A stretch of 64,000 nucleotides of DNA from Alphaproteobacteria bacterium (lineage in GTDB: Bacteria; Pseudomonadota; Alphaproteobacteria; JAAXGF01). This document shows positions 1-64,000 of this stretch, in pieces (within the stretch, counting starts at the first letter, position 1; the number at the start of each line of letters is the position of its first letter). Both the position numbers and the translations under genes were made by a program. The notes under the pieces are model-generated. The model was not told where the DNA came from and did no database searches. It was given only the letters and a program-made list of their open reading frames with translations. The stretch lies in NCBI GenBank assembly GCA_963555825.3, contig CAUVXB020000002.1:1760001-1824000 (forward strand). The letters are read 5' to 3'.

Positions 1-953
1 GCGGGCGGCGGCGGTTCGGCCGGCCGGCCTTGGCGCCAGGCCAGGATCTCGAAGGGTCGCGCGCCACGCGGTGTCAGGCGCAAGACGGCCTCGCGCACGA
101 AGACCGCGCCCCGGCCGCCGAGCGCCTCGACGCGGATCGTGACGACCCGGCCGCGCGAGCGCGCGACATAGCTCTTGAGGCCGACGATCGTCGTCGCGCC
201 CTGGGTGGCGTCGTCCTCGGCGGCGGTCGCGCGGCTGTCGAGAAGGGTCTCGATGTCGGCATCGGTAATGCCGGGAATCGCGCTCAGCACCACCGCCGAT
301 GCCTTCGACGGGTCGATCCGGCCGCCGCGCCCGGCGTGGACCGTCAGATGCGGCGCCGCCAGCTCGTAGAGCGCACGGGTCATGCCGAGCACCTGCTCGA
401 GTTCGGCGACCGTCGCGAACGCCGCGTCCTTGGCCTCCCAGGCGAGCCCCGCGGCGCGGTAGTCGTCGTCTTCGGCGCCATCGGCGCGCGCGACGTCGTC
501 GGCGTCGCGGAAGTCGGCGATGGCGTGGACTAGCAGGCGCGCATGCTCGGGCTCGGCGCCGAGCGCGAGGAACAGGCCCTCGACCATGTCGTCGGGCGCG
601 CGGTTGAGATCGACCTTGCCGGCCTCGTCGAAAATGCTGATGGCGACCTCGCCGCCGCCGAAGGCCCACGGATAGAGCCGGCCGTCGCTCTGCCAGCGCG
701 CCTCCGGGTCGCGGTCCAGCAGGCCGATGACGGCGCGGTAGACGCCGGCGTCGGCGAGCGCGCGCGCCTCGGCGTTGCCGAGCAGGTTGCGTGCGACCTG
801 CGTCTCGACGGTGGTGTCGCGCAGGAACCCGGCGGCCATCACCGACAGCAGCACCAAGACCCACAGCACCGCGACCAGCGCAACGCCACGCGGTCGGGTG
901 GCGGGTGGCGGCGTGGCGCTATTGCGTTTCGTCCGACCGCGGCTCGTCGTCAT
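1..953 (-). CDS. gspK: Type II secretion minor pseudopilin GspK (runs off left edge)
   Basis: Manual translation from ATG at 953: ...RPRGVALVAVLWVLVLLSVMA...DEAGKVDLN...AIADFRDADD...FATVAELEQVLGM, typical GspK motifs; not in ORF track because no stop in window. Confidence 0.85.
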   Translation of the reverse strand, partial: MTTSRGRTKRNSATPPPATRPRGVALVAVLWVLVLLSVMAAGFLRDTTVETQVARNLLGNAEARALADAGVYRAVIGLLDRDPEARWQSDGRLYPWAFGGGEVAISIFDEAGKVDLNRAPDDMVEGLFLALGAEPEHARLLVHAIADFRDADDVARADGAEDDDYRAAGLAWEAKDAAFATVAELEQVLGMTRALYELAAPHLTVHAGRGGRIDPSKASAVVLSAIPGITDADIETLLDSRATAAEDDATQGATTIVGLKSYVARSRGRVVTIRVEALGGRGAVFVREAVLRLTPRGARPFEILAWRQGRPAEPPPP

Positions 954-1512
954 CTTCGCTCTCGGCCTCGGGCTCGGCCGGCTCCGGTTGCTGTGTCGTG
1001 CGCTTTTTCCGGCGCTTCGGCCGCGTCGCGTCGGTCAGCTTGAGCACTTCGGTCGCGTCGCCCTGGCTAAGCGTCATGGTGTCGGGCTCGATGGCGACGA
1101 CCAGCCAGCCGTCGACGCGCTGGCCGACGACCAGCCTGAGAAAATCGCCGCCCCTGCGCCGCGTCACCAGGGCGACACGCTCGTCCGACGAGGTGACGAT
1201 CCCCAACAGGTTGAACAGGTTGCGCTGGGCTCCGACAGTGGGTTCCGCCTCGACTTCGACCTCCTCCGGCTCGGGCGGTCGGCGCGTCGCCATGAACAGC
1301 GGCCGGGCGACCGTCTCGGAGAAGTCGCCGATCGGCGGCAGCTCGGTGGGCGCCTCGGGCGCATCCACGGCGGCGGCCGGCGGCGCCGGCGCGGCGTCGG
1401 CGTCGATCGCGATCGGGCCCGCCTCGAGCGTGCGCCAGACGTGATAGCCGAGCGCCAGGCAGAGCGCGATGAGCAGCAGCGACGGCCGCCGTCGTGTCTT
1501 GCGCCCGCTCAT
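919..1512 (-). CDS. T2SS GspN/GspC-like accessory protein
   Basis: MSGRKTRRRPSLLLIALCL...ETVARPLFMATRRPP...LLGIV; start overlaps gspM stop. Confidence 0.65.
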   Translation of the reverse strand: MSGRKTRRRPSLLLIALCLALGYHVWRTLEAGPIAIDADAAPAPPAAAVDAPEAPTELPPIGDFSETVARPLFMATRRPPEPEEVEVEAEPTVGAQRNLFNLLGIVTSSDERVALVTRRRGGDFLRLVVGQRVDGWLVVAIEPDTMTLSQGDATEVLKLTDATRPKRRKKRTTQQPEPAEPEAESEDDDEPRSDETQ

Positions 1513-2084
1513 GACCCGTCGATCCGCATGTAGCCGAAGACGTCGAAGCGCACCTGCAGGATGCCTTGGTTCTTGTTCTTGCGGCGCGAACGCCGCTTGG
1601 GTCCGCGCAGGTCGAGCCGGTCGAGGAACAGGTAGGGCGTCGCCGTTTCGAGCGCGTGAAAGACCGCCTGGGCGGCCTCGGTGTCGGCCATCATGGTCAC
1701 CCGCACGGCGACCTTGCGAAAGGTCTCGCCGTCTTCGGCGGGCAGGATCTGCGTGCTCTTCAACTCGGCATCGTTGGCGTTGGCCAACGCCTTCAGCTTG
1801 TTCTGTATGCCGGCCGTGGCGAGCTCGACGCTGTCGCCCTCGATCAGCCGGCCCGCCGTCGATTGCGTCTCGCGCAGCGCGGCGAGTTGGGCCTCGAGCT
1901 GCTGGCGCTCGAGCGCGATGCGCATGTGGCGGCTCAGCAGGTCGCGCGACTGCTCGATGGTCCTGTCGTGTTCGGCGAAGCGCAGCTTGACCGGCTCGAC
2001 GATGCCGGCCCATGCGCCGAGCGCCGCCGCCGCCAGTAGGACGAGGGCAAGCAGGCGGCTGACGGCGGGCGACAGGCCGTTCAT
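1509..2084 (-). CDS. gspM: Type II secretion protein GspM
   Basis: N-terminal TM, coiled coil, LETATPYLFLDRLDL; follows gspL. Confidence 0.8.
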   Translation of the reverse strand: MNGLSPAVSRLLALVLLAAAALGAWAGIVEPVKLRFAEHDRTIEQSRDLLSRHMRIALERQQLEAQLAALRETQSTAGRLIEGDSVELATAGIQNKLKALANANDAELKSTQILPAEDGETFRKVAVRVTMMADTEAAQAVFHALETATPYLFLDRLDLRGPKRRSRRKNKNQGILQVRFDVFGYMRIDGS

Positions 2085-3184
2085 GGCGCAACCTTGTCGG
2101 GTGCGATCCGGAACGACATGTTGAAGCGCTCCAGGCCGGTCCGCGGGTCCTGGGTGACCGACGACCGGAAGCGGGGCCCCTGCAACCTCGGCGACTTGTC
2201 GATCAGGCCGATCAGCGCCGAGGCGGTCGGCGCATAGCCGGCGATGCGCACCTCCTGGGCGGCGACCTTGAGCTCGAACAGCCAGGTGTCGTCGGGCAGG
2301 ATGCGCGTCAGTTCGTCGAGCAGTGTCACGGCCGAAAACGCGTCGCGCCGCTGGCCGCCGAGGAACGCCCGTTCCTTGCGCAGGGCGTCGACCTCTTCGC
2401 GCAGACGGAGCGTCGCCTGCGCCTCGACCTTGGCGACCATGACCCGGGCCAAGAGCGCGTCGGCCGCCGTCTGGCGCCTGTCGAGCGGGATGTACACCGC
2501 GGCCGCGATCAGCCCGGCGGCGACCAGCGCGAGCAGCAGGTTGACCGGTGATGCGCCGGCGCCCGGGCCGGCGACGGTGCCGCCCGGCAGCAGGTTGACG
2601 CGGGGCGCCGCGTCGGCGTCGCGGTCGACGACGTCGACGATGTCGGGTGTCAGGCCCCAGCGCTCGGCGCGCGCGATGGCATCGTCGACGATGGTTCGCG
2701 GAATGACCGTCACCTCGACGGTCAGCCGCTTGGCCTCGGCGTCGCGGCCGATGACCTCGAAGTCAAAATAGACCTCGTCGGGGGTGAACGGCGTCTGGCG
2801 GTCGATCTGGAAATAGAGCGCTTCGCGCAGGTCGGGCTCGGCCGCCCAAGGCAGATCCAACCGGCGTCGCAACACGCGGTCGCCGGGCAGGCGCAGGACC
2901 ACCGGGTTGCGGTTCGGCGCGCCGCGTCGCACCGCCTTGCGCACGGCCTTGCGTTGCGCCGCCTCGTCGATACCGTCGAGCTCGGCGCTGCCGATCTCGC
3001 GGCCGTGCTTGCCTCGGTTGAGCGTGGCGATGATCGAGCCGCCGGCCGGCGCGACGATCAGATACGCCGCGGCCGGGCGGAACAGCCGGCGCAGGCCTTC
3101 GGGCAGGCATTCGGCCAACGCGCCGAACCACCAGGCGAAGAAGCGCGGAATCAGACGGTGCGGGCGGGTCAGGGCGGTGTCCAT
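2081..3184 (-). CDS. gspL: Type II secretion protein GspL (PilN-like C-terminus)
   Basis: FFAWW, QIDRQTPFTPDEVYFD, LDELTRILPDDTWL motifs. Confidence 0.85.
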   Translation of the reverse strand: MDTALTRPHRLIPRFFAWWFGALAECLPEGLRRLFRPAAAYLIVAPAGGSIIATLNRGKHGREIGSAELDGIDEAAQRKAVRKAVRRGAPNRNPVVLRLPGDRVLRRRLDLPWAAEPDLREALYFQIDRQTPFTPDEVYFDFEVIGRDAEAKRLTVEVTVIPRTIVDDAIARAERWGLTPDIVDVVDRDADAAPRVNLLPGGTVAGPGAGASPVNLLLALVAAGLIAAAVYIPLDRRQTAADALLARVMVAKVEAQATLRLREEVDALRKERAFLGGQRRDAFSAVTLLDELTRILPDDTWLFELKVAAQEVRIAGYAPTASALIGLIDKSPRLQGPRFRSSVTQDPRTGLERFNMSFRIAPDKVAP

Positions 3185-3251
3185 GGGTGTTAAGCGCGAT
3201 TTCAGTTCCCGGTCACTATATCAGGCCGCGGCGATGGCGGATAAGCCTGCC

Positions 3252-3914
3252 TCAGGGGACCATCGGCGCGACGATCAGCGGCGGCCAGGTGCGGCCATCG
3301 TCGTCGTCGAAGGAAATCTCGACGCGGACCAGCACCGGCAGCCCCCTCTTGCCCTCCCAGCGGTCGACCCATTCCGTGTCGCCGCCCTCGGCAGCGGCGC
3401 GCAGGTAGGCGAATTCGACCTCCGCGACGTCGTCGACCAGAACGCTTTCCTGGCCTTCGACGGGGCGCGCGCCGTCGTCGTCCTCGGATTGGTAGAGTTG
3501 CCAGGCCAGCATCAGCCGCTCGCGGCCGTCGTGTTCGTCGACGAACAGCGAAACGCGATAGAGGCCGCCCAGGGCGAGATGGGCGGGCAGGGGTGCGATC
3601 AGACGCATCCGCGTGCCATCGCCAGCGAAGCCGATGACCGATGACTGGTCGTCCTGGCGCGACGCGAGCGGCCGCGCCGCGGCGATCTGACGCCTGAGAA
3701 AGCGTTGCGCGACCTGGACGTCGGCGATGCGTTCGATGCGCGCGTCGCCGGCCTCCCAGGCGCGCGCGCCGAAGCGCAGGCCGCCGAGCATCAGCACCGA
3801 GATGAAGCCGAGCAGGACCAGCGCGACGAGCAGCTCGACCAGCGTGAAGCCGCCGGCGCGCCACTTGCGCGCACTATTCGGCGGGCGCCAGGCGCAGCGT
3901 GGTGAGTGTGACAT
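3252..3914 (-). CDS. gspJ: T2SS pseudopilin GspJ
   Basis: Prepilin motif GFTLVELLVALVLL; operon position. Confidence 0.85.
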   Translation of the reverse strand: MSHSPRCAWRPPNSARKWRAGGFTLVELLVALVLLGFISVLMLGGLRFGARAWEAGDARIERIADVQVAQRFLRRQIAAARPLASRQDDQSSVIGFAGDGTRMRLIAPLPAHLALGGLYRVSLFVDEHDGRERLMLAWQLYQSEDDDGARPVEGQESVLVDDVAEVEFAYLRAAAEGGDTEWVDRWEGKRGLPVLVRVEISFDDDDGRTWPPLIVAPMVP

Positions 3915-4269
3915 CGCGTGGATCATCCCCATCGCCCCAGCTTACCGCGACGACGACCCGGAAGGCACGCCCGGCCGCCGCCTCGTCGTCGCTGTCGGGT
4001 ATCTCGTACGGCTGCACGTCGAGGCGCCAGCGGAAGCGGCCGTCGAAGTCGCCCGACGTCTCGCCCGCCGCCAGCGGCGCCTCGACGCCGACCGCGGCGA
4101 GCATCGATTCGGCATACAGCGTCGCCGTCGTGTAGTCCTCGGCGACGCGCGCGTTGCGCAGCCCGGTCGAGAAAACCTGGATCAGCACGCCGAGCGCCAC
4201 CGCCAGGATCACGAAGGCGACCAGCACCTCGATCAGCGTGAAACCACGCATCTGGCCCGTGGCGGCCAT
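3874..4269 (-). CDS. gspI: T2SS pseudopilin GspI
   Basis: GFTLIEVLVAFVILA, 131 aa. Confidence 0.85.
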   Translation of the reverse strand: MAATGQMRGFTLIEVLVAFVILAVALGVLIQVFSTGLRNARVAEDYTTATLYAESMLAAVGVEAPLAAGETSGDFDGRFRWRLDVQPYEIPDSDDEAAAGRAFRVVVAVSWGDGDDPRDVTLTTLRLAPAE

Positions 4270-4271
4270 GG

Positions 4272-4709
4272 CTAATCCCTGATCGAGACGCGGCCGGTGA
4301 GCCAGTCGACGTCGACATGGTAATCACGCTCGTCCAGCGCGAGCGTCACGCGCCCGCCGGTCGAGCTGCCGTCGGAAAAGAAGCGGATCGTGCCGACGGT
4401 CTCGTCGCCGAGCTCGGACCGCGCGGTCTCCAAGGTGATGTCGAGCGCTTCGTCGAGCGACCGCGTCGCGCGCCCGTCGTCGACCGTGAAGCGATGGGCC
4501 GCGACGTCGAGCGTGAAGGCGACCTCGCGGTTGCGACTGATTGCCAGGCTGCGCGCCGTGCGCAAGCCGGCGGCGACGTCGTGAGCGGCGCTGGTCAGCG
4601 TGACGCCGGGCAGCGCGTTCGAGGCGTAGGGTGCGGCGATGACCAGCATCAGCGCCATGAAGGCGAGCACCACGATAAGCTCGATCAGGGTGAAGCCGCG
4701 CGGCGGCAT
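4272..4709 (-). CDS. gspH: T2SS pseudopilin GspH
   Basis: GFTLIELIVV, IRFFSDGSSTGG, VDWLTGRV. Confidence 0.88.
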   Translation of the reverse strand: MPPRGFTLIELIVVLAFMALMLVIAAPYASNALPGVTLTSAAHDVAAGLRTARSLAISRNREVAFTLDVAAHRFTVDDGRATRSLDEALDITLETARSELGDETVGTIRFFSDGSSTGGRVTLALDERDYHVDVDWLTGRVSIRD

Positions 4710-4714
4710 GGCGG

Positions 4715-5185
4715 CTACCAGCTCACCAGGTCCTGGTCCTCGTCCTCGCCGCCCTCCTGACCGTCTGCGCCCAGCGAATAGATATCATAGTCGCCGTGCT
4801 CACCCGGGAACCGGTAAATGAAACGGTTGCCCCAGGGATCGTCGATCATCGCGCGCTTCTTGAGGTAGGGCCCGTTCCAACGCTCGGCGTCCGCCGGGCG
4901 CTCGAACAGCGCGTCCAGCCCCTGTTCCTCGGTCGGGTAACCGCCCGCGTCGAGGCGGTAGAGGTCGAGCGTGGCGCCGAGCTGCTGGACCTGGATCGCC
5001 GCGGTGTCCGACTTGGCGCCACCCAGATATTTGAGCACCTGCGGCACCGCGATCAGTGCGAGGAAGCTGAGGATTGCCAGCACGACCAGCAGCTCGAGCA
5101 GGGTGAAACCGCGCGACCGGCGGCGCGGGCGCCGGCCGGACGGCTGAACGACGGTGGCGGGTAGGGCCGCGGCGGAAACGATCAT
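4715..5185 (-). CDS. gspG: T2SS major pseudopilin GspG
   Basis: GFTLLELLVV, YRLDAGGYPT, WNGPYL, DPWG, SLGADGQEGG. Confidence 0.95.
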   Translation of the reverse strand: MIVSAAALPATVVQPSGRRPRRRSRGFTLLELLVVLAILSFLALIAVPQVLKYLGGAKSDTAAIQVQQLGATLDLYRLDAGGYPTEEQGLDALFERPADAERWNGPYLKKRAMIDDPWGNRFIYRFPGEHGDYDIYSLGADGQEGGEDEDQDLVSW

Positions 5186-6224
5186 TACAAAGCCAGCTCG
5201 TTGACGCTGAGGAAGGCGACGAGAACCGAGCCTATGATAGCAGCAATCAACAATCCCAGGCCAATCGTCAACAATGGCACCAGAAGGCTCAGGAGTCGCT
5301 GGGTGGTCCGGCCGACCTCGCCGTCGAAGATGTCGGCGACCTTGGTGAGCATGGTCTCGAGTGCGCCGGTTTCCTCGCCGACGCGGACCAGCTGGACGGC
5401 GAGCGCGGGGAACGCGCCTGACGCCGCCATCGGCTCGGCCAGGCCCTTGCCCTCCTTGAGCCGGTCGGCGACGCCCTCGACCGCCGCGCCGATCACCGTG
5501 TTGCCCAGCGTGTCCTTGACGATGGTCAGCGCGCCCAACAGCGCGACGCCGTTGCCCAGCAGCGTGCCGAGCGTGCGCGCGAAACGCGCCACCTCGATCT
5601 TGCGGGTGAGGTCGCCGAACAACGGCAGACGCAGCATCATGCCGTCCCAGCGTCGCCGGAAGGCGGCATTGGCGAGCCGGCGGCGCACGAACAGGACCAG
5701 CGCGATGGCGACCAGCGCCATCAACCAGAACCAGCGCTCGAACACCTCGCCCACCGCGACCAGCACCCGCGTCGCGAGCGGCAGGGCCTCGCCGGCGTCA
5801 TCGAACAGTGGCTTGAACTCGGGGATCACCAGGGTCAGCAGGACGATGATAGAAAGCCCGGCCATGACCAGCAGGATCACCGGATAGATCAGCGCCGAGC
5901 GCACGCTGTCGGTCAGCGCCTGCGACTTCTCGAGGAAGCCGGCGAGCCGCGCGAGCACGACATCGAGCGTGCCGCCGGCCTCGCCGGCCCGCACCATCGA
6001 GACGTAGAAGTCGGGGAACGTGCCGTCCTGGTCCGCCATGGCGTCGGCCAGCGTCACGCCGCCACGCACGCCGTCGAGGACGCGCACCAGAAGCTTCGCG
6101 ACATTCTCCTTATCGGCCAGGCCGACCAGGATCTCGAGCGCGCGGTCGAGCGGCAGGCCGGCGCCGAGCATGGTGGCGAGCTCGCCGGTGACCAGCGCGA
6201 CGACGCGGCGCGATACCTTGCGGT
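5185..6224 (-). pseudogene. gspF: GspF inner-membrane protein, 5'-truncated by IS
   Basis: LATMLGAGLPL, AGEAGGTL, ALIYP, VGEETG; reading frame runs upstream into the IS end at 6225, N-terminus missing. Confidence 0.85.
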
Positions 6225-6742
6225 GGGTGCGAGTCTCGCATGGCAGTGATGTCTGCGGCTTGGTTCGTTGAGTTCAGGCAGCGATTGCCATGGCTGCTGC
6301 ACGTGGACTGATGTTGTCGTTGGCCGGTGTGTCGGTTGCGCTGATCAGGGCCTTCCATGCCCGCTCGAAGCGGCCGGATTTGATCAGGGCGCGGAAGGTC
6401 AGAACAGCCTGTCCGCCGACGATCCGCCAGCGCATGCCGGAGCGCTTCATGCGCTGTGTCACCAGGGTCTTGTTGGCAGCTTCGACCACGCCTGAGCCGA
6501 TGGCGATGCCCTCTTCCTTCAGGGCGTGGTAGCGCATGCGATGGCGATGCTTGCGGAAGAAGGCGAGTTCCCGCTCGGTCTCGGCCCGGTCCGGCGCAGC
6601 GGCGGCATCGCGAAGGTGGCGCAGCGCCCGGATCACCTTGGCGACGCCACGGGGATCGTGACGGAGGATCTCGCGGTACTTCTCGAACCAGCCGGGCGCC
6701 ACGGCATGGTCGGACGCGGTTTGCAGATGTTCGCAAGCATGC
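6225..6742 (-). mobile_element. 3' fragment of ISKra4/ISLre2-like IS (same element as 48440-50093)
   Basis: Matches 48440-48957, starts with IR GGGTGCGAGTCTCGCATGG; cut by IS21 end. Confidence 0.9.
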
Positions 6743-6933
6743 TGTCAATGGCGGAGCAAAAAGGGACCACCTCGGCGGTGTAAGAAGGGACCGCTTGGCG
6801 GCTGCGGGCTTGTCCCCGTAGTCCACGGGAGGGCCCCGCGCGCGACGCGGCGTGCCCTCAACAGGCTGACGCGGCGGCGCGCGCGGGAGGGACCTGTGGG
6901 CCCACGGGGTCAAGCGTGGGCTGGGTGGTCGGT

Positions 6934-7698
6934 TCAGTTAGCAGTCGGGGTTTGACGCCTGCGGCTCTGGTTGAGCCTGTAGCTGTCACCGTTCATCTCG
7001 AGGATGTTGACGTGGTGGGTGAGGCGATCGAGGAGCGCGCCGGTGAGGCGCTCGGAGCCGAACACCTCGGTCCATTCGTCGAAGGGCAGATTGGTGGTGA
7101 CCAGGGTCGAGCCCCGCTCGTAGCGTTGGCTGAACACCTCGAACAACAGCTCGGCGCCGGTCTTCGACAGCGGCACGAAGCCGAGTTCGTCGACGATCAG
7201 AAGCTTGTAGGTGGCGAGCTTCTTCTGGAACCTCAGCAGCTGCTTGTCATCGCGGGCCTCGATGAGTTCGTGGACCAGCGCGGCGGCGGTGATGAAGCCG
7301 ACCGAGAGGCCCTTCTGGCAGGCCGCCAGGCCGAGACCGAGGGCGATGTGGGTCTTGCCGGTCCCACTGTTGCCGAGCGCGATGAGGTTCTCGCGGCGCT
7401 CGATGTACTCGCAGCGGGCCAGCTCCAGGACCAGCGCCTTGTTGAGCGAGGGGATGACCTTGAAGTCGAAGCTGTCGAGGCTCTTGACCACGGGGAAGCG
7501 CGCCGCCTTGATGCGCCGCTCGACCATGCGGCGCTCGCGGTCGATCAGCTCGAGCTCGGCGAGTCTCAACAGGTAGCGGACGTGATCGACGCCTTCCGAG
7601 GCGCACTGCCGGGCGATCTTGTCGTACTCGCGCAGGAAGGTCGGCAGCTTCAGCGTCTTGAGGTGGTGGGCGAGCAGCACTTGCGGTGTGTCGGTCAT
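6934..7698 (-). CDS. istB: IS21 ATPase IstB
   Basis: GNSGTGKTH Walker A, LLIVDELG, ALLDRLTHH. Confidence 0.95.
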   Translation of the reverse strand: MTDTPQVLLAHHLKTLKLPTFLREYDKIARQCASEGVDHVRYLLRLAELELIDRERRMVERRIKAARFPVVKSLDSFDFKVIPSLNKALVLELARCEYIERRENLIALGNSGTGKTHIALGLGLAACQKGLSVGFITAAALVHELIEARDDKQLLRFQKKLATYKLLIVDELGFVPLSKTGAELLFEVFSQRYERGSTLVTTNLPFDEWTEVFGSERLTGALLDRLTHHVNILEMNGDSYRLNQSRRRQTPTAN

Positions 7699-9194
7699 GC
7701 GCCGAGCCCCGACAGCAGGCTCATGTACGACTTGGCGGACGTCATCGCGACCCGGGCGCGCGGCAGATACGGATAGACGTCGAGGTTGAGCCTGGGCGGC
7801 CGCCGCTCGATGCGGCACAGTACCAGGTGCTTCACCGCATCAAAGCCGATTGCGCCGAGCCTGAGCGCGTCGCCGACCGCACCCTCGACCTCCTCGAGCC
7901 GGAAGGTCTCCAGTAGACGGAGCACCTGGACGTACTCGCGCTTGCCTGCCTTGCCCATACGAGCTTCGAGGAGCCGCCGCAGAGTGATGAAGGCCTCGGG
8001 CAGGTCCCAGCCCGCCAATGGCGCGGCCTGGTCGAGGGCGCCGATCTTCTGCTCGATCAAGGGCAGGTAATGCAGCGGGTCGAAGATCAGGTCCTCGCTG
8101 TCGTAGGACCGGCGGTGCCGGGCGATCACCTCGGCCCCGCAGCTGATCACCACCTCATCGACGTAGCCCCGGATGAGCACCTCACGGTGGCCGTAGGCCA
8201 CGGGCACGGAATAGTCGTTGCTGCGGTAACGCACCAGCGACAGCGAACTCGCCCGTCCAGGGCGCTTATCGCAGGCATCATAGGGAGCAGGCGGCAATGG
8301 CAAGAGAACTTGACGATCCCGCTCGAGACGCTCGCCGATGGTCTCCTTGTGGCCCCGCAGCCGCGCCGCCTGGCGCCGGCGGCACTGTTCGGCGAGAGCA
8401 TCGTTGAGGGCCGCGAAGCTCTCGGCACGCGGGACGGGGACCAGGAAGTTCCGCCGGATGAAGCCGACCAGTCCCTCGACCTTGCCCTTGTCGTTGCCCT
8501 TGCCCGGCCGGCCGAACCTGTCCTCGAACAGATAGTGGGACTGAAGCTCCGTGAAGACGCGCGTTCGCTGCCGCTTCCCATCGCCCAGGATCCGGGCAAC
8601 CGCCAGCTTGGTGTTGTCGTACAGGATGGATCGGGGGACGCCGCCGAAGAAGGCAAACGCCGCGTTGTGGCCATCGCAGAATGCTTCGGTCGTCTCCGCC
8701 GGATAGGCCGCAACAAAGCAACCATCACTGTGGGGAAGGTCGAAGGCAAGGAAGTGGATCTTCCGTAACGCGCCGCCGATCACCGCCATCGCTTCGCCGA
8801 AGTCCGCCTGGGCGTGACCGGGGGAATGGGAGAGTGGCACGAACACCTCACGCGACCGAAGCCCCTGCTCACGAACGTAGTCCTTCACGATGGTGTAGCC
8901 GCCCGTGAAACCGTACTCGTCCCGGAGGCGGTCGAAGATGCGCTTCGCAGTGTGCCGTTGCTTGCGGTGGCTGGTCCGATCGTCTTCCAAGATCCGATCG
9001 ATGATTCCCGTGAACGGACCCAGCTTTGGCCGCCTCGGCGGCGCGCTTCGGCGATACCCTGGCGGCACCGAGAACGACAGCATCTTACGGACCGTCTTGC
9101 GGTCTACACCAAACACCCGCGAGGCCTCGCGGGTGCTCATCCCCTCGACATGACACGCCCGCCGAACCCGTGCGTACAACTCCACCCGATACAT
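7695..9194 (-). CDS. istA: IS21 transposase IstA
   Basis: AQADFG, ILYDN, KGKVE DDE motifs. Confidence 0.95.
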   Translation of the reverse strand: MYRVELYARVRRACHVEGMSTREASRVFGVDRKTVRKMLSFSVPPGYRRSAPPRRPKLGPFTGIIDRILEDDRTSHRKQRHTAKRIFDRLRDEYGFTGGYTIVKDYVREQGLRSREVFVPLSHSPGHAQADFGEAMAVIGGALRKIHFLAFDLPHSDGCFVAAYPAETTEAFCDGHNAAFAFFGGVPRSILYDNTKLAVARILGDGKRQRTRVFTELQSHYLFEDRFGRPGKGNDKGKVEGLVGFIRRNFLVPVPRAESFAALNDALAEQCRRRQAARLRGHKETIGERLERDRQVLLPLPPAPYDACDKRPGRASSLSLVRYRSNDYSVPVAYGHREVLIRGYVDEVVISCGAEVIARHRRSYDSEDLIFDPLHYLPLIEQKIGALDQAAPLAGWDLPEAFITLRRLLEARMGKAGKREYVQVLRLLETFRLEEVEGAVGDALRLGAIGFDAVKHLVLCRIERRPPRLNLDVYPYLPRARVAMTSAKSYMSLLSGLGA

Positions 9195-9312
9195 CCCCCC
9201 CGCCTTCCAGTCAGAGCAACCCTGACAGAAGGCTATACGCGGTCCCATTTTGGTCCGCCGCAGCCGGATCGACCGGCCGCTTCAGTGGGGGATTATTGCT
9301 CTGCCGTTCTCA

Positions 9313-9705
9313 TGCATCGGGGCGACAGGTTCCCACGTTCCACACAAGAGCCTGAACCAAGGTAACGCCGCCTTTATGCCGGACGCCATCTGGGCAGTAA
9401 GCAGGCTATCTCCCAGACTTCTCCCGGGCTAACGAAACCCACCCGGTTTTGACGACTTCTTTGCACTTTTCGACACGTCATCAGCGGTTCGCTTGCGCTC
9501 GTCTCCTTGGACCTCACCTGACCGGATATCGTCCAACCTTTTCCTCAACGCTCACCACCATCGCTCTTTACGACAGCAGCTTGAGGCGGTTTGAAGCCTG
9601 CTCCTGCAAGCCGACTTCGAGGGGCCATACCCTCATCTCCTGTGCAGCATGGCTGCTTAGGACTTGCCTAACTCATGGCTCCTCCTTCGCGCCTTCGTGG
9701 CGCAC
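9313..9705 (-). ncRNA. Group II intron 5' portion (domain I region), truncated by IS21; no RT ORF present
   Basis: Minus strand starts GTGCG at 9705; candidate EBS1/EBS2 pair with the upstream exon. Confidence 0.8.
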
Positions 9706-9999
9706 TCTCGTCCAAGTGCCACCGTTCGGTCGGTCGTGGCCGCCGACGTTGAATCCGCCGCGCATAGGCCCGACCGAATTTCAAGACCCATCTTCGAACT
9801 GTCTCATACGAGATGTCGAGACCACGCTCGGCAAGCAGGTCCTCAACGTCCCGATAGCTCAGCGTGAAACGGCAATAGAGCCAGACGGCATGCTGGATGA
9901 TGATCGGCGGAAAGCAGTGACGATGGTACGATATCTTGCACATTCAGAGACGCTAAAGCACCGGCCGTGCCGAAGCCACGCTGTTAACGTGACAATGCC
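9706..9999 (-). mobile_element. IS6-family element, 5' fragment (transposase 9943-9706 interrupted after WHLDE)
   Basis: IR GGCATTGTCACGTT; ISYHRHCFPP...LSYRDVEDLLAERG...ETVRRWV...WHLDE. Confidence 0.88.
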
Positions 10000-10179
10000 C
10001 CAGAGCCGCATAAATAACGTGTTTATTGGAGGTCGATACTGGAAACTGCGCCGTCGTGTCGCTCCTTCTCATCGACGTTGAAACAATCGAAGGAGCTTGA
10101 GGCTGCGTCCTTCAGCCTCATAGCATCTTGTAGCCAGGAGGAGACATTTGTCGGCACCTTTGACATCCCTAATCAGACC

Positions 10180-10269
10180 ATTGGATGGTTGCGGATGGGA
10201 TGCAGTTCTCCCGGCGGTGGAACAGTGGTACGGTTTCCCCAAATTTGGGGATTATCCGGGCAATGTCGG
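10180..10269 (+). mobile_element. Degenerate IS1380-like terminal remnant
   Basis: Aligns by eye to the reverse complement of ~32565-32655 (gtggtacg.tttcc...aatttgg...aatgtcgg). Confidence 0.45.
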
Positions 10270-10305
10270 TTTAGATGAGTTCTCTATCGAACGTTCCTGA
10301 AAAAT

Positions 10306-10590
10306 TTGATGACTTCCTACCCTGGCAGCCGCGAAGCGTCGCGCAGGCTCCAGACTGGCGCGCGGCTGGTCCGCGAGTGGAACGGCGTCAGCCACGTGGT
10401 CGAGGTGACCGAGGGCGGGTTGGTATGGAATGGCGACCGACACCGGTCGTTATCGGCAATCGCGCGCGCCATCACGCAAGCGATCCTCGACGGTCGCCAG
10501 CCCATCGAGCTGACGGCCAAACGGCTGAAACGGATATGCGATCTCCCCGTGTCGTGGGCGGAGCAGCGCCGGGTCCTGGGCTTCGCCTGA
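10306..10590 (+). pseudogene. DUF2924 fragment fused to C-terminal tail of a serine-recombinase-type integrase
   Basis: GARLVREWNG...SLSAIARAIT joined directly to AILDGRQP...LPVSWAEQRRVLGFA. Confidence 0.6.
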
Positions 10591-10795
10591 TCGATCGACC
10601 AGTGCACCTCACAGTTCGGACGAAAAGTTATGGCGCTCGAAACCGGCCGCGAGAGACGGTCGGTGGACTTGGCCCAAAATTCGTGAGTTCGCGCGTCTCC
10701 CGGCCACGGTCGCCGGCGGTGTCCCGGCCGAACGCCCCGGAACCGCGGCGTTTCCGCCGCGCGGTCTCATGGACCTCGGTTTGCCGGGAAGCGGG

Positions 10796-10871
10796 TGGTG
10801 GAGCCGAGGGGAATCGAACCCCTGACCTCGACATTGCGAACGTCGCGCTCTCCCAACTGAGCTACGGCCCC
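10796..10871 (-). tRNA. tRNA-Ala(CGC)
   Basis: GGGGCCGTAGCTCAG...CGACG-TT-CGC-AA-TGTCG...GGTTCGATTCC...CTCCACCA, 76 nt, G3:U70. Confidence 0.97.
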
Positions 10872-11072
10872 ACAGTACGCACAGGTTGCGCGCAGGTTTC
10901 GCGCTGGTTGCCCGCGGCTCGCGGGCGCGGCGATAATGTGGGCGATGCCAGCACTCTGTCAAGTCGCGCTTGGCGAATCGCGAGATCGGGGCTGCCGCGC
11001 GCCACGGAGTTGCGATATACTCCGCGCCGTCGCGCCGGGCGACCTTCCGAGACACTGTAAACGGCCCCCCCC

Positions 11073-11363
11073 ATGACCGCGTTAGTACTGCTCATCGACA
11101 CGGTGATCAATATCTACACCTGGGCCGTGATCGTTCATGTCGTGCTGAGCTGGCTGGTCGCCTTCCGCGTGGTCAACACGCAGAACCGCTTCGTCTATAT
11201 GGTCGGCGATTTCCTCTATCGCATCACCGAGCCCGTGCTCCGGCCGATCCGCAGGATCCTGCCCAACCTGGGCGGCATCGATATCGCGCCGATCGTGCTG
11301 CTGTTGTTGCTGTTCTTCCTGCGCAACCTGGTGATCTGCGACATGTTCAGCGCCTGCTACTAG
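11073..11363 (+). CDS. yggT: YggT family membrane protein
   Basis: LYRITEPVLRPIRRILPNLGGIDIAPIV. Confidence 0.92.
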   Translation: MTALVLLIDTVINIYTWAVIVHVVLSWLVAFRVVNTQNRFVYMVGDFLYRITEPVLRPIRRILPNLGGIDIAPIVLLLLLFFLRNLVICDMFSACY

Positions 11364-11374
11364 ACGGACCCGCC

Positions 11375-11707
11375 TTGACGACGCGAACGGCCCCATACGA
11401 CGCCGCGGCCGGCGGCCTGCGCGTTGCGCTCAAGGTGACGCCCAAGGCGGCGCGCGCCGCGATCGGCGGCCTCGGCGCTGACGCCGACGGCCGCGCCTAC
11501 CTCAAGGTCACGGTCACCGCCGCGCCCGAACGTGGCAAGGCGAACGCCGCGGTGATCAAACTGCTGGCGCGCGCTTGGCGCCTTGCGCCATCGGCGCTCT
11601 CGATCACCGGCGGGGCGACGGCGCGCCGCAAGACGCTGCACGTCGCGGGCGATACACCGGAACTGTTGAAACGACTGAACGAATGGATCGAAACACACCA
11701 TGTCTGA
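11375..11707 (+). CDS. DUF167 (YggU) family protein
   Basis: [29 protein letters not shown]; TTG start inferred. Confidence 0.85.
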
Positions 11708-12587
11708 TGCCGACATCATCGATGGAAAAGCCTTCGCGCAGGACTTGCGCGAACGCATCGGCCGCGAGGTCGCCCAACTCCAGGCGGCCGAGGGCATCAT
11801 CCCCGGTCTCGCCGTGGTATTGGTCGGTGACGACCCGGCGAGCCATGTCTACGTGCGCAACAAGAACAAGGCGACGCTCGAGGCCGGCATGAACAGCTGG
11901 GAGCACCGCATGCCGGCGACCGCGTCGCACGACGCGGTGATGGCCAAGGTGCACGAGCTCAACGCCGACGACGCGGTCGACGGCATCCTCGTGCAGCTTC
12001 CGCTGCCCGCCCGGGTCGACGCGCTCGCCGTCCTCGACGCCATCGACCCGGACAAGGATGTCGACGGCTTTCACGTCATCAATGTCGGCCGGCTGTCGAC
12101 CGGCCAGGACGCGCTGGTGCCGTGTACGCCGCTCGGCTGCTCGATGCTGCTCAAGGATCGCCTGGGCGACCTCAAGGGTATGGAGGCGGTCATCGTCGGA
12201 CGCTCCAACATCGTCGGCAAGCCGATGGCGCAACTGCTGCTCACCGAGCACTGCACGGTGACCGTCGCGCATTCGCGGACCATTGATCTCCCATCTGTAT
12301 GTCGCCGCGCGGACATCCTGATCGCCGCCGTCGGCCAGCCCAAGATGGTCGCCGGCGACTGGATCAAGCCGGGCGCCACGGTGATCGACGTCGGCATCAA
12401 CCGCATCGAGCGCGACGGCAAGAACAAGCTGGTCGGCGACGTCGACTTCGAGGCGGCGCGGTGCGTCGCCGGCGCGATCACCCCGGTGCCCGGCGGCGTC
12501 GGGCCGATGACCATCGCCTGCCTGCTGAACAACACGCTGACCGCGGCCTGCCGCCGGCACGGCGTCGCGCGACCCGAGGCAATATGA
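11700..12587 (+). CDS. folD: Methylenetetrahydrofolate dehydrogenase/cyclohydrolase
   Basis: [31 protein letters not shown]. Confidence 0.97.
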
Positions 12588-12600
12588 AAGTGAAATGCCG

Positions 12601-13290
12601 ATGATCGGCACGATCGGCGGCGTGGCGCTCGCGGCGGCGGTCTTCGTCGCGAGCCATATCGTGCTGTCGTCGACGCCGTTGCGCGGCGCGCTGGTCGGCG
12701 TGCTCGGCGCGGCGGGCTTTCGCGGTACTTATTCGGCGGTCGCGCTGGCAGCGCTGGTCTGGCTCGTCGCCGCCCACGGCGCCGCGCCCTATGTCGAGAT
12801 CTGGGGCCCGAGCACCGCGACGCGCCATCTGTCGCTCGTCGTCATGCCGTTCGCCGCGGTCCTGCTGGTCGCCGGCGTCACCGTGCGCAACCCGGCGGGC
12901 ATGATGGCGCCGGCGCCCGGCGGCGATCCCGCGCCCGGCATCCTCAAGGTGACGCGCCATCCGGTGATGTGGGCGATCGCGCTCTGGGCGCTCGCCCATA
13001 TGGCGGCCAACGGCGACGCCGCCTCGCTCTTGCTGTTCGGCGCTCTGGCGTTGCTCGCGCTCGCCGGCATGCCGCTCATCGACCGGCGCAAGGCCGCGGA
13101 ACTCGGCGCCGACTGGGGACCGATCCTGCTGACCACCTCGGTGCTGCCCTTCGCGGCGATGATCTCGGGCCGCGCCAGGTTCCGTTTCGCCGAGATCGGC
13201 GTCTGGCGTGTGCTCGCCGGCGTCGCGCTCTATCTCGCGCTGCTGCTGCTCCACGGCCCGGTAATCGGCCGCACCGCGCTGCCGGGGTAG
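12601..13290 (+). CDS. NnrU family membrane protein
   Basis: VTRHPVMW, LWALAHMAANGD, TSVLPFAA. Confidence 0.85.
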   Translation: MIGTIGGVALAAAVFVASHIVLSSTPLRGALVGVLGAAGFRGTYSAVALAALVWLVAAHGAAPYVEIWGPSTATRHLSLVVMPFAAVLLVAGVTVRNPAGMMAPAPGGDPAPGILKVTRHPVMWAIALWALAHMAANGDAASLLLFGALALLALAGMPLIDRRKAAELGADWGPILLTTSVLPFAAMISGRARFRFAEIGVWRVLAGVALYLALLLLHGPVIGRTALPG

Positions 13291-13296
13291 GTTTTC

Positions 13297-13414
13297 GAAC
13301 CACAGAGACACAGAGAAAAAATTTCAGTGGAAGAATTGATTGGCGCTTCGCGCCGGGGACGGCCTGATTCCGGGCGCTCCTCTGTGCCTCTGTGCCTCTG
13401 TGTCTCTGTGGTTC
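13297..13414. repeat. AACCACAGAG...CTCTGTGGTT palindromic dispersed repeat (copy 1)
   Basis: 8-bp CACAGAG(A/G) units in inverted arms. Confidence 0.8.
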
Positions 13415-13432
13415 TTCTTTCTTTTCGCTGCC

Positions 13433-14641
<1,209 letters not shown>

Positions 14642-14723
14642 GGCACCCTCCCCCGTCGCGCCGAAGCCGCGCAGTATAGGCATCGCGCGGACGGCGGCAA
14701 GCGATGTCAGAAAAGCGACGGTC

Positions 14724-14800
14724 GAACCACAGGGCCGCGGTGTTTGTAGAGGCGGGTTTGAAACCCGCCCCTACGACGGACGTCTCTGTGTCTCTGTGGT
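14724..14800. repeat. CACAGAG repeat (copy 2) containing GTAG-type REP hairpin at 14746-14774
   Basis: GTAGAGGCGGGTTTGAAACCCGCCCCTAC between AACCACAG and CTCTGTGGT. Confidence 0.75.
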
Positions 14801-14813
14801 CAATCGATCGTCG

Positions 14814-15947
14814 CTACGCCCTCACGGGTGCAGGGCGGGATTTGCGGGCGCGGACGCTGGCCGATTTGAGCTGGCCGCAGGCGGCTTGTATGTCGCGGCC
14901 GCGCGGCGTGCGCACGGGCGCGGCGTAGCCGGCGGCGTTGACGATCCTGGCGAAGGCTTTCATGGCCGCGTCGGTCGAGCATTCGTACGGCGCGCCGGGC
15001 CAGGCGTTGAACGGGATCAGGTTGACCTTGGCCGGGATGCCGGCGAGCAGCTTGACCAGGGCGCGGGCGTCGGCGGTCGAATCGTTGACGCCCTTGAGCA
15101 TGACGTATTCGAAGGTGATGCGCCGGGTGTTGCCGCCGGTCGGATAACTTCGGCACGCATCCAAGAGCGCGGCGATCGGGTATTTGCGGTTGAGCGGCAC
15201 CAAATCGTCGCGCATCTCGTCGGTCACCGCGTGCAGCGAGACCGCGAGATTGACGCCGAGTTCGGCGCCGCAGCGCTCGATCAGCGGCACCACGCCCGAG
15301 GTCGAGAGCGTGATGCGCCGCTTCGAGATCGCGATGCCTTCCGCGTCGCCGACGATCTTGAGCGCCTGGGCGATGGCCTCGAAGTTGTACAACGGCTCGC
15401 CCATGCCCATGACGACGATGTTCGACAGCATGCGTCCTTCGGCTGGCGACGGCCATTCGCCGAGCGCGTCGCGCGCCAGCATGACCTGGCCGACGATCTC
15501 GCCGGCCGCCAGGTTGCGCACCAGGCCTTGCGTACCGGTGTAGCAAAAGCGGCAACTCAGCGTGCAGCCGACCTGCGAGGAGATGCACAGCGCGCCGCGT
15601 CCGTCCTCGGGGATGTGAACGCATTCGATCTCGTGGCCGTCGACCATCCTGAGCAGCCACTTGCGCGTCCCGTCGACCGACGTCTCGACGCGCGACACCT
15701 TGGGCCGGGCGATCACGAAACGCTCGGCGAAGGCCTCGCGCGAGCGCTTGGCGAGGTTGGTCATGGCCTCAAAGTCGGTGACGCCCCGGTAGTAGATCCA
15801 GTGCCACAGCTGCTTGGCGCGGTAGGGCTTCTCGTCGAGCGCCTCCATTTCGGCGGCGAGTTCCTCGCGGTCGAGGCCGACGAGATCGAGGCGCCCGTCG
15901 CCGAGCACCTGCTCGGGCGGCGCGAAGGCCTTGGGTGACGCGATCAT
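14814..15947 (-). CDS. rlmN: 23S rRNA/tRNA methyltransferase RlmN
   Basis: [27 protein letters not shown]. Confidence 0.97.
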
Positions 15948-16008
15948 GGCCCGCTAGATATACGCCGCGCGGGTGCTTTGGCAAGCGTGCGCCGACGACT
16001 CATTACTT

Positions 16009-16245
16009 CCAGCCCGCGCCAATCTTGATTCCAACAAGAGGGCGGGCCGCCGACCGTTCGGACAATCCTTGTGGGATAAAGAATGGCCTTGTGGGATCAA
16101 GAATGGCCTTGTGGGATCAAGATTGGCCTTGTGGGATAAAGATTGGCCTTGTGGGATAAAGATTGGCATGCGCGGCGACTGAGCGCAGGTCACCTTAGCG
16201 TGAGTCAAAGATGACCGCACAAAAAGTGACCGCACCAAATATCTA
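16009..16245 (-). repeat. MITE-like element copy A with ~5 x 20-bp tandem units (16067-16167)
   Basis: GA(A/T)TGGCCTTGTGGGAT(C/A)AA units next to the GGTGACCTGCGCTCA motif. Confidence 0.85.
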
Positions 16246-16761
16246 CAGCCCGCAGGCCTTGCCGATGGTGTTGTGGGCGGCGGTGAAGCCGGCGAGCGAA
16301 TAGGTGTCGGTGGTCGCCGTGCCGCGCGACGAGGTGCCCTTGATGACCATCGTCGAGCCGGCGCGCATCGCCTTGACCAGCGCCACATCGTCGGCCGCGC
16401 TCGATGCCCAGGCGGTGTTGCCGTGGACGAACAGCGTGAACGCGGCGCCGCCGATGGCGATCGTGACCTGACTGTCTTCCTTGTAGGTGTAGCCGGTGTG
16501 CACACTGACCACGTTGAGCGCCTTGGTCGCCGGACGGTGGCTGACCATGGCGTAGATCTTGCCGCGCTGGGTGTATTTGCCCTCGTCCTTGGTCGGCGTA
16601 CTCGCCATGTAGCAGAGGTTCTTGCCGCCCTGCTGAGTGCGGTAGGCGGTCCATTTCTTGAATTGGCCGAGGCTGTCGACCTGCTGGGCGTGGGCAGGCG
16701 CGGCGATTGACACCAGCACGAGGGGCGCGAGGGCGAGGAGCAGGGTTCGGATCATCATCAT
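16243..16761 (-). CDS. Invasion-associated locus B (IalB) family exported protein
   Basis: Signal peptide, FKKWTAY, KGTSSRGT.TTDTYSLAGFTAA; common rlmN neighbour. Confidence 0.8.
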   Translation of the reverse strand: MMMIRTLLLALAPLVLVSIAAPAHAQQVDSLGQFKKWTAYRTQQGGKNLCYMASTPTKDEGKYTQRGKIYAMVSHRPATKALNVVSVHTGYTYKEDSQVTIAIGGAAFTLFVHGNTAWASSAADDVALVKAMRAGSTMVIKGTSSRGTATTDTYSLAGFTAAHNTIGKACGL

Positions 16762-16833
16762 GTCAAGAAAATTAACCGGCTCGACCGCCCATGCCAAGCC
16801 CTCCTGTGGTGCCGGTCGTCGCCAACGGCGCGA

Positions 16834-17304
16834 TTATCCGCGCCCGCGGTAGGGCGCGACGCCGGTATCGGGCAGCCACAGCCCCTCGGGCGGCTCGGCC
16901 GTCTGGTAGAAGACATCGATCGGCATGCCGCCGCGCGGGTACCAATAGCCGCCGATGCGCAGCCAGACCGGCGCGATCTCGTCGACCAGACGGCGCGCGA
17001 TGGCCACCGTGGTTGCCTCGTGGAGGGCGCCGTGGTTGCGGAACGAGCCGAGGTAGAGCTTGAGCGACTTGCTCTCGACGATCGCCGCATCGGGCACGTA
17101 GTCGATCACCAGATGGGCGAAATCGGGCTGGCCGGTGACCGGGCAGAGGCAGGTGAACTCGGGCGCCGTGAAGCGCACCACATAGGTCTCGTCGGGCCGC
17201 GGGTTGGCGACCTTCTCGATGACCGCCTCGTCGGGCGAGGCCGGCAGCGCACTCGTGCCGCCGAGCTGGCCGAGGCCCCGGTATGGCGCGTCGTCGTCGG
17301 ACAT
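16834..17304 (-). CDS. queF: preQ1 synthase
   Basis: [32 protein letters not shown]. Confidence 0.96.
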
Positions 17305-17340
17305 GGCGCTGTTGTCGCCGCCGCGCGTGCGTCCGTCAAG

Positions 17341-17513
17341 GGTATTTGGTTTCCGGCCACCTTCGGTGACCTGCGCTCAATCGTCGCGCAGGCCAACCTT
17401 ATGGGATAAAGGCCGGCCGAACGGTCGGCGGCCCCCCCCCCCCCCCTCTTGTTGGAAATAGGATTGGCGCGGGCTGGTAGAATGTGACCGGTTCTATTCG
17501 ATCGGAGTATGCC
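17341..17513 (+). repeat. MITE-like element copy B
   Basis: GGTGACCTGCGCTCAATCG...CCGAACGGTCGGCGGCC...GATTGGCGCGGGCTGG. Confidence 0.8.
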
Positions 17514-17514
17514 T

Positions 17515-18945
17515 TCAGACCTCGAGCGGTGGGCGGCGTTGGGCCCAGGGGGCGGCTTTCTCGAGCTGGCCGGCGAGGCGCAACAGTGTCGCCTCGTCGC
17601 CGAAGCGGCCGACGAACTGGGCGCCGATCGGCAGGCCCGTCTGCGACCAGTAGAGCGGCACCGACATGGCCGGCGCGCCGGTCGCGTTCGACAGCGGCGG
17701 GAAGGACGCGAAGGCGCTGCTCTCGGCGATATAGGCGTCGACGTCGTCGCTCATCGTGTCGAGCACGCCGAGCGGCAGCGGCGGCTTGGCCATGCACGGC
17801 GTCAACAGCACGTCGTAATCGAGCATGAAGCGCGCGACCTGGCGGCCGACCCGGTGGATCGTTGCGACCGCGGCGGTGTAGTCGGCGCCGCTGACGCTGG
17901 CGCCCCTCTCGGCCATCGCGCGGGTCATGTTCTCGACCTCGCCGGCCCAGTCGCGGCCGCGCTCGCGCCCGCCCTCGATCACGCCGTTCAGCGTGTTGGC
18001 GGTGACGATCTTGAGGAAGGCGTCGGCCAGGCTCTCCTTGTCGTATGTCGGCGCGGCTTCGGCGACCCGGTGGCCCAGCTCGGCGCACAGCGTGGCGGCG
18101 CGCTCCATCGCGGCGATGCATTCGGCGTCGACCGGCGCGCCGGTCGGCGTCTCGGCCGAGACCGCGATGCGCAGTTCGCCGGGATCGGCGCCGACCTCGT
18201 CGGCGAAGGACCGCGCGGGCGGCGGCGCCCAATAGGGATCGCCGACGTCCGGGCCGGCGCCGGCGTCCAACAGCGCCGCCGAATCGCGCACGCTGAGCGT
18301 GATCGCGTGGCCGACCGCCATGCCGGCCCAGCCCTCGCCCGCGTCGGGACCGCGGGGCGTCCGCCCGCGCGTCGGCTTGAGGCCGAACAGGCCGCAGCAC
18401 GACGCCGGAACGCGGATCGAGCCGCCGCCGTCGCTGGCGTGCGCCGCCGGCACGATACGCGCGGCGACCGCCGCCGCCGCGCCGCCCGACGAGCCGCCCG
18501 GCGTGCGGCTCGTGTCCCACGGGTTACGCGTCGCGCCGTGCAGATGCGGCTCCGTGGTATAGGCGATGCCCATCTCGGGTGAGTTGGTGCGGCCGAAGAT
18601 GACCAGGCCGGCGCGCCGGTAGCGCGCCACCAGCTCGCTGTCGTGGTCGCAGACGAAATCAGCGAAGAGCCTGGAGCCGTTGGTCATGGCCGAGCCGGCG
18701 TAGGGCGCGAAGAGGTCCTTCAAGAGGAACGGCACGCCCCTGAGCGGCCCGTCGGGCAGCCCCGCCTCGATCGCCGCCTGGGCCGCGTCGTACATCTTCA
18801 CCGAGACCGCGTTGATCACCGGATCGACCGCCTCGAGCCGGGCGATCGCGGTCTCGAGCAGCTCGCCCGCCGTCGTCTCGCCCTCGTCCACCAGATGCGC
18901 CAGCCCGACGGCGTCGTAACGGTCGTAGTCGTCGAAGATGGTCAT
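17515..18945 (-). CDS. Amidase signature family enzyme
   Basis: [26 protein letters not shown]. Confidence 0.93.
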
Positions 18946-18954
18946 GTGGCGCCC

Positions 18955-19131
18955 CTATCCCCGACCCAGCAATTCATCGACGTTAAGGCCGATATCGCGG
19001 GCAATCTTTCGTAGCAGCGTCGGGGAGATGTCACGCCCGGCATGAAAGGGCACCGTCGTGCCACGTCCATCGGCATGCCGGAATTGTTTGTGGGAGCCAC
19101 GCTGGCGGATTTCGACGAAGCCGTGCCGCAC
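18955..19131 (-). pseudogene. hicA: HicA toxin, N-terminally truncated
   Basis: GFVEIRQRGSHKQFRHADGRGTTVPFHAGRDI...LLRKIARD; N-terminus replaced by a MITE end. Confidence 0.8.
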
Positions 19132-19154
19132 CTATCCATAGTGAGAAGTCCGGG

Positions 19155-19364
19155 CTAGGCGACCTGGATCCTGCGCACGCCGACGAATTCCGACTCGAGC
19201 GCCGGCTCACCGTCCTCCAGAAGCATCTCGATGACCTCCTGGAGGTTGCGCTCGACCTCGTTCAGATCGGCGCCCTGGGTGTGCGCGCCGGGCCAGCCGG
19301 GCACATAGCCGACGTAGACCCCGGTGTCCGCATCCCGCTCTACGACAAAGTCGAACGTTCGCAT
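19155..19364 (-). CDS. hicB: HicB-like antitoxin (short form)
   Basis: YVGYVPGWPGAHTQG...NLQEVIEMLLE; GGAGG RBS. Confidence 0.85.
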   Translation of the reverse strand: MRTFDFVVERDADTGVYVGYVPGWPGAHTQGADLNEVERNLQEVIEMLLEDGEPALESEFVGVRRIQVA

Positions 19365-19465
19365 GCGCCTCGTGCCTCCGGTTCCGTCTCGAAGAGAGAC
19401 TATCGCCCCGAGGACCGCCGGTCCAGTCGGCCTAGCGATGATCGGATGACCCGCGTCGATCATCC

Positions 19466-19595
19466 GATCGACCGCCTCGAGCCGGGCGATCGCGGTCTCG
19501 AGCAGCTCGCCCGCCGTCGTCTCGCCCTCGCGCACCAAATGCGCCAGCCCAACGGCGTCGTAGCGGTCGTAATCGTCGAATGTGGTCATGTGGCG
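19466..19595 (-). repeat. 130-bp duplicate of the amidase 5' end (other copy 18822-18951)
   Basis: [40 protein letters not shown] repeated with few substitutions. Confidence 0.9.
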
Positions 19596-19740
19596 GGCTC
19601 CCTGCCGATTGCCTCTGATGGAGAATCTCGGTCGGCCGATACCCTATCTCAGTCGCAAGGAGGCGCAAGGTTGGAGGTTGGAGGGGTGCCATGTGCTATG
19701 CGCAGGGGCCGCGCCAGCACGCGTCGACGTACGTTCTAGC

Positions 19741-20553
19741 TTAAAACGGAATCTCAACGTCCAGTTCAGGCGTCGATACTGCCGCCGATTCGCGGCGCTT
19801 CAACCGGCTTTACAAACCCCGAAGGAACCGAATCGACGCCGACACATGGTTGAAGATCAGGAGTGCCTCATCGTAGTTAAGAAGCACGTTGTCGTGAGCG
19901 AGGCTTTGATTGTTCCGCACATGATTAAAGGCCTCCAAAGTCGAAATGCTCGACTTGAGGATACGATCAGTCATCCCGGACTCGATGTGATCGCCCCGCC
20001 GGAGATGCTTGACATACTCTCCGAACAGACTGTGCAGTGGCTTGTCACGGTTGACGGTGATGCCCCGCGGCTCACATAGCGACCGAACGAACATCGTGAC
20101 GAAGGTGTGCAGGCGGTCAAGGCCGGCTTCCGGTTCGTTCTTTTCTATCGCCTCACGGACCGCCTTAGCGACGATCTCGAAATTCGGCTCGTCGGCGGTC
20201 ACTGTCAAAGCGTCTAGTTCAGATACAGTACTGGTCTCGGAGAGGCGTGACACAATTTTCTGGCAGTCATCGACCAATGACGAATCACGCAGCAAACCCT
20301 CGCTTTGCCCGCAGTCGATAAGCTCTCCGATCAGCTTGGCGACCAAAGGATTGGCCTCTTCGTTCCAAAATGCTCGCAACCTGTTAGCCTTCGATCCGCT
20401 CCCATAGTCGTATTTCTCATCGTAGATACCGCGCCCTGTGGTATCGAGGACAAATTCTTCGAAAGTCCGATTAGAAAATTCGAGCACATACCCTGAGCCC
20501 ATCCCGAAAAGGCGCTCAAGCTTTCGCTTCTCCATCGCTTTTAGATCAGACAT
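19741..20553 (-). pseudogene. Abortive-infection family protein (AbiJ-like N-terminus, HEPN-like C-terminus), in-frame TAA at 19810-19812
   Basis: GYVLEFSNRTF, SKANRLRAFW, RNNQSLAH; frame continues to ...LDVEIPF*. Confidence 0.7.
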
Positions 20554-20747
20554 TGGACACTACAATTCTTCCGACCATGCACACTGGCCAACGAGGTGCG
20601 AAATTTGAGACCACCGATGCCCGCCTCGAATATGATCATAAGCTCCTTCGCAGACAATGAACGTCTCTAACACGCTATAGTCGTATCGCTGAATTCGCTT
20701 CTCCCATTTCGCCAGCGATTGGCAGCGTTAAGCAACGGAGTGCAGAC

Positions 20748-21431
20748 ATGTCAAACGGACAGCTAGCTGCGACGTTGATCCAGCAGATCGACATTATAGT
20801 GCAAGAATTTGAGGCGAATCTTGCCCGCTCTCAATATGACGACTGTTCCGACGTGATGTCCGAGACCAAGGCGGTGGAGTTAGCTACCCGCGGCTATGCG
20901 GCGATTGAGCGAATTTCGGGTGCCGACTCGACATATTGGCGACGCGCTGAGGAGATCCGAGGTGATGAAGCGTACGAACACATGAAGTTGGTCCGTCTGG
21001 TGGGGGTGCTGGGATCGTTAAGCGCCGATATAAAGGCTGGGTACCTGCGCACGTTCGAGGAGTTAATCCACGGCGAGTTATTCGGCGACTTTTTTTAAAT
21101 GGCTCGGCACCTCCAGGAGGGCGGCTATAAGGACGCTGCGGCGGTAATCACAGGCAGCGCATTAGAGGCACATTTGCGGCAGCTCGCTAAACGAGCTGGA
21201 GTAAGCATTGAAAAATCGACTTCGAAAGGTGTCCGACCGAAGAAAGCTGACCAAATCAACGCTGAGCTTGCCAAGGCAGCGACATATCCGGTCATGGACC
21301 AGAAGAATGTTACGGCATGGCTGGATCTCCGCAATAAGGCTGCGCATGGCCACTATGGCGATTACCAGTCGGAACAAGTCGCACTCATGATTGACGCCGT
21401 TCGCAACTTCATGACGAGACATCCAGCCTAA
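20748..21431 (+). pseudogene. HEPN (DUF4145-like) protein split by TAA at 21096-21098
   Basis: GELFGDFF*MARHL..GYKDAAAV..GSALEAHLRQL...LRNKAAHG; the two ORFs are in frame. Confidence 0.75.
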
Positions 21432-21442
21432 TGTTGCTCGTT

Positions 21443-21535
21443 GCCTAACGGGCCGCTTCAGTCGGCGAATGGTGCAGGCGCGCTAAGATAGTTAGAGACG
21501 ATCGTGACCGCGCCTGGCGGCTGAACTCAGCCACT
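21443..21535 (+). other. attC-like site (R' end degraded)
   Basis: GCCTAAC-5bp-G(C)TTCAGT...CAGGCGCG...CGCGCCTG...GCTGAAC; GTTAAGC core at 20727 upstream of the ORF. Confidence 0.55.
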
Positions 21536-21537
21536 CC

Positions 21538-22104
21538 TCATCTGTCGCCCCTTCTCGGGCCGAGACTTCGAGGGCCCGCCTTCTTCCCCCGCTTGCGCGC
21601 CTCCCCGAACACATGCTCCGGCAGCGGCGCGGGCGTGCCGCCGGGCGCCAGCGGGCGTTCGGCGAAGCGGCCGAGGTTGAGCGCGCGGTCGTACATGACG
21701 ACCGCGCCGGCCGACGCCAGGTTGATGCAGAAGCCGGTCGGGATGCGCGCCAGGTGGTCGCAGCGCGCGACCATTGCCGCGCTCAGGCTGCCGCGTTCGG
21801 GGCCGAAGACGTAGGCCGCGCAGCGCGGGTGGCGAAAGCTCGGCAGTTCGGCCGCCTCGTCGAGGAGTTCGATGCCGACCAGCTTGCAGCGCTCGGGCAG
21901 CGTCAGCGCGGCGGCGTCGGCGAACTGGTAGAGCGGCAGGTTCTCGGGCGTCGCCGCGGTGTCGGCGAGCCCCGCCAGCCGGCCGTACTCGGCGTCGACG
22001 GTGAAGACGAAACTGGCGCCGAAGGCGTGCGCGGAGCGAAACAGGTTGCCCAGGTTCATCTCCTTGCTTATACCCTCGACGCCGATGCTGAAGTAGCCAC
22101 GCAT
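21538..22104 (-). CDS. TrmH/SpoU family RNA methyltransferase
   Basis: NLGNLFRSAHAFG, YVFGPERG, CINLASAGAVVMYDR. Confidence 0.9.
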   Translation of the reverse strand: MRGYFSIGVEGISKEMNLGNLFRSAHAFGASFVFTVDAEYGRLAGLADTAATPENLPLYQFADAAALTLPERCKLVGIELLDEAAELPSFRHPRCAAYVFGPERGSLSAAMVARCDHLARIPTGFCINLASAGAVVMYDRALNLGRFAERPLAPGGTPAPLPEHVFGEARKRGKKAGPRSLGPRRGDR

Positions 22105-22176
22105 GGCCCAAGCCTGCACCCGGCGGGCCGCCGAGGCAAGCGCCGCGCCGTTCCCCGAACCGGATGCACCGAGACC

Positions 22177-23214
22177 ATGAACACACAACCCGTCAATCCG
22201 ATCGCGGCCGCCAATCCGATCGCGGTCGAGGTGACCCGCGGCGACACGGTCGAAAGCCGCCACCGCGCCTGCGCCGTCGTTGCCGACGCGACAGGCGCCA
22301 TCGTCGCGCGTTGGGGCGACGTCGAGGCGCCGGTCTTCCCGCGCTCGGCGATCAAGCCGATCCAGGCGCTGCCGCTGGTCGAGACCGGCGCCGCCGAGCG
22401 CTTCGGCTTGTCCGACGCCGAGCTGGCGCTCGCCTGCGCCTCGCACGCCGCCGAGCCGATGCATATCGCGGTCGTCGAGCCGTGGTTGGCGCGCATCGGC
22501 CTCGGCGAGGCCGACCTCGAATGCGGCGCCCACCTGCCGAGCAGCGAGGCCGCGGCGATCGCGCTGCTGCAGGGCGGCGGGACGCCGAGCCAACTGCACA
22601 ACAACTGTTCGGGCAAGCACACCGGTTTCCTGACCACCGCGGTGCATCGGGGCGAGCGGCCGGTCGGCTACATCCACCTCGACCACCCGGTGCAGCAGCG
22701 CGTCCTCAGCGCGATCGGCGAGATGGCCGGCGTCGACATGGCGCGCGCGCCGGTCGGCATCGACGGCTGCTCGATCCCGACGCTGGCCATCCCGCTCGCC
22801 GCGCTGGCCACCGCCTTCGCCCGTTTCGCCGAGCCGTCGGGTCTGGCGCCAGAGCGTATCGCCGCGACCGAGCGCATCCGCGCGGCGATGACCGCGAATC
22901 CTGAGATGATCTCGGGCACCGGCCGCCTGTGCACGCGGCTGGTCGCCGCGTCAGGCGGCCGCATTATCGCCAAGACCGGCGCCGAGGGCGTCTATGCCGC
23001 GGCTCTGCCCGAAGCCGGCCTCGGCGTCGCGGTCAAGGCCGACGACGGCGCCCACCGCGCCGCCGAGGTCACGTTGATCGCCGTGCTGCGCCATCTCGGC
23101 GCGCTCGACGACGGCCTCGCGGCCGAGCTCGCCGGTTTCGCCGAGGCGCCGCTGATCAATCGCGCCGGCCGCCACATTGGCGTCGTGCGTACCGCCGCCG
23201 GCTGGCCGGCATGA
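22177..23214 (+). CDS. Asparaginase (Rhizobium AnsA/asparaginase II-type)
   Basis: VESRH, RSAIKPIQA, HNNCSGKH, DGC, AKTGAEG. Confidence 0.9.
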   Translation: MNTQPVNPIAAANPIAVEVTRGDTVESRHRACAVVADATGAIVARWGDVEAPVFPRSAIKPIQALPLVETGAAERFGLSDAELALACASHAAEPMHIAVVEPWLARIGLGEADLECGAHLPSSEAAAIALLQGGGTPSQLHNNCSGKHTGFLTTAVHRGERPVGYIHLDHPVQQRVLSAIGEMAGVDMARAPVGIDGCSIPTLAIPLAALATAFARFAEPSGLAPERIAATERIRAAMTANPEMISGTGRLCTRLVAASGGRIIAKTGAEGVYAAALPEAGLGVAVKADDGAHRAAEVTLIAVLRHLGALDDGLAAELAGFAEAPLINRAGRHIGVVRTAAGWPA

Positions 23215-24206
23215 CCGGGACGATGCGCGCGGTGGTCTGCCGGGCCTGGGGGACGCCCGAGGACCTGACCGTCGAGGACGTGGCGGCGCCGACGGCCGGC
23301 CCGGGCGAGGTTCGCATCGCGGTCGCCGCCGCCGGCGTCAACTTCGCCGACACGCTGTTGATCGCCGGCAAGTACCAGGAGAAGCCCGACTTCCCCTTCA
23401 CGCCGGGCATGGAGATCGCCGGCGAAGTCGTCGCATGCGGCGCCGGCGTCGAGGGCTTCGCAGCCGGCGACCGGGTGATGGCCGGCGTCGGCGTCGGCGG
23501 CTTCGCCGAGCAGGCGGTCGCCAAGGCCGACGATGTCATCCTCATGCCCGACGCCATGAGCTACGCGCAAGCCACCGGCTTCTCGGTGACCTACGGCACG
23601 GCGCATATCGCGCTCGGCCACCGCGCCAATCTCGCGGCCGGCGAGACGCTGCTGGTGCTCGGCGCGGCCGGCGGCGTCGGCCTGACCACGGTCGAGGTCG
23701 GCAAGGCGATGGGCGCCACGGTGATCGCCGCCGCGAGCGACGCCGGCAAGCTCGTGCTCGCCGCCGAGCACGGCGCCGACCACCTGATCGATTACCGCGC
23801 CGAGGATATGCGCGCGCGCGTCAAGGAGATCACGCAAGGCGCCGGCTGCGACGTCATCTTCGATCCGGTCGGCGGCGACGCCTTCGACACGGCGCTGCGC
23901 TGCATCGCCTGGGAGGGCCGCATCCTCGCCGTCGGCTTCGCCTCGGGGCGCATTCCGCAGGTCCCGGCGAACATCCTGTTGGTCAAGAACTGCGCCGTCG
24001 TCGGCGTCTACTGGGGCGCCTACCGGCGGCGCGACCCGGCGCTGTTCCGCGCCTCGTTCGACGAACTGTTCGCTTGGTTCGGGCAAGGCAAGCTGAAGCC
24101 CCACGTCTCGAACGACTATGCGTTGGAAGAGGTCGGCGAAGCGCTCAACGCGCTGATCGCGCGCAAGGCGACCGGCAAGGTCGTGCTGACGACTGGGCGG
24201 GACTAA
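23211..24206 (+). CDS. NADPH:quinone oxidoreductase (MDR family)
   Basis: GVNFAD, PFTPGME, GAAGGVG. Confidence 0.92.
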   Translation: MTGTMRAVVCRAWGTPEDLTVEDVAAPTAGPGEVRIAVAAAGVNFADTLLIAGKYQEKPDFPFTPGMEIAGEVVACGAGVEGFAAGDRVMAGVGVGGFAEQAVAKADDVILMPDAMSYAQATGFSVTYGTAHIALGHRANLAAGETLLVLGAAGGVGLTTVEVGKAMGATVIAAASDAGKLVLAAEHGADHLIDYRAEDMRARVKEITQGAGCDVIFDPVGGDAFDTALRCIAWEGRILAVGFASGRIPQVPANILLVKNCAVVGVYWGAYRRRDPALFRASFDELFAWFGQGKLKPHVSNDYALEEVGEALNALIARKATGKVVLTTGRD

Positions 24207-24213
24207 ACGGACG

Positions 24214-25475
24214 ATGGCCGACGCACCGGGCGATGCCGAGGTCCGCGCCCAGTACGAGGCGTATCCCTACCCGGCGCGCGACCCGGCCGACGAGGCCAAG
24301 CGCCTGATCACCGGCTCGCCGAGCCACCTCGACGAGATCAACCACTACGTCTTCGCCGGCCGGCTCGACACACGCCGGCCGTTTCGCGCGCTGATCGCCG
24401 GCGGCGGCACCGGCGACGCGACGATCATGCTGGCGCAGCAGTTGGCCGACCGCGGGTGTCCCGCCGAGGTCGTCTATCTCGATATCTCGGCCGCCTCGCT
24501 GGCCATCGCCCGAGCGCGCGCCGAGGTCCGCGGCCTGACCAATCTGCGTTTCGTGCAAGGCTCGCTCGACGACATCGGCGCGCTCGCCGCCGGTCCCTAC
24601 GATTACACGACTGCTGCGGCGTGCTGCACCACCTGGCCGAGCCGGCCGCCGGGCTCGCGGCGCTCGCCGGCCAGCTCGCCGAGGGCGGCGGCATGGGCTT
24701 GATGCTCTATGGCGCGCTGGGGCGCACCGGCGTCTACCACGCCCAGGACATTCTCAAGCTGATCGCGGCCGGCGCGGACGACGCAACGCGTCTCGACGTC
24801 GCGCGGCGCCTGATCAAAGGCCTGCCCGAGACCAACTGGCTGGCCCGCAACCGCTATGTCCGCGATCACCTGGACGGCGGCGACGCCGGGCTCTACGACC
24901 TGCTGCTGCACAGCCGCGACCGCGCCTACACGGTGCCCGAGATCGGCGCCATGGTCGAGGCCGCCGGTCTCGCGATCACCGGCTTCATCGAACCGGCGCT
25001 CTACGATCCGGCCAATTATCTCGCCGATAGCGAGCTGACGCCGCGTGTCGCCGCGCTGCCCTGGCTCGAGCGCTGTGCCGTCGCCGAGCTGCTCGGCGGC
25101 ACGCTCAAGCGGCATACCTTCTACGTCGTCGCGAAGCGCCACGCGGCCGAGGCGGTCGCGGCGCCCGATGACCGCCGCGCCGTGCCGCTGCTGCGCGACG
25201 CCGACGGCGCCGCGATGGCCGGGCCGCTGCGGGCCGGCGGCCGGATCAAGGCCGAATTGGACGGCGTCGCGCTGAGCTATCCGGTGCTACCGCTCGCCGC
25301 CGCCATCCTGGCCGCCATCGACGGCAAGCGCGATCTGGGCGAGATCCAACGCCGCGTCGGCCGGGCCGCGGGCCGCAGTCTCAACCGCGACGAATTCCGC
25401 ACCGCCTTCGACACGCTCTACGCGGCGCTCAATGCGCTCAACGTCATGCTCATCGCGCGCCCGCCCAAGCGCTAG
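24214..25475 (+). pseudogene. Class I SAM methyltransferase, frameshift near 24608
   Basis: QYEAYPYP, LIAGGGTG in one frame, DCCGVLHHL in another; one base appears missing in DYIDC. Confidence 0.75.
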
Positions 25476-25746
25476 CCCGGCTTTCTCACCAAGGACAGGT
25501 GCGGCACGGCGGATTTCGGCCGACAGGCTAGGAAAGGTGTGCAGCGCGATGCTTGCGCATCGGGCAAGCGCTTTGACGCGGCCTGTCGTCCGAGATCCGC
25601 CGCCCTTAAGGGTCGCGCCGGGCGGGGCGGGCGCGGCGTCGAAGGCCTTGACCGTGGCCCAGGCCACGCTCGGCAGCCTTCTCCTGGCGGATCGGCGACC
25701 GCCCGACGCGATGACGCGCCTGTCCTTGGTGAGAAATCCGGGCTAG
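25472..25746. mobile_element. 275-bp MITE with ~28-bp TIRs and CTAG ends
   Basis: CTAGCCCGG(C/A)TTTCTCACCAAGGACAGG at both ends, no transposase. Confidence 0.85.
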
Positions 25747-25985
25747 TTCTTTGTGCGGTCACCTAAAGGTGACCTGCGCTCAATCGCCGCGCATGCCATT
25801 CTTGATCCCACAAGGCCATTCTTGATCCCACAAGGCCATTCTTGATCCCACAAGGCCATTCTTGATCCCACAAGGCCATTCTTGGCCATTCTTGATCCCA
25901 CAAGGCCATTCGATCGATGATCCCACAAGGATTCTTGATCCCACAGTGCCATCGGCCTTGATCCCACAAAGCCATTCTTGATCCG
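25744..25985 (+). repeat. MITE-like element copy C with ~8 x 20-bp units, degenerating rightwards
   Basis: CTTGATCCCACAAGGCCATT tandem array. Confidence 0.88.
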
Positions 25986-27012
25986 GCACGAAGGTCGAAC
26001 CGGGCCGAGCAGCAGGCCATTCTAATCGATCGCGGCCTGGCACAGCGCGGCGCCGTCCAGCCAGCCGCTCGGCGAAGCGCGGCAAGGCGATCGAGCCGGC
26101 GCGCGGCCGCTGCCATGTCAGCTTGTCCCGCTGGCGCGCGAAGAAGGCGTCGAGCAGCGCGAGGTTGCCCTCGATGATCTCGAGATTCCTGCCGATGACC
26201 GCGTCACGCTGGCGCAGCGCCACCGTGGCGAGGAACTCGCTGGGCGCCGAATTGCAGATCGTCGTGTAGTCCTTGAAGCCGGCCATGGCGTCATAGACGG
26301 CGCGGTTGCGCGTGGCGATCCAGCCGATGCGCAGGCCGGCGAGCCCGAAGCTCTTCGACATGACGCCCAGCGAGACGCCGTTCTCATAGGCGTCGCAGGC
26401 GGCCGGCAAGCGGTCGGCCGGGTCGAATTCCAAGAGCCGGTAAACCTCGTCGCAGAACAGCACCAGGCCGTGGCCGCGGCAGATCTCGACGATGCGCTCG
26501 AAGACGGCATGCGGCGCCAGGAAGCCGGTCGGGTTGTGCGGCAGGTTGACGACCAGCGCCCGGGTGTCGGGCCGGATCAGGCGTTCCAGCTCGTCGAGCG
26601 AGAGCGCCCAGCCGAACTCCTCGCGCGCCGGCCATTCGCCAATCTCGAAGCCGAGCGCGCGCGGCAGTTCGGTCAGCGACTGATAGCACGGCGTCTGCAC
26701 GATGACGTGGCCTCCCGGCTCGAGGGCGGCATTCATGAAGCCGAAGATGGCCTCCTCGGCGCCCGAGTGCACCAGCACACGGTCCGCCTCGACGCTGTCG
26801 TACAGCCCGGCGATCTCGGCGCGCAGGACGGGGTTGCCGGACGATTCGGTATAGCCGAGCCAGAGCTCGCGGAACGCCGCCTCGGCGCCCGGTTCGAGCG
26901 CCAGCAGCGCCTCGACCGACAGCGCCTCGCAGTCCGAGGCGCACAACAGGTAGGGTGCGCTGAACTCGTGCGCGGCGAAGAAGCGTTCGAGCGCGAAGGG
27001 CGGGATTTTCAT
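25780..27012 (-). pseudogene. Class I/II PLP aminotransferase with corrupted 3' end
   Basis: NLPHNPTG, DEVY, SKSFGLAGLRIGW; C-terminus merges into the 20-bp repeat. Confidence 0.8.
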
Positions 27013-27167
27013 GAGCACCTCGTGGCGCGGGCGGAGACCGAACTAGCCAGTCAGATAGAGCACCCGAGAGGCGACGTCGAGTGGGGCGCGCGCGCCAGAA
27101 TCGAAACGCGCGCCCCGCATTTCGGCGCGGGACGCGCGTTCGATGGCCCCTGTCATGAGGCGGTCTC

Positions 27168-27443
27168 CTAGGAACGCCACACCGGCTTGTCGAATTCCGT
27201 GAGCGCCGCGGCGCGGCTGACGCCGATGTCGTCGAGCATGCGGCTCTCGAGCCCGACCATTTGGCGGCGCTGGTGCGCCCGGGCGTACCAGGTGACGACG
27301 AGGCCCAGCGTGTCGACGGCCGCGTTGCGCAGCGCGTCAATGAAATCGGTGGGTGTGTAGCCGACCGGCGCGGGCTGGACGCCTGCCTCGGAAATCCGCG
27401 ACTGGGCGGCGCTGAAAGTGATCGTCTGAGCCTGGTTCGTCAT
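27168..27443 (-). CDS. DUF1127 small protein
   Basis: RAHQRRQMVGLESRMLDDIGVSR...KPVWR; divergent from LysR. Confidence 0.85.
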   Translation of the reverse strand: MTNQAQTITFSAAQSRISEAGVQPAPVGYTPTDFIDALRNAAVDTLGLVVTWYARAHQRRQMVGLESRMLDDIGVSRAAALTEFDKPVWRS

Positions 27444-27789
27444 CGTCTTGTCTCCTCTTTCCTGCATCGCGCGGGCCGTCTGCCCTGGCGACGTCGTGTC
27501 TGTTGTGGATGATAAATAGGTATTCGGAAGACCGGCGACAAACGATGATTTTTCATCATATTAATAAGAAAAACTAATGCGAAAGAATTTCGAGACGATC
27601 GACTCTCAGCCACCATGGATAGCTGTGTTCCACCCGCAGTCGCTATGGATAGAGGCTTGAAAACAGGCAATATACGAAGGTTCGTGCAATACTGCCATGC
27701 GCGTAACGCGGGGCTCGATGCCAAACATCGGGGCTTGCCGCCGTACGATGTGTCGCTTAAAATGGATCAGGTCACTTTATTCGAGAAAT

Positions 27790-28698
27790 ATGGCCCGTCG
27801 ACTGCCACCACTGAACGCGCTGCGTGCCTTCGAGGCCGCCGCCAGGCACCTTAGCTTCACCCGCGCGGCCGAGGAGCTGAACGTCACCCAGGCGGCGATC
27901 AGCCATCAGGTGAAGACGCTCGAGGAACGCCTCGGGGTGATGCTGTTCCGCCGCCTCAACCGTCGGCTGCTCTTGACCGACGCGGGCCAGGCCTATCTGC
28001 CGCCGGTGCGCGAGGCGTTCGACGGCATCGCCGCGGCGACCGGCCGGCTGACTGCCCGCGACAGCGCCGGCGCCCTGACGGTCAGCGTGATTCCGTCATT
28101 CGCCGGCACTTGGCTGGTGCCCAAGCTGAGTTCGTTCCGCGCCCGGCAACCCGATGTCGACGTGCGCATCTCGCCGTCGTTCGAGCTGATCGATTTCACG
28201 CGCGAGGACATCGACGTCGCGATCCGCTACGGCCGCGGCAACTGGCCGGGCCTGCGCTGCGACTGGCTGATGGCCGAGGAGCTGATCCCGGTGTGCAGCC
28301 CCGCGCTGCTCGACGGCGCGGCGCCGTTGCGCACGCCGTCCGATTTGCGCCACCACACGCTGCTGCACGACGATCACCGGGTCGACTGGCGTGTCTGGCT
28401 GATGGCCGTCGGCATCGACGATATCGACGCGACGCACGGCCCGTCGTTCACCGATTCGAGTCTGGTGCTGCTCGCCGCCGCCGAAGGCCAGGGCGTCGCG
28501 CTCGGGCGCAGCGCGCTGGCCGAGCGCGACATCGCCGCCGGCCGCCTGGTCAGGCCGTTCGACATCAGCGTGCCGGCCGAGCTGGCCTACTATCTGGTGT
28601 GCCCCGAGGCGACCGCCGAGCGGCCCAAGATCGTCGCCTTCCGCGACTGGCTGATCGAGATGACCGGCGGCCGCGCGGCGGGTGCGGAGTCGCCTTGA
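27790..28698 (+). CDS. gcvA: GcvA-like LysR transcriptional regulator
   Basis: LPPLNALRAFEAAARHLSFTRAAEELNVTQAAISHQ, DVAIRYGRGNWPG. Confidence 0.85.
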   Translation: MARRLPPLNALRAFEAAARHLSFTRAAEELNVTQAAISHQVKTLEERLGVMLFRRLNRRLLLTDAGQAYLPPVREAFDGIAAATGRLTARDSAGALTVSVIPSFAGTWLVPKLSSFRARQPDVDVRISPSFELIDFTREDIDVAIRYGRGNWPGLRCDWLMAEELIPVCSPALLDGAAPLRTPSDLRHHTLLHDDHRVDWRVWLMAVGIDDIDATHGPSFTDSSLVLLAAAEGQGVALGRSALAERDIAAGRLVRPFDISVPAELAYYLVCPEATAERPKIVAFRDWLIEMTGGRAAGAESP

Positions 28699-28997
28699 AC
28701 GGCGCGCATGTCGGGTTACGGCCCTGAAGTTCCACGCAATTGACTCCCGTAGCCGCTTTATCACAGACAGCGCCATCCATGATGCCGCGGCGACAGGCAT
28801 TTACGTCGACACGGCACCCGCCAAACTGGCGGTTGCGTTGGGGCATCCGATAAGGCCTTGCTGCGTTGGTCGGCGATGGCCACACGAATACGGGGCCGAC
28901 GCGTTGCAGTTGATCCCTGGCATTCGACATTTCCGGGCCTTTTGGATAGGTTGGCGTATGGTGTTGGCCCAGAACTATTGTCAGCTAACAGGGGACG

Positions 28998-30353
28998 ATG
29001 GTGAGCGGCGCACGGGGCAAAAATGGTGAATCTGAGCGCCGAAAATCGGTGATCGCAGCTGGTCGCGACGACACTGAGCGATGGCATGATCTTACAAATT
29101 TCGAGGATTCGTGGAACGCGCGCGCAATGCGGGCGGCCGATTACATTCCCGCCGGGGCCCGGGTGCTCGATCTTGGCTGCGGCACGATGTCACTTGAGCA
29201 GTTTCTTCCAGATGGTTGCGTTTACTTGCCGTGCGACCTAACGCAGCGCGATTCACGCACACAAGTTTGCAATTTTAACGCCGGCGAGATGCCCGATCTG
29301 TCCGATGCGGACATCGTAACGGTGCTTGGCGTGCTCGAGTATCTCTACGACGCACCCGGCTTCATCCGCCGACTTGCGGAAGCTGGGAAGCCCATCATTT
29401 TGAGTTATTGCCCGACCGACACGACAGCGAATCTCGACCGTCGAGGGCTCGGATGGATCAACGATTACAGCCTGAGCGACATTCGCAGCATGGTCGAAAC
29501 TGATCGGTTCAGCATTCGCCGCCACGATCAAATTGATCAGATTCAATCGATTTTTCTCTTGTGTTCGCCGTCGCCTGCGCTGTCGCCACCGAAATCAGTT
29601 CTGGTTCTATCGTACAACAACGTCGGAAATTTTGGCGATCGGCTGGGCTATCACCTTGTAAATGCGGCGTTGCCGTCGAACACCGAAGTCACGTTTGCGA
29701 ACTTTAAACCTTGGAACGTTCCGTCAGACGATTTTGATCTACTGGTGCTGGGTATCGGCAACAGCTTGTTCACACCGCTCCTTACTGACGATCTGGTTCA
29801 TTTACTCAATAGGATTCCTGCCAGCGTTGGAATCTTCGGCACGCAGTATCGACAACAAATTCCCCGCCACCGGCTCGAGGCTGTGTTGGATCGATTGACC
29901 GTCTGGTACGCGCGGTATCAAGAAGACATCCAATATTTCGGGCGCGGGCGATCAAATGTCCAGCATCTTGGAGATTGGCTTATCTCGGCGTTCCCGATGA
30001 CGACGGGTCGGAATACGCAACCGCTGACGATCGGCGACGAAATTTGGGACGATCTGCCGCTGGATCGGACAATTCAGCACATACAGTCTTACGCCAAGGT
30101 CTTGTCCACCCGTGTCCACCCTTTGCTCTGCGCGGTTACAAGTGCCGAAGAGGTTGCCTATCGCGAACAGTGGGAGTCCGGGGACGAAAACCCATCGGGC
30201 AAGTTTCGCTCTATGCTGATCGACGTGTTTGGTCGAACATTTCCCGAAGAACGTTACTGCCCGGTGGACCGACACGCTGTGCGTTCGTACAAGCGACTTG
30301 TCGATACCTCGGTTGCCACGCTTCGGGCCGACTTGGCGAGATTGCTGACGTAA
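28998..30353 (+). CDS. SAM methyltransferase fused to polysaccharide pyruvyltransferase-like domain
   Basis: VLDLGCG in N-half; NVGNFGDRLG and STRVHP in C-half; lower GC than flanks. Confidence 0.6.
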   Translation: MVSGARGKNGESERRKSVIAAGRDDTERWHDLTNFEDSWNARAMRAADYIPAGARVLDLGCGTMSLEQFLPDGCVYLPCDLTQRDSRTQVCNFNAGEMPDLSDADIVTVLGVLEYLYDAPGFIRRLAEAGKPIILSYCPTDTTANLDRRGLGWINDYSLSDIRSMVETDRFSIRRHDQIDQIQSIFLLCSPSPALSPPKSVLVLSYNNVGNFGDRLGYHLVNAALPSNTEVTFANFKPWNVPSDDFDLLVLGIGNSLFTPLLTDDLVHLLNRIPASVGIFGTQYRQQIPRHRLEAVLDRLTVWYARYQEDIQYFGRGRSNVQHLGDWLISAFPMTTGRNTQPLTIGDEIWDDLPLDRTIQHIQSYAKVLSTRVHPLLCAVTSAEEVAYREQWESGDENPSGKFRSMLIDVFGRTFPEERYCPVDRHAVRSYKRLVDTSVATLRADLARLLT

Positions 30354-30411
30354 TTATTGCTTGGGTGGACCCACGGCGGGGAGATGACCGCCATGGCGCT
30401 CGCGGACGACC

Positions 30412-30744
30412 TCATTCCGACTTGACGACCTGGTCGTCGGGCGCTGCGAGGCCCTCGGGCACGCCGTCGGCGAGCAGGAAACGCGACTCGGACGAGGCGT
30501 GGCGGAACTTCATGACGGCTTGGTATTCGGGCGAGGCGTGGAACGTCTTGGCGGCCTGAAGGGAAGGGAACTCGAGCACCACCAGACGGTCGTCGAACGG
30601 CGGCCCCTCGAGCGCCTCGACGGCGCCGCCGCGCACCAGGAAGCGGCCACCGTGCTTGGCGATCAACGCCGGCGTCTCGGCGGTGTATTTCCTGTAGGTC
30701 TCCGGATCGTCGACCCGCACCAGACAGACCAGATAGGCGCTCAT
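30412..30744 (-). CDS. DUF1330 protein
   Basis: HGGRFLVRGG, VVLEFPS, SPEYQ. Confidence 0.9.
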   Translation of the reverse strand: MSAYLVCLVRVDDPETYRKYTAETPALIAKHGGRFLVRGGAVEALEGPPFDDRLVVLEFPSLQAAKTFHASPEYQAVMKFRHASSESRFLLADGVPEGLAAPDDQVVKSE

Positions 30745-30761
30745 ATCGATTTCCTCCGGAA

Positions 30762-30833
30762 CTTTGGTTTTCGGTCACCTTCGGTGACCTGCGCTCAATC
30801 GCCGCGCATGCTTCCGCCGAACGGTCGGCGGCC
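30762..30833 (+). repeat. MITE-like element copy D (short, no 20-bp unit)
   Basis: GGTCACCTTCGGTGACCTGCGCTCAATCGCCGCGCATGC...CCGAACGGTCGGCGGCC. Confidence 0.75.
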
Positions 30834-30883
30834 TGCGGTCGCAGGCTGGCATCGGTCAAACGAGTGGCCTCGTTCGGCCGATG

Positions 30884-32086
30884 CTAATCGGCCTGCTCGA
30901 GCGAGGCGGCAGCCGGCGCGCGGCGCTCGGGCGGCAGGAACAGGGCGGCGACCGCGACGACCAGCGCCATGGTGCCGAGGATCGTGAACAGCAGCGCGAA
31001 ATCGCCGGTGCGCGCGTGGATCAGCGCGACCATCGGTATGGCGAGCGCGGCGACGCCGAGCGCGATGACGAACTTGGCGCCGTAGATCGTCGCGCGCCAG
31101 GCGACCGGCGTGTGGCGCGCCACCACGACCTCGCTCACCGGCAGGGCGCCGACGTTGAGGAAGACGAAGACAATGGCGATCAACATCAACGGCAGGTCGA
31201 AGAGATCGGCGGCGAGGAACAGGAGCGGCGCCTGCAACAAAAAGATGATCGAGAACAGCGGCTTCAGCGGATATCGGTCGACCAGATGGCCGACGGCGAT
31301 CTGCGCAAAGCCGGCCACCGCGTAGACGATCGAGACCATGAGGCCGATCCCCAGCGTACCCGTTACCAGCCCGGTGAGGCGGATGTCGAACACCTTGGGC
31401 AGGCCGATCGTCATCGACTGGAAGATCATCCCGCCACACAGCGAGGTCACCGCGATGACGCACATCATTCGGATCGTGTCGGCGCGCGCCGGTTCGGCCT
31501 GCGCGACGCGGTCTTCGGCCTGGGTCGCCATAGCGCCTGAGCGCGCGAATAGCGCGAAGGCGACGCCGGTGGCGACGGCGACGGCGCCGGGCAGGATGAA
31601 GGCGGCGCGCCAACTGACCAGGTCGGTCAGCGCGCCGGCGATCAGCGCCGCGGCGGCAACGCCGAGATTGCCGAACAGGCCGTTGACGCCGATCGCCTTG
31701 CCGCGCCGCGCCGCGTGGCGCACGACCCAGGCGGTGCCAACCGGATGGTAGATCGAGGCGAACACGCCGATCAACGTCAGCCCGACGCCGATGCCCAAGG
31801 GCGATTGGGCGAGGCCGGTGAGGATCGACGCGCCGCCGGTGCCGATGAAGAACACCGTCAGCATGCCCATGGCCGACCAGCGGTCGCTCAGCCAGCCGGC
31901 CGGCAAGGCGCACACCCCGAAGGCGATGAAGCCGGGCAGCGAGTACGGCAAGAGCTCGCCGTACGGCAGGTCGAAGACGCCCTCGAGCGCCACCACCACG
32001 GTCGCGTACAGCAGCATGAAGATGTGCGAATAGGCGTGTCCGACGCAGGCGAATGCGAGCGACAGACCCGACGATTTCTCCGACAT
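30884..32086 (-). CDS. MFS transporter
   Basis: Multiple TM segments, AGWLSDRWS, ASIYHPVG. Confidence 0.88.
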   Translation of the reverse strand: MSEKSSGLSLAFACVGHAYSHIFMLLYATVVVALEGVFDLPYGELLPYSLPGFIAFGVCALPAGWLSDRWSAMGMLTVFFIGTGGASILTGLAQSPLGIGVGLTLIGVFASIYHPVGTAWVVRHAARRGKAIGVNGLFGNLGVAAAALIAGALTDLVSWRAAFILPGAVAVATGVAFALFARSGAMATQAEDRVAQAEPARADTIRMMCVIAVTSLCGGMIFQSMTIGLPKVFDIRLTGLVTGTLGIGLMVSIVYAVAGFAQIAVGHLVDRYPLKPLFSIIFLLQAPLLFLAADLFDLPLMLIAIVFVFLNVGALPVSEVVVARHTPVAWRATIYGAKFVIALGVAALAIPMVALIHARTGDFALLFTILGTMALVVAVAALFLPPERRAPAAASLEQAD

Positions 32087-32158
32087 GTTTGAGCCTCGGC
32101 GCCCAGGAATAACGACTAACGGTTTAGAGCGTTATGGCCGGCGCGGCAAACGTCGCGA

Positions 32159-32496
32159 TCAGTCGTCCCGCGCCGCTTCGGCCGGCCCGAGCGCGTGTTG
32201 CAGGGCGCCGAGGTGCCGCTCGAACAAGCGCCAGCGTTCGACCGACGAGGAGTAGATCGGGCGCCGCACCTGGGCCGCGCTGGCGGTCAGCACGGGCCGC
32301 TCGGTCTTGTCGAAGTCGAGACAGCGGTCGTCCCAGTCGAGACCGCAGTGCGCGACCAGGCGGCGCGCCGCGCCCTCGAGGTCGGCGACGACGTCCTCGT
32401 AACGCAGCTCGCAAATGCGCCCGGGCAACACCGCCCGCCAGTGGCCCATCATGCGCTCGTACAGCCGGTAGTAGAGGCCGAGCTCGGTGAGGTCGT
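32159..32496 (-). pseudogene. C-terminal part of TPR-sulfotransferase
   Basis: DLTELGLYY...MMGHW...YEDVV...TASAAQVRRPIY; continues the 39135-41058 frame. Confidence 0.9.
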
Positions 32497-32564
32497 GAGC
32501 TATAACCGAATCTTGACGGGGCGGTAAAAAGTCGATTCCTCATGAGAGTCGGCTGGATTATAAT

Positions 32565-34206
32565 CCGACATTCCCCAGATGATATCCAAATTCGCGGAAA
32601 TCGTACCACGGCCCCATCTCCAAGGGAACTCTGTTCCCATTGCAGCCATCCGATGACATGATTTTGGTAATCGGCCAGCGCGTGGAAGGCCATTTGGTCG
32701 TTTCTCTTGCCATCCAGACACACCTCTCGTGTCGCAATCTCCTTGCCGTCGATTCCCTCGGCCTACGCCGGAGCGGGTCTTCGTCGTAGATCATCAATCA
32801 GGCTCAAGATTTTCTGGAACAAGCTTCTGGTGACTGCAACCTCGGCCAATTGAAATGTGACGTACCGGCCATGGCTGACAACTTTCGCACCGATCTTGAC
32901 CAGCTTCTCCCTCAGCGTCGTCAGCGACCATTGCTCCACGGCATCGGGCAACGCCAGGGTACGCATGAAGTTGCCGAGGTTATAGGCGAGTGCATGCAGC
33001 TGGAGCCGGACGGCATTGTTGCGTAACGAACGGCATGACAGCCGCGTCCACTTGATGGCGTTCTTGCCTTCCTTGATCCATTGCTCGGCAGTGCCGCGCT
33101 GATTGTAGAACGCAACAACCCGCTCGGCAGGACGGCTCAGGTTGGTGACGATGAAGCCGACGCGGGGATACAGTTCCCCTGAGTGCCACTCCACCTTGGC
33201 GACGACCCGGCGGGGCTCCGTCCAGCTACCGGCCCGATAGCTGAAGTTCGCGTAATACCGACGAACTTCCTTCGGCGGCCGACCGACGGGGCGCTTGAGC
33301 AGGTGCGCGATGCTGTCGTGCAGCACCTTGTTGGCCGGAAGCCGGATGGCGTACTTGAAGCCTTCCGCTTCCAGAAACTCATAAACCTCGGGCGAGGCGA
33401 AGGCGGCGTCACCACGGAAATAACGCCGGAGTGTCTTGTTCCGGTATCGAGCGACCACCGGGTCCAACACATCGCGCCATTCATGGGCGCTGTGCACGTT
33501 GCCCGGACGCAGGGCGCAACGCTCCAGATCGCCGAACTGGTTGAACACGAACAGCGGGTGATAGCACGTGCAGCCGAAGTGACCGTTGTAGGCCGTGCCC
33601 TCCTGGTCACCGTAGGTCGGGCTGACGGAGCTGTCCATGTCGAGCACGATAATCTTCGGCGGCTTGCGCTCGTTAACCTGGTCGATCCAGATGCCCAAAA
33701 GGTCAGCGAGCGCGGCGAGGTTGTCATTGGTGGCGAGTAACTCCGTCTCGAACCGGCCCATCTGGCTGGTCGATGCGCCGCCGCGCTCGACAGCCCTGCC
33801 GCCGACGATCCACCGCATCGCAGGATCGCGCCCCAGCCGGTCGGCGTCGTTCACGTCCTCGTACCCGGCGAGACGACCATAGACGGATTGGCGAAGGAGA
33901 CCGATGATGCCGTGCCAACCGTTCTTGCCGGTCCGGCTGTCAGCAATAACGTCACCGGCCAGCGTGGTCAGGCCGAGGGCTTCGTCCAGTTCACGATAGG
34001 CGAGCAGACCAGCGTCTGACGTGATCCGCGAACCGTGGAACTCGAACTTCAGTCTTCGGTCGAAAAACGCCCGCAGAAGCCCCCGATCCGACTCACCCTC
34101 CAGGTTCCGCATTCGACCCACCCTCCGTCTGATCTAATCCACTGATTCTTATACAGGAATCAGACGGAAACCGCATCAGATGGATCGGTCACTTGGGGAA
34201 TGCGGG
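32565..34206 (-). mobile_element. IS1380-family element, 5-bp TSD ATAAT
   Basis: IRs CCGACATTCCCC / CCCGCATTCCCC; empty site visible in copy 2 at ~39066-39074. Confidence 0.9.
32763..34121 (-). CDS. IS1380 transposase
   Basis: ITSDAGLL, LDMDSS, RGDAAF, YNQRGTAEQWIKEGK. Confidence 0.93.
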   Translation of the reverse strand: MGRMRNLEGESDRGLLRAFFDRRLKFEFHGSRITSDAGLLAYRELDEALGLTTLAGDVIADSRTGKNGWHGIIGLLRQSVYGRLAGYEDVNDADRLGRDPAMRWIVGGRAVERGGASTSQMGRFETELLATNDNLAALADLLGIWIDQVNERKPPKIIVLDMDSSVSPTYGDQEGTAYNGHFGCTCYHPLFVFNQFGDLERCALRPGNVHSAHEWRDVLDPVVARYRNKTLRRYFRGDAAFASPEVYEFLEAEGFKYAIRLPANKVLHDSIAHLLKRPVGRPPKEVRRYYANFSYRAGSWTEPRRVVAKVEWHSGELYPRVGFIVTNLSRPAERVVAFYNQRGTAEQWIKEGKNAIKWTRLSCRSLRNNAVRLQLHALAYNLGNFMRTLALPDAVEQWSLTTLREKLVKIGAKVVSHGRYVTFQLAEVAVTRSLFQKILSLIDDLRRRPAPA

Positions 34207-34210
34207 ATAA

Positions 34211-35821
34211 TTGTGCATGTTTACTTTACGCGACCGACGGACTGGGGAATTGTTTGATCGCTGGTCCGATTTCGGGGACAAACGTCGGCGCCTGATGGAG
34301 CAATCCTGGGCCGGGGTTTTTCGGAACCATCTGCTTGTCGAACTTCCGGTTGACGATCTTTGCCGTCACCTTGATGAACGCATGGGCCGACCATCGAAGG
34401 ATCTACACGTTGTCATCGGGGTCTTGCTTTTGCAGCAGCTGCACGATCTGAGCGATGCAGAGACCGTCGAGGCCCTGGCCTTCAATATGGCGTGGCACTA
34501 TGCCTTGGACGTGCGCAGCGAAGCGGACAGCTATTTCTGTGAGAAAACCCTGCGCAACTATCGCCGTCTGTTTATCGAACAAGGTCTCGATGAATTGCTG
34601 TTCCGGTGTTTGACGGATCGGCTGGTGCAGGGGTTCTCTGTCGATACCAGCCACCAACGCATGGATTCGACGGCCCTTCGTTCGGCAATGCGGGCGCTGA
34701 CACGACTTGGTATCGTTGTTGAGAGCATCTCGAAGTTTGCCCGTGAGCTTGAGCGATATCATCCCGGTCTGCACGAGCAGATCAGCAAGGAGGTGATCCG
34801 CCGCTATGTCGATCGCGAGGGTAATGGCGCGTTCGCGAATACGGCGCCGAGTGTTTCAAAACGGCGCCTCGGCGAAGCGGGTCAGTATCTCCTAGCCCTG
34901 GTGCTGCAATTCCGTGACACGGCGGCGGCAAAGCTTTCCAGTTTTGCGATCCTGGAGAGGGTTCTGCGCGATCAGTTCGAGATCGTTGATGATGAGTATG
35001 GCGATCGTGACGCAACGCGCGCCGCGATTCGAGATCCAAAGGATGTGCCGTGCGATACCGTCGGCAATCCGGCCGACCCGGACGCGAGCTACAACGCGCA
35101 CAAGGGTCAAGGATACATGGCGCAGATCGTCGAAACCTATTGTGAAGATGTCAGTAACGAGGCGGTTGCCGCGACACCGGACCTCATCACCCACGTGGAG
35201 GTCCACAAGATGACGGTGCATGACGGCCATCGCTTAGCCGATGCGCTGGATGATCTGAGCGAGCGCGCGCTGACGCCGGCGGTGATGCTGGGTGATTCAC
35301 ATTACGGTTCCAGTGACAACATGGCTCTGACGCGCGAACAGAACATCAATCTCGTGGCGCCCGCACGACCGCCGAAAGGCGCCGTCTCGGGACGGTTGAC
35401 GTTGGAGGATTTCACTCTCAACGAAGAAGGCTTGGTCTTGCGCTGTCCCAATAACGTCGAACCGGTTTCAGCCTCGCTCGCCAAAGCCAAGCTGCAGGCC
35501 CGTTTCGACCTCTCCATCTGCCAAAAATGTCCCGATATACTGCGATGTCCCGTGCAGGCGGCCAAGCGTGACGGCCAATTTTCCCGCTTTCAATATACCC
35601 CGGCCAGGGCTGCCAACCAAAAGCGCCGGCTTTATGAACAAAGCGATGCCTTCCGCAACGTCTACAGATGGCGGGCCGGCATAGAAGCGACCATGTCGCG
35701 ATTAAAGTACCAGATGAACCTGGCTCACCTACGCATTCGCGGCATGCCGGCCATGCGCTACGTGGTCAATCTGCGTGCCCTCGGCCTCAATATCCGACGC
35801 TGCGCGGCAATCGCACCATAA
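34211..35821 (+). CDS. IS1182-like DDE transposase (536 aa)
   Basis: DUF772-like N-terminus, QRMDST, GDSHYG, Cys cluster, Y-2-R-3-E-6-K (YRWRAGIEATMSRLK). Confidence 0.85.
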   Translation: MCMFTLRDRRTGELFDRWSDFGDKRRRLMEQSWAGVFRNHLLVELPVDDLCRHLDERMGRPSKDLHVVIGVLLLQQLHDLSDAETVEALAFNMAWHYALDVRSEADSYFCEKTLRNYRRLFIEQGLDELLFRCLTDRLVQGFSVDTSHQRMDSTALRSAMRALTRLGIVVESISKFARELERYHPGLHEQISKEVIRRYVDREGNGAFANTAPSVSKRRLGEAGQYLLALVLQFRDTAAAKLSSFAILERVLRDQFEIVDDEYGDRDATRAAIRDPKDVPCDTVGNPADPDASYNAHKGQGYMAQIVETYCEDVSNEAVAATPDLITHVEVHKMTVHDGHRLADALDDLSERALTPAVMLGDSHYGSSDNMALTREQNINLVAPARPPKGAVSGRLTLEDFTLNEEGLVLRCPNNVEPVSASLAKAKLQARFDLSICQKCPDILRCPVQAAKRDGQFSRFQYTPARAANQKRRLYEQSDAFRNVYRWRAGIEATMSRLKYQMNLAHLRIRGMPAMRYVVNLRALGLNIRRCAAIAP

Positions 35822-36050
35822 AAAACGAAGCCAAGGAGAAGCCAAGGGTAGGTAATATCAGGTTTTATCCACCAGCAACGCGGAGACAGGCAAATATTCT
35901 TCACCGAACCGCAAAGACCTGTACAAGCACGCCATCGGCCAACAACTTTTTACCGCCCCGTCGAATCTTGTGTACGGCGTTGAAATGAAGGCGGCGTATC
36001 CTGGTGATTGTTGATGTCACCACTTGAGCTAAGCCAAGGAAGGATACGCC

Positions 36051-37295
36051 ATGAAAGAGAATACCGTTGTTGCTTTTCAAAACCCATCTGATTTTCAGAA
36101 AGATCCGTTGACGGAAGTCCTACAAGCTGGAGCTCGCGAGTTGTTGGCCCAAGCCGTTGAGGCCGAGGTCTCCGTGTTTTTGGGTAGCCATGCGGCGCTT
36201 GTTGACGCCGCCGGCCGCCGCCGGGTTGTCCGCAATGGATATCTGCCGGAACGCTTCATCCAGACCGGGATCGGCCCGGTGAGCGTGCGCCAACCCCGTG
36301 TGCGGGACCGGGGGGACGGCGCCATCCGCTTCACGTCGGCGATCCTGCCGCGCTATCTGCGCCGCGCCAAGAGCCTGGAAGACCTTTTGCCATGGCTGTA
36401 TCTGAAGGGCATTTCCACCGGCGACTTCGGGGAAGCCTTGGCGGCGCTCCTGGGGAGCTCCGCGCCGGGGCTTTCGGCCTCCACGATCACCCGGCTGAAA
36501 GAGGTCTGGGGGGTTGAGGCGGAGCGCTGGCAACGGCGCGACCTCACGGCCAAGCGCTACGTCTATTTCTGGGTGGACGGCATCTATTTCAGCGCCCGCA
36601 TGGAGGAAGAGAAGCAGTGCATCCTGGTGATCGTCGGGGCCACGGACAAGGGACAGAAGGAACTGATCGCCATCGCCGACGGCTATCGCGAAAGTGAGCA
36701 GTCCTGGCTCGAAGTTCTGCTCGATCTCAAGCGGCGCGGCCTTGAAATGGGTCCGCAACTGGCGCTCGGCGACGGCGCGCTCGGCTTCTGGAAGGCGCTC
36801 CGCCAAGTCTACCCAGGCGCCCGCGAGCAACGCTGCTGGGTTCACAAGACGGGCAACGTCTTGAACAAGCTGCCCAAGGGTCTGCAAAAGAAAGCCAAGG
36901 GGCGCCTGCAAGACATCTGGATGGCCGAAACCAGGAAGGATGCCGAGAGCGCCTTCGACTTCTTCCTGGAAGCCTACGGGCCGAAGTACGACAAGGCCGC
37001 GGCCTGCCTGGCCAAGGACCGCGACGTCCTGCTGACGTTCTACGACTTCCCCGCCGAGCACTGGAAGCATGTACGCACGACCAACCCCATCGAGAGCACG
37101 TTCGCCACGGTTCGTCTGCGCACCTACCGGACCAAGGGCTGCCTGTCGCGCAAGACGGCGATGGCCATGGTCTTCAAACTATGCCAGTGCGCTCAGAGAA
37201 AATGGAGAAAACTCGATGGATCGAACCATCTCGCCGAGATCATTCGCGGCGTCAAATTCGTAGATGGAGAACGCCAGGATCGCGCCGCCGCATGA
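36051..37295 (+). CDS. IS256 transposase
   Basis: RNGY, YLKGISTGD, WVDGI, GDGALG, QRCWVH, RTTNPIES. Confidence 0.95.
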   Translation: MKENTVVAFQNPSDFQKDPLTEVLQAGARELLAQAVEAEVSVFLGSHAALVDAAGRRRVVRNGYLPERFIQTGIGPVSVRQPRVRDRGDGAIRFTSAILPRYLRRAKSLEDLLPWLYLKGISTGDFGEALAALLGSSAPGLSASTITRLKEVWGVEAERWQRRDLTAKRYVYFWVDGIYFSARMEEEKQCILVIVGATDKGQKELIAIADGYRESEQSWLEVLLDLKRRGLEMGPQLALGDGALGFWKALRQVYPGAREQRCWVHKTGNVLNKLPKGLQKKAKGRLQDIWMAETRKDAESAFDFFLEAYGPKYDKAAACLAKDRDVLLTFYDFPAEHWKHVRTTNPIESTFATVRLRTYRTKGCLSRKTAMAMVFKLCQCAQRKWRKLDGSNHLAEIIRGVKFVDGERQDRAAA

Positions 37296-37316
37296 TCAGC
37301 CCATACACAACTTTTG

Positions 37317-39115
37317 ACGGGGCGGTAAAAAGTTGTTGGCCGATGGCGTGCTTGTACAGGTCTTTGCGGTTCGGTGAAGAATATTTGCCTGTCTCCGCGT
37401 TGCTGGTGGATAAAACCTGATATTACCTACCCTTGGCTTCTCCTTGGCTTCGTTTTTTATGGTGCGATTGCCGCGCAGCGTCGGATATTGAGGCCGAGGG
37501 CACGCAGATTGACCACGTAGCGCATGGCCGGCATGCCGCGAATGCGTAGGTGAGCCAGGTTCATCTGGTACTTTAATCGCGACATGGTCGCTTCTATGCC
37601 GGCCCGCCATCTGTAGACGTCGCGGAAGGCATCGCTTTGTTCATAAAGCCGGCGCTTTTGGTTGGCAGCCCTGGCCGGGGTATATTGAAAGCGGGAAAAT
37701 TGGCCGTCACGCTTGGCCGCCTGCACGGGACATCGCAGTATATCGGGACATTTTTGGCAGATGGAGAGGTCGAAACGGGCCTGCAGCTTGGCTTTGGCGA
37801 GCGAGGCTGAAACCGGTTCGACGTTATTGGGACAGCGCAAGACCAAGCCTTCTTCGTTGAGAGTGAAATCCTCCAACGTCAACCGTCCCGAGACGGCGCC
37901 TTTCGGCGGTCGTGCGGGCGCCACGAGATTGATGTTCTGTTCGCGCGTCAGAGCCATGTTGTCACTGGAACCGTAATGTGAATCACCCAGCATCACCGCC
38001 GGCGTCAGCGCGCGCTCGCTCAGATCATCCAGCGCATCGGCTAAGCGATGGCCGTCATGCACCGTCATCTTGTGGACCTCCACGTGGGTGATGAGGTCCG
38101 GTGTCGCGGCAACCGCCTCGTTACTGACATCTTCACAATAGGTTTCGACGATCTGCGCCATGTATCCTTGACCCTTGTGCGCGTTGTAGCTCGCGTCCGG
38201 GTCGGCCGGATTGCCGACGGTATCGCACGGCACATCCTTTGGATCTCGAATCGCGGCGCGCGTTGCGTCACGATCGCCATACTCATCATCAACGATCTCG
38301 AACTGATCGCGCAGAACCCTCTCCAGGATCGCAAAACTGAAAAGCTTTGCCGCCGCCGTGTCACGGAATTGCAGCACCAGGGCTAGGAGATACTGACCCG
38401 CTTCGCCGAGGCGCCGTTTTGAAACACTCGGCGCCGTATTCGCGAACGCGCCATTACCCTCGCGATCGACATAGCGGCGGATCACCTCCTTGCTGATCTG
38501 CTCGTGCAGACCGGGATGATATCGCTCAAGCTCACGGGCAAACTTCGAGATGCTCTCAACAACGATACCAAGTCGTGTCAGCGCCCGCATTGCCGAACGA
38601 AGGGCCGTCGAATCCATGCGTTGGTGGCTGGTATCGACAGAGAACCCCTGCACCAGCCGATCCGTCAAACACCGGAACAGCAATTCATCGAGACCTTGTT
38701 CGATAAACAGACGGCGATAGTTGCGCAGGGTTTTCTCACAGAAATAGCTGTCCGCTTCGCTGCGCACGTCCAAGGCATAGTGCCACGCCATATTGAAGGC
38801 CAGGGCCTCGACGGTCTCTGCATCGCTCAGATCGTGCAGCTGCTGCAAAAGCAAGACCCCGATGACAACGTGTAGATCCTTCGATGGTCGGCCCATGCGT
38901 TCATCAAGGTGACGGCAAAGATCGTCAACCGGAAGTTCGACAAGCAGATGGTTCCGAAAAACCCCGGCCCAGGATTGCTCCATCAGGCGCCGACGTTTGT
39001 CCCCGAAATCGGACCAGCGATCAAACAATTCCCCAGTCCGTCGGTCGCGTAAAGTAAACATGCACAATTATAATCCAGCCGACTCTCATGAGGAATCGAC
39101 TTTTTACCGCCCCGT
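37317..39115 (-). mobile_element. IS1182-like element copy 2 (in IS256 right IR)
   Basis: Same IRs; flanking duplication CAACTTTTG (37308-37316, 39116-39124). Confidence 0.9.
37457..39067 (-). CDS. IS1182-like DDE transposase, copy 2
   Basis: Same as 34211-35821 except S/F (KLSSF/KLFSF) and N/D (FRNV/FRDV). Confidence 0.85.
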   Translation of the reverse strand: MCMFTLRDRRTGELFDRWSDFGDKRRRLMEQSWAGVFRNHLLVELPVDDLCRHLDERMGRPSKDLHVVIGVLLLQQLHDLSDAETVEALAFNMAWHYALDVRSEADSYFCEKTLRNYRRLFIEQGLDELLFRCLTDRLVQGFSVDTSHQRMDSTALRSAMRALTRLGIVVESISKFARELERYHPGLHEQISKEVIRRYVDREGNGAFANTAPSVSKRRLGEAGQYLLALVLQFRDTAAAKLFSFAILERVLRDQFEIVDDEYGDRDATRAAIRDPKDVPCDTVGNPADPDASYNAHKGQGYMAQIVETYCEDVSNEAVAATPDLITHVEVHKMTVHDGHRLADALDDLSERALTPAVMLGDSHYGSSDNMALTREQNINLVAPARPPKGAVSGRLTLEDFTLNEEGLVLRCPNNVEPVSASLAKAKLQARFDLSICQKCPDILRCPVQAAKRDGQFSRFQYTPARAANQKRRLYEQSDAFRDVYRWRAGIEATMSRLKYQMNLAHLRIRGMPAMRYVVNLRALGLNIRRCAAIAP

Positions 39116-39134
39116 CAACTTTTGACAATAGCTC

Positions 39135-41058
39135 TGAGGTCGTAGGCGAAGGGCTGGCCCGAGGTGAACAGCGTCTTGTAACACGAGAAGCAGGTGTCCA
39201 TCGGATCGCGCCGACAGTGGATGATCCGCGCGGCCGGCAGCATGGCGTGGATCAGGCCGAGATGGCGATGGTTGAGCGGCATCTTGTCGGTGACCCGCGC
39301 GGCGTCAGGCGCCAGGGCGCGGAGCGCCGCGACATAGCTCTCGCCCAGCTCGCGCCACATCGCGCCATCGATCTCGGCGGCGCATTCGGGATAGCGGTGC
39401 GTCGACGACAGCCGGCGCGGCAGGCCATCGGCGAGGCGCATGATCTCGTCCAGCTCGCCACCGCCATGAACGGCGGGGTGGCTGGCCAGTATCTGCTCGA
39501 CCAGGGTGGTGCCCGAGCGCGGCATGCCGACGATGAAGACGGGCAGTTCGGCGCCGTCGCCGAGGCCGTCAGCGCGCGCGAGGAAGGCATCGTCGAAGCT
39601 TCGCGTGATGCGCTCGACGATGTCTGTTTCGTCGGCGATGTCGAAATCGATGGCGCCGCGCTTGAGCCGGTTGCCCCGCTCGATACAGTCGAACGCCGCG
39701 TCGTTGTCGCCGGTGTCTTCATGGGCCTTGCCGAGCGAGAACAGGAGCCGCGCCGCGTCGGCGTCGGTGAGCGACGGATCCGCGACGCGCGCCGTCAATG
39801 CGGCGATATCGTCGTCGCCCGGCTCGAAAGTCTTCACGGCGCTCATGTTGTGGTGTGCCTCGGCCAGGCCGGGATCGAACGCGAGCGCGCGGGCGTAGGC
39901 CGCGACGGCCTCGTCGAGCCGCCCCAGGTTGGCCAGCACCATGCCCAGGTTGTTGTGCGCCACGGCGAGTTCCGGCTGCAGCTCGAGCGCCTTGTGGCAC
40001 GCCGCGAGCGCCTCCTCCAGCGCGCCCTGGCCGGCCAGCGCGATGCCCAGGTTGTTGTAGGCCTCGGCGTAATCGGGCTTGATCTGGACGGCGCGGCGAT
40101 AGGCCGCCACCGCGTCGGCCTGGTTGCCGCGCGCTTCCAGTGCGGCGCCCAGGTTGAACTGCGCCTCGGCGAGGTCGGGCTCGAGCCTCAGCGCGCGGCG
40201 GTAGGCCGCCAACGCCTCGTCGAGTTCGCCCGAAAGTCGGAGCGCATTGCCCAGGGTGTTGTGCGCCTCGGCGCTGTTCGGATCGAGCGCGAGCGCCTGG
40301 CGGATTTCCGCGACCGCCCGGGCGGGCTCGCCGAGTTCGACCAACGTCGCGCCAAGGCGGCTCCGCCATTCGGCCGCGTCGGGGCGCAGCGCGAGCGCCT
40401 TGCGAAAGGCCGTCGCGGCCGCCTCGTGCGCGCCCTGCGCGTGGCGCGCCATGGCCAGGGTGGCCTGCGCCTCGGCATAGTCGGGCCGCAGCTCGAGTGC
40501 TCTCAAGCAGGCGACGGCCGCGTCGTCGGCACGGCCCGACGCCAGCTCGGCGCGGCCCAGGTTGTTGTGCGCCATGGCGTAGTCGGGCTCGAGCGCGACG
40601 GCGCGGCGGCAGGCGGCGGCGGCGTCTGCGGGCCTGCCGAGGTCGAGGAGCGTGACCCCCAGGTTGTTGTGCGCCGTGGCGAAGTTCGGGGCGGCGGCGA
40701 CGGCGTTTTGAAAAGCCGCCAGGGCCTCTTCGGCCGCGCCCCGTTCCTTGAGGATGTTGCCCAGGTTGTAGTGCGCCTCGGCGTCGTCGGGCGCCGCCGC
40801 GATGGCGCGCCGGATGAGGTCGACGGCCGCGGCGGCATCGCCCCTCTGGTAGCGGATGACGCCGAGCAGATGCAGGGCACCGGCCTGGTCGGGCTGGCGC
40901 GCCAGAACATCGGCGCAGAGCCGCGCGGCCTCGTCGAGCCGGCCGGCGCGCTGGTGGCCCAGCGCCGTCTTGAGCGCTTGATCCGCCGATGCCGCGCCAC
41001 CGCCCCGAGCGGGTTGTCGACCGGCCTTGCCTGACGCGCGTCGTTGCTTCCTGTTCAT
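39135..41058 (-). pseudogene. TPR-repeat sulfotransferase, N-terminal part
   Basis: MNRKQRRA, many AEAHNNLG TPRs, IVGMPRSGTTLVEQIL, DKMP. Confidence 0.92.
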
Positions 41059-41127
41059 CGGCTACCGCGAAGACGTGAGTTGAGCCCGGACCATGATACC
41101 CTACCGAAACCGGCCCGCGGTCATTCC

Positions 41128-42033
41128 ATGAGGCCGTATCCCCGTCGGAGCCGATGCTTGTTCAGTGACATTCCCCCGAGCCTGTTCGCGCTGACTTCGG
41201 CGCTGTTGTTCGCGGTCGGCGCGCAGATCCAAAATATCGGGCTTGCACGCGTCGATTCGCGCAACGGCGCGACGATCTCGATCGTCGCCTCTGCGGTCTT
41301 CCTGTGGTTGATGGCGCCGTTCCTGATGGATTGGTCGAACTGGCTCGAGCCGGCGGTGTTGATCTTCGTTTTGGTGGGCCTGTTCCGCCCCTCGGTCTCG
41401 GCCAATCTGGCGATCGCCGGCATGCGCTATCTCGGGCCGACGCTGACGACGACGCTCAGCGCCACCTCGCCGCTGTTCGGCGCCGCCTTCGGCGTAGTGC
41501 TCCTGGGCGAGACGCTGACCTGGCCGATCGCGCTCGGCACCGGCGGCATCATCGTGGCGGTCGCCATGCTCGCCAAGCGCGACGCGCGGATGGCGCAGAG
41601 CTGGCCGCTCTGGGCGCTCGGCCTGCCGATCGGCGCGGCGGCGATCCGCTCGATCGGCCACGTATTTTCGAAGATCGGCATGGAAAGCATTCCCGACCCC
41701 TACTTCGCCAGCCTGGTGGGGTTCACGGTCTCGGCACTGATCATGCTGGTGCTTCACCGCGTGCGGCCGGGCGCGCACCGCGTGCCGTGGCGAACACCCG
41801 GGCCCTATTGGTTCGTCGCCGCCGCCGTTATCATGAGCATCTCGGTCATTTCGCTGAACACGGCGTTGATGCGCGGCCAGATCGTCACGGTGGTGCCGAT
41901 CGTCGCCTGCTCGCCGGTCTTCACCATGCTGCTGAGCGTCCTGGTCTTCCGCCGCGAACGCCTGACCCCGCGCGTCGTGCTCGCCGTCGCGCTGGTCGTG
42001 CCCTCGGTCGTCTTCATCGCGCTGAACCTTTAG
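41128..42033 (+). CDS. DMT/EamA family transporter
   Basis: Two EamA-like halves (SPLFG...LLGE, SPVF...RE); start uncertain. Confidence 0.8.
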   Translation: MRPYPRRSRCLFSDIPPSLFALTSALLFAVGAQIQNIGLARVDSRNGATISIVASAVFLWLMAPFLMDWSNWLEPAVLIFVLVGLFRPSVSANLAIAGMRYLGPTLTTTLSATSPLFGAAFGVVLLGETLTWPIALGTGGIIVAVAMLAKRDARMAQSWPLWALGLPIGAAAIRSIGHVFSKIGMESIPDPYFASLVGFTVSALIMLVLHRVRPGAHRVPWRTPGPYWFVAAAVIMSISVISLNTALMRGQIVTVVPIVACSPVFTMLLSVLVFRRERLTPRVVLAVALVVPSVVFIALNL

Positions 42034-42242
42034 GCGCCGCGCGCGAGCGTCGCCGGGTCCTTGTAGGTCGCCGTGGCAAACGTCAACGGCCTACGAAGTA
42101 GCAAAAAAACGATAGTACGCCGTTGATGGCAGCTCACAACTACTGATAGTATAGTTTATTGATATTTCGAACTTATCGTATGTGGTGTTCGTGTTCGACG
42201 CGGGGGTCGTGCATAGGAGATATTTTGTAGGAAGGGAATGAC

Positions 42243-43559
42243 ATGGAAGCTGGCCCAGATGTTTCAGTCCCGTTAGATGAACTTGTCGTTTCAGTTGTTG
42301 ATGTAGAAACGACAGGACTATACCCAGGCGGCCATGACCGAATAATCGAAATTGCCGTCGTTCGTGCAAGGGCCGGCGGCGAGATAATCGACGAGTTCGA
42401 GACACTAATTAATCCGAACCGCGATCTTGGTCCGACGCATATTCACGGGATCATGGCCGCTGATGTACAGCTTGCGCCATCATTCTCTGATGTTGCGGGC
42501 GACATCGTTGGACAGCTCCATGGAACCGTTGTCGTTGGCCATAACATCCGGTTTGATCTCGCCTTCCTCAACTCTGAGTTTGGCCGGTTGGGAATTCGTC
42601 TGCCTGATATTCCAAGAATTTGCACTCTGCGCCTTGCTCCCAATCTGGGCATGCGCGTACCGTCACGATCACTCCGGGAATGTTGCAAATTCTTCGGCAT
42701 TTCCCACCATGGTGCACATAGTGCTCTAGGCGATGCACGGGCCACAGCCGGCCTTTATTCAGTGCTCATCCAGCACGCAGCTGCAAACGGCATATTGACG
42801 TTGGGCGATATCGCTCTCGCTCTCGATCTTGCCATGCCAAGCCCAGATCATTGGCCGGACATACCGGCGACCGGCCGCGTGTATGCGCGCAAGCAGGCGT
42901 CCGATCAAACTTCCCACAAAGACAGTTACCTCTCACATTTGGTCGCACGCCTACCTGCAACTTCTGAGCAAGATATGCAGTTCATTGAATATCTCGAACT
43001 GCTTGATCGGGCACTCGAAGATCGAGTCGTGACTGAGGAAGAAGCGGAAGGTCTCCACCGAGTGGCAAGGAATTTGGGATTGGGTCAGGACAAGGTGACG
43101 GAAGTCCACCGATCCTACCTCAATGCGCTTGCAGTCGTCGCACTTGAGGATGGCATAGTTACCAACGCGGAGAGACGGGATTTGCAGGCGGCTGCAAAAG
43201 CACTCAGCATCGACGAAGAGGCGCTTGATCAGATGCTGGAGATTGCCCGAACTGTGATTTCCGACCAGGGTACCGTTGCCGGGCTTGACGATTTAGATGA
43301 CCTGTTTGGCGTGAGCGTATGCCTAACCGGAACATCGCGTTGTTCCATCTCGGGTGAACTCCTTACACGCGCGAAGGCGTTAGAACTCGCGGAGGAAGCT
43401 GGACTAGATGTTCAAAAGAACGTTACCAAAAACCTCGATATTTTGGTCCTCGCCGACCCTGATTCGATGTCTGGTAAGGCAAAAAAGGCGCGGGAGTACG
43501 GTATTCGTACAATGAGCGAAGAGGTGTTTTGGCGAAAAATTGGTATCGATATCGACTAG
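42243..43559 (+). CDS. DnaQ-like 3'-5' exonuclease with TerB-like and BRCT-like domains
   Basis: VDVETTGL, GHNIRFD, HSALGDA; ALEDGIVTNAER; VCLTG...VTKNLDILV...SGKAKKAREYGI. Confidence 0.8.
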   Translation: MEAGPDVSVPLDELVVSVVDVETTGLYPGGHDRIIEIAVVRARAGGEIIDEFETLINPNRDLGPTHIHGIMAADVQLAPSFSDVAGDIVGQLHGTVVVGHNIRFDLAFLNSEFGRLGIRLPDIPRICTLRLAPNLGMRVPSRSLRECCKFFGISHHGAHSALGDARATAGLYSVLIQHAAANGILTLGDIALALDLAMPSPDHWPDIPATGRVYARKQASDQTSHKDSYLSHLVARLPATSEQDMQFIEYLELLDRALEDRVVTEEEAEGLHRVARNLGLGQDKVTEVHRSYLNALAVVALEDGIVTNAERRDLQAAAKALSIDEEALDQMLEIARTVISDQGTVAGLDDLDDLFGVSVCLTGTSRCSISGELLTRAKALELAEEAGLDVQKNVTKNLDILVLADPDSMSGKAKKAREYGIRTMSEEVFWRKIGIDID

Positions 43560-43661
43560 ATTAAAATGCCGTCGGCGACCTTCGTCGCACTCTCCCAGTA
43601 CGGCGCGTACTCACGCTGAGTCGGACCCGATTTCCTTGGACACAGAATTGGCTTAATCGAA

Positions 43662-44093
43662 GTGTCCAAGGAGGACCGGAACATGACCGACAATTTTGAG
43701 AACAAAGTTGCTGTTGATGGGCCTGTGGTAAACGAGGGCGAGCTTGGCTCGTCCACGTTTTCCCCGGGCCAGGTTTCGCCGGCAGGCCCTCTGGGACTTG
43801 GCCAGCGGTGGACGGTGACGCGCAAGCGTGAGGTTGCCCTGCGGCTTTTGCGTGGCGAGCCGGTGGAACTTTTGTCGCGGCAGTTGGGCGTGGAGATTTT
43901 CCGGCTCGAGCAGTGGCGTGAGAAGGCGATCGCCGGGATCGATGCCTCGCTCAAGGAACGCAAGGGCGATCCGGTGAAGGCGGAACTGGACATCGCCATG
44001 AAGCGGATCGGGGAGTTGATCATGCAGGTGGAACTGCTGGAGGCCAAGACGGAGACGTCCGGCCCTTTGGGGCGGCGGAGGTCGCGGCGATGA
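43662..44093 (+). CDS. IS3 OrfA
   Basis: RKREVALRLLRGE HTH, KRIGELIMQVELL zipper. Confidence 0.8.
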   Translation: MSKEDRNMTDNFENKVAVDGPVVNEGELGSSTFSPGQVSPAGPLGLGQRWTVTRKREVALRLLRGEPVELLSRQLGVEIFRLEQWREKAIAGIDASLKERKGDPVKAELDIAMKRIGELIMQVELLEAKTETSGPLGRRRSRR

Positions 44094-45001
44094 GTGCCGC
44101 CACCTCTCCCGGCACGGGTTTGGCCTACGGCCTCCAGCGGGTCTGTGCGGCCTGGGGTTTTGCCCGTTCCTCGTTCTACGCCATGAAATCCCGGCAGCAG
44201 GCCACCGCTGAGCGCCCACCAGCAAAGCGCCGGGGACCGAAGCCCTCGATCTCGGACGAGGCTCTGCTGGTGGCCATCGAGGCCGACCTGGAGGCATCCC
44301 CCTGGGAGGGCGAGGGACACCGCAAGGTCTGGGCTCGGCTTCGGGTCTGTCGTGGCATCCGTGTTTCCCGCAAGCGGGGGCTCCGGGTGATGCGCGAGAA
44401 CAACCTGCTCTCGCCCCATCGCTGCCGCCGCCGTGGCGGAAATCCCCATGTCGGTGAGATCATCACCCATGCCCCCAACCTCATGTGGGGCACGGACGGC
44501 GTTCGGGTGTTCACGGTGGACGACGGCTGGGGCTGGATATTCACCGCCATCGAGCATTGGAACGCCGAGTGCGTCGGCTGGCATGTGTGCAAGCGAGGCG
44601 ACCGCTTCGCCGCCCTTCAGCCGATCTCCATGGGGCTTGCGAGGCTGTATGCCTCGACCTCCGCCGGTGCGGCGCGGGGGCTGGCCTTGCGGATGGATCA
44701 CGGCTCCCAGTATCTGTCGGACCACTTCACCAACCAGATCAAGTTCTGGGGCATCCAGCCGTCCTACGCCTTCGTCGAACAGCCCCAGACCAACGGCGTC
44801 GCCGAGAGGTTCAATCGCACGCTCAAGGAACAGATCATCCATGGCCGCATCTACCGCAACATCGCGGAGCTGCGGAACGCCGTCCGCGGGTTCGTCGAAC
44901 AGTACAATGCCCAGTGGATCGTGGAGAAGAACGGCTACCTGAGCCCCGCTCAAGCTCGTCAGGCGTGGCACACCGCGATGTCACTCAGGCCCGCCGCATG
45001 A
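44090..45001 (+). CDS. IS3 OrfB (DDE)
   Basis: WGTD, RMDHGSQY, NGVAERFNRTLKE; ATGA overlap. Confidence 0.9.
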   Translation: MSAATSPGTGLAYGLQRVCAAWGFARSSFYAMKSRQQATAERPPAKRRGPKPSISDEALLVAIEADLEASPWEGEGHRKVWARLRVCRGIRVSRKRGLRVMRENNLLSPHRCRRRGGNPHVGEIITHAPNLMWGTDGVRVFTVDDGWGWIFTAIEHWNAECVGWHVCKRGDRFAALQPISMGLARLYASTSAGAARGLALRMDHGSQYLSDHFTNQIKFWGIQPSYAFVEQPQTNGVAERFNRTLKEQIIHGRIYRNIAELRNAVRGFVEQYNAQWIVEKNGYLSPAQARQAWHTAMSLRPAA

Positions 45002-45055
45002 GACAAACTTGTGTCCAAGGAACCGGGTGCGATACAGCGCGTACTCACGCACACC

Positions 45056-47011
<1,956 letters not shown>

Positions 47012-47106
47012 TACCGATCGTCTCCCCAACAGGATGAATGGATTTGAGGACTGGCTTGAAGAGACACGACGTTACAACCCCGCTTGGACGTTCGGACCGA
47101 TAATAG

Positions 47107-47217
47107 TTAACCACAGAGACACAGAGGCACGGAGAAGGTCCACAGATGATTCTCCTCGGCGCGAAGCGCAAGAAATAAACCTCTATGTCTCTGTGTCTCT
47201 GTGTCTCTGTGGTTCAA
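47107..47217. repeat. CACAGAG palindromic repeat (copy 3)
   Basis: AACCACAGAGACACAGAG...GCGAAGC...CTCTGTGTCTCTGTGGTT. Confidence 0.8.
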
Positions 47218-47502
47218 TTAAACCGCGCGCCGGAACGGCGTGATCTCGGTCTTCTGCCAGACATTGCCGGTGACGTAGGGATCGGTCGCCAGCCATTCGT
47301 CGAGCTCGGCGCGGCTGGCGACCTCGACGACGCAGGCCGAGCCGATCATCTCGCCGCCGTCGTCCAAGAGCGCGCCGCCGCAAATCAGCATGCCGCTTTC
47401 GGCCCGCTCGCGCGCGCCTTCGAGATGGGCCTCTCGCACCGCGAGCCGGCGCGCCGGCGCGCCCGCGTCGGTGCCGTCCCAGTTGACGACGAGAAACTGC
47501 AT
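47218..47502 (-). CDS. YciI family protein
   Basis: REAHL, GGALLD, MIGS, DPY. Confidence 0.88.
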   Translation of the reverse strand: MQFLVVNWDGTDAGAPARRLAVREAHLEGARERAESGMLICGGALLDDGGEMIGSACVVEVASRAELDEWLATDPYVTGNVWQKTEITPFRRAV

Positions 47503-47620
47503 CGTTCACCTCCTTTGACGTAGCGGCGCCATTATCGCGTAGCGCTCGGCAAATGCCCAGACCGATACGCAACCCTGCCCCGCCTAAACGGCGCTGGCGT
47601 TGCCGCGACGCCGTTGATTA

Positions 47621-47697
47621 GAAACCACAGACGCACAGAGGGACGATCATTGTAGCGGCGGGTTTGAAACCCGCCCCTACGACAGATATCTTTGTGC
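47621..47697. repeat. CACAGAG repeat (copy 4) containing GTAG REP at 47652-47680
   Basis: GTAGCGGCGGGTTTGAAACCCGCCCCTAC. Confidence 0.7.
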
Positions 47698-47721
47698 TGC
47701 GCACCACGGCAGGTGGATGGG

Positions 47722-48360
47722 ATGCTGACGCTCTACGGAAATCTCGAATCGGGCAACGTCTACAAGGTGCGACTGCTGCTCGCGCACCTCGGCATCGCGC
47801 ATGTCCGGGTCGAGGTCAATCAGGTCGACGGGCATCCCAGGCGGCCCGAGTTCCGCGCCATCAATCCGATCGGCAAGGTGCCGGCGTTGCGTTTCGACGA
47901 CGGCCGCGTGCTGTCGGAATCGGGCGCCATCCTCTACTACCTGGCGCAAGGCACGCCGATGTGGCCCGACGGATCGTGGGACCACGCCCAGGTGCTGCGC
48001 TGGATGTTCTTCGAGCAGTACAGCCACGAGCCGGCGATCGCGGTCAACCGCTACATCCTCAATTATATGGCCGATGCGTCGGGCCAGGCGGCGCGCGTCG
48101 CCGAGAACGCCGAGAAAGGCGCGCATGCGCTGGGCGTCATGGAAGCGCATCTCGCCGCGCAGGACTGGCTCGCGGCCGGGCGCTACACGATCGCCGACAT
48201 CGCGCTCTACGCGTATACGCACAACGCGAACGAGGCCGGTTTCGACCTCGCCGCCTATCCGGCGATTGGCCGCTGGCTCGCGCGGATCGCCGCCCAACCG
48301 GGCCATATCGCGCAGATGGAAGAGACCAGCGCGGCGCCCGTCGAGAGCCTGATCGCCTAG
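47722..48360 (+). CDS. Glutathione S-transferase
   Basis: SGNVYKVRL, NPIGKVPAL, ESGAIL, TIADIAL. Confidence 0.93.
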   Translation: MLTLYGNLESGNVYKVRLLLAHLGIAHVRVEVNQVDGHPRRPEFRAINPIGKVPALRFDDGRVLSESGAILYYLAQGTPMWPDGSWDHAQVLRWMFFEQYSHEPAIAVNRYILNYMADASGQAARVAENAEKGAHALGVMEAHLAAQDWLAAGRYTIADIALYAYTHNANEAGFDLAAYPAIGRWLARIAAQPGHIAQMEETSAAPVESLIA

Positions 48361-48439
48361 AGCATTGTCCGGTCACATTAGGTGACCTGCGCTCAATCGC
48401 CACGCTTGCCAATCTTTATCCCACAAGGCCATTCTTGAT

Positions 48440-50093
48440 GGGTGCGAGTCTCGCATGGCAGTGATGTCTGCGGCTTGGTTCGTTGAGTTCAGGCAGCGAT
48501 TGCCATGGCTGCTGCACGTGGACTGATGTTGTCGTTGGCCGGTGTGTCGGTTGCGCTGATCAGGGCCTTCCATGCCCGCTCGAAGCGGCCGGATTTGATC
48601 AGGGCGCGGAAGGTCAGAACAGCCTGTCCGCCGACGATCCGCCAGCGCATGCCGGAGCGCTTCATGCGCTGTGTCACCAGGGTCTTGTTGGCAGCTTCGA
48701 CCACGCCTGAGCCGATGGCGATGCCCTCTTCCTTCAGGGCGTGGTAGCGCATGCGATGGCGATGCTTGCGGAAGAAGGCGAGTTCCCGCTCGGTCTCGGC
48801 CCGGTCCGGCGCAGCGGCGGCATCGCGAAGGTGGCGCAGCGCCCGGATCACCTTGGCGACGCCACGGGGATCGTGACGGAGGATCTCGCGGTACTTCTCG
48901 AACCAGCCGGGCGCCACGGCATGGTCGGACGCGGTTTGCAGATGTTCGCAAGCATGCCAGAAGTCGATCACCTCGGTTTCGGGCGACAGGGTCTCCAGGA
49001 AGGTCCAGTTGTCGGCGGCGCCATCGGCGATAGCGACGATCCCGATCTCGGGGCGTGCTCGCCTGATGTGTGCGACTTCGCTTGCAAGCTGCGCCTTCAG
49101 CGTGAGCTTGCCGCTCTCCGGCATGCGGCCGAGATAGAGGGTCTTCAGGCGCTTGCCCTCGGCGTCGTGGAAGGAGACCGTGCCGCAGGCAGCCTCGCGC
49201 CAGGAGGCCTTGGCGCGACCGTCCTCGCCGGGTCTCAGCGGCACCATGACGCCGTCGAGGGAGACCGAGGCGGTGGTCGCGTCCTGCGGTATGCCCTCGG
49301 CCTCACGGATGCTGCCCAGCGTCTCCGGGCCGAGGCTCTCCCAGCATTCGTGCATGCTCAGGGTCAGGCGCTGCAGGGTGCTCACCGACGGCGTCATGGC
49401 GCCGGTCTTCGCAAAGAACGCCGCCGCTTCCCGGGCCGTGCAGTGACCCATCATCAGCAGACCGAGCTCGGCCGCCGGCCGCGTCAGGTAATCGTCGACG
49501 AGGCCCAGGCTCTCGTCGACCGGCACCGGCGATGCCCCGCTCGCGCCGCTGCGGTAACGCGCTCGCCGGTAGGTCACCGGACCGAGCGAGGTCATGATCG
49601 TCTTCGGCGTCACCGCGACCCGGAACCAGCTCTGCCCGTCCCGCTCGATCCGGGAAGCGCCATCGTCCCGGTTCTCGATGACGGCGCCCATGACATCGCG
49701 AGCGAACTCGTTCGTGGCCTCACGCACCCGCAACTCGACCTCCTCGGGCGCCTCGGGGCGCGGCTCGGAACGAAGCTCCTCGCGACACAGTGCGAGCACC
49801 CGGGCGGCCGCCTCGACGACCCGAGGAGGCAGGCCGGAAAGATCGATGGACGAAGGCGCCGGAGGCGGGGATACTGCCATGGGAATGCTCCCGATGTTGG
49901 GTTTCGAGACACGGCATCGTACCGCTTCTGGCGGTGCGGAGCGTTCCCACCTTCCCCTGCTCGACCCTGCCGTCGTAACAAAATCCTGCCTTGGAGCGGC
50001 CCATTGTCACGAATAGCCGATTTCGGCCGTTCGTCTCGACACAAAAAACGCACTAAATCAATGACTTAGATTTTCCATACCAGACCCACACCC
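48440..50093 (-). mobile_element. ISKra4/ISLre2-like IS, 8-bp TSD TTCTTGAT
   Basis: IRs GGGTGYGRGTCTSGYATGG; TSD at 48432-48439 and 50094-50101. Confidence 0.9.
48489..49880 (-). CDS. ISKra4/ISLre2-like (Mutator-type) transposase
   Basis: SLDGVMV, IADGA, IDFWHA.EHL, IGSGVVEAANK..V..RMKRSGMRW. Confidence 0.88.
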   Translation of the reverse strand: MAVSPPPAPSSIDLSGLPPRVVEAAARVLALCREELRSEPRPEAPEEVELRVREATNEFARDVMGAVIENRDDGASRIERDGQSWFRVAVTPKTIMTSLGPVTYRRARYRSGASGASPVPVDESLGLVDDYLTRPAAELGLLMMGHCTAREAAAFFAKTGAMTPSVSTLQRLTLSMHECWESLGPETLGSIREAEGIPQDATTASVSLDGVMVPLRPGEDGRAKASWREAACGTVSFHDAEGKRLKTLYLGRMPESGKLTLKAQLASEVAHIRRARPEIGIVAIADGAADNWTFLETLSPETEVIDFWHACEHLQTASDHAVAPGWFEKYREILRHDPRGVAKVIRALRHLRDAAAAPDRAETERELAFFRKHRHRMRYHALKEEGIAIGSGVVEAANKTLVTQRMKRSGMRWRIVGGQAVLTFRALIKSGRFERAWKALISATDTPANDNISPRAAAMAIAA

Positions 50094-50316
50094 TTCTTGA
50101 TCCCACAAGGATTGGCCGCAGGGGCGGCGGCCCGCCCTCTCGTCCCAATTAGATTGGCGCGGGCTGGCATAGCCCGACCGATTCCAATCGATCGGACTAT
50201 GCTCTAGCCTGGAATTCTCACCATGGACCGGCCAGGTCTGATCCTCGGCAAGCGCAGACCTGACCGGCGCAACCGGCGCTGGTCGCGGCTGGGTGGCTCG
50301 CTTATGGTCGGCGGCC

Positions 50317-51279
50317 ATGGAGGCGCCCCAGAGTCCCGCGGCCCCGTCCGATCCGGTGCGCGGCGCGCTTTGGATGGTCGGCAGCTGCGTTTTCTTCGCC
50401 ATACTGACCGGCCTGATCCGCTATCTGTCGGCGACGCTGGATCCGCTCGAGATCGTCTTCTTCCGTAACCTGTTCGGCATGCTCGCTATGCTGCCCTGGC
50501 TGATGCGCCGGGGGTTCAGCGGGCTGCGCACCCGGCACCTGACGATGCATATCGTGCGCGCCGGTCTCGGCCTCACCGCGATGACGTGTTGGTTCACCGC
50601 GGTCGCCACCATGAACCTCGCCGACGCGGTGGCGCTGAGCTTCACCGCGCCGCTGTTCGCCACGGTCGCCGCGATCGTCGTGCTGCACGAGGTGGTGCGC
50701 GCGCGGCGCTGGTCGGCGGTGCTGGCCGGTTTCGTCGGCGCCATGATCATTCTGCGTCCGGGCTTCCACGAGGTCGCGCCCGAGGCGCTGCTGGTGCTCC
50801 TGTCGGCGATGGTCATGGCGATCGGCGTGACCATGGTGAAGCTTTTGTCGCGCACCGAATCGGTCGGCGCCATCGTCTTCTACATGGTGCTGATCTTGAC
50901 GCCGGCGTCGCTGGTGCCGGCGCTGTTCGTCTGGCAGACGCCGAGCCTCGAGGCGTTCGGGCTCCTGGTGCTGCTCGGCGCCGCGGCGACGGGCGGCCAC
51001 CTGTGCATGGTGCGCTCCTTCGCCATCGCCGACGCGACCGCCGTGCTGCCCTTCGACTTCGTGCGCCTGCCGCTGATCGCGCTGATCGGCTATTTCGTGT
51101 TCGGTCAGGCGCTCGATATCTGGACCGGGGTCGGCGCGGCGGTGATCATCGGCGCCTCGGTCTACATCGCGCACCGCGAATCGGTGCACCAGCGCGCCGT
51201 CGCCCTGCCGCCGGCCCGACCCGACGCCGGCCCGCTCCCCGCGCGAACCCGGCTGGAGACTGGCCCGGCGGCCAAATAA
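50317..51279 (+). CDS. DMT/EamA transporter
   Basis: EIVFFRN, LSFTAPLF, RRWSAV, PFDF.RL. Confidence 0.88.
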   Translation: MEAPQSPAAPSDPVRGALWMVGSCVFFAILTGLIRYLSATLDPLEIVFFRNLFGMLAMLPWLMRRGFSGLRTRHLTMHIVRAGLGLTAMTCWFTAVATMNLADAVALSFTAPLFATVAAIVVLHEVVRARRWSAVLAGFVGAMIILRPGFHEVAPEALLVLLSAMVMAIGVTMVKLLSRTESVGAIVFYMVLILTPASLVPALFVWQTPSLEAFGLLVLLGAAATGGHLCMVRSFAIADATAVLPFDFVRLPLIALIGYFVFGQALDIWTGVGAAVIIGASVYIAHRESVHQRAVALPPARPDAGPLPARTRLETGPAAK

Positions 51280-51296
51280 CCGCCCGACAAGGCACA

Positions 51297-51338
51297 CCCT
51301 CTCCCCCGCGCCGGGGGAGAGGGCCAGGGTGAGGGGGC
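51297..51338 (-). repeat. CCCCTCACCCTGGCCCTCTCCC...GGGAGAGGG-type short palindromic repeat
   Basis: CCCTCTCCCCCGCGCCGGGGGAGAGGGCCAGGGTGAGGGG. Confidence 0.6.
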
Positions 51339-51383
51339 CGCCCCGACGCCGGCGCGGCCGGCGCCCGTGTCGGTCCGCATTAT

Positions 51384-51522
51384 TCACCAGAGGCCAGAGG
51401 CACAGAGGCACAGAGGCACAGAGGCACAGAGGCACAGAGGCACAGAGTAGTTTCACAGAGGAGTCCCTTCGACGCGAAGCGCCAAAAACAAACCTCTGTA
51501 CCTCTGGACCCCTGTGGTTCAA
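51384..51522. repeat. CACAGAG repeat (copy 5) with expanded 8-bp array
   Basis: About 6 tandem CACAGAGG units plus partial units. Confidence 0.8.
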
Positions 51523-51561
51523 CGATCGGTCGCCGACCAAGCGGTGTTCCAAGCCATTTCT

Positions 51562-51627
51562 TAACGGTGTCAGACTCCTTATTTTATCATTTATATAAAT
51601 AGTTAATAAAAGAGTCTGACACCGTTA
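51562..51627. repeat. AT-rich palindrome TAACGGTGTCAGACTC...GAGTCTGACACCGTTA
   Basis: Perfect arms; related copy at 63308-63377. Confidence 0.75.
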
Positions 51628-51671
51628 TTTCTGCAACGTATCGAGACTTCGGATTGGGGCAAGAGCGCCGC

Positions 51672-52154
51672 TCAATCGACGTCGAGGCCGCGGGCTTTGT
51701 GCCAGTCCTCGATCGACTGGTCGGGGTGTTCGGTGAAGCGCGCCTCGCCCGGACCCGCCGGCACGACGGCCCAGGCGGGCGCGTAGTCGAGCATGATGTT
51801 AGCGTGCTCGGGCGCCGCCGGCAGCGGCGTGTCGATCGCCGAGGCGAAGGGATGGACGAGTTCGGGCCAGCGCGGGTCGAAGACCCAGAGCGCGCTGCCG
51901 CAACGCGTGCAGAAGTGCCGCCGGGCCGGGCTCAGGCCGTCCGCGCCCTCGGCGAACCGCACGCGATAGACGGTGATGTCCGCCTCGCCCTCGACCTTCA
52001 GCGTCGCCGCGTCGCCGCCCAGGTTGATCGCGTAGCCGCCGCCGCCCGCGGTCTTGCGGCAGATCGAGCAGTAGCAGCGCATGTAGGGTACCGGCGTGTG
52101 CGTGTTCAGCGAGAAGCGCACCGCGCCGCAGTGACACGAGCCTTCGAGCAGCAT
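51672..52154 (-). CDS. GFA (Mss4-like) family protein
   Basis: GSCHCGAV, CYCSICRK, RHFCTRCGS. Confidence 0.9.
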   Translation of the reverse strand: MLLEGSCHCGAVRFSLNTHTPVPYMRCYCSICRKTAGGGGYAINLGGDAATLKVEGEADITVYRVRFAEGADGLSPARRHFCTRCGSALWVFDPRWPELVHPFASAIDTPLPAAPEHANIMLDYAPAWAVVPAGPGEARFTEHPDQSIEDWHKARGLDVD

Positions 52155-52176
52155 GGGACCTCCCTTGGCGTGATCG

Positions 52177-52551
52177 TCAACCGTCGTCTTCGTCCGTCCT
52201 GGTGAGGAACGCGCGGGCGGCGTCGAAGTGTTCTGGGCGCATCGCCGATCGCACGGCGCCGATGGCGGCGGCGAGCACGGCGGCGTCGTCGGTGTAGCCG
52301 ATGCCGGCGATGAAGTCGGGGATGACGTCGGTCGGCACGATGAAATAGGCCAGGGCGCCCATTAGCACGGCCTTGACGTACATCGGCGTCTTGCCGTCGG
52401 TCGCGCAGTAATAGGCGGCCAGCGCGTCCTCGACGAAGGGCACCCGGCCGAGGGTCTTGCGCAGCTTGTCCCAGAAGCCTTGGTTGACCAGCGCCTCGTC
52501 GGCGCGCAGCTTGTCGTGGTCGACGTTGCGGTCGTCTTGGTCGTCGGGCAT
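52177..52551 (-). CDS. YkvA/DUF1232 family protein
   Basis: ALAYFIVPTDVIPDFIAGIGYTDD. Confidence 0.9.
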   Translation of the reverse strand: MPDDQDDRNVDHDKLRADEALVNQGFWDKLRKTLGRVPFVEDALAAYYCATDGKTPMYVKAVLMGALAYFIVPTDVIPDFIAGIGYTDDAAVLAAAIGAVRSAMRPEHFDAARAFLTRTDEDDG

Positions 52552-52640
52552 CTGGATAATATGGGGGCGATGCTGGGCGGTCGCAATACATCTTGCGATC
52601 TGCTAAGACGCCGCGAGCTCATAAAAAGCGGAGGACGAAC

Positions 52641-53402
52641 ATGGACGTGAAGGGGCAGGCGGCGCTGGTCACCGGCGGCGCGTCGGGACTCGGCCGGGCG
52701 ACGGCGGAAGCGTTGATCGCGGCGGGCGCCAAGGTCGCCATCCTGGACAAGAATGCCGAGGCGCTGGCGGCCACAGCCGCCGAGATCGGCGCGCTCGCGG
52801 TCGCCTGCGACGTGACGCAAGCCGGCTCGACCGAGGACGCTGTGGCCGCCGCGCGCGCGGCGCACGGGCCATCGCGCGTGCTGATGAATTGCGCCGGCGT
52901 CGGCCCGGCCAAGCGCATCGTCGGGCGCGACGGGCCGATGCCGCTCGAATGGTTCGAGGCCGTCATCGCGGTCAACCTGATCGGCACCTTCAACGCGCTT
53001 CGCCTCGCCGCCGCCGACATGATGGCGCTGGATGCGCTCGACGGCGACGAGCGCGGCATCATCATCAACACCTCGTCGGTCGCCGCCACCGAGGGCCAGG
53101 TCGGCCAGGCCGCCTATACCGCGTCGAAGGGCGGCGTCGCCGCCATGACGCTGCCGGCGGCGCGCGAGTTCGCCCGCCACGGCATCCGCGTCAACACCAT
53201 CGCACCGGGCCTCTTCGGCACGCCGATGCTGTTCAACCTGCCCGAGGATGTGCAGGAGGCGCTCGGCAAGTCGGTGCCGTTTCCCAACCGCATCGGCCGG
53301 CCCGACGAATACGCCGCGCTCGCCATGCATCTGATCGACAACGCGATGATCAACGGCGAAGTCGTGCGTCTCGACGGCGCGCTCCGCATGGCGGCCGGCT
53401 AG
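52641..53402 (+). CDS. SDR, 3-hydroxyacyl-CoA dehydrogenase type 2-like
   Basis: TGGASGLG, GQVGQAAYTASKGG, NGEVVRLDGALRM. Confidence 0.9.
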   Translation: MDVKGQAALVTGGASGLGRATAEALIAAGAKVAILDKNAEALAATAAEIGALAVACDVTQAGSTEDAVAAARAAHGPSRVLMNCAGVGPAKRIVGRDGPMPLEWFEAVIAVNLIGTFNALRLAAADMMALDALDGDERGIIINTSSVAATEGQVGQAAYTASKGGVAAMTLPAAREFARHGIRVNTIAPGLFGTPMLFNLPEDVQEALGKSVPFPNRIGRPDEYAALAMHLIDNAMINGEVVRLDGALRMAAG

Positions 53403-53578
53403 AGATTTGTCCGGTCACTTTCTTTGTGCGGTCACCTAAAGGTGACCTGCGCTCAATCGCCGCGCATGCCAGTCTTATGGAATCAAAGCTGGCCGAACGG
53501 TCGGCGGCCCCCCTCTTGTCCAGATAAAGTTGGCGCGGGCTGGCATCATCCGATCGATTCCCATCGATCGGATGATGC
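53400..53578 (+). repeat. MITE-like element copy F
   Basis: GGTCACCTAAAGGTGACCTGCGCTCAATCGCC...TTGGCGCGGGCTGG...ATCGATCGGA. Confidence 0.8.
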
Positions 53579-53596
53579 GTCGGCCCGGAGTAACTG

Positions 53597-54004
53597 ATGG
53601 CGCCGAACGTCGGCGCCGCGCCGACCGCGGCAGATATCGAGGCGCTGGCTCGCACGGCGCTCGAGGACATCCCCGAGGACCTGCGCCGGCGCGTCCGGGG
53701 CATCGCGATCCTGGTCGAGGAGTTTCCCGACGCGGAGACCGAGCAAACCATGGGACTCGAGAGCCCGTTCGAGCTCCTGGGCCTCTACCACGGCGTCTCG
53801 CTCGACCACAAGAGCGTCAGCGACGCGCCCGAGGACGTCGACCGCGTCTTCCTCTACCGCCGGCCGCTGCTGGATTACTGGTGCGAGACCGGCGAGACGT
53901 TGGAGGCCATCGTGCGCAACACGCTGGTCCATGAGATCGGCCATCATTTCGGCCTCTCCGACGACGACATGGAAGCCCTGGAATCGGGCGATGACGACGG
54001 CTGA
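53597..54004 (+). CDS. Zincin-like metallopeptidase (DUF1025)
   Basis: LLGLYHG, LYRRP, HEIGHHFG. Confidence 0.9.
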   Translation: MAPNVGAAPTAADIEALARTALEDIPEDLRRRVRGIAILVEEFPDAETEQTMGLESPFELLGLYHGVSLDHKSVSDAPEDVDRVFLYRRPLLDYWCETGETLEAIVRNTLVHEIGHHFGLSDDDMEALESGDDDG

Positions 54005-54923
54005 CGCGCCACCGGCCCACCGGCTCGTACCGATCCTATTTCTGCTCGGGCTCGGCACCATGTGGGGCGCCAGCTTCTCGCTCGCCAAGATCGCGACGAC
54101 GGCCGGCGCCCATCCGCTCGGCCTGCTGCTCTGGCAGGCGGCCGGCGCCGCCGTCATCGTGCTTTCGGTCGGCGTCGCGCGGCGGCGCCTGCGCGGGCTC
54201 GCACGCCGCAATCTGGGCTATTTCGTGACCTGCAGCCTGATGACCATCGTCGTGCCCTCCGGCGCGGTCTACTGGGCTTCGCCCAACCTGCCGGCCGGCG
54301 TGCTCGCGATGCTCGTCGCGACGGCGCCGATGATCACCTATGGCGTCGCGTTGCTGGCGCGGATGGAGGGTTTCCGATCGCTGCGCGTCGCCGGCATCGT
54401 GCTCGGCTTCGCCGCGGTCATCCTGATCGTCGGGCCGCGCGGCAGCCTGCCGTCGCCCGACATGGCGGTCTGGATCGCGCTCGGCATGGCGGCGCCGATC
54501 GGCTATGGCGTGAGCAACGTCTACATCGCCTATTTTCGCCCGCCGGCCGCCGATTCGATCGCGCTCGCCGCCGGCACGCTGACCACCACCGCGGCGCTCG
54601 TCGCCCCCGTCGTCGTCGCGACGGGCACCGGCTTCGGGGTCGGCCCGCCGTGGGACGCGGTCGATGTCGCGGTGCTCGCCTTGCCGACGATCACCGGGCT
54701 GGCGCGTGTCGTCCTGTTCGAGCTGATCCGCACCGCGGGCCCGGTATTCTTCTCGCTGGTCAACTATTTCACCACCGCGAGCGGCGTGGTTTGGGGCATG
54801 CTGTTGTTCGGCGAGCGACACAGCCCGTGGATCTGGGCGGCCCTGGCGCTGATGTTCGGCGCGCTCGCGCTGGTCAACGCCCGACCGGCCGCGCGCGCCA
54901 CCAACGATGGAAGAGGGCCATGA
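53991..54923 (+). CDS. DMT/EamA transporter
   Basis: WGASF, WGMLLFGE, ~10 TM segments. Confidence 0.85.
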   Translation: MTTADAPPAHRLVPILFLLGLGTMWGASFSLAKIATTAGAHPLGLLLWQAAGAAVIVLSVGVARRRLRGLARRNLGYFVTCSLMTIVVPSGAVYWASPNLPAGVLAMLVATAPMITYGVALLARMEGFRSLRVAGIVLGFAAVILIVGPRGSLPSPDMAVWIALGMAAPIGYGVSNVYIAYFRPPAADSIALAAGTLTTTAALVAPVVVATGTGFGVGPPWDAVDVAVLALPTITGLARVVLFELIRTAGPVFFSLVNYFTTASGVVWGMLLFGERHSPWIWAALALMFGALALVNARPAARATNDGRGP

Positions 54924-55243
54924 TCCTCGAGGGAAAGACGGCCATCGTCACCGGCTCGTCGCGCGGCATCGGCCGGGCGATCGCGCTGCGCTTCGCGGCC
55001 GACGGCGCCAAGGTGACGGTCAACTGCGTCACCAATATGGACAAGGCCGAGACGGTGGCGGGCGATATCCGCGCCGCCGGCGGCGCGGCGATCGCCGTCC
55101 AGGCCGATGTCGGTGAGCGCGCCGACGCCGACCGCCTGGTCGCCGAAACCGACGCGGCGACGGCCTTCCTGGCGTCCGACTACGCCGCCTACATCACCGG
55201 CCAGGCGCGGCGCGTCAACGGCGGCATGTCGATGGGCGGCTAG
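54920..55243 (+). pseudogene. FabG-like SDR with large in-frame internal deletion
   Basis: TGSSRGIG...QADV joined to FLASD..YITGQ; no NAG or YxxxK motif. Confidence 0.8.
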
Positions 55244-55303
55244 GCGACGGGCCCGAGCGCTGCGGCGAAACGATCGGCGCCATCAAGCTGGCCAGGGAGT
55301 TCT

Positions 55304-57111
55304 ATGGTTATGACACGACCGATGCCAAGGCCGTCGTGGACGATCTGGCCCGGCGCTAGGGCTTGTCTGCTCGCTGTTCTGGTCTGGGCGGTCCCAGCGC
55401 AAGGCGCCGGGCCGTGGCTCAGCTTCTCCGGCGAGGTGGCGCGCGGCGAGACCTTCCGGCATCGGCTCGATCAGGATTTCTGGTTCGAGTTGCAACCCGA
55501 TCCCCAGGGCTGGGGCTGGCACATCTGGATCGGCGACCCGCGGCAGCCCCACGACAACTACGCGGCCGTCGTGACACCGCCCTATCGCGGCGTCAACCAC
55601 ATGCAGCTTTTCGGCTGGCGTTTCCGCAACGCGGACAACAGTGGCGCCAACACGGCGGGTCCGAAGAACGTGAACGCGCCTCAGGAGCTGCGCGGCTTTC
55701 GTTTCGTGCTGAACGACCGAGATCACGACGACGCCATGGCTGCGCTGCGTCGGCTGCTGTGGGGCCCGGTCGAGAGCGACGATGTCGGTCTGCATTTGAG
55801 GGCTTGGCGGCGCGAGCTGGCGAAAGGCGAGGGCCGGCTAGTGTCCCGATTCCGAAGTTCGCATGATTTTCGCCTGCTGTTCAGCGATTTCGATTGTTCG
55901 GAGGCAGAAGCGCTGGATGGCGCCGAGGATGTCATCGGCGGATTTGGTCCATTTGAAGGGTTTGGGGTTCTGGTTTGTCGTGTCGATGTAGTCGAGGATG
56001 GTGCGCTCCAACTCCTTGGTGGAGCGATGGACGCCGCGCCTGATCTGCTTGTCGGTCAGCAGCCCGAACCAGCGCTCGACCTGGTTCAGCCAGGAGGCGC
56101 TGGTGGGTGTGAAATGGGCCTGCCAGCGCGGCCGTTTGGCGAACCAGTCGCGGATCGCCTTGGTCTTGTGGGTCCCGTAGTTGTCCATGACGATGTGGAT
56201 GTCGAGATCAGCAGGGACGTTCGCCTCGACGAGGTCGAGGAATTTGCGGAACTCTCGGGCCCGATGGCGCGGGAAACATTTGCCGATGATCTCTCCCGTG
56301 GCGATGTCGAGGGCCGCGAAGAGAGAGGTCGTGCCGTGGCGCTTGTAGTCGTGGCTGCGCCGCTCCGCCTGCCCGGGGCGCATCGGCAAGAGGGGCTGGG
56401 AACGGTCCAGGGCCTGGATCTGGCTCTTTTCGTCGACACAGAGAACCAGGGCACGATCCGGCGGCGCCAAATACAGACCGACGATGTCGCGGACCTTCTC
56501 CACGAAGAAGGGATCGCTCGACAGCTTGAAGGTCTCCGAGCGATGCGGCTGCAAGCCGAAGGCCCGCCAGATGCGATGAATGGTCGAGGGCGCGTGGCCG
56601 CTCGCCCGCGCCATCGAGCGAAGGCTCCAATGGGTCGCGTCCGGCGGCGTCTCTTCCAGCGTCAGCCGGACCGCTTCCGCGATGGCGTCATCGCCGATTT
56701 GACGCGGCGCGCCGGGGCGGGGTTCGTCGTACAGACCGTCGAGGCCCTCCGCCGCATAGCGGCGACGCCACTTGCCCACGGTGTCCGCGCTCGCCTCGAG
56801 ACGAACGGCGATCTCCTTGTTCTCCAACCCTTCCGCCGCCGCCAAGACGATCCGAGCCCGCCGCGCAAGCCCCTGCGACGTCTTGCGACGACGAGACAGC
56901 GCCTCCAATTCGGCGCGCTCGTCATCGCTCAAAGAGATCGTCACCGCCACTCTCGCCATCAATCGCGCCTCCTAAAAACAAATAGAGACATAATCATATC
57001 AATTTATCGATCAGGACACTAGAGATTACGGACATTACCCTCGGCAACCTGGTGACCGGCGAGACCGCCCGTTTCCGGCGCATCGCCTTCACGGTGCGTC
57101 TGGCGCGCTGA
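55304..57111 (+). pseudogene. Exported hypothetical protein interrupted by IS630
   Basis: Removing the IS restores ...GEGRL-EITDITLGNL...VRLAR*. Confidence 0.75.
55841..57019 (-). mobile_element. IS630-family element copy 1 (transposase 55838-56962)
   Basis: TA duplication within CTAG; [18 protein letters not shown]. Confidence 0.93.
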
Positions 57112-57150
57112 GCCGTCCCCGCTTGCCAGAGCCCGGCGACGATGATTGTG

Positions 57151-57205
57151 GGGACGTGATACTTAATTCCAACTCTACCAAATATACTGCCACCATATAA
57201 TTAAG
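57151..57205. repeat. GGACGTGATACTTAATT palindrome; right arm continues at 59107-59125
   Basis: GGACGTGATACTTAATT...AATTAAG[IS]TATCACGTCC. Confidence 0.7.
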
Positions 57206-57218
57206 CGGGCTGTCCTAG

Positions 57219-57881
57219 CTAAGGGCGTTTCTGTCTCAAAATAATCCATGTCTTCAATTGGTTAAGCAGTTCTCGGTGGTCACCTCCGTTGAACCGCCAT
57301 TCGCACTCCTTGAGGAACAGGTGAAAGCTCTGTTTCGGGACGCCATTGAAGCGCCGTAAATGCCGCTTCGCCTGGTTCCAGAAGTTCTCGATCCCGTTGA
57401 TATGGCTCCGCTCGTCGACGAACCGCTCCGAGTGATTGATCCGAACATGGTGGAAGTCCGAAACGTCCAGGGCATCATAGCTCGAAAAGCCGTCCGTATA
57501 GACGATGCTGTCAGGCCGGATCATACGCTCCATAATCGGCATCAACGTGGCAGTCCGGGCATTGGGAATCATCGCCGTGTAGACCTTCCCACCTCGCTTC
57601 AAAAGCCCGAAAACCGGGACTTTTCCGCCAGCGCCTCGACCCCGCTTGCCTTTGCGGCGGCCGCCAAAATAACTCTCATCAACCTCGATCTCTCCGGCAA
57701 AAGGCGAGGCCTTCTCCATTTCCTCGGCAATCACCTTGCGAAGCCGAGTATAAAACGAGGCCGCCGTGTTCCGGTGGACGCCAACCAGTTCGGCTGCTGC
57801 CCGAGCCGTCGTACCCGCAACGAAGTGCTCAATCAGACGACCGCGCTTCCAATCACTGAGCCGGCTTTTCCTCTCGTACAT
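57219..57881 (-). CDS. IS1595/IS1016 transposase
   Basis: EVDESYFGG, RGRGAGGK, YTD, HINGIENFW, LKECEWRFN. Confidence 0.93.
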   Translation of the reverse strand: MYERKSRLSDWKRGRLIEHFVAGTTARAAAELVGVHRNTAASFYTRLRKVIAEEMEKASPFAGEIEVDESYFGGRRKGKRGRGAGGKVPVFGLLKRGGKVYTAMIPNARTATLMPIMERMIRPDSIVYTDGFSSYDALDVSDFHHVRINHSERFVDERSHINGIENFWNQAKRHLRRFNGVPKQSFHLFLKECEWRFNGGDHRELLNQLKTWIILRQKRP

Positions 57882-57915
57882 CCCGCCATCCTAGCCTAAG
57901 CATGCCGCTTAGCTA

Positions 57916-59094
57916 GTGTCCTGATCGATAAATTGATATGATTATGTCTCTATTTGTTTTTAGGAGGCGCGATTGATGGCGAGAGTGGCGGTGACGATCT
58001 CTTTGAGCGATGACGAGCGCGCCGAATTGGAGGCGCTGTCTCGTCGTCGCAAGACGTCGCAGGGGCTTGCGCGGCGGGCTCGGATCGTCTTGGCGGCGGC
58101 GGAAGGGTTGGAGAACAAGGAGATCGCCGTTCGTCTCGAGGCGAGCGCGGACACCGTGGGCAAGTGGCGTCGCCGCTATGCGGCGGAGGGCCTCGACGGT
58201 CTGTACGACGAACCCCGCCCCGGCGCGCCGCGTCAAATCGGCGATGACGCCATCGCGGAAGCGGTCCGGCTGACGCTGGAAGAGACGCCGCCGGACGCGA
58301 CCCATTGGAGCCTTCGCTCGATGGCGCGGGCGAGCGGCCACGCGCCCTCGACCATTCATCGCATCTGGCGGGCCTTCGGCTTGCAGCCGCATCGCTCGGA
58401 GACCTTCAAGCTGTCGAGCGATCCCTTCTTCGTGGAGAAGGTCCGCGACATCGTCGGTCTGTATTTGGCGCCGCCGGATCGTGCCCTGGTTCTCTGTGTC
58501 GACGAAAAGAGCCAGATCCAGGCCCTGGACCGTTCCCAGCCCCTCTTGCCGATGCGCCCCGGGCAGGCGGAGCGGCGCAGCCACGACTACAAGCGCCACG
58601 GCACGACCTCTCTCTTCGCGGCCCTCGACATCGCCACGGGAGAGATCATCGGCAAATGTTTCCCGCGCCATCGGGCCCGAGAGTTCCGCAAATTCCTCGA
58701 CCTCGTCGAGGCGAACGTCCCTGCTGATCTCGACATCCACATCGTCATGGACAACTACGGGACCCACAAGACCAAGGCGATCCGCGACTGGTTCGCCAAA
58801 CGGCCGCGCTGGCAGGCCCATTTCACACCCACCAGCGCCTCCTGGCTGAACCAGGTCGAGCGCTGGTTCGGGCTGCTGACCGACAAGCAGATCAGGCGCG
58901 GCGTCCATCGCTCCACCAAGGAGTTGGAGCGCACCATCCTCGACTACATCGACACGACAAACCAGAACCCCAAACCCTTCAAATGGACCAAATCCGCCGA
59001 TGACATCCTCGGCGCCATCCAGCGCTTCTGCCTCCGAACAATCGAAATCGCTGAACAGCAGGCGAAAATCATGCGAACTTCGGAATCGGGACAC
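57916..59094 (+). mobile_element. IS630-family element copy 2 (transposase 57973-59097)
   Basis: 1179 bp, same protein as copy 1, TA duplication. Confidence 0.93.
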
Positions 59095-59131
59095 TAGGAC
59101 AGCCCCTAATTAAGTATCACGTCCACGTAAT

Positions 59132-59212
59132 TCCAAGGTCGCGCCCACGGGCATGATCTTCGTGCCCTGTAAGGACGGCACCAGCCACAACGAGATCGAA
59201 AACGCCGATGGA
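59132..59212 (+). pseudogene. Fragment of M20 Zn amidohydrolase C-terminus
   Basis: SKVAPTGMIFVPCKDGTSHNEIENAD. Confidence 0.6.
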
Positions 59213-59304
59213 AACACACTCTTTATTTATATTTTTTTATAATTAATCTACTAATGATAGCTCACTCCTGATATGCTGCGCTGAATTTGCGGAAGGAGGG
59301 AAAC

Positions 59305-59700
59305 ATGCTTCGCACATATCTCGTCGCTGGGGCGATGCTGATCGTCAGCATCGTTTACGGCGGGCCCGCCGTGGCGCAGCAACTGACGGTCGGTACTACG
59401 TACACTTGGGTCAACGAACTCGGCTCGACAATGACGACGTCGTGGGGCGCGGACGGCCTGATAACCGGAACATATGTGAGCCTCGTGGGATGCGGCGCGG
59501 GCACGGCCAGGCCGCTGACCGGCTGGTGGAACAACGCCGCCGTGACATTCACCGTGAATTGGCAGGAATGCAAATCGCTCACGTCATGGACGGGAAACTA
59601 CGGCGCTGGAAAGATTACTACGCTGTGGCTATTAACGCTGTCCGGCCCCCCGCAGTGGAATTCGATCAACGCCGGAGCCGATACGTTCACGCTGCAGTAG
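59305..59700 (+). CDS. Avidin/streptavidin family protein (bradavidin-like), secreted
   Basis: Signal peptide; WVNELGS, ITGTY, LTGW, FTVNW, SWTG, LWLL, WNSINAGADTF; AAGGAGG RBS. Confidence 0.88.
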   Translation: MLRTYLVAGAMLIVSIVYGGPAVAQQLTVGTTYTWVNELGSTMTTSWGADGLITGTYVSLVGCGAGTARPLTGWWNNAAVTFTVNWQECKSLTSWTGNYGAGKITTLWLLTLSGPPQWNSINAGADTFTLQ

Positions 59701-59758
59701 CGATTAATTAAGCGGACGTGATCACTACCGCGCGTCGTCGTCGGCATGTCGGGGGCAG

Positions 59759-60805
59759 TCAGGGGACGGGTTCGGGCGGCGCGCCGAGAGCGGCGCGGAC
59801 TTGGTTCTGGAACAGAACCACGTTGCTTTCCTGCGCCGGCGACAGGCGGCCGGCGGTGTAGACGCCGACCGCAAGGTTGCGCTGCACGGTCTCGCAGATG
59901 CCCATGTCCTCCTCGACGATCTCGCGCGCCCAGGCGAAGGCGGCGTCGCGCTCGGCCGCGGCAACGTCGGCAAACCACATCCAGTTGAGCGATTTGAGGC
60001 GGCCCGGGCCGTCGGGTTCGATGCGCTCGGCCTTGAAGGCGCGTGCGCTGGCGGTCACCTGGAAGCCCGGGAAGCGGTAGAACCAGAGCCCGTCGTCGCC
60101 GCGCAACCGGGCGCCGTCGGCGGCGCCGGCATACGGCACATGGAAGGCGATCGTCCGACCGTCGTCGTAGGGCCTGATCTCGACCGCGTCGCCGACGACC
60201 GCCGCGGCCAGGCGCTCGTGCACGGTCGGCAGGTGGTAGCCCTCGACGGTGTTGTCGCAATAGGTCTTCCAGTTGGCGGCGCCGGTGACGGTGAAGTCGC
60301 CGCCAAAGGTCAGCTCGGGCGGGCCGGGGTACGTTTTGCAGAGGTCCGGGATCGTGCCCAGCCAGGTGGCGAGATCGGGCGCGCCCTCATCGACGCAGAC
60401 GAAGACCAGGCCGCGCCAGGTCTCGACGCGCAGCGCAAACAGGCCGTATTCGGCACGGTCGAAGCCGGGGTCGTCGCCGAAGTCCGGCGCGACCTTGAGC
60501 CGGCCGGCGAGGTCGTAGGTCCAGCGGTGATAGGGGCAGCGCAGCATGTTGCAGCGGCCCTGGCCGTCGGCGAGCAGGGCGGCGGCGCGGTGCCGGCAGA
60601 CGTTGTGGAAGCCGCGCAGCACGCCGTCCTTGCCGCGGATGACGAAGACCGGCCAGCCGTTGACGCGCTCGGCGCGCCAGTCGCCGGTCGCGGCGAATTC
60701 GGCCTCGGGCGCGAACAGGCACCAGTTGGGCGCGAAGATGGCGCCGCGCTCGCGGGCGTGGACCGCGTCGTCGACGTACCAATCGGCGGGCAGGGTTTCG
60801 GGCAT
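59759..60805 (-). CDS. Rieske non-heme iron oxygenase alpha subunit
   Basis: NVCRHR, CPYHRW, NWK...N..EGYH...H, ED..ICE.VQ. Confidence 0.9.
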   Translation of the reverse strand: MPETLPADWYVDDAVHARERGAIFAPNWCLFAPEAEFAATGDWRAERVNGWPVFVIRGKDGVLRGFHNVCRHRAAALLADGQGRCNMLRCPYHRWTYDLAGRLKVAPDFGDDPGFDRAEYGLFALRVETWRGLVFVCVDEGAPDLATWLGTIPDLCKTYPGPPELTFGGDFTVTGAANWKTYCDNTVEGYHLPTVHERLAAAVVGDAVEIRPYDDGRTIAFHVPYAGAADGARLRGDDGLWFYRFPGFQVTASARAFKAERIEPDGPGRLKSLNWMWFADVAAAERDAAFAWAREIVEEDMGICETVQRNLAVGVYTAGRLSPAQESNVVLFQNQVRAALGAPPEPVP

Positions 60806-62307
60806 TAGTCAATGCCGGCGCGGCGGCGCACGGCGGTCAGGCCTTGCGAGCGGTCGTAGGCCCGGTAGAGCTGCTCGCGCAGGCCGACCGCGGGCGTTGC
60901 GTTGATGTTCTCGAACAGCGCGATGCGCATCGCCGCCGGGCTGCAGGTCATGTCCCAGATCAGGTTGAACAGGCGGTTCTTGTCGCGCGCGCCGATCTCG
61001 TGGCCGGGCAGGTAATCGTCCAAGAGCGGGCCGATGTCGGGCCGCTCCCAGCTCGCCTTCGGCACGCGTGAGATCAGCCCCTGGCCCGACAGCTCGCGCA
61101 GCAGCTGCATGATCTTCGGGTAGGCGGTGATGGCGCCGAGCCGCCCGGCGGTGACGTATTCGACATTGGGCAGCATGACGCCGCTCTCGGTCGGCTGGGC
61201 GGTCTCGACGGCGGCGGTGACCATGCCCTTGAGCGTCGCCGCATAGGCCAGCACCTCGGCGACGAGATGGCGGACGGCGGCGATGTGGTCGGTGCCCAGC
61301 GCGTCGACGATGGCCTGGGCCGCGCCGGCGAAGAGCTCGGCGCGGAACGCCATGCGCGTGAGGATCTTCCAGAAGGCGAACTGGCCAAGGACGTAGTAGA
61401 TATCACCCAAGACCGGGTTCTTGTAGCTGAAGACGTACTCCCACGGGATGAAGACGTTGTCGAACAGCGTGAGGCTGTCGTTCTCCTCGCCGCCGACGTC
61501 GAGCGGGTGGTCCTCGGCGTCCTCGCTGCCGTCGGTCAGCGCCTCGCGCGAGACCAGCGTCAGGCCCGGCGCGTTGACCGGCAGCGCCGACCACAGCATG
61601 CATTCGGCGGGCATGGTCGGGTTGGGCGGCGGCATCGAGATGGTGCCGATGTTGCCCTGCGCCATCACCGTGTTGCCCGCCTTGGCGCCCGCGACGACGA
61701 CGCCGTCGGCGCGTTCCTCGACGACGCGCAGCCGGCCGGCCTGCTCGGGCATCGGCGTCTTGCGGTTGGCCTGGACGTCGATGATGATGTCGCCCGAGAT
61801 CAGGTTATTGCGCTGGCCGGTGCGCAGGAAGTGGATGATCTTGTCCTGCGCCTCGGGTTCGGCGCGCTTTATGATGTGGTGGAATGCCATGAATCCGATC
61901 GCCTTGACCGGACCGTAATCGGGCGGCCGTCCGAACTCGCCGAAGGTGCGGAAGGTCGAGAACCTGACCATCTCGACGTGGCGCCACAGATCGTCGCGCG
62001 AATAGGGCACCAACCAGCCGGTCGCGATGCGCTCGCCGGTTTCGGCGTCGATCGAGGTCGTGACCTCGGCGTGCTTGGGGTCGAGCTGCGCATCGAACAG
62101 CCCGGCCAGCGTGTCGATGCCGCGCGCCAGCGTCGGCTCCGCGGTGACGTCGTCGACCGCGCGGCCGTCGACGATGACGCGGCGGCCGTCGCGCAAGCTC
62201 TCCTTGAACTGGGCGCCCGAGCGCAGGTTGGGATGATCGGGCGCGTGGTCGACCGGCTTGCCGACCAAGAAGTCGCCCGCGCCGCTCACGGCACGCGCAT
62301 CACTCAC
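60805..62307 (-). CDS. HpaB-like flavin-dependent hydroxylase
   Basis: ESLRDGRRV, GRPPDY, DGVVVAGAK, FDNVFIPWE.VF. Confidence 0.85.
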   Translation of the reverse strand: MSDARAVSGAGDFLVGKPVDHAPDHPNLRSGAQFKESLRDGRRVIVDGRAVDDVTAEPTLARGIDTLAGLFDAQLDPKHAEVTTSIDAETGERIATGWLVPYSRDDLWRHVEMVRFSTFRTFGEFGRPPDYGPVKAIGFMAFHHIIKRAEPEAQDKIIHFLRTGQRNNLISGDIIIDVQANRKTPMPEQAGRLRVVEERADGVVVAGAKAGNTVMAQGNIGTISMPPPNPTMPAECMLWSALPVNAPGLTLVSREALTDGSEDAEDHPLDVGGEENDSLTLFDNVFIPWEYVFSYKNPVLGDIYYVLGQFAFWKILTRMAFRAELFAGAAQAIVDALGTDHIAAVRHLVAEVLAYAATLKGMVTAAVETAQPTESGVMLPNVEYVTAGRLGAITAYPKIMQLLRELSGQGLISRVPKASWERPDIGPLLDDYLPGHEIGARDKNRLFNLIWDMTCSPAAMRIALFENINATPAVGLREQLYRAYDRSQGLTAVRRRAGID

Positions 62308-63221
62308 GGCACGCGCTCCGGCGCGACCGCGCCGAGCTCGGGGATCGGCCCGTCGTAATAGGGCAGCCGGTCGACGCGCGGCGACCAGGTGCCGTCGGCG
62401 ATCACCTTGCGGACATGGGCGGCGATCTCCTCGAGCGTGGCGAACCACACGCCGCCCTTCTCGTGCATGTACTCGATCAGCCCCTCGGTGGCGCGCCAGC
62501 GCGCCAGCTGGCCCGACAGGAAGGGGTGCCAGACGGCGATCCACAACCCGCCGTACTGCCACATCGCGTCGAACTCTTCGCGGTAGACCTCGGTCGCGAG
62601 GCGCGCCGGCTTGATCGACATCATGTAGCCGAAATCGCGCGACGCCTGGTAGTGCGGCCAGTCGTCGAGCACGTAGTGGCCAGGCAGCTCGACCACGGTC
62701 GCCGCGCCATTGTCCAAGAGATAGGGGATGTCGTCGCCCATCAGCGAGGCGTCGTAGTCGATGTCCTCGGCGACGAGCAGGTCGAGCGTGTGGCGCGAAA
62801 AACGGTAGCTCGGTGCGCGGAAGCCGCGCGGTCGCCGGCCGGTCATCTTGACGATGACCTCGATCGAGCGCGTCAGCCAGTCGTGCTCCTCGTCGCGCTC
62901 CATCGCGTTAGGGTGCTCGTGCAGATAGCCGTGGTGGGCGACCTCGTGGCCGCCTTCGAGCACCGCCTCGACCGCCGCCGGGTAGCGCTCCATGCACCAG
63001 GCGGGCAGGAAGAAGGTCTGGTGCATGCCGAACTTGGCGTAAGTGTCGACGATGCGCGGCACGGCGATCTCGGGGCCGTAGCGCAGCATCGAGAGCGCCG
63101 CGACGCGGCTGTCGGCGCTGGCGTGATGCGCCAGATGCAGGATGCTGTCGGCATCCATGTCGAAGGTGAAGGCAACGGCGCAGCGCAAGCCGTCGGGCCA
63201 CGGTAACGGGTTCTTGATCAC
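62304..63221 (-). CDS. Polysaccharide deacetylase (PuuE/HpPgdA-like)
   Basis: TFDMD, TFF.P, HEVAHHGYLHE, GFRAP, YDASLM, HPF. Confidence 0.88.
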   Translation of the reverse strand: MIKNPLPWPDGLRCAVAFTFDMDADSILHLAHHASADSRVAALSMLRYGPEIAVPRIVDTYAKFGMHQTFFLPAWCMERYPAAVEAVLEGGHEVAHHGYLHEHPNAMERDEEHDWLTRSIEVIVKMTGRRPRGFRAPSYRFSRHTLDLLVAEDIDYDASLMGDDIPYLLDNGAATVVELPGHYVLDDWPHYQASRDFGYMMSIKPARLATEVYREEFDAMWQYGGLWIAVWHPFLSGQLARWRATEGLIEYMHEKGGVWFATLEEIAAHVRKVIADGTWSPRVDRLPYYDGPIPELGAVAPERVP

Positions 63222-63307
63222 GGCGTCCTCCCCTGCGCGCGCGGGCCACGCGCCAACCATGACCGCCCCGCTGCGCCGCGGCAACCCTTCCCTCAACAAC
63301 AAACATA

Positions 63308-63377
63308 TTTAATGGGGTCAGACTCCTTTATAATTAAATGTATCAATTGATAATAAAGGAGTCTGACCCCATTAATC
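63308..63377. repeat. AT-rich palindrome TTAATGGGGTCAGACTCC...GGAGTCTGACCCCATTAA
   Basis: Perfect arms; related to 51562-51627. Confidence 0.75.
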
Positions 63378-63395
63378 GTTGGTTGGCGGGATGGC

Positions 63396-63941
63396 TTAGG
63401 GCGCGCCTTCCAGCGGGTAGCTCGCTTCGACGCGGTGGACCGCGCCGGCGGCGCCCAGGTGGCTCGAATAGAGCTGGAACGCGGTGACCGGGAAATCTTC
63501 GGTCGCGAATGCACCGTTGAGCGCCAGGTAGTCGCGCACCCGGGCGAGCGGCGCCTGCTTGAGCCGGGCGAGCGTCACATGGGGCGCGAACCCGCGGCGG
63601 TCGGGCGCGACGCCCAGCTGCCGGAGCCGCGCCTCGATCCGATCGTGCAGGCGGCCGGGCGCAGCGCCGTCGTTCACGCCGGCCCACAAGACGCGCGGCG
63701 CACCGCGTGGCGGGAAATGGCCGACGCCGACGAACGCGAGGCGAAAGGCCGGCGCCTCGACATCGCCGAGCGCCTCGACGATCTCGTCGTAAAGCGCGCC
63801 CTCGACCGCGCCGATGAAGCGCAGCGTCAGGTGGAACTGCTCGGGCGCGACCCACTTGGCGCCGGGCACGCCGTGGCTGAGGCGGGCCAGCGCGTCGCGG
63901 ACCGGCGCGGACGGGTCGATGGCAACGAAGAGGCGCGGCAT
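63396..63941 (-). CDS. thpR: RNA 2',3'-cyclic phosphodiesterase
   Basis: RLFVAI, HLTLRF, PHVTLAR (2H motifs). Confidence 0.93.
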   Translation of the reverse strand: MPRLFVAIDPSAPVRDALARLSHGVPGAKWVAPEQFHLTLRFIGAVEGALYDEIVEALGDVEAPAFRLAFVGVGHFPPRGAPRVLWAGVNDGAAPGRLHDRIEARLRQLGVAPDRRGFAPHVTLARLKQAPLARVRDYLALNGAFATEDFPVTAFQLYSSHLGAAGAVHRVEASYPLEGAP

Positions 63942-63970
63942 GGGCGGCGACCATTGAAGGAGGTTGACGT

Positions 63971-64000
63971 TAGAGCACAATCCGATCGATTGAAATCGGT
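63971..64000 (-). repeat. End of another MITE-like copy (G), cut by window edge
   Basis: TAGAGCACAATCCGATCGATTGAAATCGGT resembles the reverse complement of 50177-50206. Confidence 0.6.

Follow-up and report, generated by a model that had tools for sequence, protein, structure and literature searches.

An IS256-family element at positions 32497-39134 of the analysed window (the whole stretch of 64,000 nucleotides) carries an IS1182-like copy in each of its terminal repeats, and the left of these copies is itself split by an IS1380-family element. This arrangement is likely a three-level nest, and the IS1182-like element likely one whose choice of target is sequence-specific and matches the ends of IS256 repeats. 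Target-specific insertion sequences are rare.

Architecture of the nested locus

The outer element has IS256-type ends, starting with GAGCTAT at 32497 and finishing with ATAGCTC at 39134, and both its left and its right repeat are broken by IS1182-like copies at the identical repeat position. The two copies have 1771 nt in common at 100% identity and are inverted relative to each other (34207-35977 and 37301-39071). The features of the locus are as follows.

32488-32496, no strand: TGAGGTCGT, the left of the two 9-bp repeats made by the IS256 insertion in the host gene; from the sequence and the empty-site joint
32497-39134, + strand: IS256-family element "T1" with all nested DNA; from its ends, NCBIfam, Pfam and genome BLAST
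32497-32514, 35970-37315 and 39124-39134: T1's own DNA, 1375 bp
32497-32514, + strand: IS256 left repeat, outer 18 nt (GAGCTATAACC followed by GAATCTT)
32508-32514: left copy of the 7-bp duplication GAATCTT, repeat nt 12-18
32515-35962 (3448 bp; C2:1792515-1795962), + strand: left IS1182-like copy, composed of 1801 bp of IS1182-like DNA and the nested IS1380-family element
32560-32564 and 34207-34211: target duplication ATAAT of the IS1380-family element
32565-34206, - strand: IS1380-family element, 1642 bp; from NCBIfam, Pfam and comparison with the uninterrupted right copy
32763-34121, - strand: IS1380-family transposase ORF
34211-35821, + strand: left IS1182-like transposase ORF, 536 aa from TTG; Pfam DUF772, DDE_Tnp_1_6 and DDE_Tnp_1
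35963-35969, no strand: right copy of GAATCTT, nt 12-18 of the IS256 left repeat
36051-37295, + strand: IS256-family transposase ORF, 414 aa
37309-37315, no strand: inner 7-bp repeat AACTTTT, equivalent to nt 12-18 of the right IS256 repeat in + strand reading
37316-39116 (C2:1797316-1799116), - strand: right IS1182-like copy, uninterrupted, 1801 bp
37457-39067, - strand: right IS1182-like transposase ORF, directed into IS256
39117-39134, - strand: IS256 right repeat, outer 18 nt (AACTTTT followed by GACAATAGCTC on the + strand)
39135-39143, no strand: TGAGGTCGT again, the right of the two 9-bp repeats made by the IS256 insertion
39144-41058, - strand: upstream part of the split host gene, with TPR repeats and the beginning of a sulfotransferase domain; from Pfam matches to TPR families and to Sulfotransfer_3

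Read as reverse complement, the outer 18 nt of the right repeat are GAGCTATTGTC followed by AAAAGTT. The left IS1182-like copy is bounded by 18-nt perfect terminal repeats (32515-32532 and 35945-35962), and its transposase, which probably starts at the ATG at 34217, is directed into IS256. Re-reading of the ends and duplications thus gave the nested structure that the preliminary description had proposed, including the inward-pointing transposases, which is true of both copies at this locus. For the duplicated segment it had left a choice between nt 11-19 and nt 12-18 of the repeat. Only the latter holds (7 bp, with an element of 1801 bp ending in GACGGGG...CCCCGTC), since sites whose neighbouring bases are not C and G repeat 7 bp only (G000 C1:863122-866356; L041, L037, L042, and L045). 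The proposed independence of the two insertions is likewise borne out, because the 7-bp duplications are unlike, GAATCTT (32508-32514 and 35963-35969) on one side and AACTTTT (37309-37315 and 39117-39123) on the other, each matching its own repeat.

The Sulfotransfer_3 match in the upstream part of the host gene covers profile positions 1-149 of 216, with the rest of the gene to the left of 32496, and the frame is open over 751 aa once the insert is deleted in silico by script. The IS256-family element would have entered this TPR/sulfotransferase gene at the outset, generating the 9-bp duplication, and the IS1182-like element would have entered each terminal repeat in two independent events. 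The IS1380-family element, a third element that the preliminary description did not include, would have struck the left IS1182-like copy afterwards, its insertion point being a TATAAT just upstream of the transposase start of that copy.

The transposases and their families

The IS1182-like element has a length of 1801 bp, ends in GACGGGG...CCCCGTC with 18-bp perfect terminal repeats and contains one transposase gene. By far the best NCBIfam model for its product is IS1182 (NF033551; residues 42-533 on profile positions 31-487 of 488), with a score of 173.9 bits, below the cut-off of 270, and a runner-up at 62 bits. Three Pfam matches exceed their cut-offs: DUF772 (PF05598) reaches 47.4 bits, and for the C-terminal DDE domain PF13751 scores 50.7 and PF01609 35 bits. 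The name IS1182-like is therefore appropriate with respect to best model and domain make-up, but not with respect to the score that the family model asks for. Identity to annotated IS1182-family transposases is 27-28%, and the relatives of the enzyme carry only "transposase" or "hypothetical protein" as database names. The YREK signature noted earlier is present (Y485/R488/E492/K499), with all four residues invariant in 12 relatives, in keeping with the assignment, made from the sequence, to the DDE-type transposases with a Y-2-R-3-E-6-K motif. A structure model of the transposase (pLDDT 56) was too poor for use.

Similar to members of the IS1182 family (IS1272, ISMno10, ISMgi3), the element combines a single, probably DDE-type transposase containing DUF772, DDE_Tnp_1_6 and YREK with terminal inverted repeats. 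According to one report, IS1272 targets inverted-repeat or palindromic structures, and some IS1182-family members have palindromic targets (PMC5678879; Siguier et al. as cited therein). The core of the target described here, C-RANNNTY-G, is reminiscent of such a preference in being a weak palindrome. What sets the present element apart from that family is a duplication of constant length, 7 bp, an asymmetric motif spanning about 18 nt, and a target that lies at the end of another insertion sequence instead of in a generic hairpin.

Members of the IS256 family generate target duplications of 8-9 bp. In the IS256 host element, the terminal repeats are imperfect and about 26 nt long, the empty site confirms the duplication of 9 bp, and the transposase matches NF033543 (320 bits, cut-off 150) and PF00872 (Transposase_mut; 199 bits, 1.3e-58). 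The element is otherwise ordinary, being notable solely for the fact that its first 18 nt correspond to the landing motif. The IS1380 family is characterized by short duplications of 4-5 bp and by ends starting with CC. In line with this, the element in the left copy has the ends CCGACATTCCCC and CCCGCATTCCCC, with 5-bp duplications in the copies listed, and its transposase matches NF033539 (391 bits, cut-off 180) and DDE_Tnp_1_4 (8e-135). Seven full copies of it are found in the genome.

Target choice in the genome and among relatives

Throughout the genome, IS256-type repeats adjoin the IS1182-like element at one fixed position, in 34 of 35 cases at its left end and in 36 of 37 at its right end. 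Of the 34 copies that could be paired, 33 lie in IS256 repeats at exactly this position, and identical 7-bp duplications accompany 28 of the 34. The single copy outside IS256 occupies a look-alike site, GAACTAT-N4-GATCATC, with 6/7 matches in register. This arrangement at nt 12-18 of IS256 repeats is far beyond chance. The other copies are thus not mostly in unrelated sequence, and the site specificity claimed in the preliminary description is confirmed, as also seen from its retention in relatives. The motif GAGCTAT-N4-RANNNTY has 115 sites in the 6.04-Mb genome, 113 of them IS256 tips and 38 occupied; per repeat type, the occupancy is 14/43, 13/38, 10/15, 0/16, and 1/1. A genome BLAST with the IS256 core returned 78 segments, and most of those of T1 type matched at 100% identity along all 1353 nt.

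The claimed orientation specificity, on the other hand, is refuted, as 18 insertions point inward and 20 outward (binomial p 0.87). Four IS256 copies are doubly occupied; unambiguous orientations among them are out/in, in/in and one outward right-hand copy, with a SNP standing in the way of a direct call for two left-hand copies. Independence of the insertions genome-wide is supported in three ways. Three repeat types are occupied in both orientations, the four doubly occupied copies compare with 4.3 expected from independent hits, and among 24 full copies the SNP haplotype does not track the insertion context, the last argument being weakened by gene conversion among about 40 near-identical copies. 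In the second IS256 variant, the right repeat (GAGCTATGTCC-GAAAGTT) is occupied in 0 of 16 cases and the left repeat in 10 of 15 (Fisher p 6.8e-5). This right repeat matches the motif perfectly and the sequence rules derived do not account for its avoidance, the sole lead being a T at repeat nt 9 that is rare among occupied tips (3/53).

In one metagenome-assembled genome (G001), a 99%-identical element is present in no fewer than 21 copies, and a search of this genome for an IS256 transposase or PF00872 gave no match. There, 10 of 42 flanks have at least 5/7 matches to GAGCTAT at exactly -18 to -12 (background 0.93%; binomial p 5e-12), although some of these look-alike sites (e.g., L042 and L037) may have arisen by decay of IS256 repeats and not by chance. 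The 12 other registers between -6 and +6 yielded 3 flanks at +1 and 0 everywhere else. Information per position exceeded the simulated 99.9th percentile at -18, -14, -13, -12, -8, -7, -6, -2, and -1. As these copies stand in a genome that yielded no IS256-family transposase, the element is not an obligate hyperparasite of IS256. Immobilisation or hijacking of IS256, as put forward in the preliminary description, is a possible outcome of the insertions.

Relatives were sampled from 80 metagenome loci, with a tree of 77 rows. Metagenome contigs may be chimeric across repeats, which makes statements on both flanks less safe than those on single junctions. The IS256-repeat signature was found at 23/25 loci with at least 70% identity, 17/30 with 50-69% and 0/23 below 50%. 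Similarly, the tip motif was in register in 28/46, 17/45, and 0/41 flanks of these classes, and shifted registers gave 0-3 flanks as opposed to 45 in register. In the tree, 34 of 35 IS256-repeat rows fall inside one clade of 52 (support 96), and all 23 rows in lineages outside this clade are without the motif. The neighbouring IS256 transposases of the relatives are only 55-74% identical to the one described here, which indicates different host elements. In sister lineages below 50% identity, the elements sit between inverted-identical flanks.

Taken as a mechanism, the target would be picked by DNA sequence, with a preference for a stretch of roughly 18-19 bp (G-N3-Y-A-T-N3-C and then R-A-N3-T-Y) and a cut across RANNNTY with a 7-bp stagger. 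Integration in either orientation would follow from the likeness of the element's two ends. The first 18 repeat nt in one group of IS256-family elements (GAGCTAT-N4-RAANNTT) fit this motif almost perfectly, and since IS256 repeats supply nearly all motif sites here, nearly every copy would end up at repeat nt 12-18. We infer that the choice is made by the element's own DDE transposase, because the element is without other genes and one metagenome-assembled genome with the element showed no IS256 transposase.

Alternative explanations and implications

It could be argued that the target is found through IS256 transposase or a transposition complex bound at the ends, which would attract the IS1182-like transposase, and not through DNA alone. 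The asymmetry of the second variant, left repeat used and right repeat avoided in spite of its perfect motif, does suggest a factor beyond the 18-nt sequence. This explanation nevertheless appears improbable, given the spread of the element in the genome in which neither IS256 transposase nor PF00872 was found, with tip-motif sites in exact register there, the divergence among the targeted IS256 transposases elsewhere, and a BLASTP comparison of the two transposases that detected no similarity (best E 6). Alternatively, a few insertions might have been multiplied by transposition of occupied IS256 elements or of tip-bounded composites, a hijacking that would inflate the apparent specificity. 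T1 cores are all 100% identical, which implies a recent IS256 burst, and the outer junction keeps repeat nt 1-19 because the element starts with G. Moreover, elements between both outer tips do exist, in 3 of 34 cases in the genome and on a complete Microvirga plasmid, where a 9-bp duplication surrounds the whole unit. We nevertheless consider such multiplication very improbable: at least seven repeat-type/orientation classes occur in the genome, haplotypes differ within a class and are common to several classes, the same nucleotide was struck in dozens of unrelated IS256 variants from other samples, and look-alike sites outside IS256 are also occupied. With a 9-bp duplication in only one of five both-tip cases checked, recombination between copies fits better than mobilisation.

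Random insertion followed by selection, with only copies inside other insertion sequences persisting as harmless, would be in keeping with a genome rich in insertion sequences in which nesting is common, yet it is hardly credible. It accounts neither for every copy being at the same repeat nucleotide nor for the absence of copies elsewhere in IS256, in other abundant elements and in intergenic DNA, nor for the exact-register motif in the IS256-free genome. The symmetric structure might also be a misjoin of repeated elements, as nearly the whole region is made up of elements repeated between 7 and about 40 times and is covered by short contigs. The check for misassembly suggested in the preliminary description makes this a negligible concern. 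Contigs of run X15, which may be the source sample, bridge unique host DNA, IS256 tip and IS1182-like end on both sides (31300-32523 and 39106-39535), and runs X1, X3, and X18 contain the exact empty site (joint 32487->39135, 9 shared letters) and an intact host-gene allele. The same junction type recurs at 33 further copies, and the genome consists of two contigs.

To our knowledge, the known insertions into another element's terminal repeat are those of RNA-guided DEDD enzymes. Elements of the IS110/IS1111 type have a DEDD recombinase and a long non-coding region whose guide is complementary to both target and donor; they insert in one orientation and are not known to duplicate the target, which applies to IS4321/IS5075 as well. 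IS4321/IS5075 (IS1111 group) are reported to use a DEDD enzyme guided by an element-encoded RNA (PMC11187229; PMC11208160). The present element resembles them in hitting a fixed position within a terminal inverted repeat that belongs to another mobile element, there Tn21-family transposons, but differs in its DDE/YREK enzyme, the use of both orientations and the duplication of 7 bp. On its two sides, the non-coding DNA measures roughly 55 and 141 nt, and comparison of element and target for guide-like complementarity gave only a 9-mer inside the right terminal repeat (0.25 expected by chance). These features do not fit RNA-guided targeting of the IS110/IS1111 type. IS30 has a DDE transposase that favours an extended consensus with partial palindromic symmetry, and insertions beside terminal repeats are among its products; its targets are its own repeats or a chromosomal hot spot, and family and duplication are different. 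The reading of a long target motif by protein would be shared with IS30, whereas the preferred site here belongs to a foreign family, IS256. No published description of an IS1182-like element targeting IS256 ends was found in the literature.

Beyond the preferred reading of sequence-specific target choice, it is conceivable, at somewhat less than even chances, that the old and widespread DDE clade (52 tree rows, with identities as low as about 50%) is specialised as a parasite of the IS256 family. If so, the transposase alone would read an 18-19-bp address equal to the IS256 terminus and integrate at nt 12-18, and the split repeat would act as a natural brake on IS256 bursts at a landing site harmless to the host. 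The deeper relatives would use palindromic repeats, so that evolution would have shifted the address from structure-like targets to the end of a foreign element.

An ordinary-looking DDE transposase here shows a precision comparable to that of RNA-guided DEDD enzymes without sign of a guide. How such an enzyme reads a long address is open to study, with four natural repeat variants as substrates, one of them never used. For annotation, the nests break IS256 repeats and may mislead programs that call IS boundaries. IS256 ends may have offered a harmless landing site that allowed the rise to about 40 copies, and splitting of a repeat would presumably disable that IS256 end. With one third of the IS256 ends in this genome interrupted (38 of 113 tips), the finding is a case of mobile elements regulating each other; if the interrupted ends are dead, this would limit the spread of IS256 and shape the genome instability typical of IS-rich symbiont genomes.

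A nest of insertion sequences in a host gene

Repeat finding together with direct reading of the window revealed three insertion sequences nested in one another, located as follows relative to the gene they interrupt:

32497-39134: outer element, IS256 family; left end GAGCTATAACCGAATCTTGTGTACGG at 32497; right end, reverse-complemented, GAGCTATTGTCAAAAGTTGTGTATGG, ending at 39134
36051-37295: IS256-family transposase, Mutator-type, 414 aa (PF00872, 1.3e-58; NCBIfam IS256, 320 bits, cut-off 150)
32565-34206: third element, IS1380 family, inside the left IS1182-like copy (NCBIfam, 391 bits vs 180)
39144-41058, plus a part left of 32496: interrupted host gene, with 102-bp periodic repeats at 39836-40835 corresponding to TPR units

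The 9-bp direct repeat TGAGGTCGT borders the IS256-family element, which splits a gene whose product combines TPR repeats with a sulfotransferase domain; the frame of this gene is open over 751 aa once the insert is deleted in silico. An IS1182-like copy is placed after nt 18 of each IS256 terminal repeat, and the two copies are mutually inverted and 100% identical across 1771 nt. As in the preliminary description, the two IS256 repeats are occupied and both transposase genes point inward, into the IS256 body. The duplicated heptamers, GAATCTT and AACTTTT, differ and each equals its local repeat, so that the two copies result from separate insertions, as had been proposed. The IS1380-family element lies in a TATAAT that precedes the start of the left IS1182-like transposase by a few bases. 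Seven full copies of it are present in the genome, with 5-bp duplications of the TTAAN/ATAAT type; three of them have the same left flank and may therefore lie in another repeated sequence.

Since misassembly could have produced such a symmetric structure, contigs were inspected from public sequencing runs that contain the stretch, some of them carrying a sponge-metagenome label. Contigs of one run (X15), possibly the sample from which the genome derives, bridge host gene, IS256 tip (the outer part of the terminal repeat) and element end on both sides, with no single contig from these runs crossing the full 6.6-kb nest. Three further runs (X1, X3, X18) contain the exact empty site with a 9-bp overlap, their contigs representing an uninterrupted allele of the host gene. 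Taken together, bridging contigs and empty sites imply that the junctions are real and that the IS256 insertion is recent and polymorphic.

Insertion into IS256 repeats across the genome

A census of the whole genome from which the window derives (G000; two contigs, C1 and C2, 6.04 Mb) showed that IS256-type repeats adjoin 34 of 35 left ends and 36 of 37 right ends of the IS1182-like element, always at the same position, which upholds the site specificity proposed from the window locus. Only 115 sites of the form GAGCTAT-N4-RANNNTY exist across the genome, and 113 of these are IS256 tips. The sole copy outside IS256 has the target GAACTAT-N4-GATCATC, with the register unchanged. Occupancy of the different repeat types, namely those of the window's IS256-family element (T1, 1375 bp) and of a second variant (T2), is listed below.

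Table. Occupancy of IS256 tips by the IS1182-like element in G000. Inward and outward: transposase gene pointing into or away from the IS256 body.
Repeat	Tip	Tips	Intact	Inward	Outward
T1 left	GAGCTATAACCGAATCTTG	38	25	7	6
T1 right	GAGCTATTGTCAAAAGTTG	43	29	6	8
T2 left (second variant, 76% identical)	GAGCTATAGCTGAATCTTG	15	5	4	6
T2 right	GAGCTATGTCCGAAAGTTG	16	16	0	0
Single further variant	not listed	1	0	1	0

The preliminary description had also assumed orientation-specific insertion. The census refutes this: with 18 copies pointing inward and 20 outward (binomial p 0.87), orientation is free, and both orientations are found in three repeat types. Among 39 T1 cores, both repeats were intact in 17 and both occupied in four, with differing combinations of orientation. 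As 4.3 double occupancies are expected under independent hits, the symmetric structure in the window is what double occupancy by chance would give. The 24 full-length IS1182-like copies carry 27 variable sites, with haplotypes common across contexts and mixed within a single context; this pattern is possibly blurred by gene conversion, and other genomes therefore provide the stronger argument for independence.

Both ends could be paired for 34 copies, of which 28 have identical 7-bp duplications and 24 measure exactly 1801 bp. Recombination between copies accounts for the unequal flanks of the remaining six, three of which have an outer IS256 tip on each side. With regard to the limits of the element, a duplication of repeat nt 11-19 (9 bp) had initially been preferred, with nt 12-18 as the alternative. 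The heptamer in IS256 repeats is always preceded by C and trailed by G, so that both lengths are indistinguishable there. Sites with other neighbouring bases decide in favour of the alternative: at C1:863122-866356, outside IS256, GATCATC alone is repeated, and at L041, L037, L042, L045, and L032, loci carrying relatives of the element, just seven bases are repeated. The 9-bp version was rejected accordingly; the duplicated stretch comprises nt 12-18 of the IS256 repeat, and the element is GACGGGG...CCCCGTC, 1801 bp long and ending in perfect terminal repeats of 18 nt.

Some copies have themselves been invaded. Three of them (C1:525862-529096, C1:863122-866356, and C2:3360197-3363431) each measure 3235 bp owing to a further element of ~1.4 kb at three different positions, and BLAST pieces at each of these insert sites overlap by 16-18 nt, a hint of a long duplication. 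The reverse nest, an IS256 T1 copy (1375 bp plus 9) within an IS1182-like copy, occurs at C2:2831924-2835108.

The T2 right repeat, GAGCTATGTCC-GAAAGTT, fits the motif perfectly and is occupied in none of 16 cases (for example in the regions of C1:1814480 and C2:3269920), compared to 10 of 15 for T2 left (Fisher p 6.8e-5). T at nt 9 of the repeat is rare, being present in 3 of 53 distinct occupied tips, and represents a candidate explanation and the only lead found; context or IS256 proteins may contribute to the contrast between the two sides. A 35-copy repeat beginning with GAGCTATTGGCC was considered as an untargeted IS256 end and dismissed as a poor control, as neither an IS256-like gene nor a partner end is found nearby.

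Relatives in other genomes and metagenomes

A scan of species-representative genomes yielded 53 loci. Among them are relatives of 67-88% identity as well as transposases of 98-99% identity from metagenome-assembled genomes whose labels name several alphaproteobacterial lineages. Many of these loci adjoin IS256-type repeats, and the neighbouring IS256 transposases are just 55-74% identical to the one of the window. At L031-L061 and L084 (including genome G005), an IS1182-like transposase of 98-99% identity and an IS256 T1 transposase of 99% identity occur in differently labelled alphaproteobacterial families, with a fragment also present in a Thermodesulfobacteriota-labelled genome. Such near-identical copies across families point to recent horizontal spread inside a common habitat. 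In a class-wide sample, only 2 of 401 genomes, G000 being one of them, contained the IS1182-like transposase, which is too small a number for judging co-occurrence with IS256.

When metagenome contigs were scanned with a 12-row alignment, 80 loci of 39-86% identity were retained, and for these the 18 nt outside each recognisable end were scored for GAGCTAT at -18 to -12.

Table. Tip motif and IS256 signature next to relatives, by identity to the window's transposase. Flanks: at least 5/7 matches to GAGCTAT in register; per-locus counts also draw on an ad hoc signature covering the inner part of the IS256 repeat.
Identity	Flanks with motif in register	Loci with IS256 signature
≥70%	28/46	23/25
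50-69%	17/45	17/30
<50%	0/41	0/23

These 45 matches in register compare with 0-3 at shifted registers. Of the 35 motif-positive rows in a FastTree phylogeny of 77 transposases, 34 belong to a single 52-row clade (support 96), and each of the 23 rows in lineages beyond this clade either is motif-negative or lacks a flank; L080 and L035 form very long branches in this tree, the longest open frame used there probably not being the transposase.

Relatives below 50% identity (L156, L158, L161, L162, L166, L167, on metagenome contigs) do not use IS256 ends. Several of them have inverted-copy flanks or adjacent GGGTGCCA-type repeats, the inverted identity amounting to 22/23 nt at L156 and 60/60 nt at L158, which fits duplicated palindromic targets. 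At L069 and L070, in a Rhizobiaceae-labelled genome, a 73% relative has made clean insertions outside IS256 with a GAGC-like motif to the left and right of the heptamer, and judging from these two sites the full target may be a degenerate dyad of ~29 bp. Tandem copies are found at L034, L066, L081, L108, L132, and L134 with only the 7-bp duplicated heptamer as spacer, meaning that a second copy is able to land in the core regenerated beside the first. The abutted ends of such tandem copies resemble reactive junctions of other insertion sequences.

Whether IS256 proteins are needed for targeting can be addressed in G001, a genome in which searches for an IS256 transposase and for PF00872 gave no match. 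It contains at least 21 copies of a 99%-identical IS1182-like element and only four exact GAGCTAT-N9-TTG sites, which is chance level. Nevertheless, 10 of 42 flanks had at least 5/7 GAGCTAT matches in the exact register against a background of 0.93% (binomial p 5e-12), compared to three at +1 and none at the others of the 12 further registers from -6 to +6. Significant information per position was found at -18 (G), -14 (Y), -13 (A), -12 (T), -8 (C), -7 (R), -6 (A), -2 (T), and -1 (Y). The presence of the motif in register in this IS256-free genome implies recognition of the address in the DNA itself, with no requirement for an IS256 protein; some of the sites may have arisen by decay of IS256 repeats, and this conclusion would hold for them as well.

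Reading of the target and relation to known elements

The IS1182-like element encodes a single protein, with DUF772 and DDE domains and a Y-2-R-3-E-6-K signature. An RNA guide was considered as the source of specificity and dropped: comparison of the element with three repeat variants for guide-like complementarity and shared words gave nothing beyond one 9-mer, located inside the right terminal repeat and expected 0.25 times by chance. Capture of a domain from the IS256 transposase was likewise rejected, as BLASTP between the two transposases found no similarity (best E 6). Given one encoded protein, no guide complementarity and no similarity to the IS256 transposase, we infer recognition of the target motif by the transposase itself. 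A sequence search for a solved structural relative gave no match at E up to 1, and an AlphaFold2 model built on the 12-row alignment was of too low quality for use (mean pLDDT 56.1, pTM 0.35). Two resemblances bear on possible mimicry of the element's own ends: its right repeat has at nt 13-21 the same nine bases as the T1 right repeat at nt 12-20 (window 37316-37336 and 39096-39116), and its tip GACGGGG resembles or equals nt 22-28 of some IS256 repeats (L034, L063). These resemblances are absent from other targeted repeats and do not co-vary, so that mimicry was kept as a weak lead; they may be due to chance or hint at a target read as a pseudo-end by the transposase. With motif reading by the transposase, the enzyme would make 7-bp staggered cuts across RANNNTY, and the near-identical element ends would permit either orientation.

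After insertion, the outer junction retains nt 1-19 of the IS256 repeat and the inner junction nt 11 onward, an interruption that may immobilise IS256. Immobilisation or hijacking of IS256, as suggested in the preliminary description, is unproven. On a complete plasmid of Microvirga sp. VF16 (L096; NZ_CP069355.1, 414896-416715), a 71% relative has an outer IS256 tip at either end, and a 9-bp duplication surrounds the whole tip-element-tip unit. Outer 18-nt IS256 tips on both sides with the IS256 core gone were also observed at L062, L067, L075, L080, L105, L117-L122, and L129; of five units checked, the Microvirga one alone had a 9-bp duplication. The simplest explanation for such units is deletion or rearrangement between copies, likely a deletion between two direct copies, and mobilisation by an IS256 transposase is possible.

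The transposase is IS1182-like, yet it scores 173.9 bits against an NCBI cut-off of 270 and is 27-28% identical to annotated IS1182-family members; its relatives are named only "transposase" or "hypothetical protein" in databases. IS1272 of the IS1182 family is reported to target inverted-repeat structures, and some family members to target palindromes (PMC5678879), a habit matched here by the inverted-identical flanks of the sister lineages below 50% identity. IS4321/IS5075 also insert into the terminal repeat of another element, using an RNA-guided DEDD enzyme (PMC11187229, PMC11208160), in contrast to the DDE enzyme found here. A literature search returned no description of an IS1182-like or DDE element aimed at IS256 repeats, although a curator's note in ISfinder or TnCentral may exist. 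The initial observation is confirmed and reaches far beyond the window locus. The element falls among the target-specific insertion sequences, a known kind.
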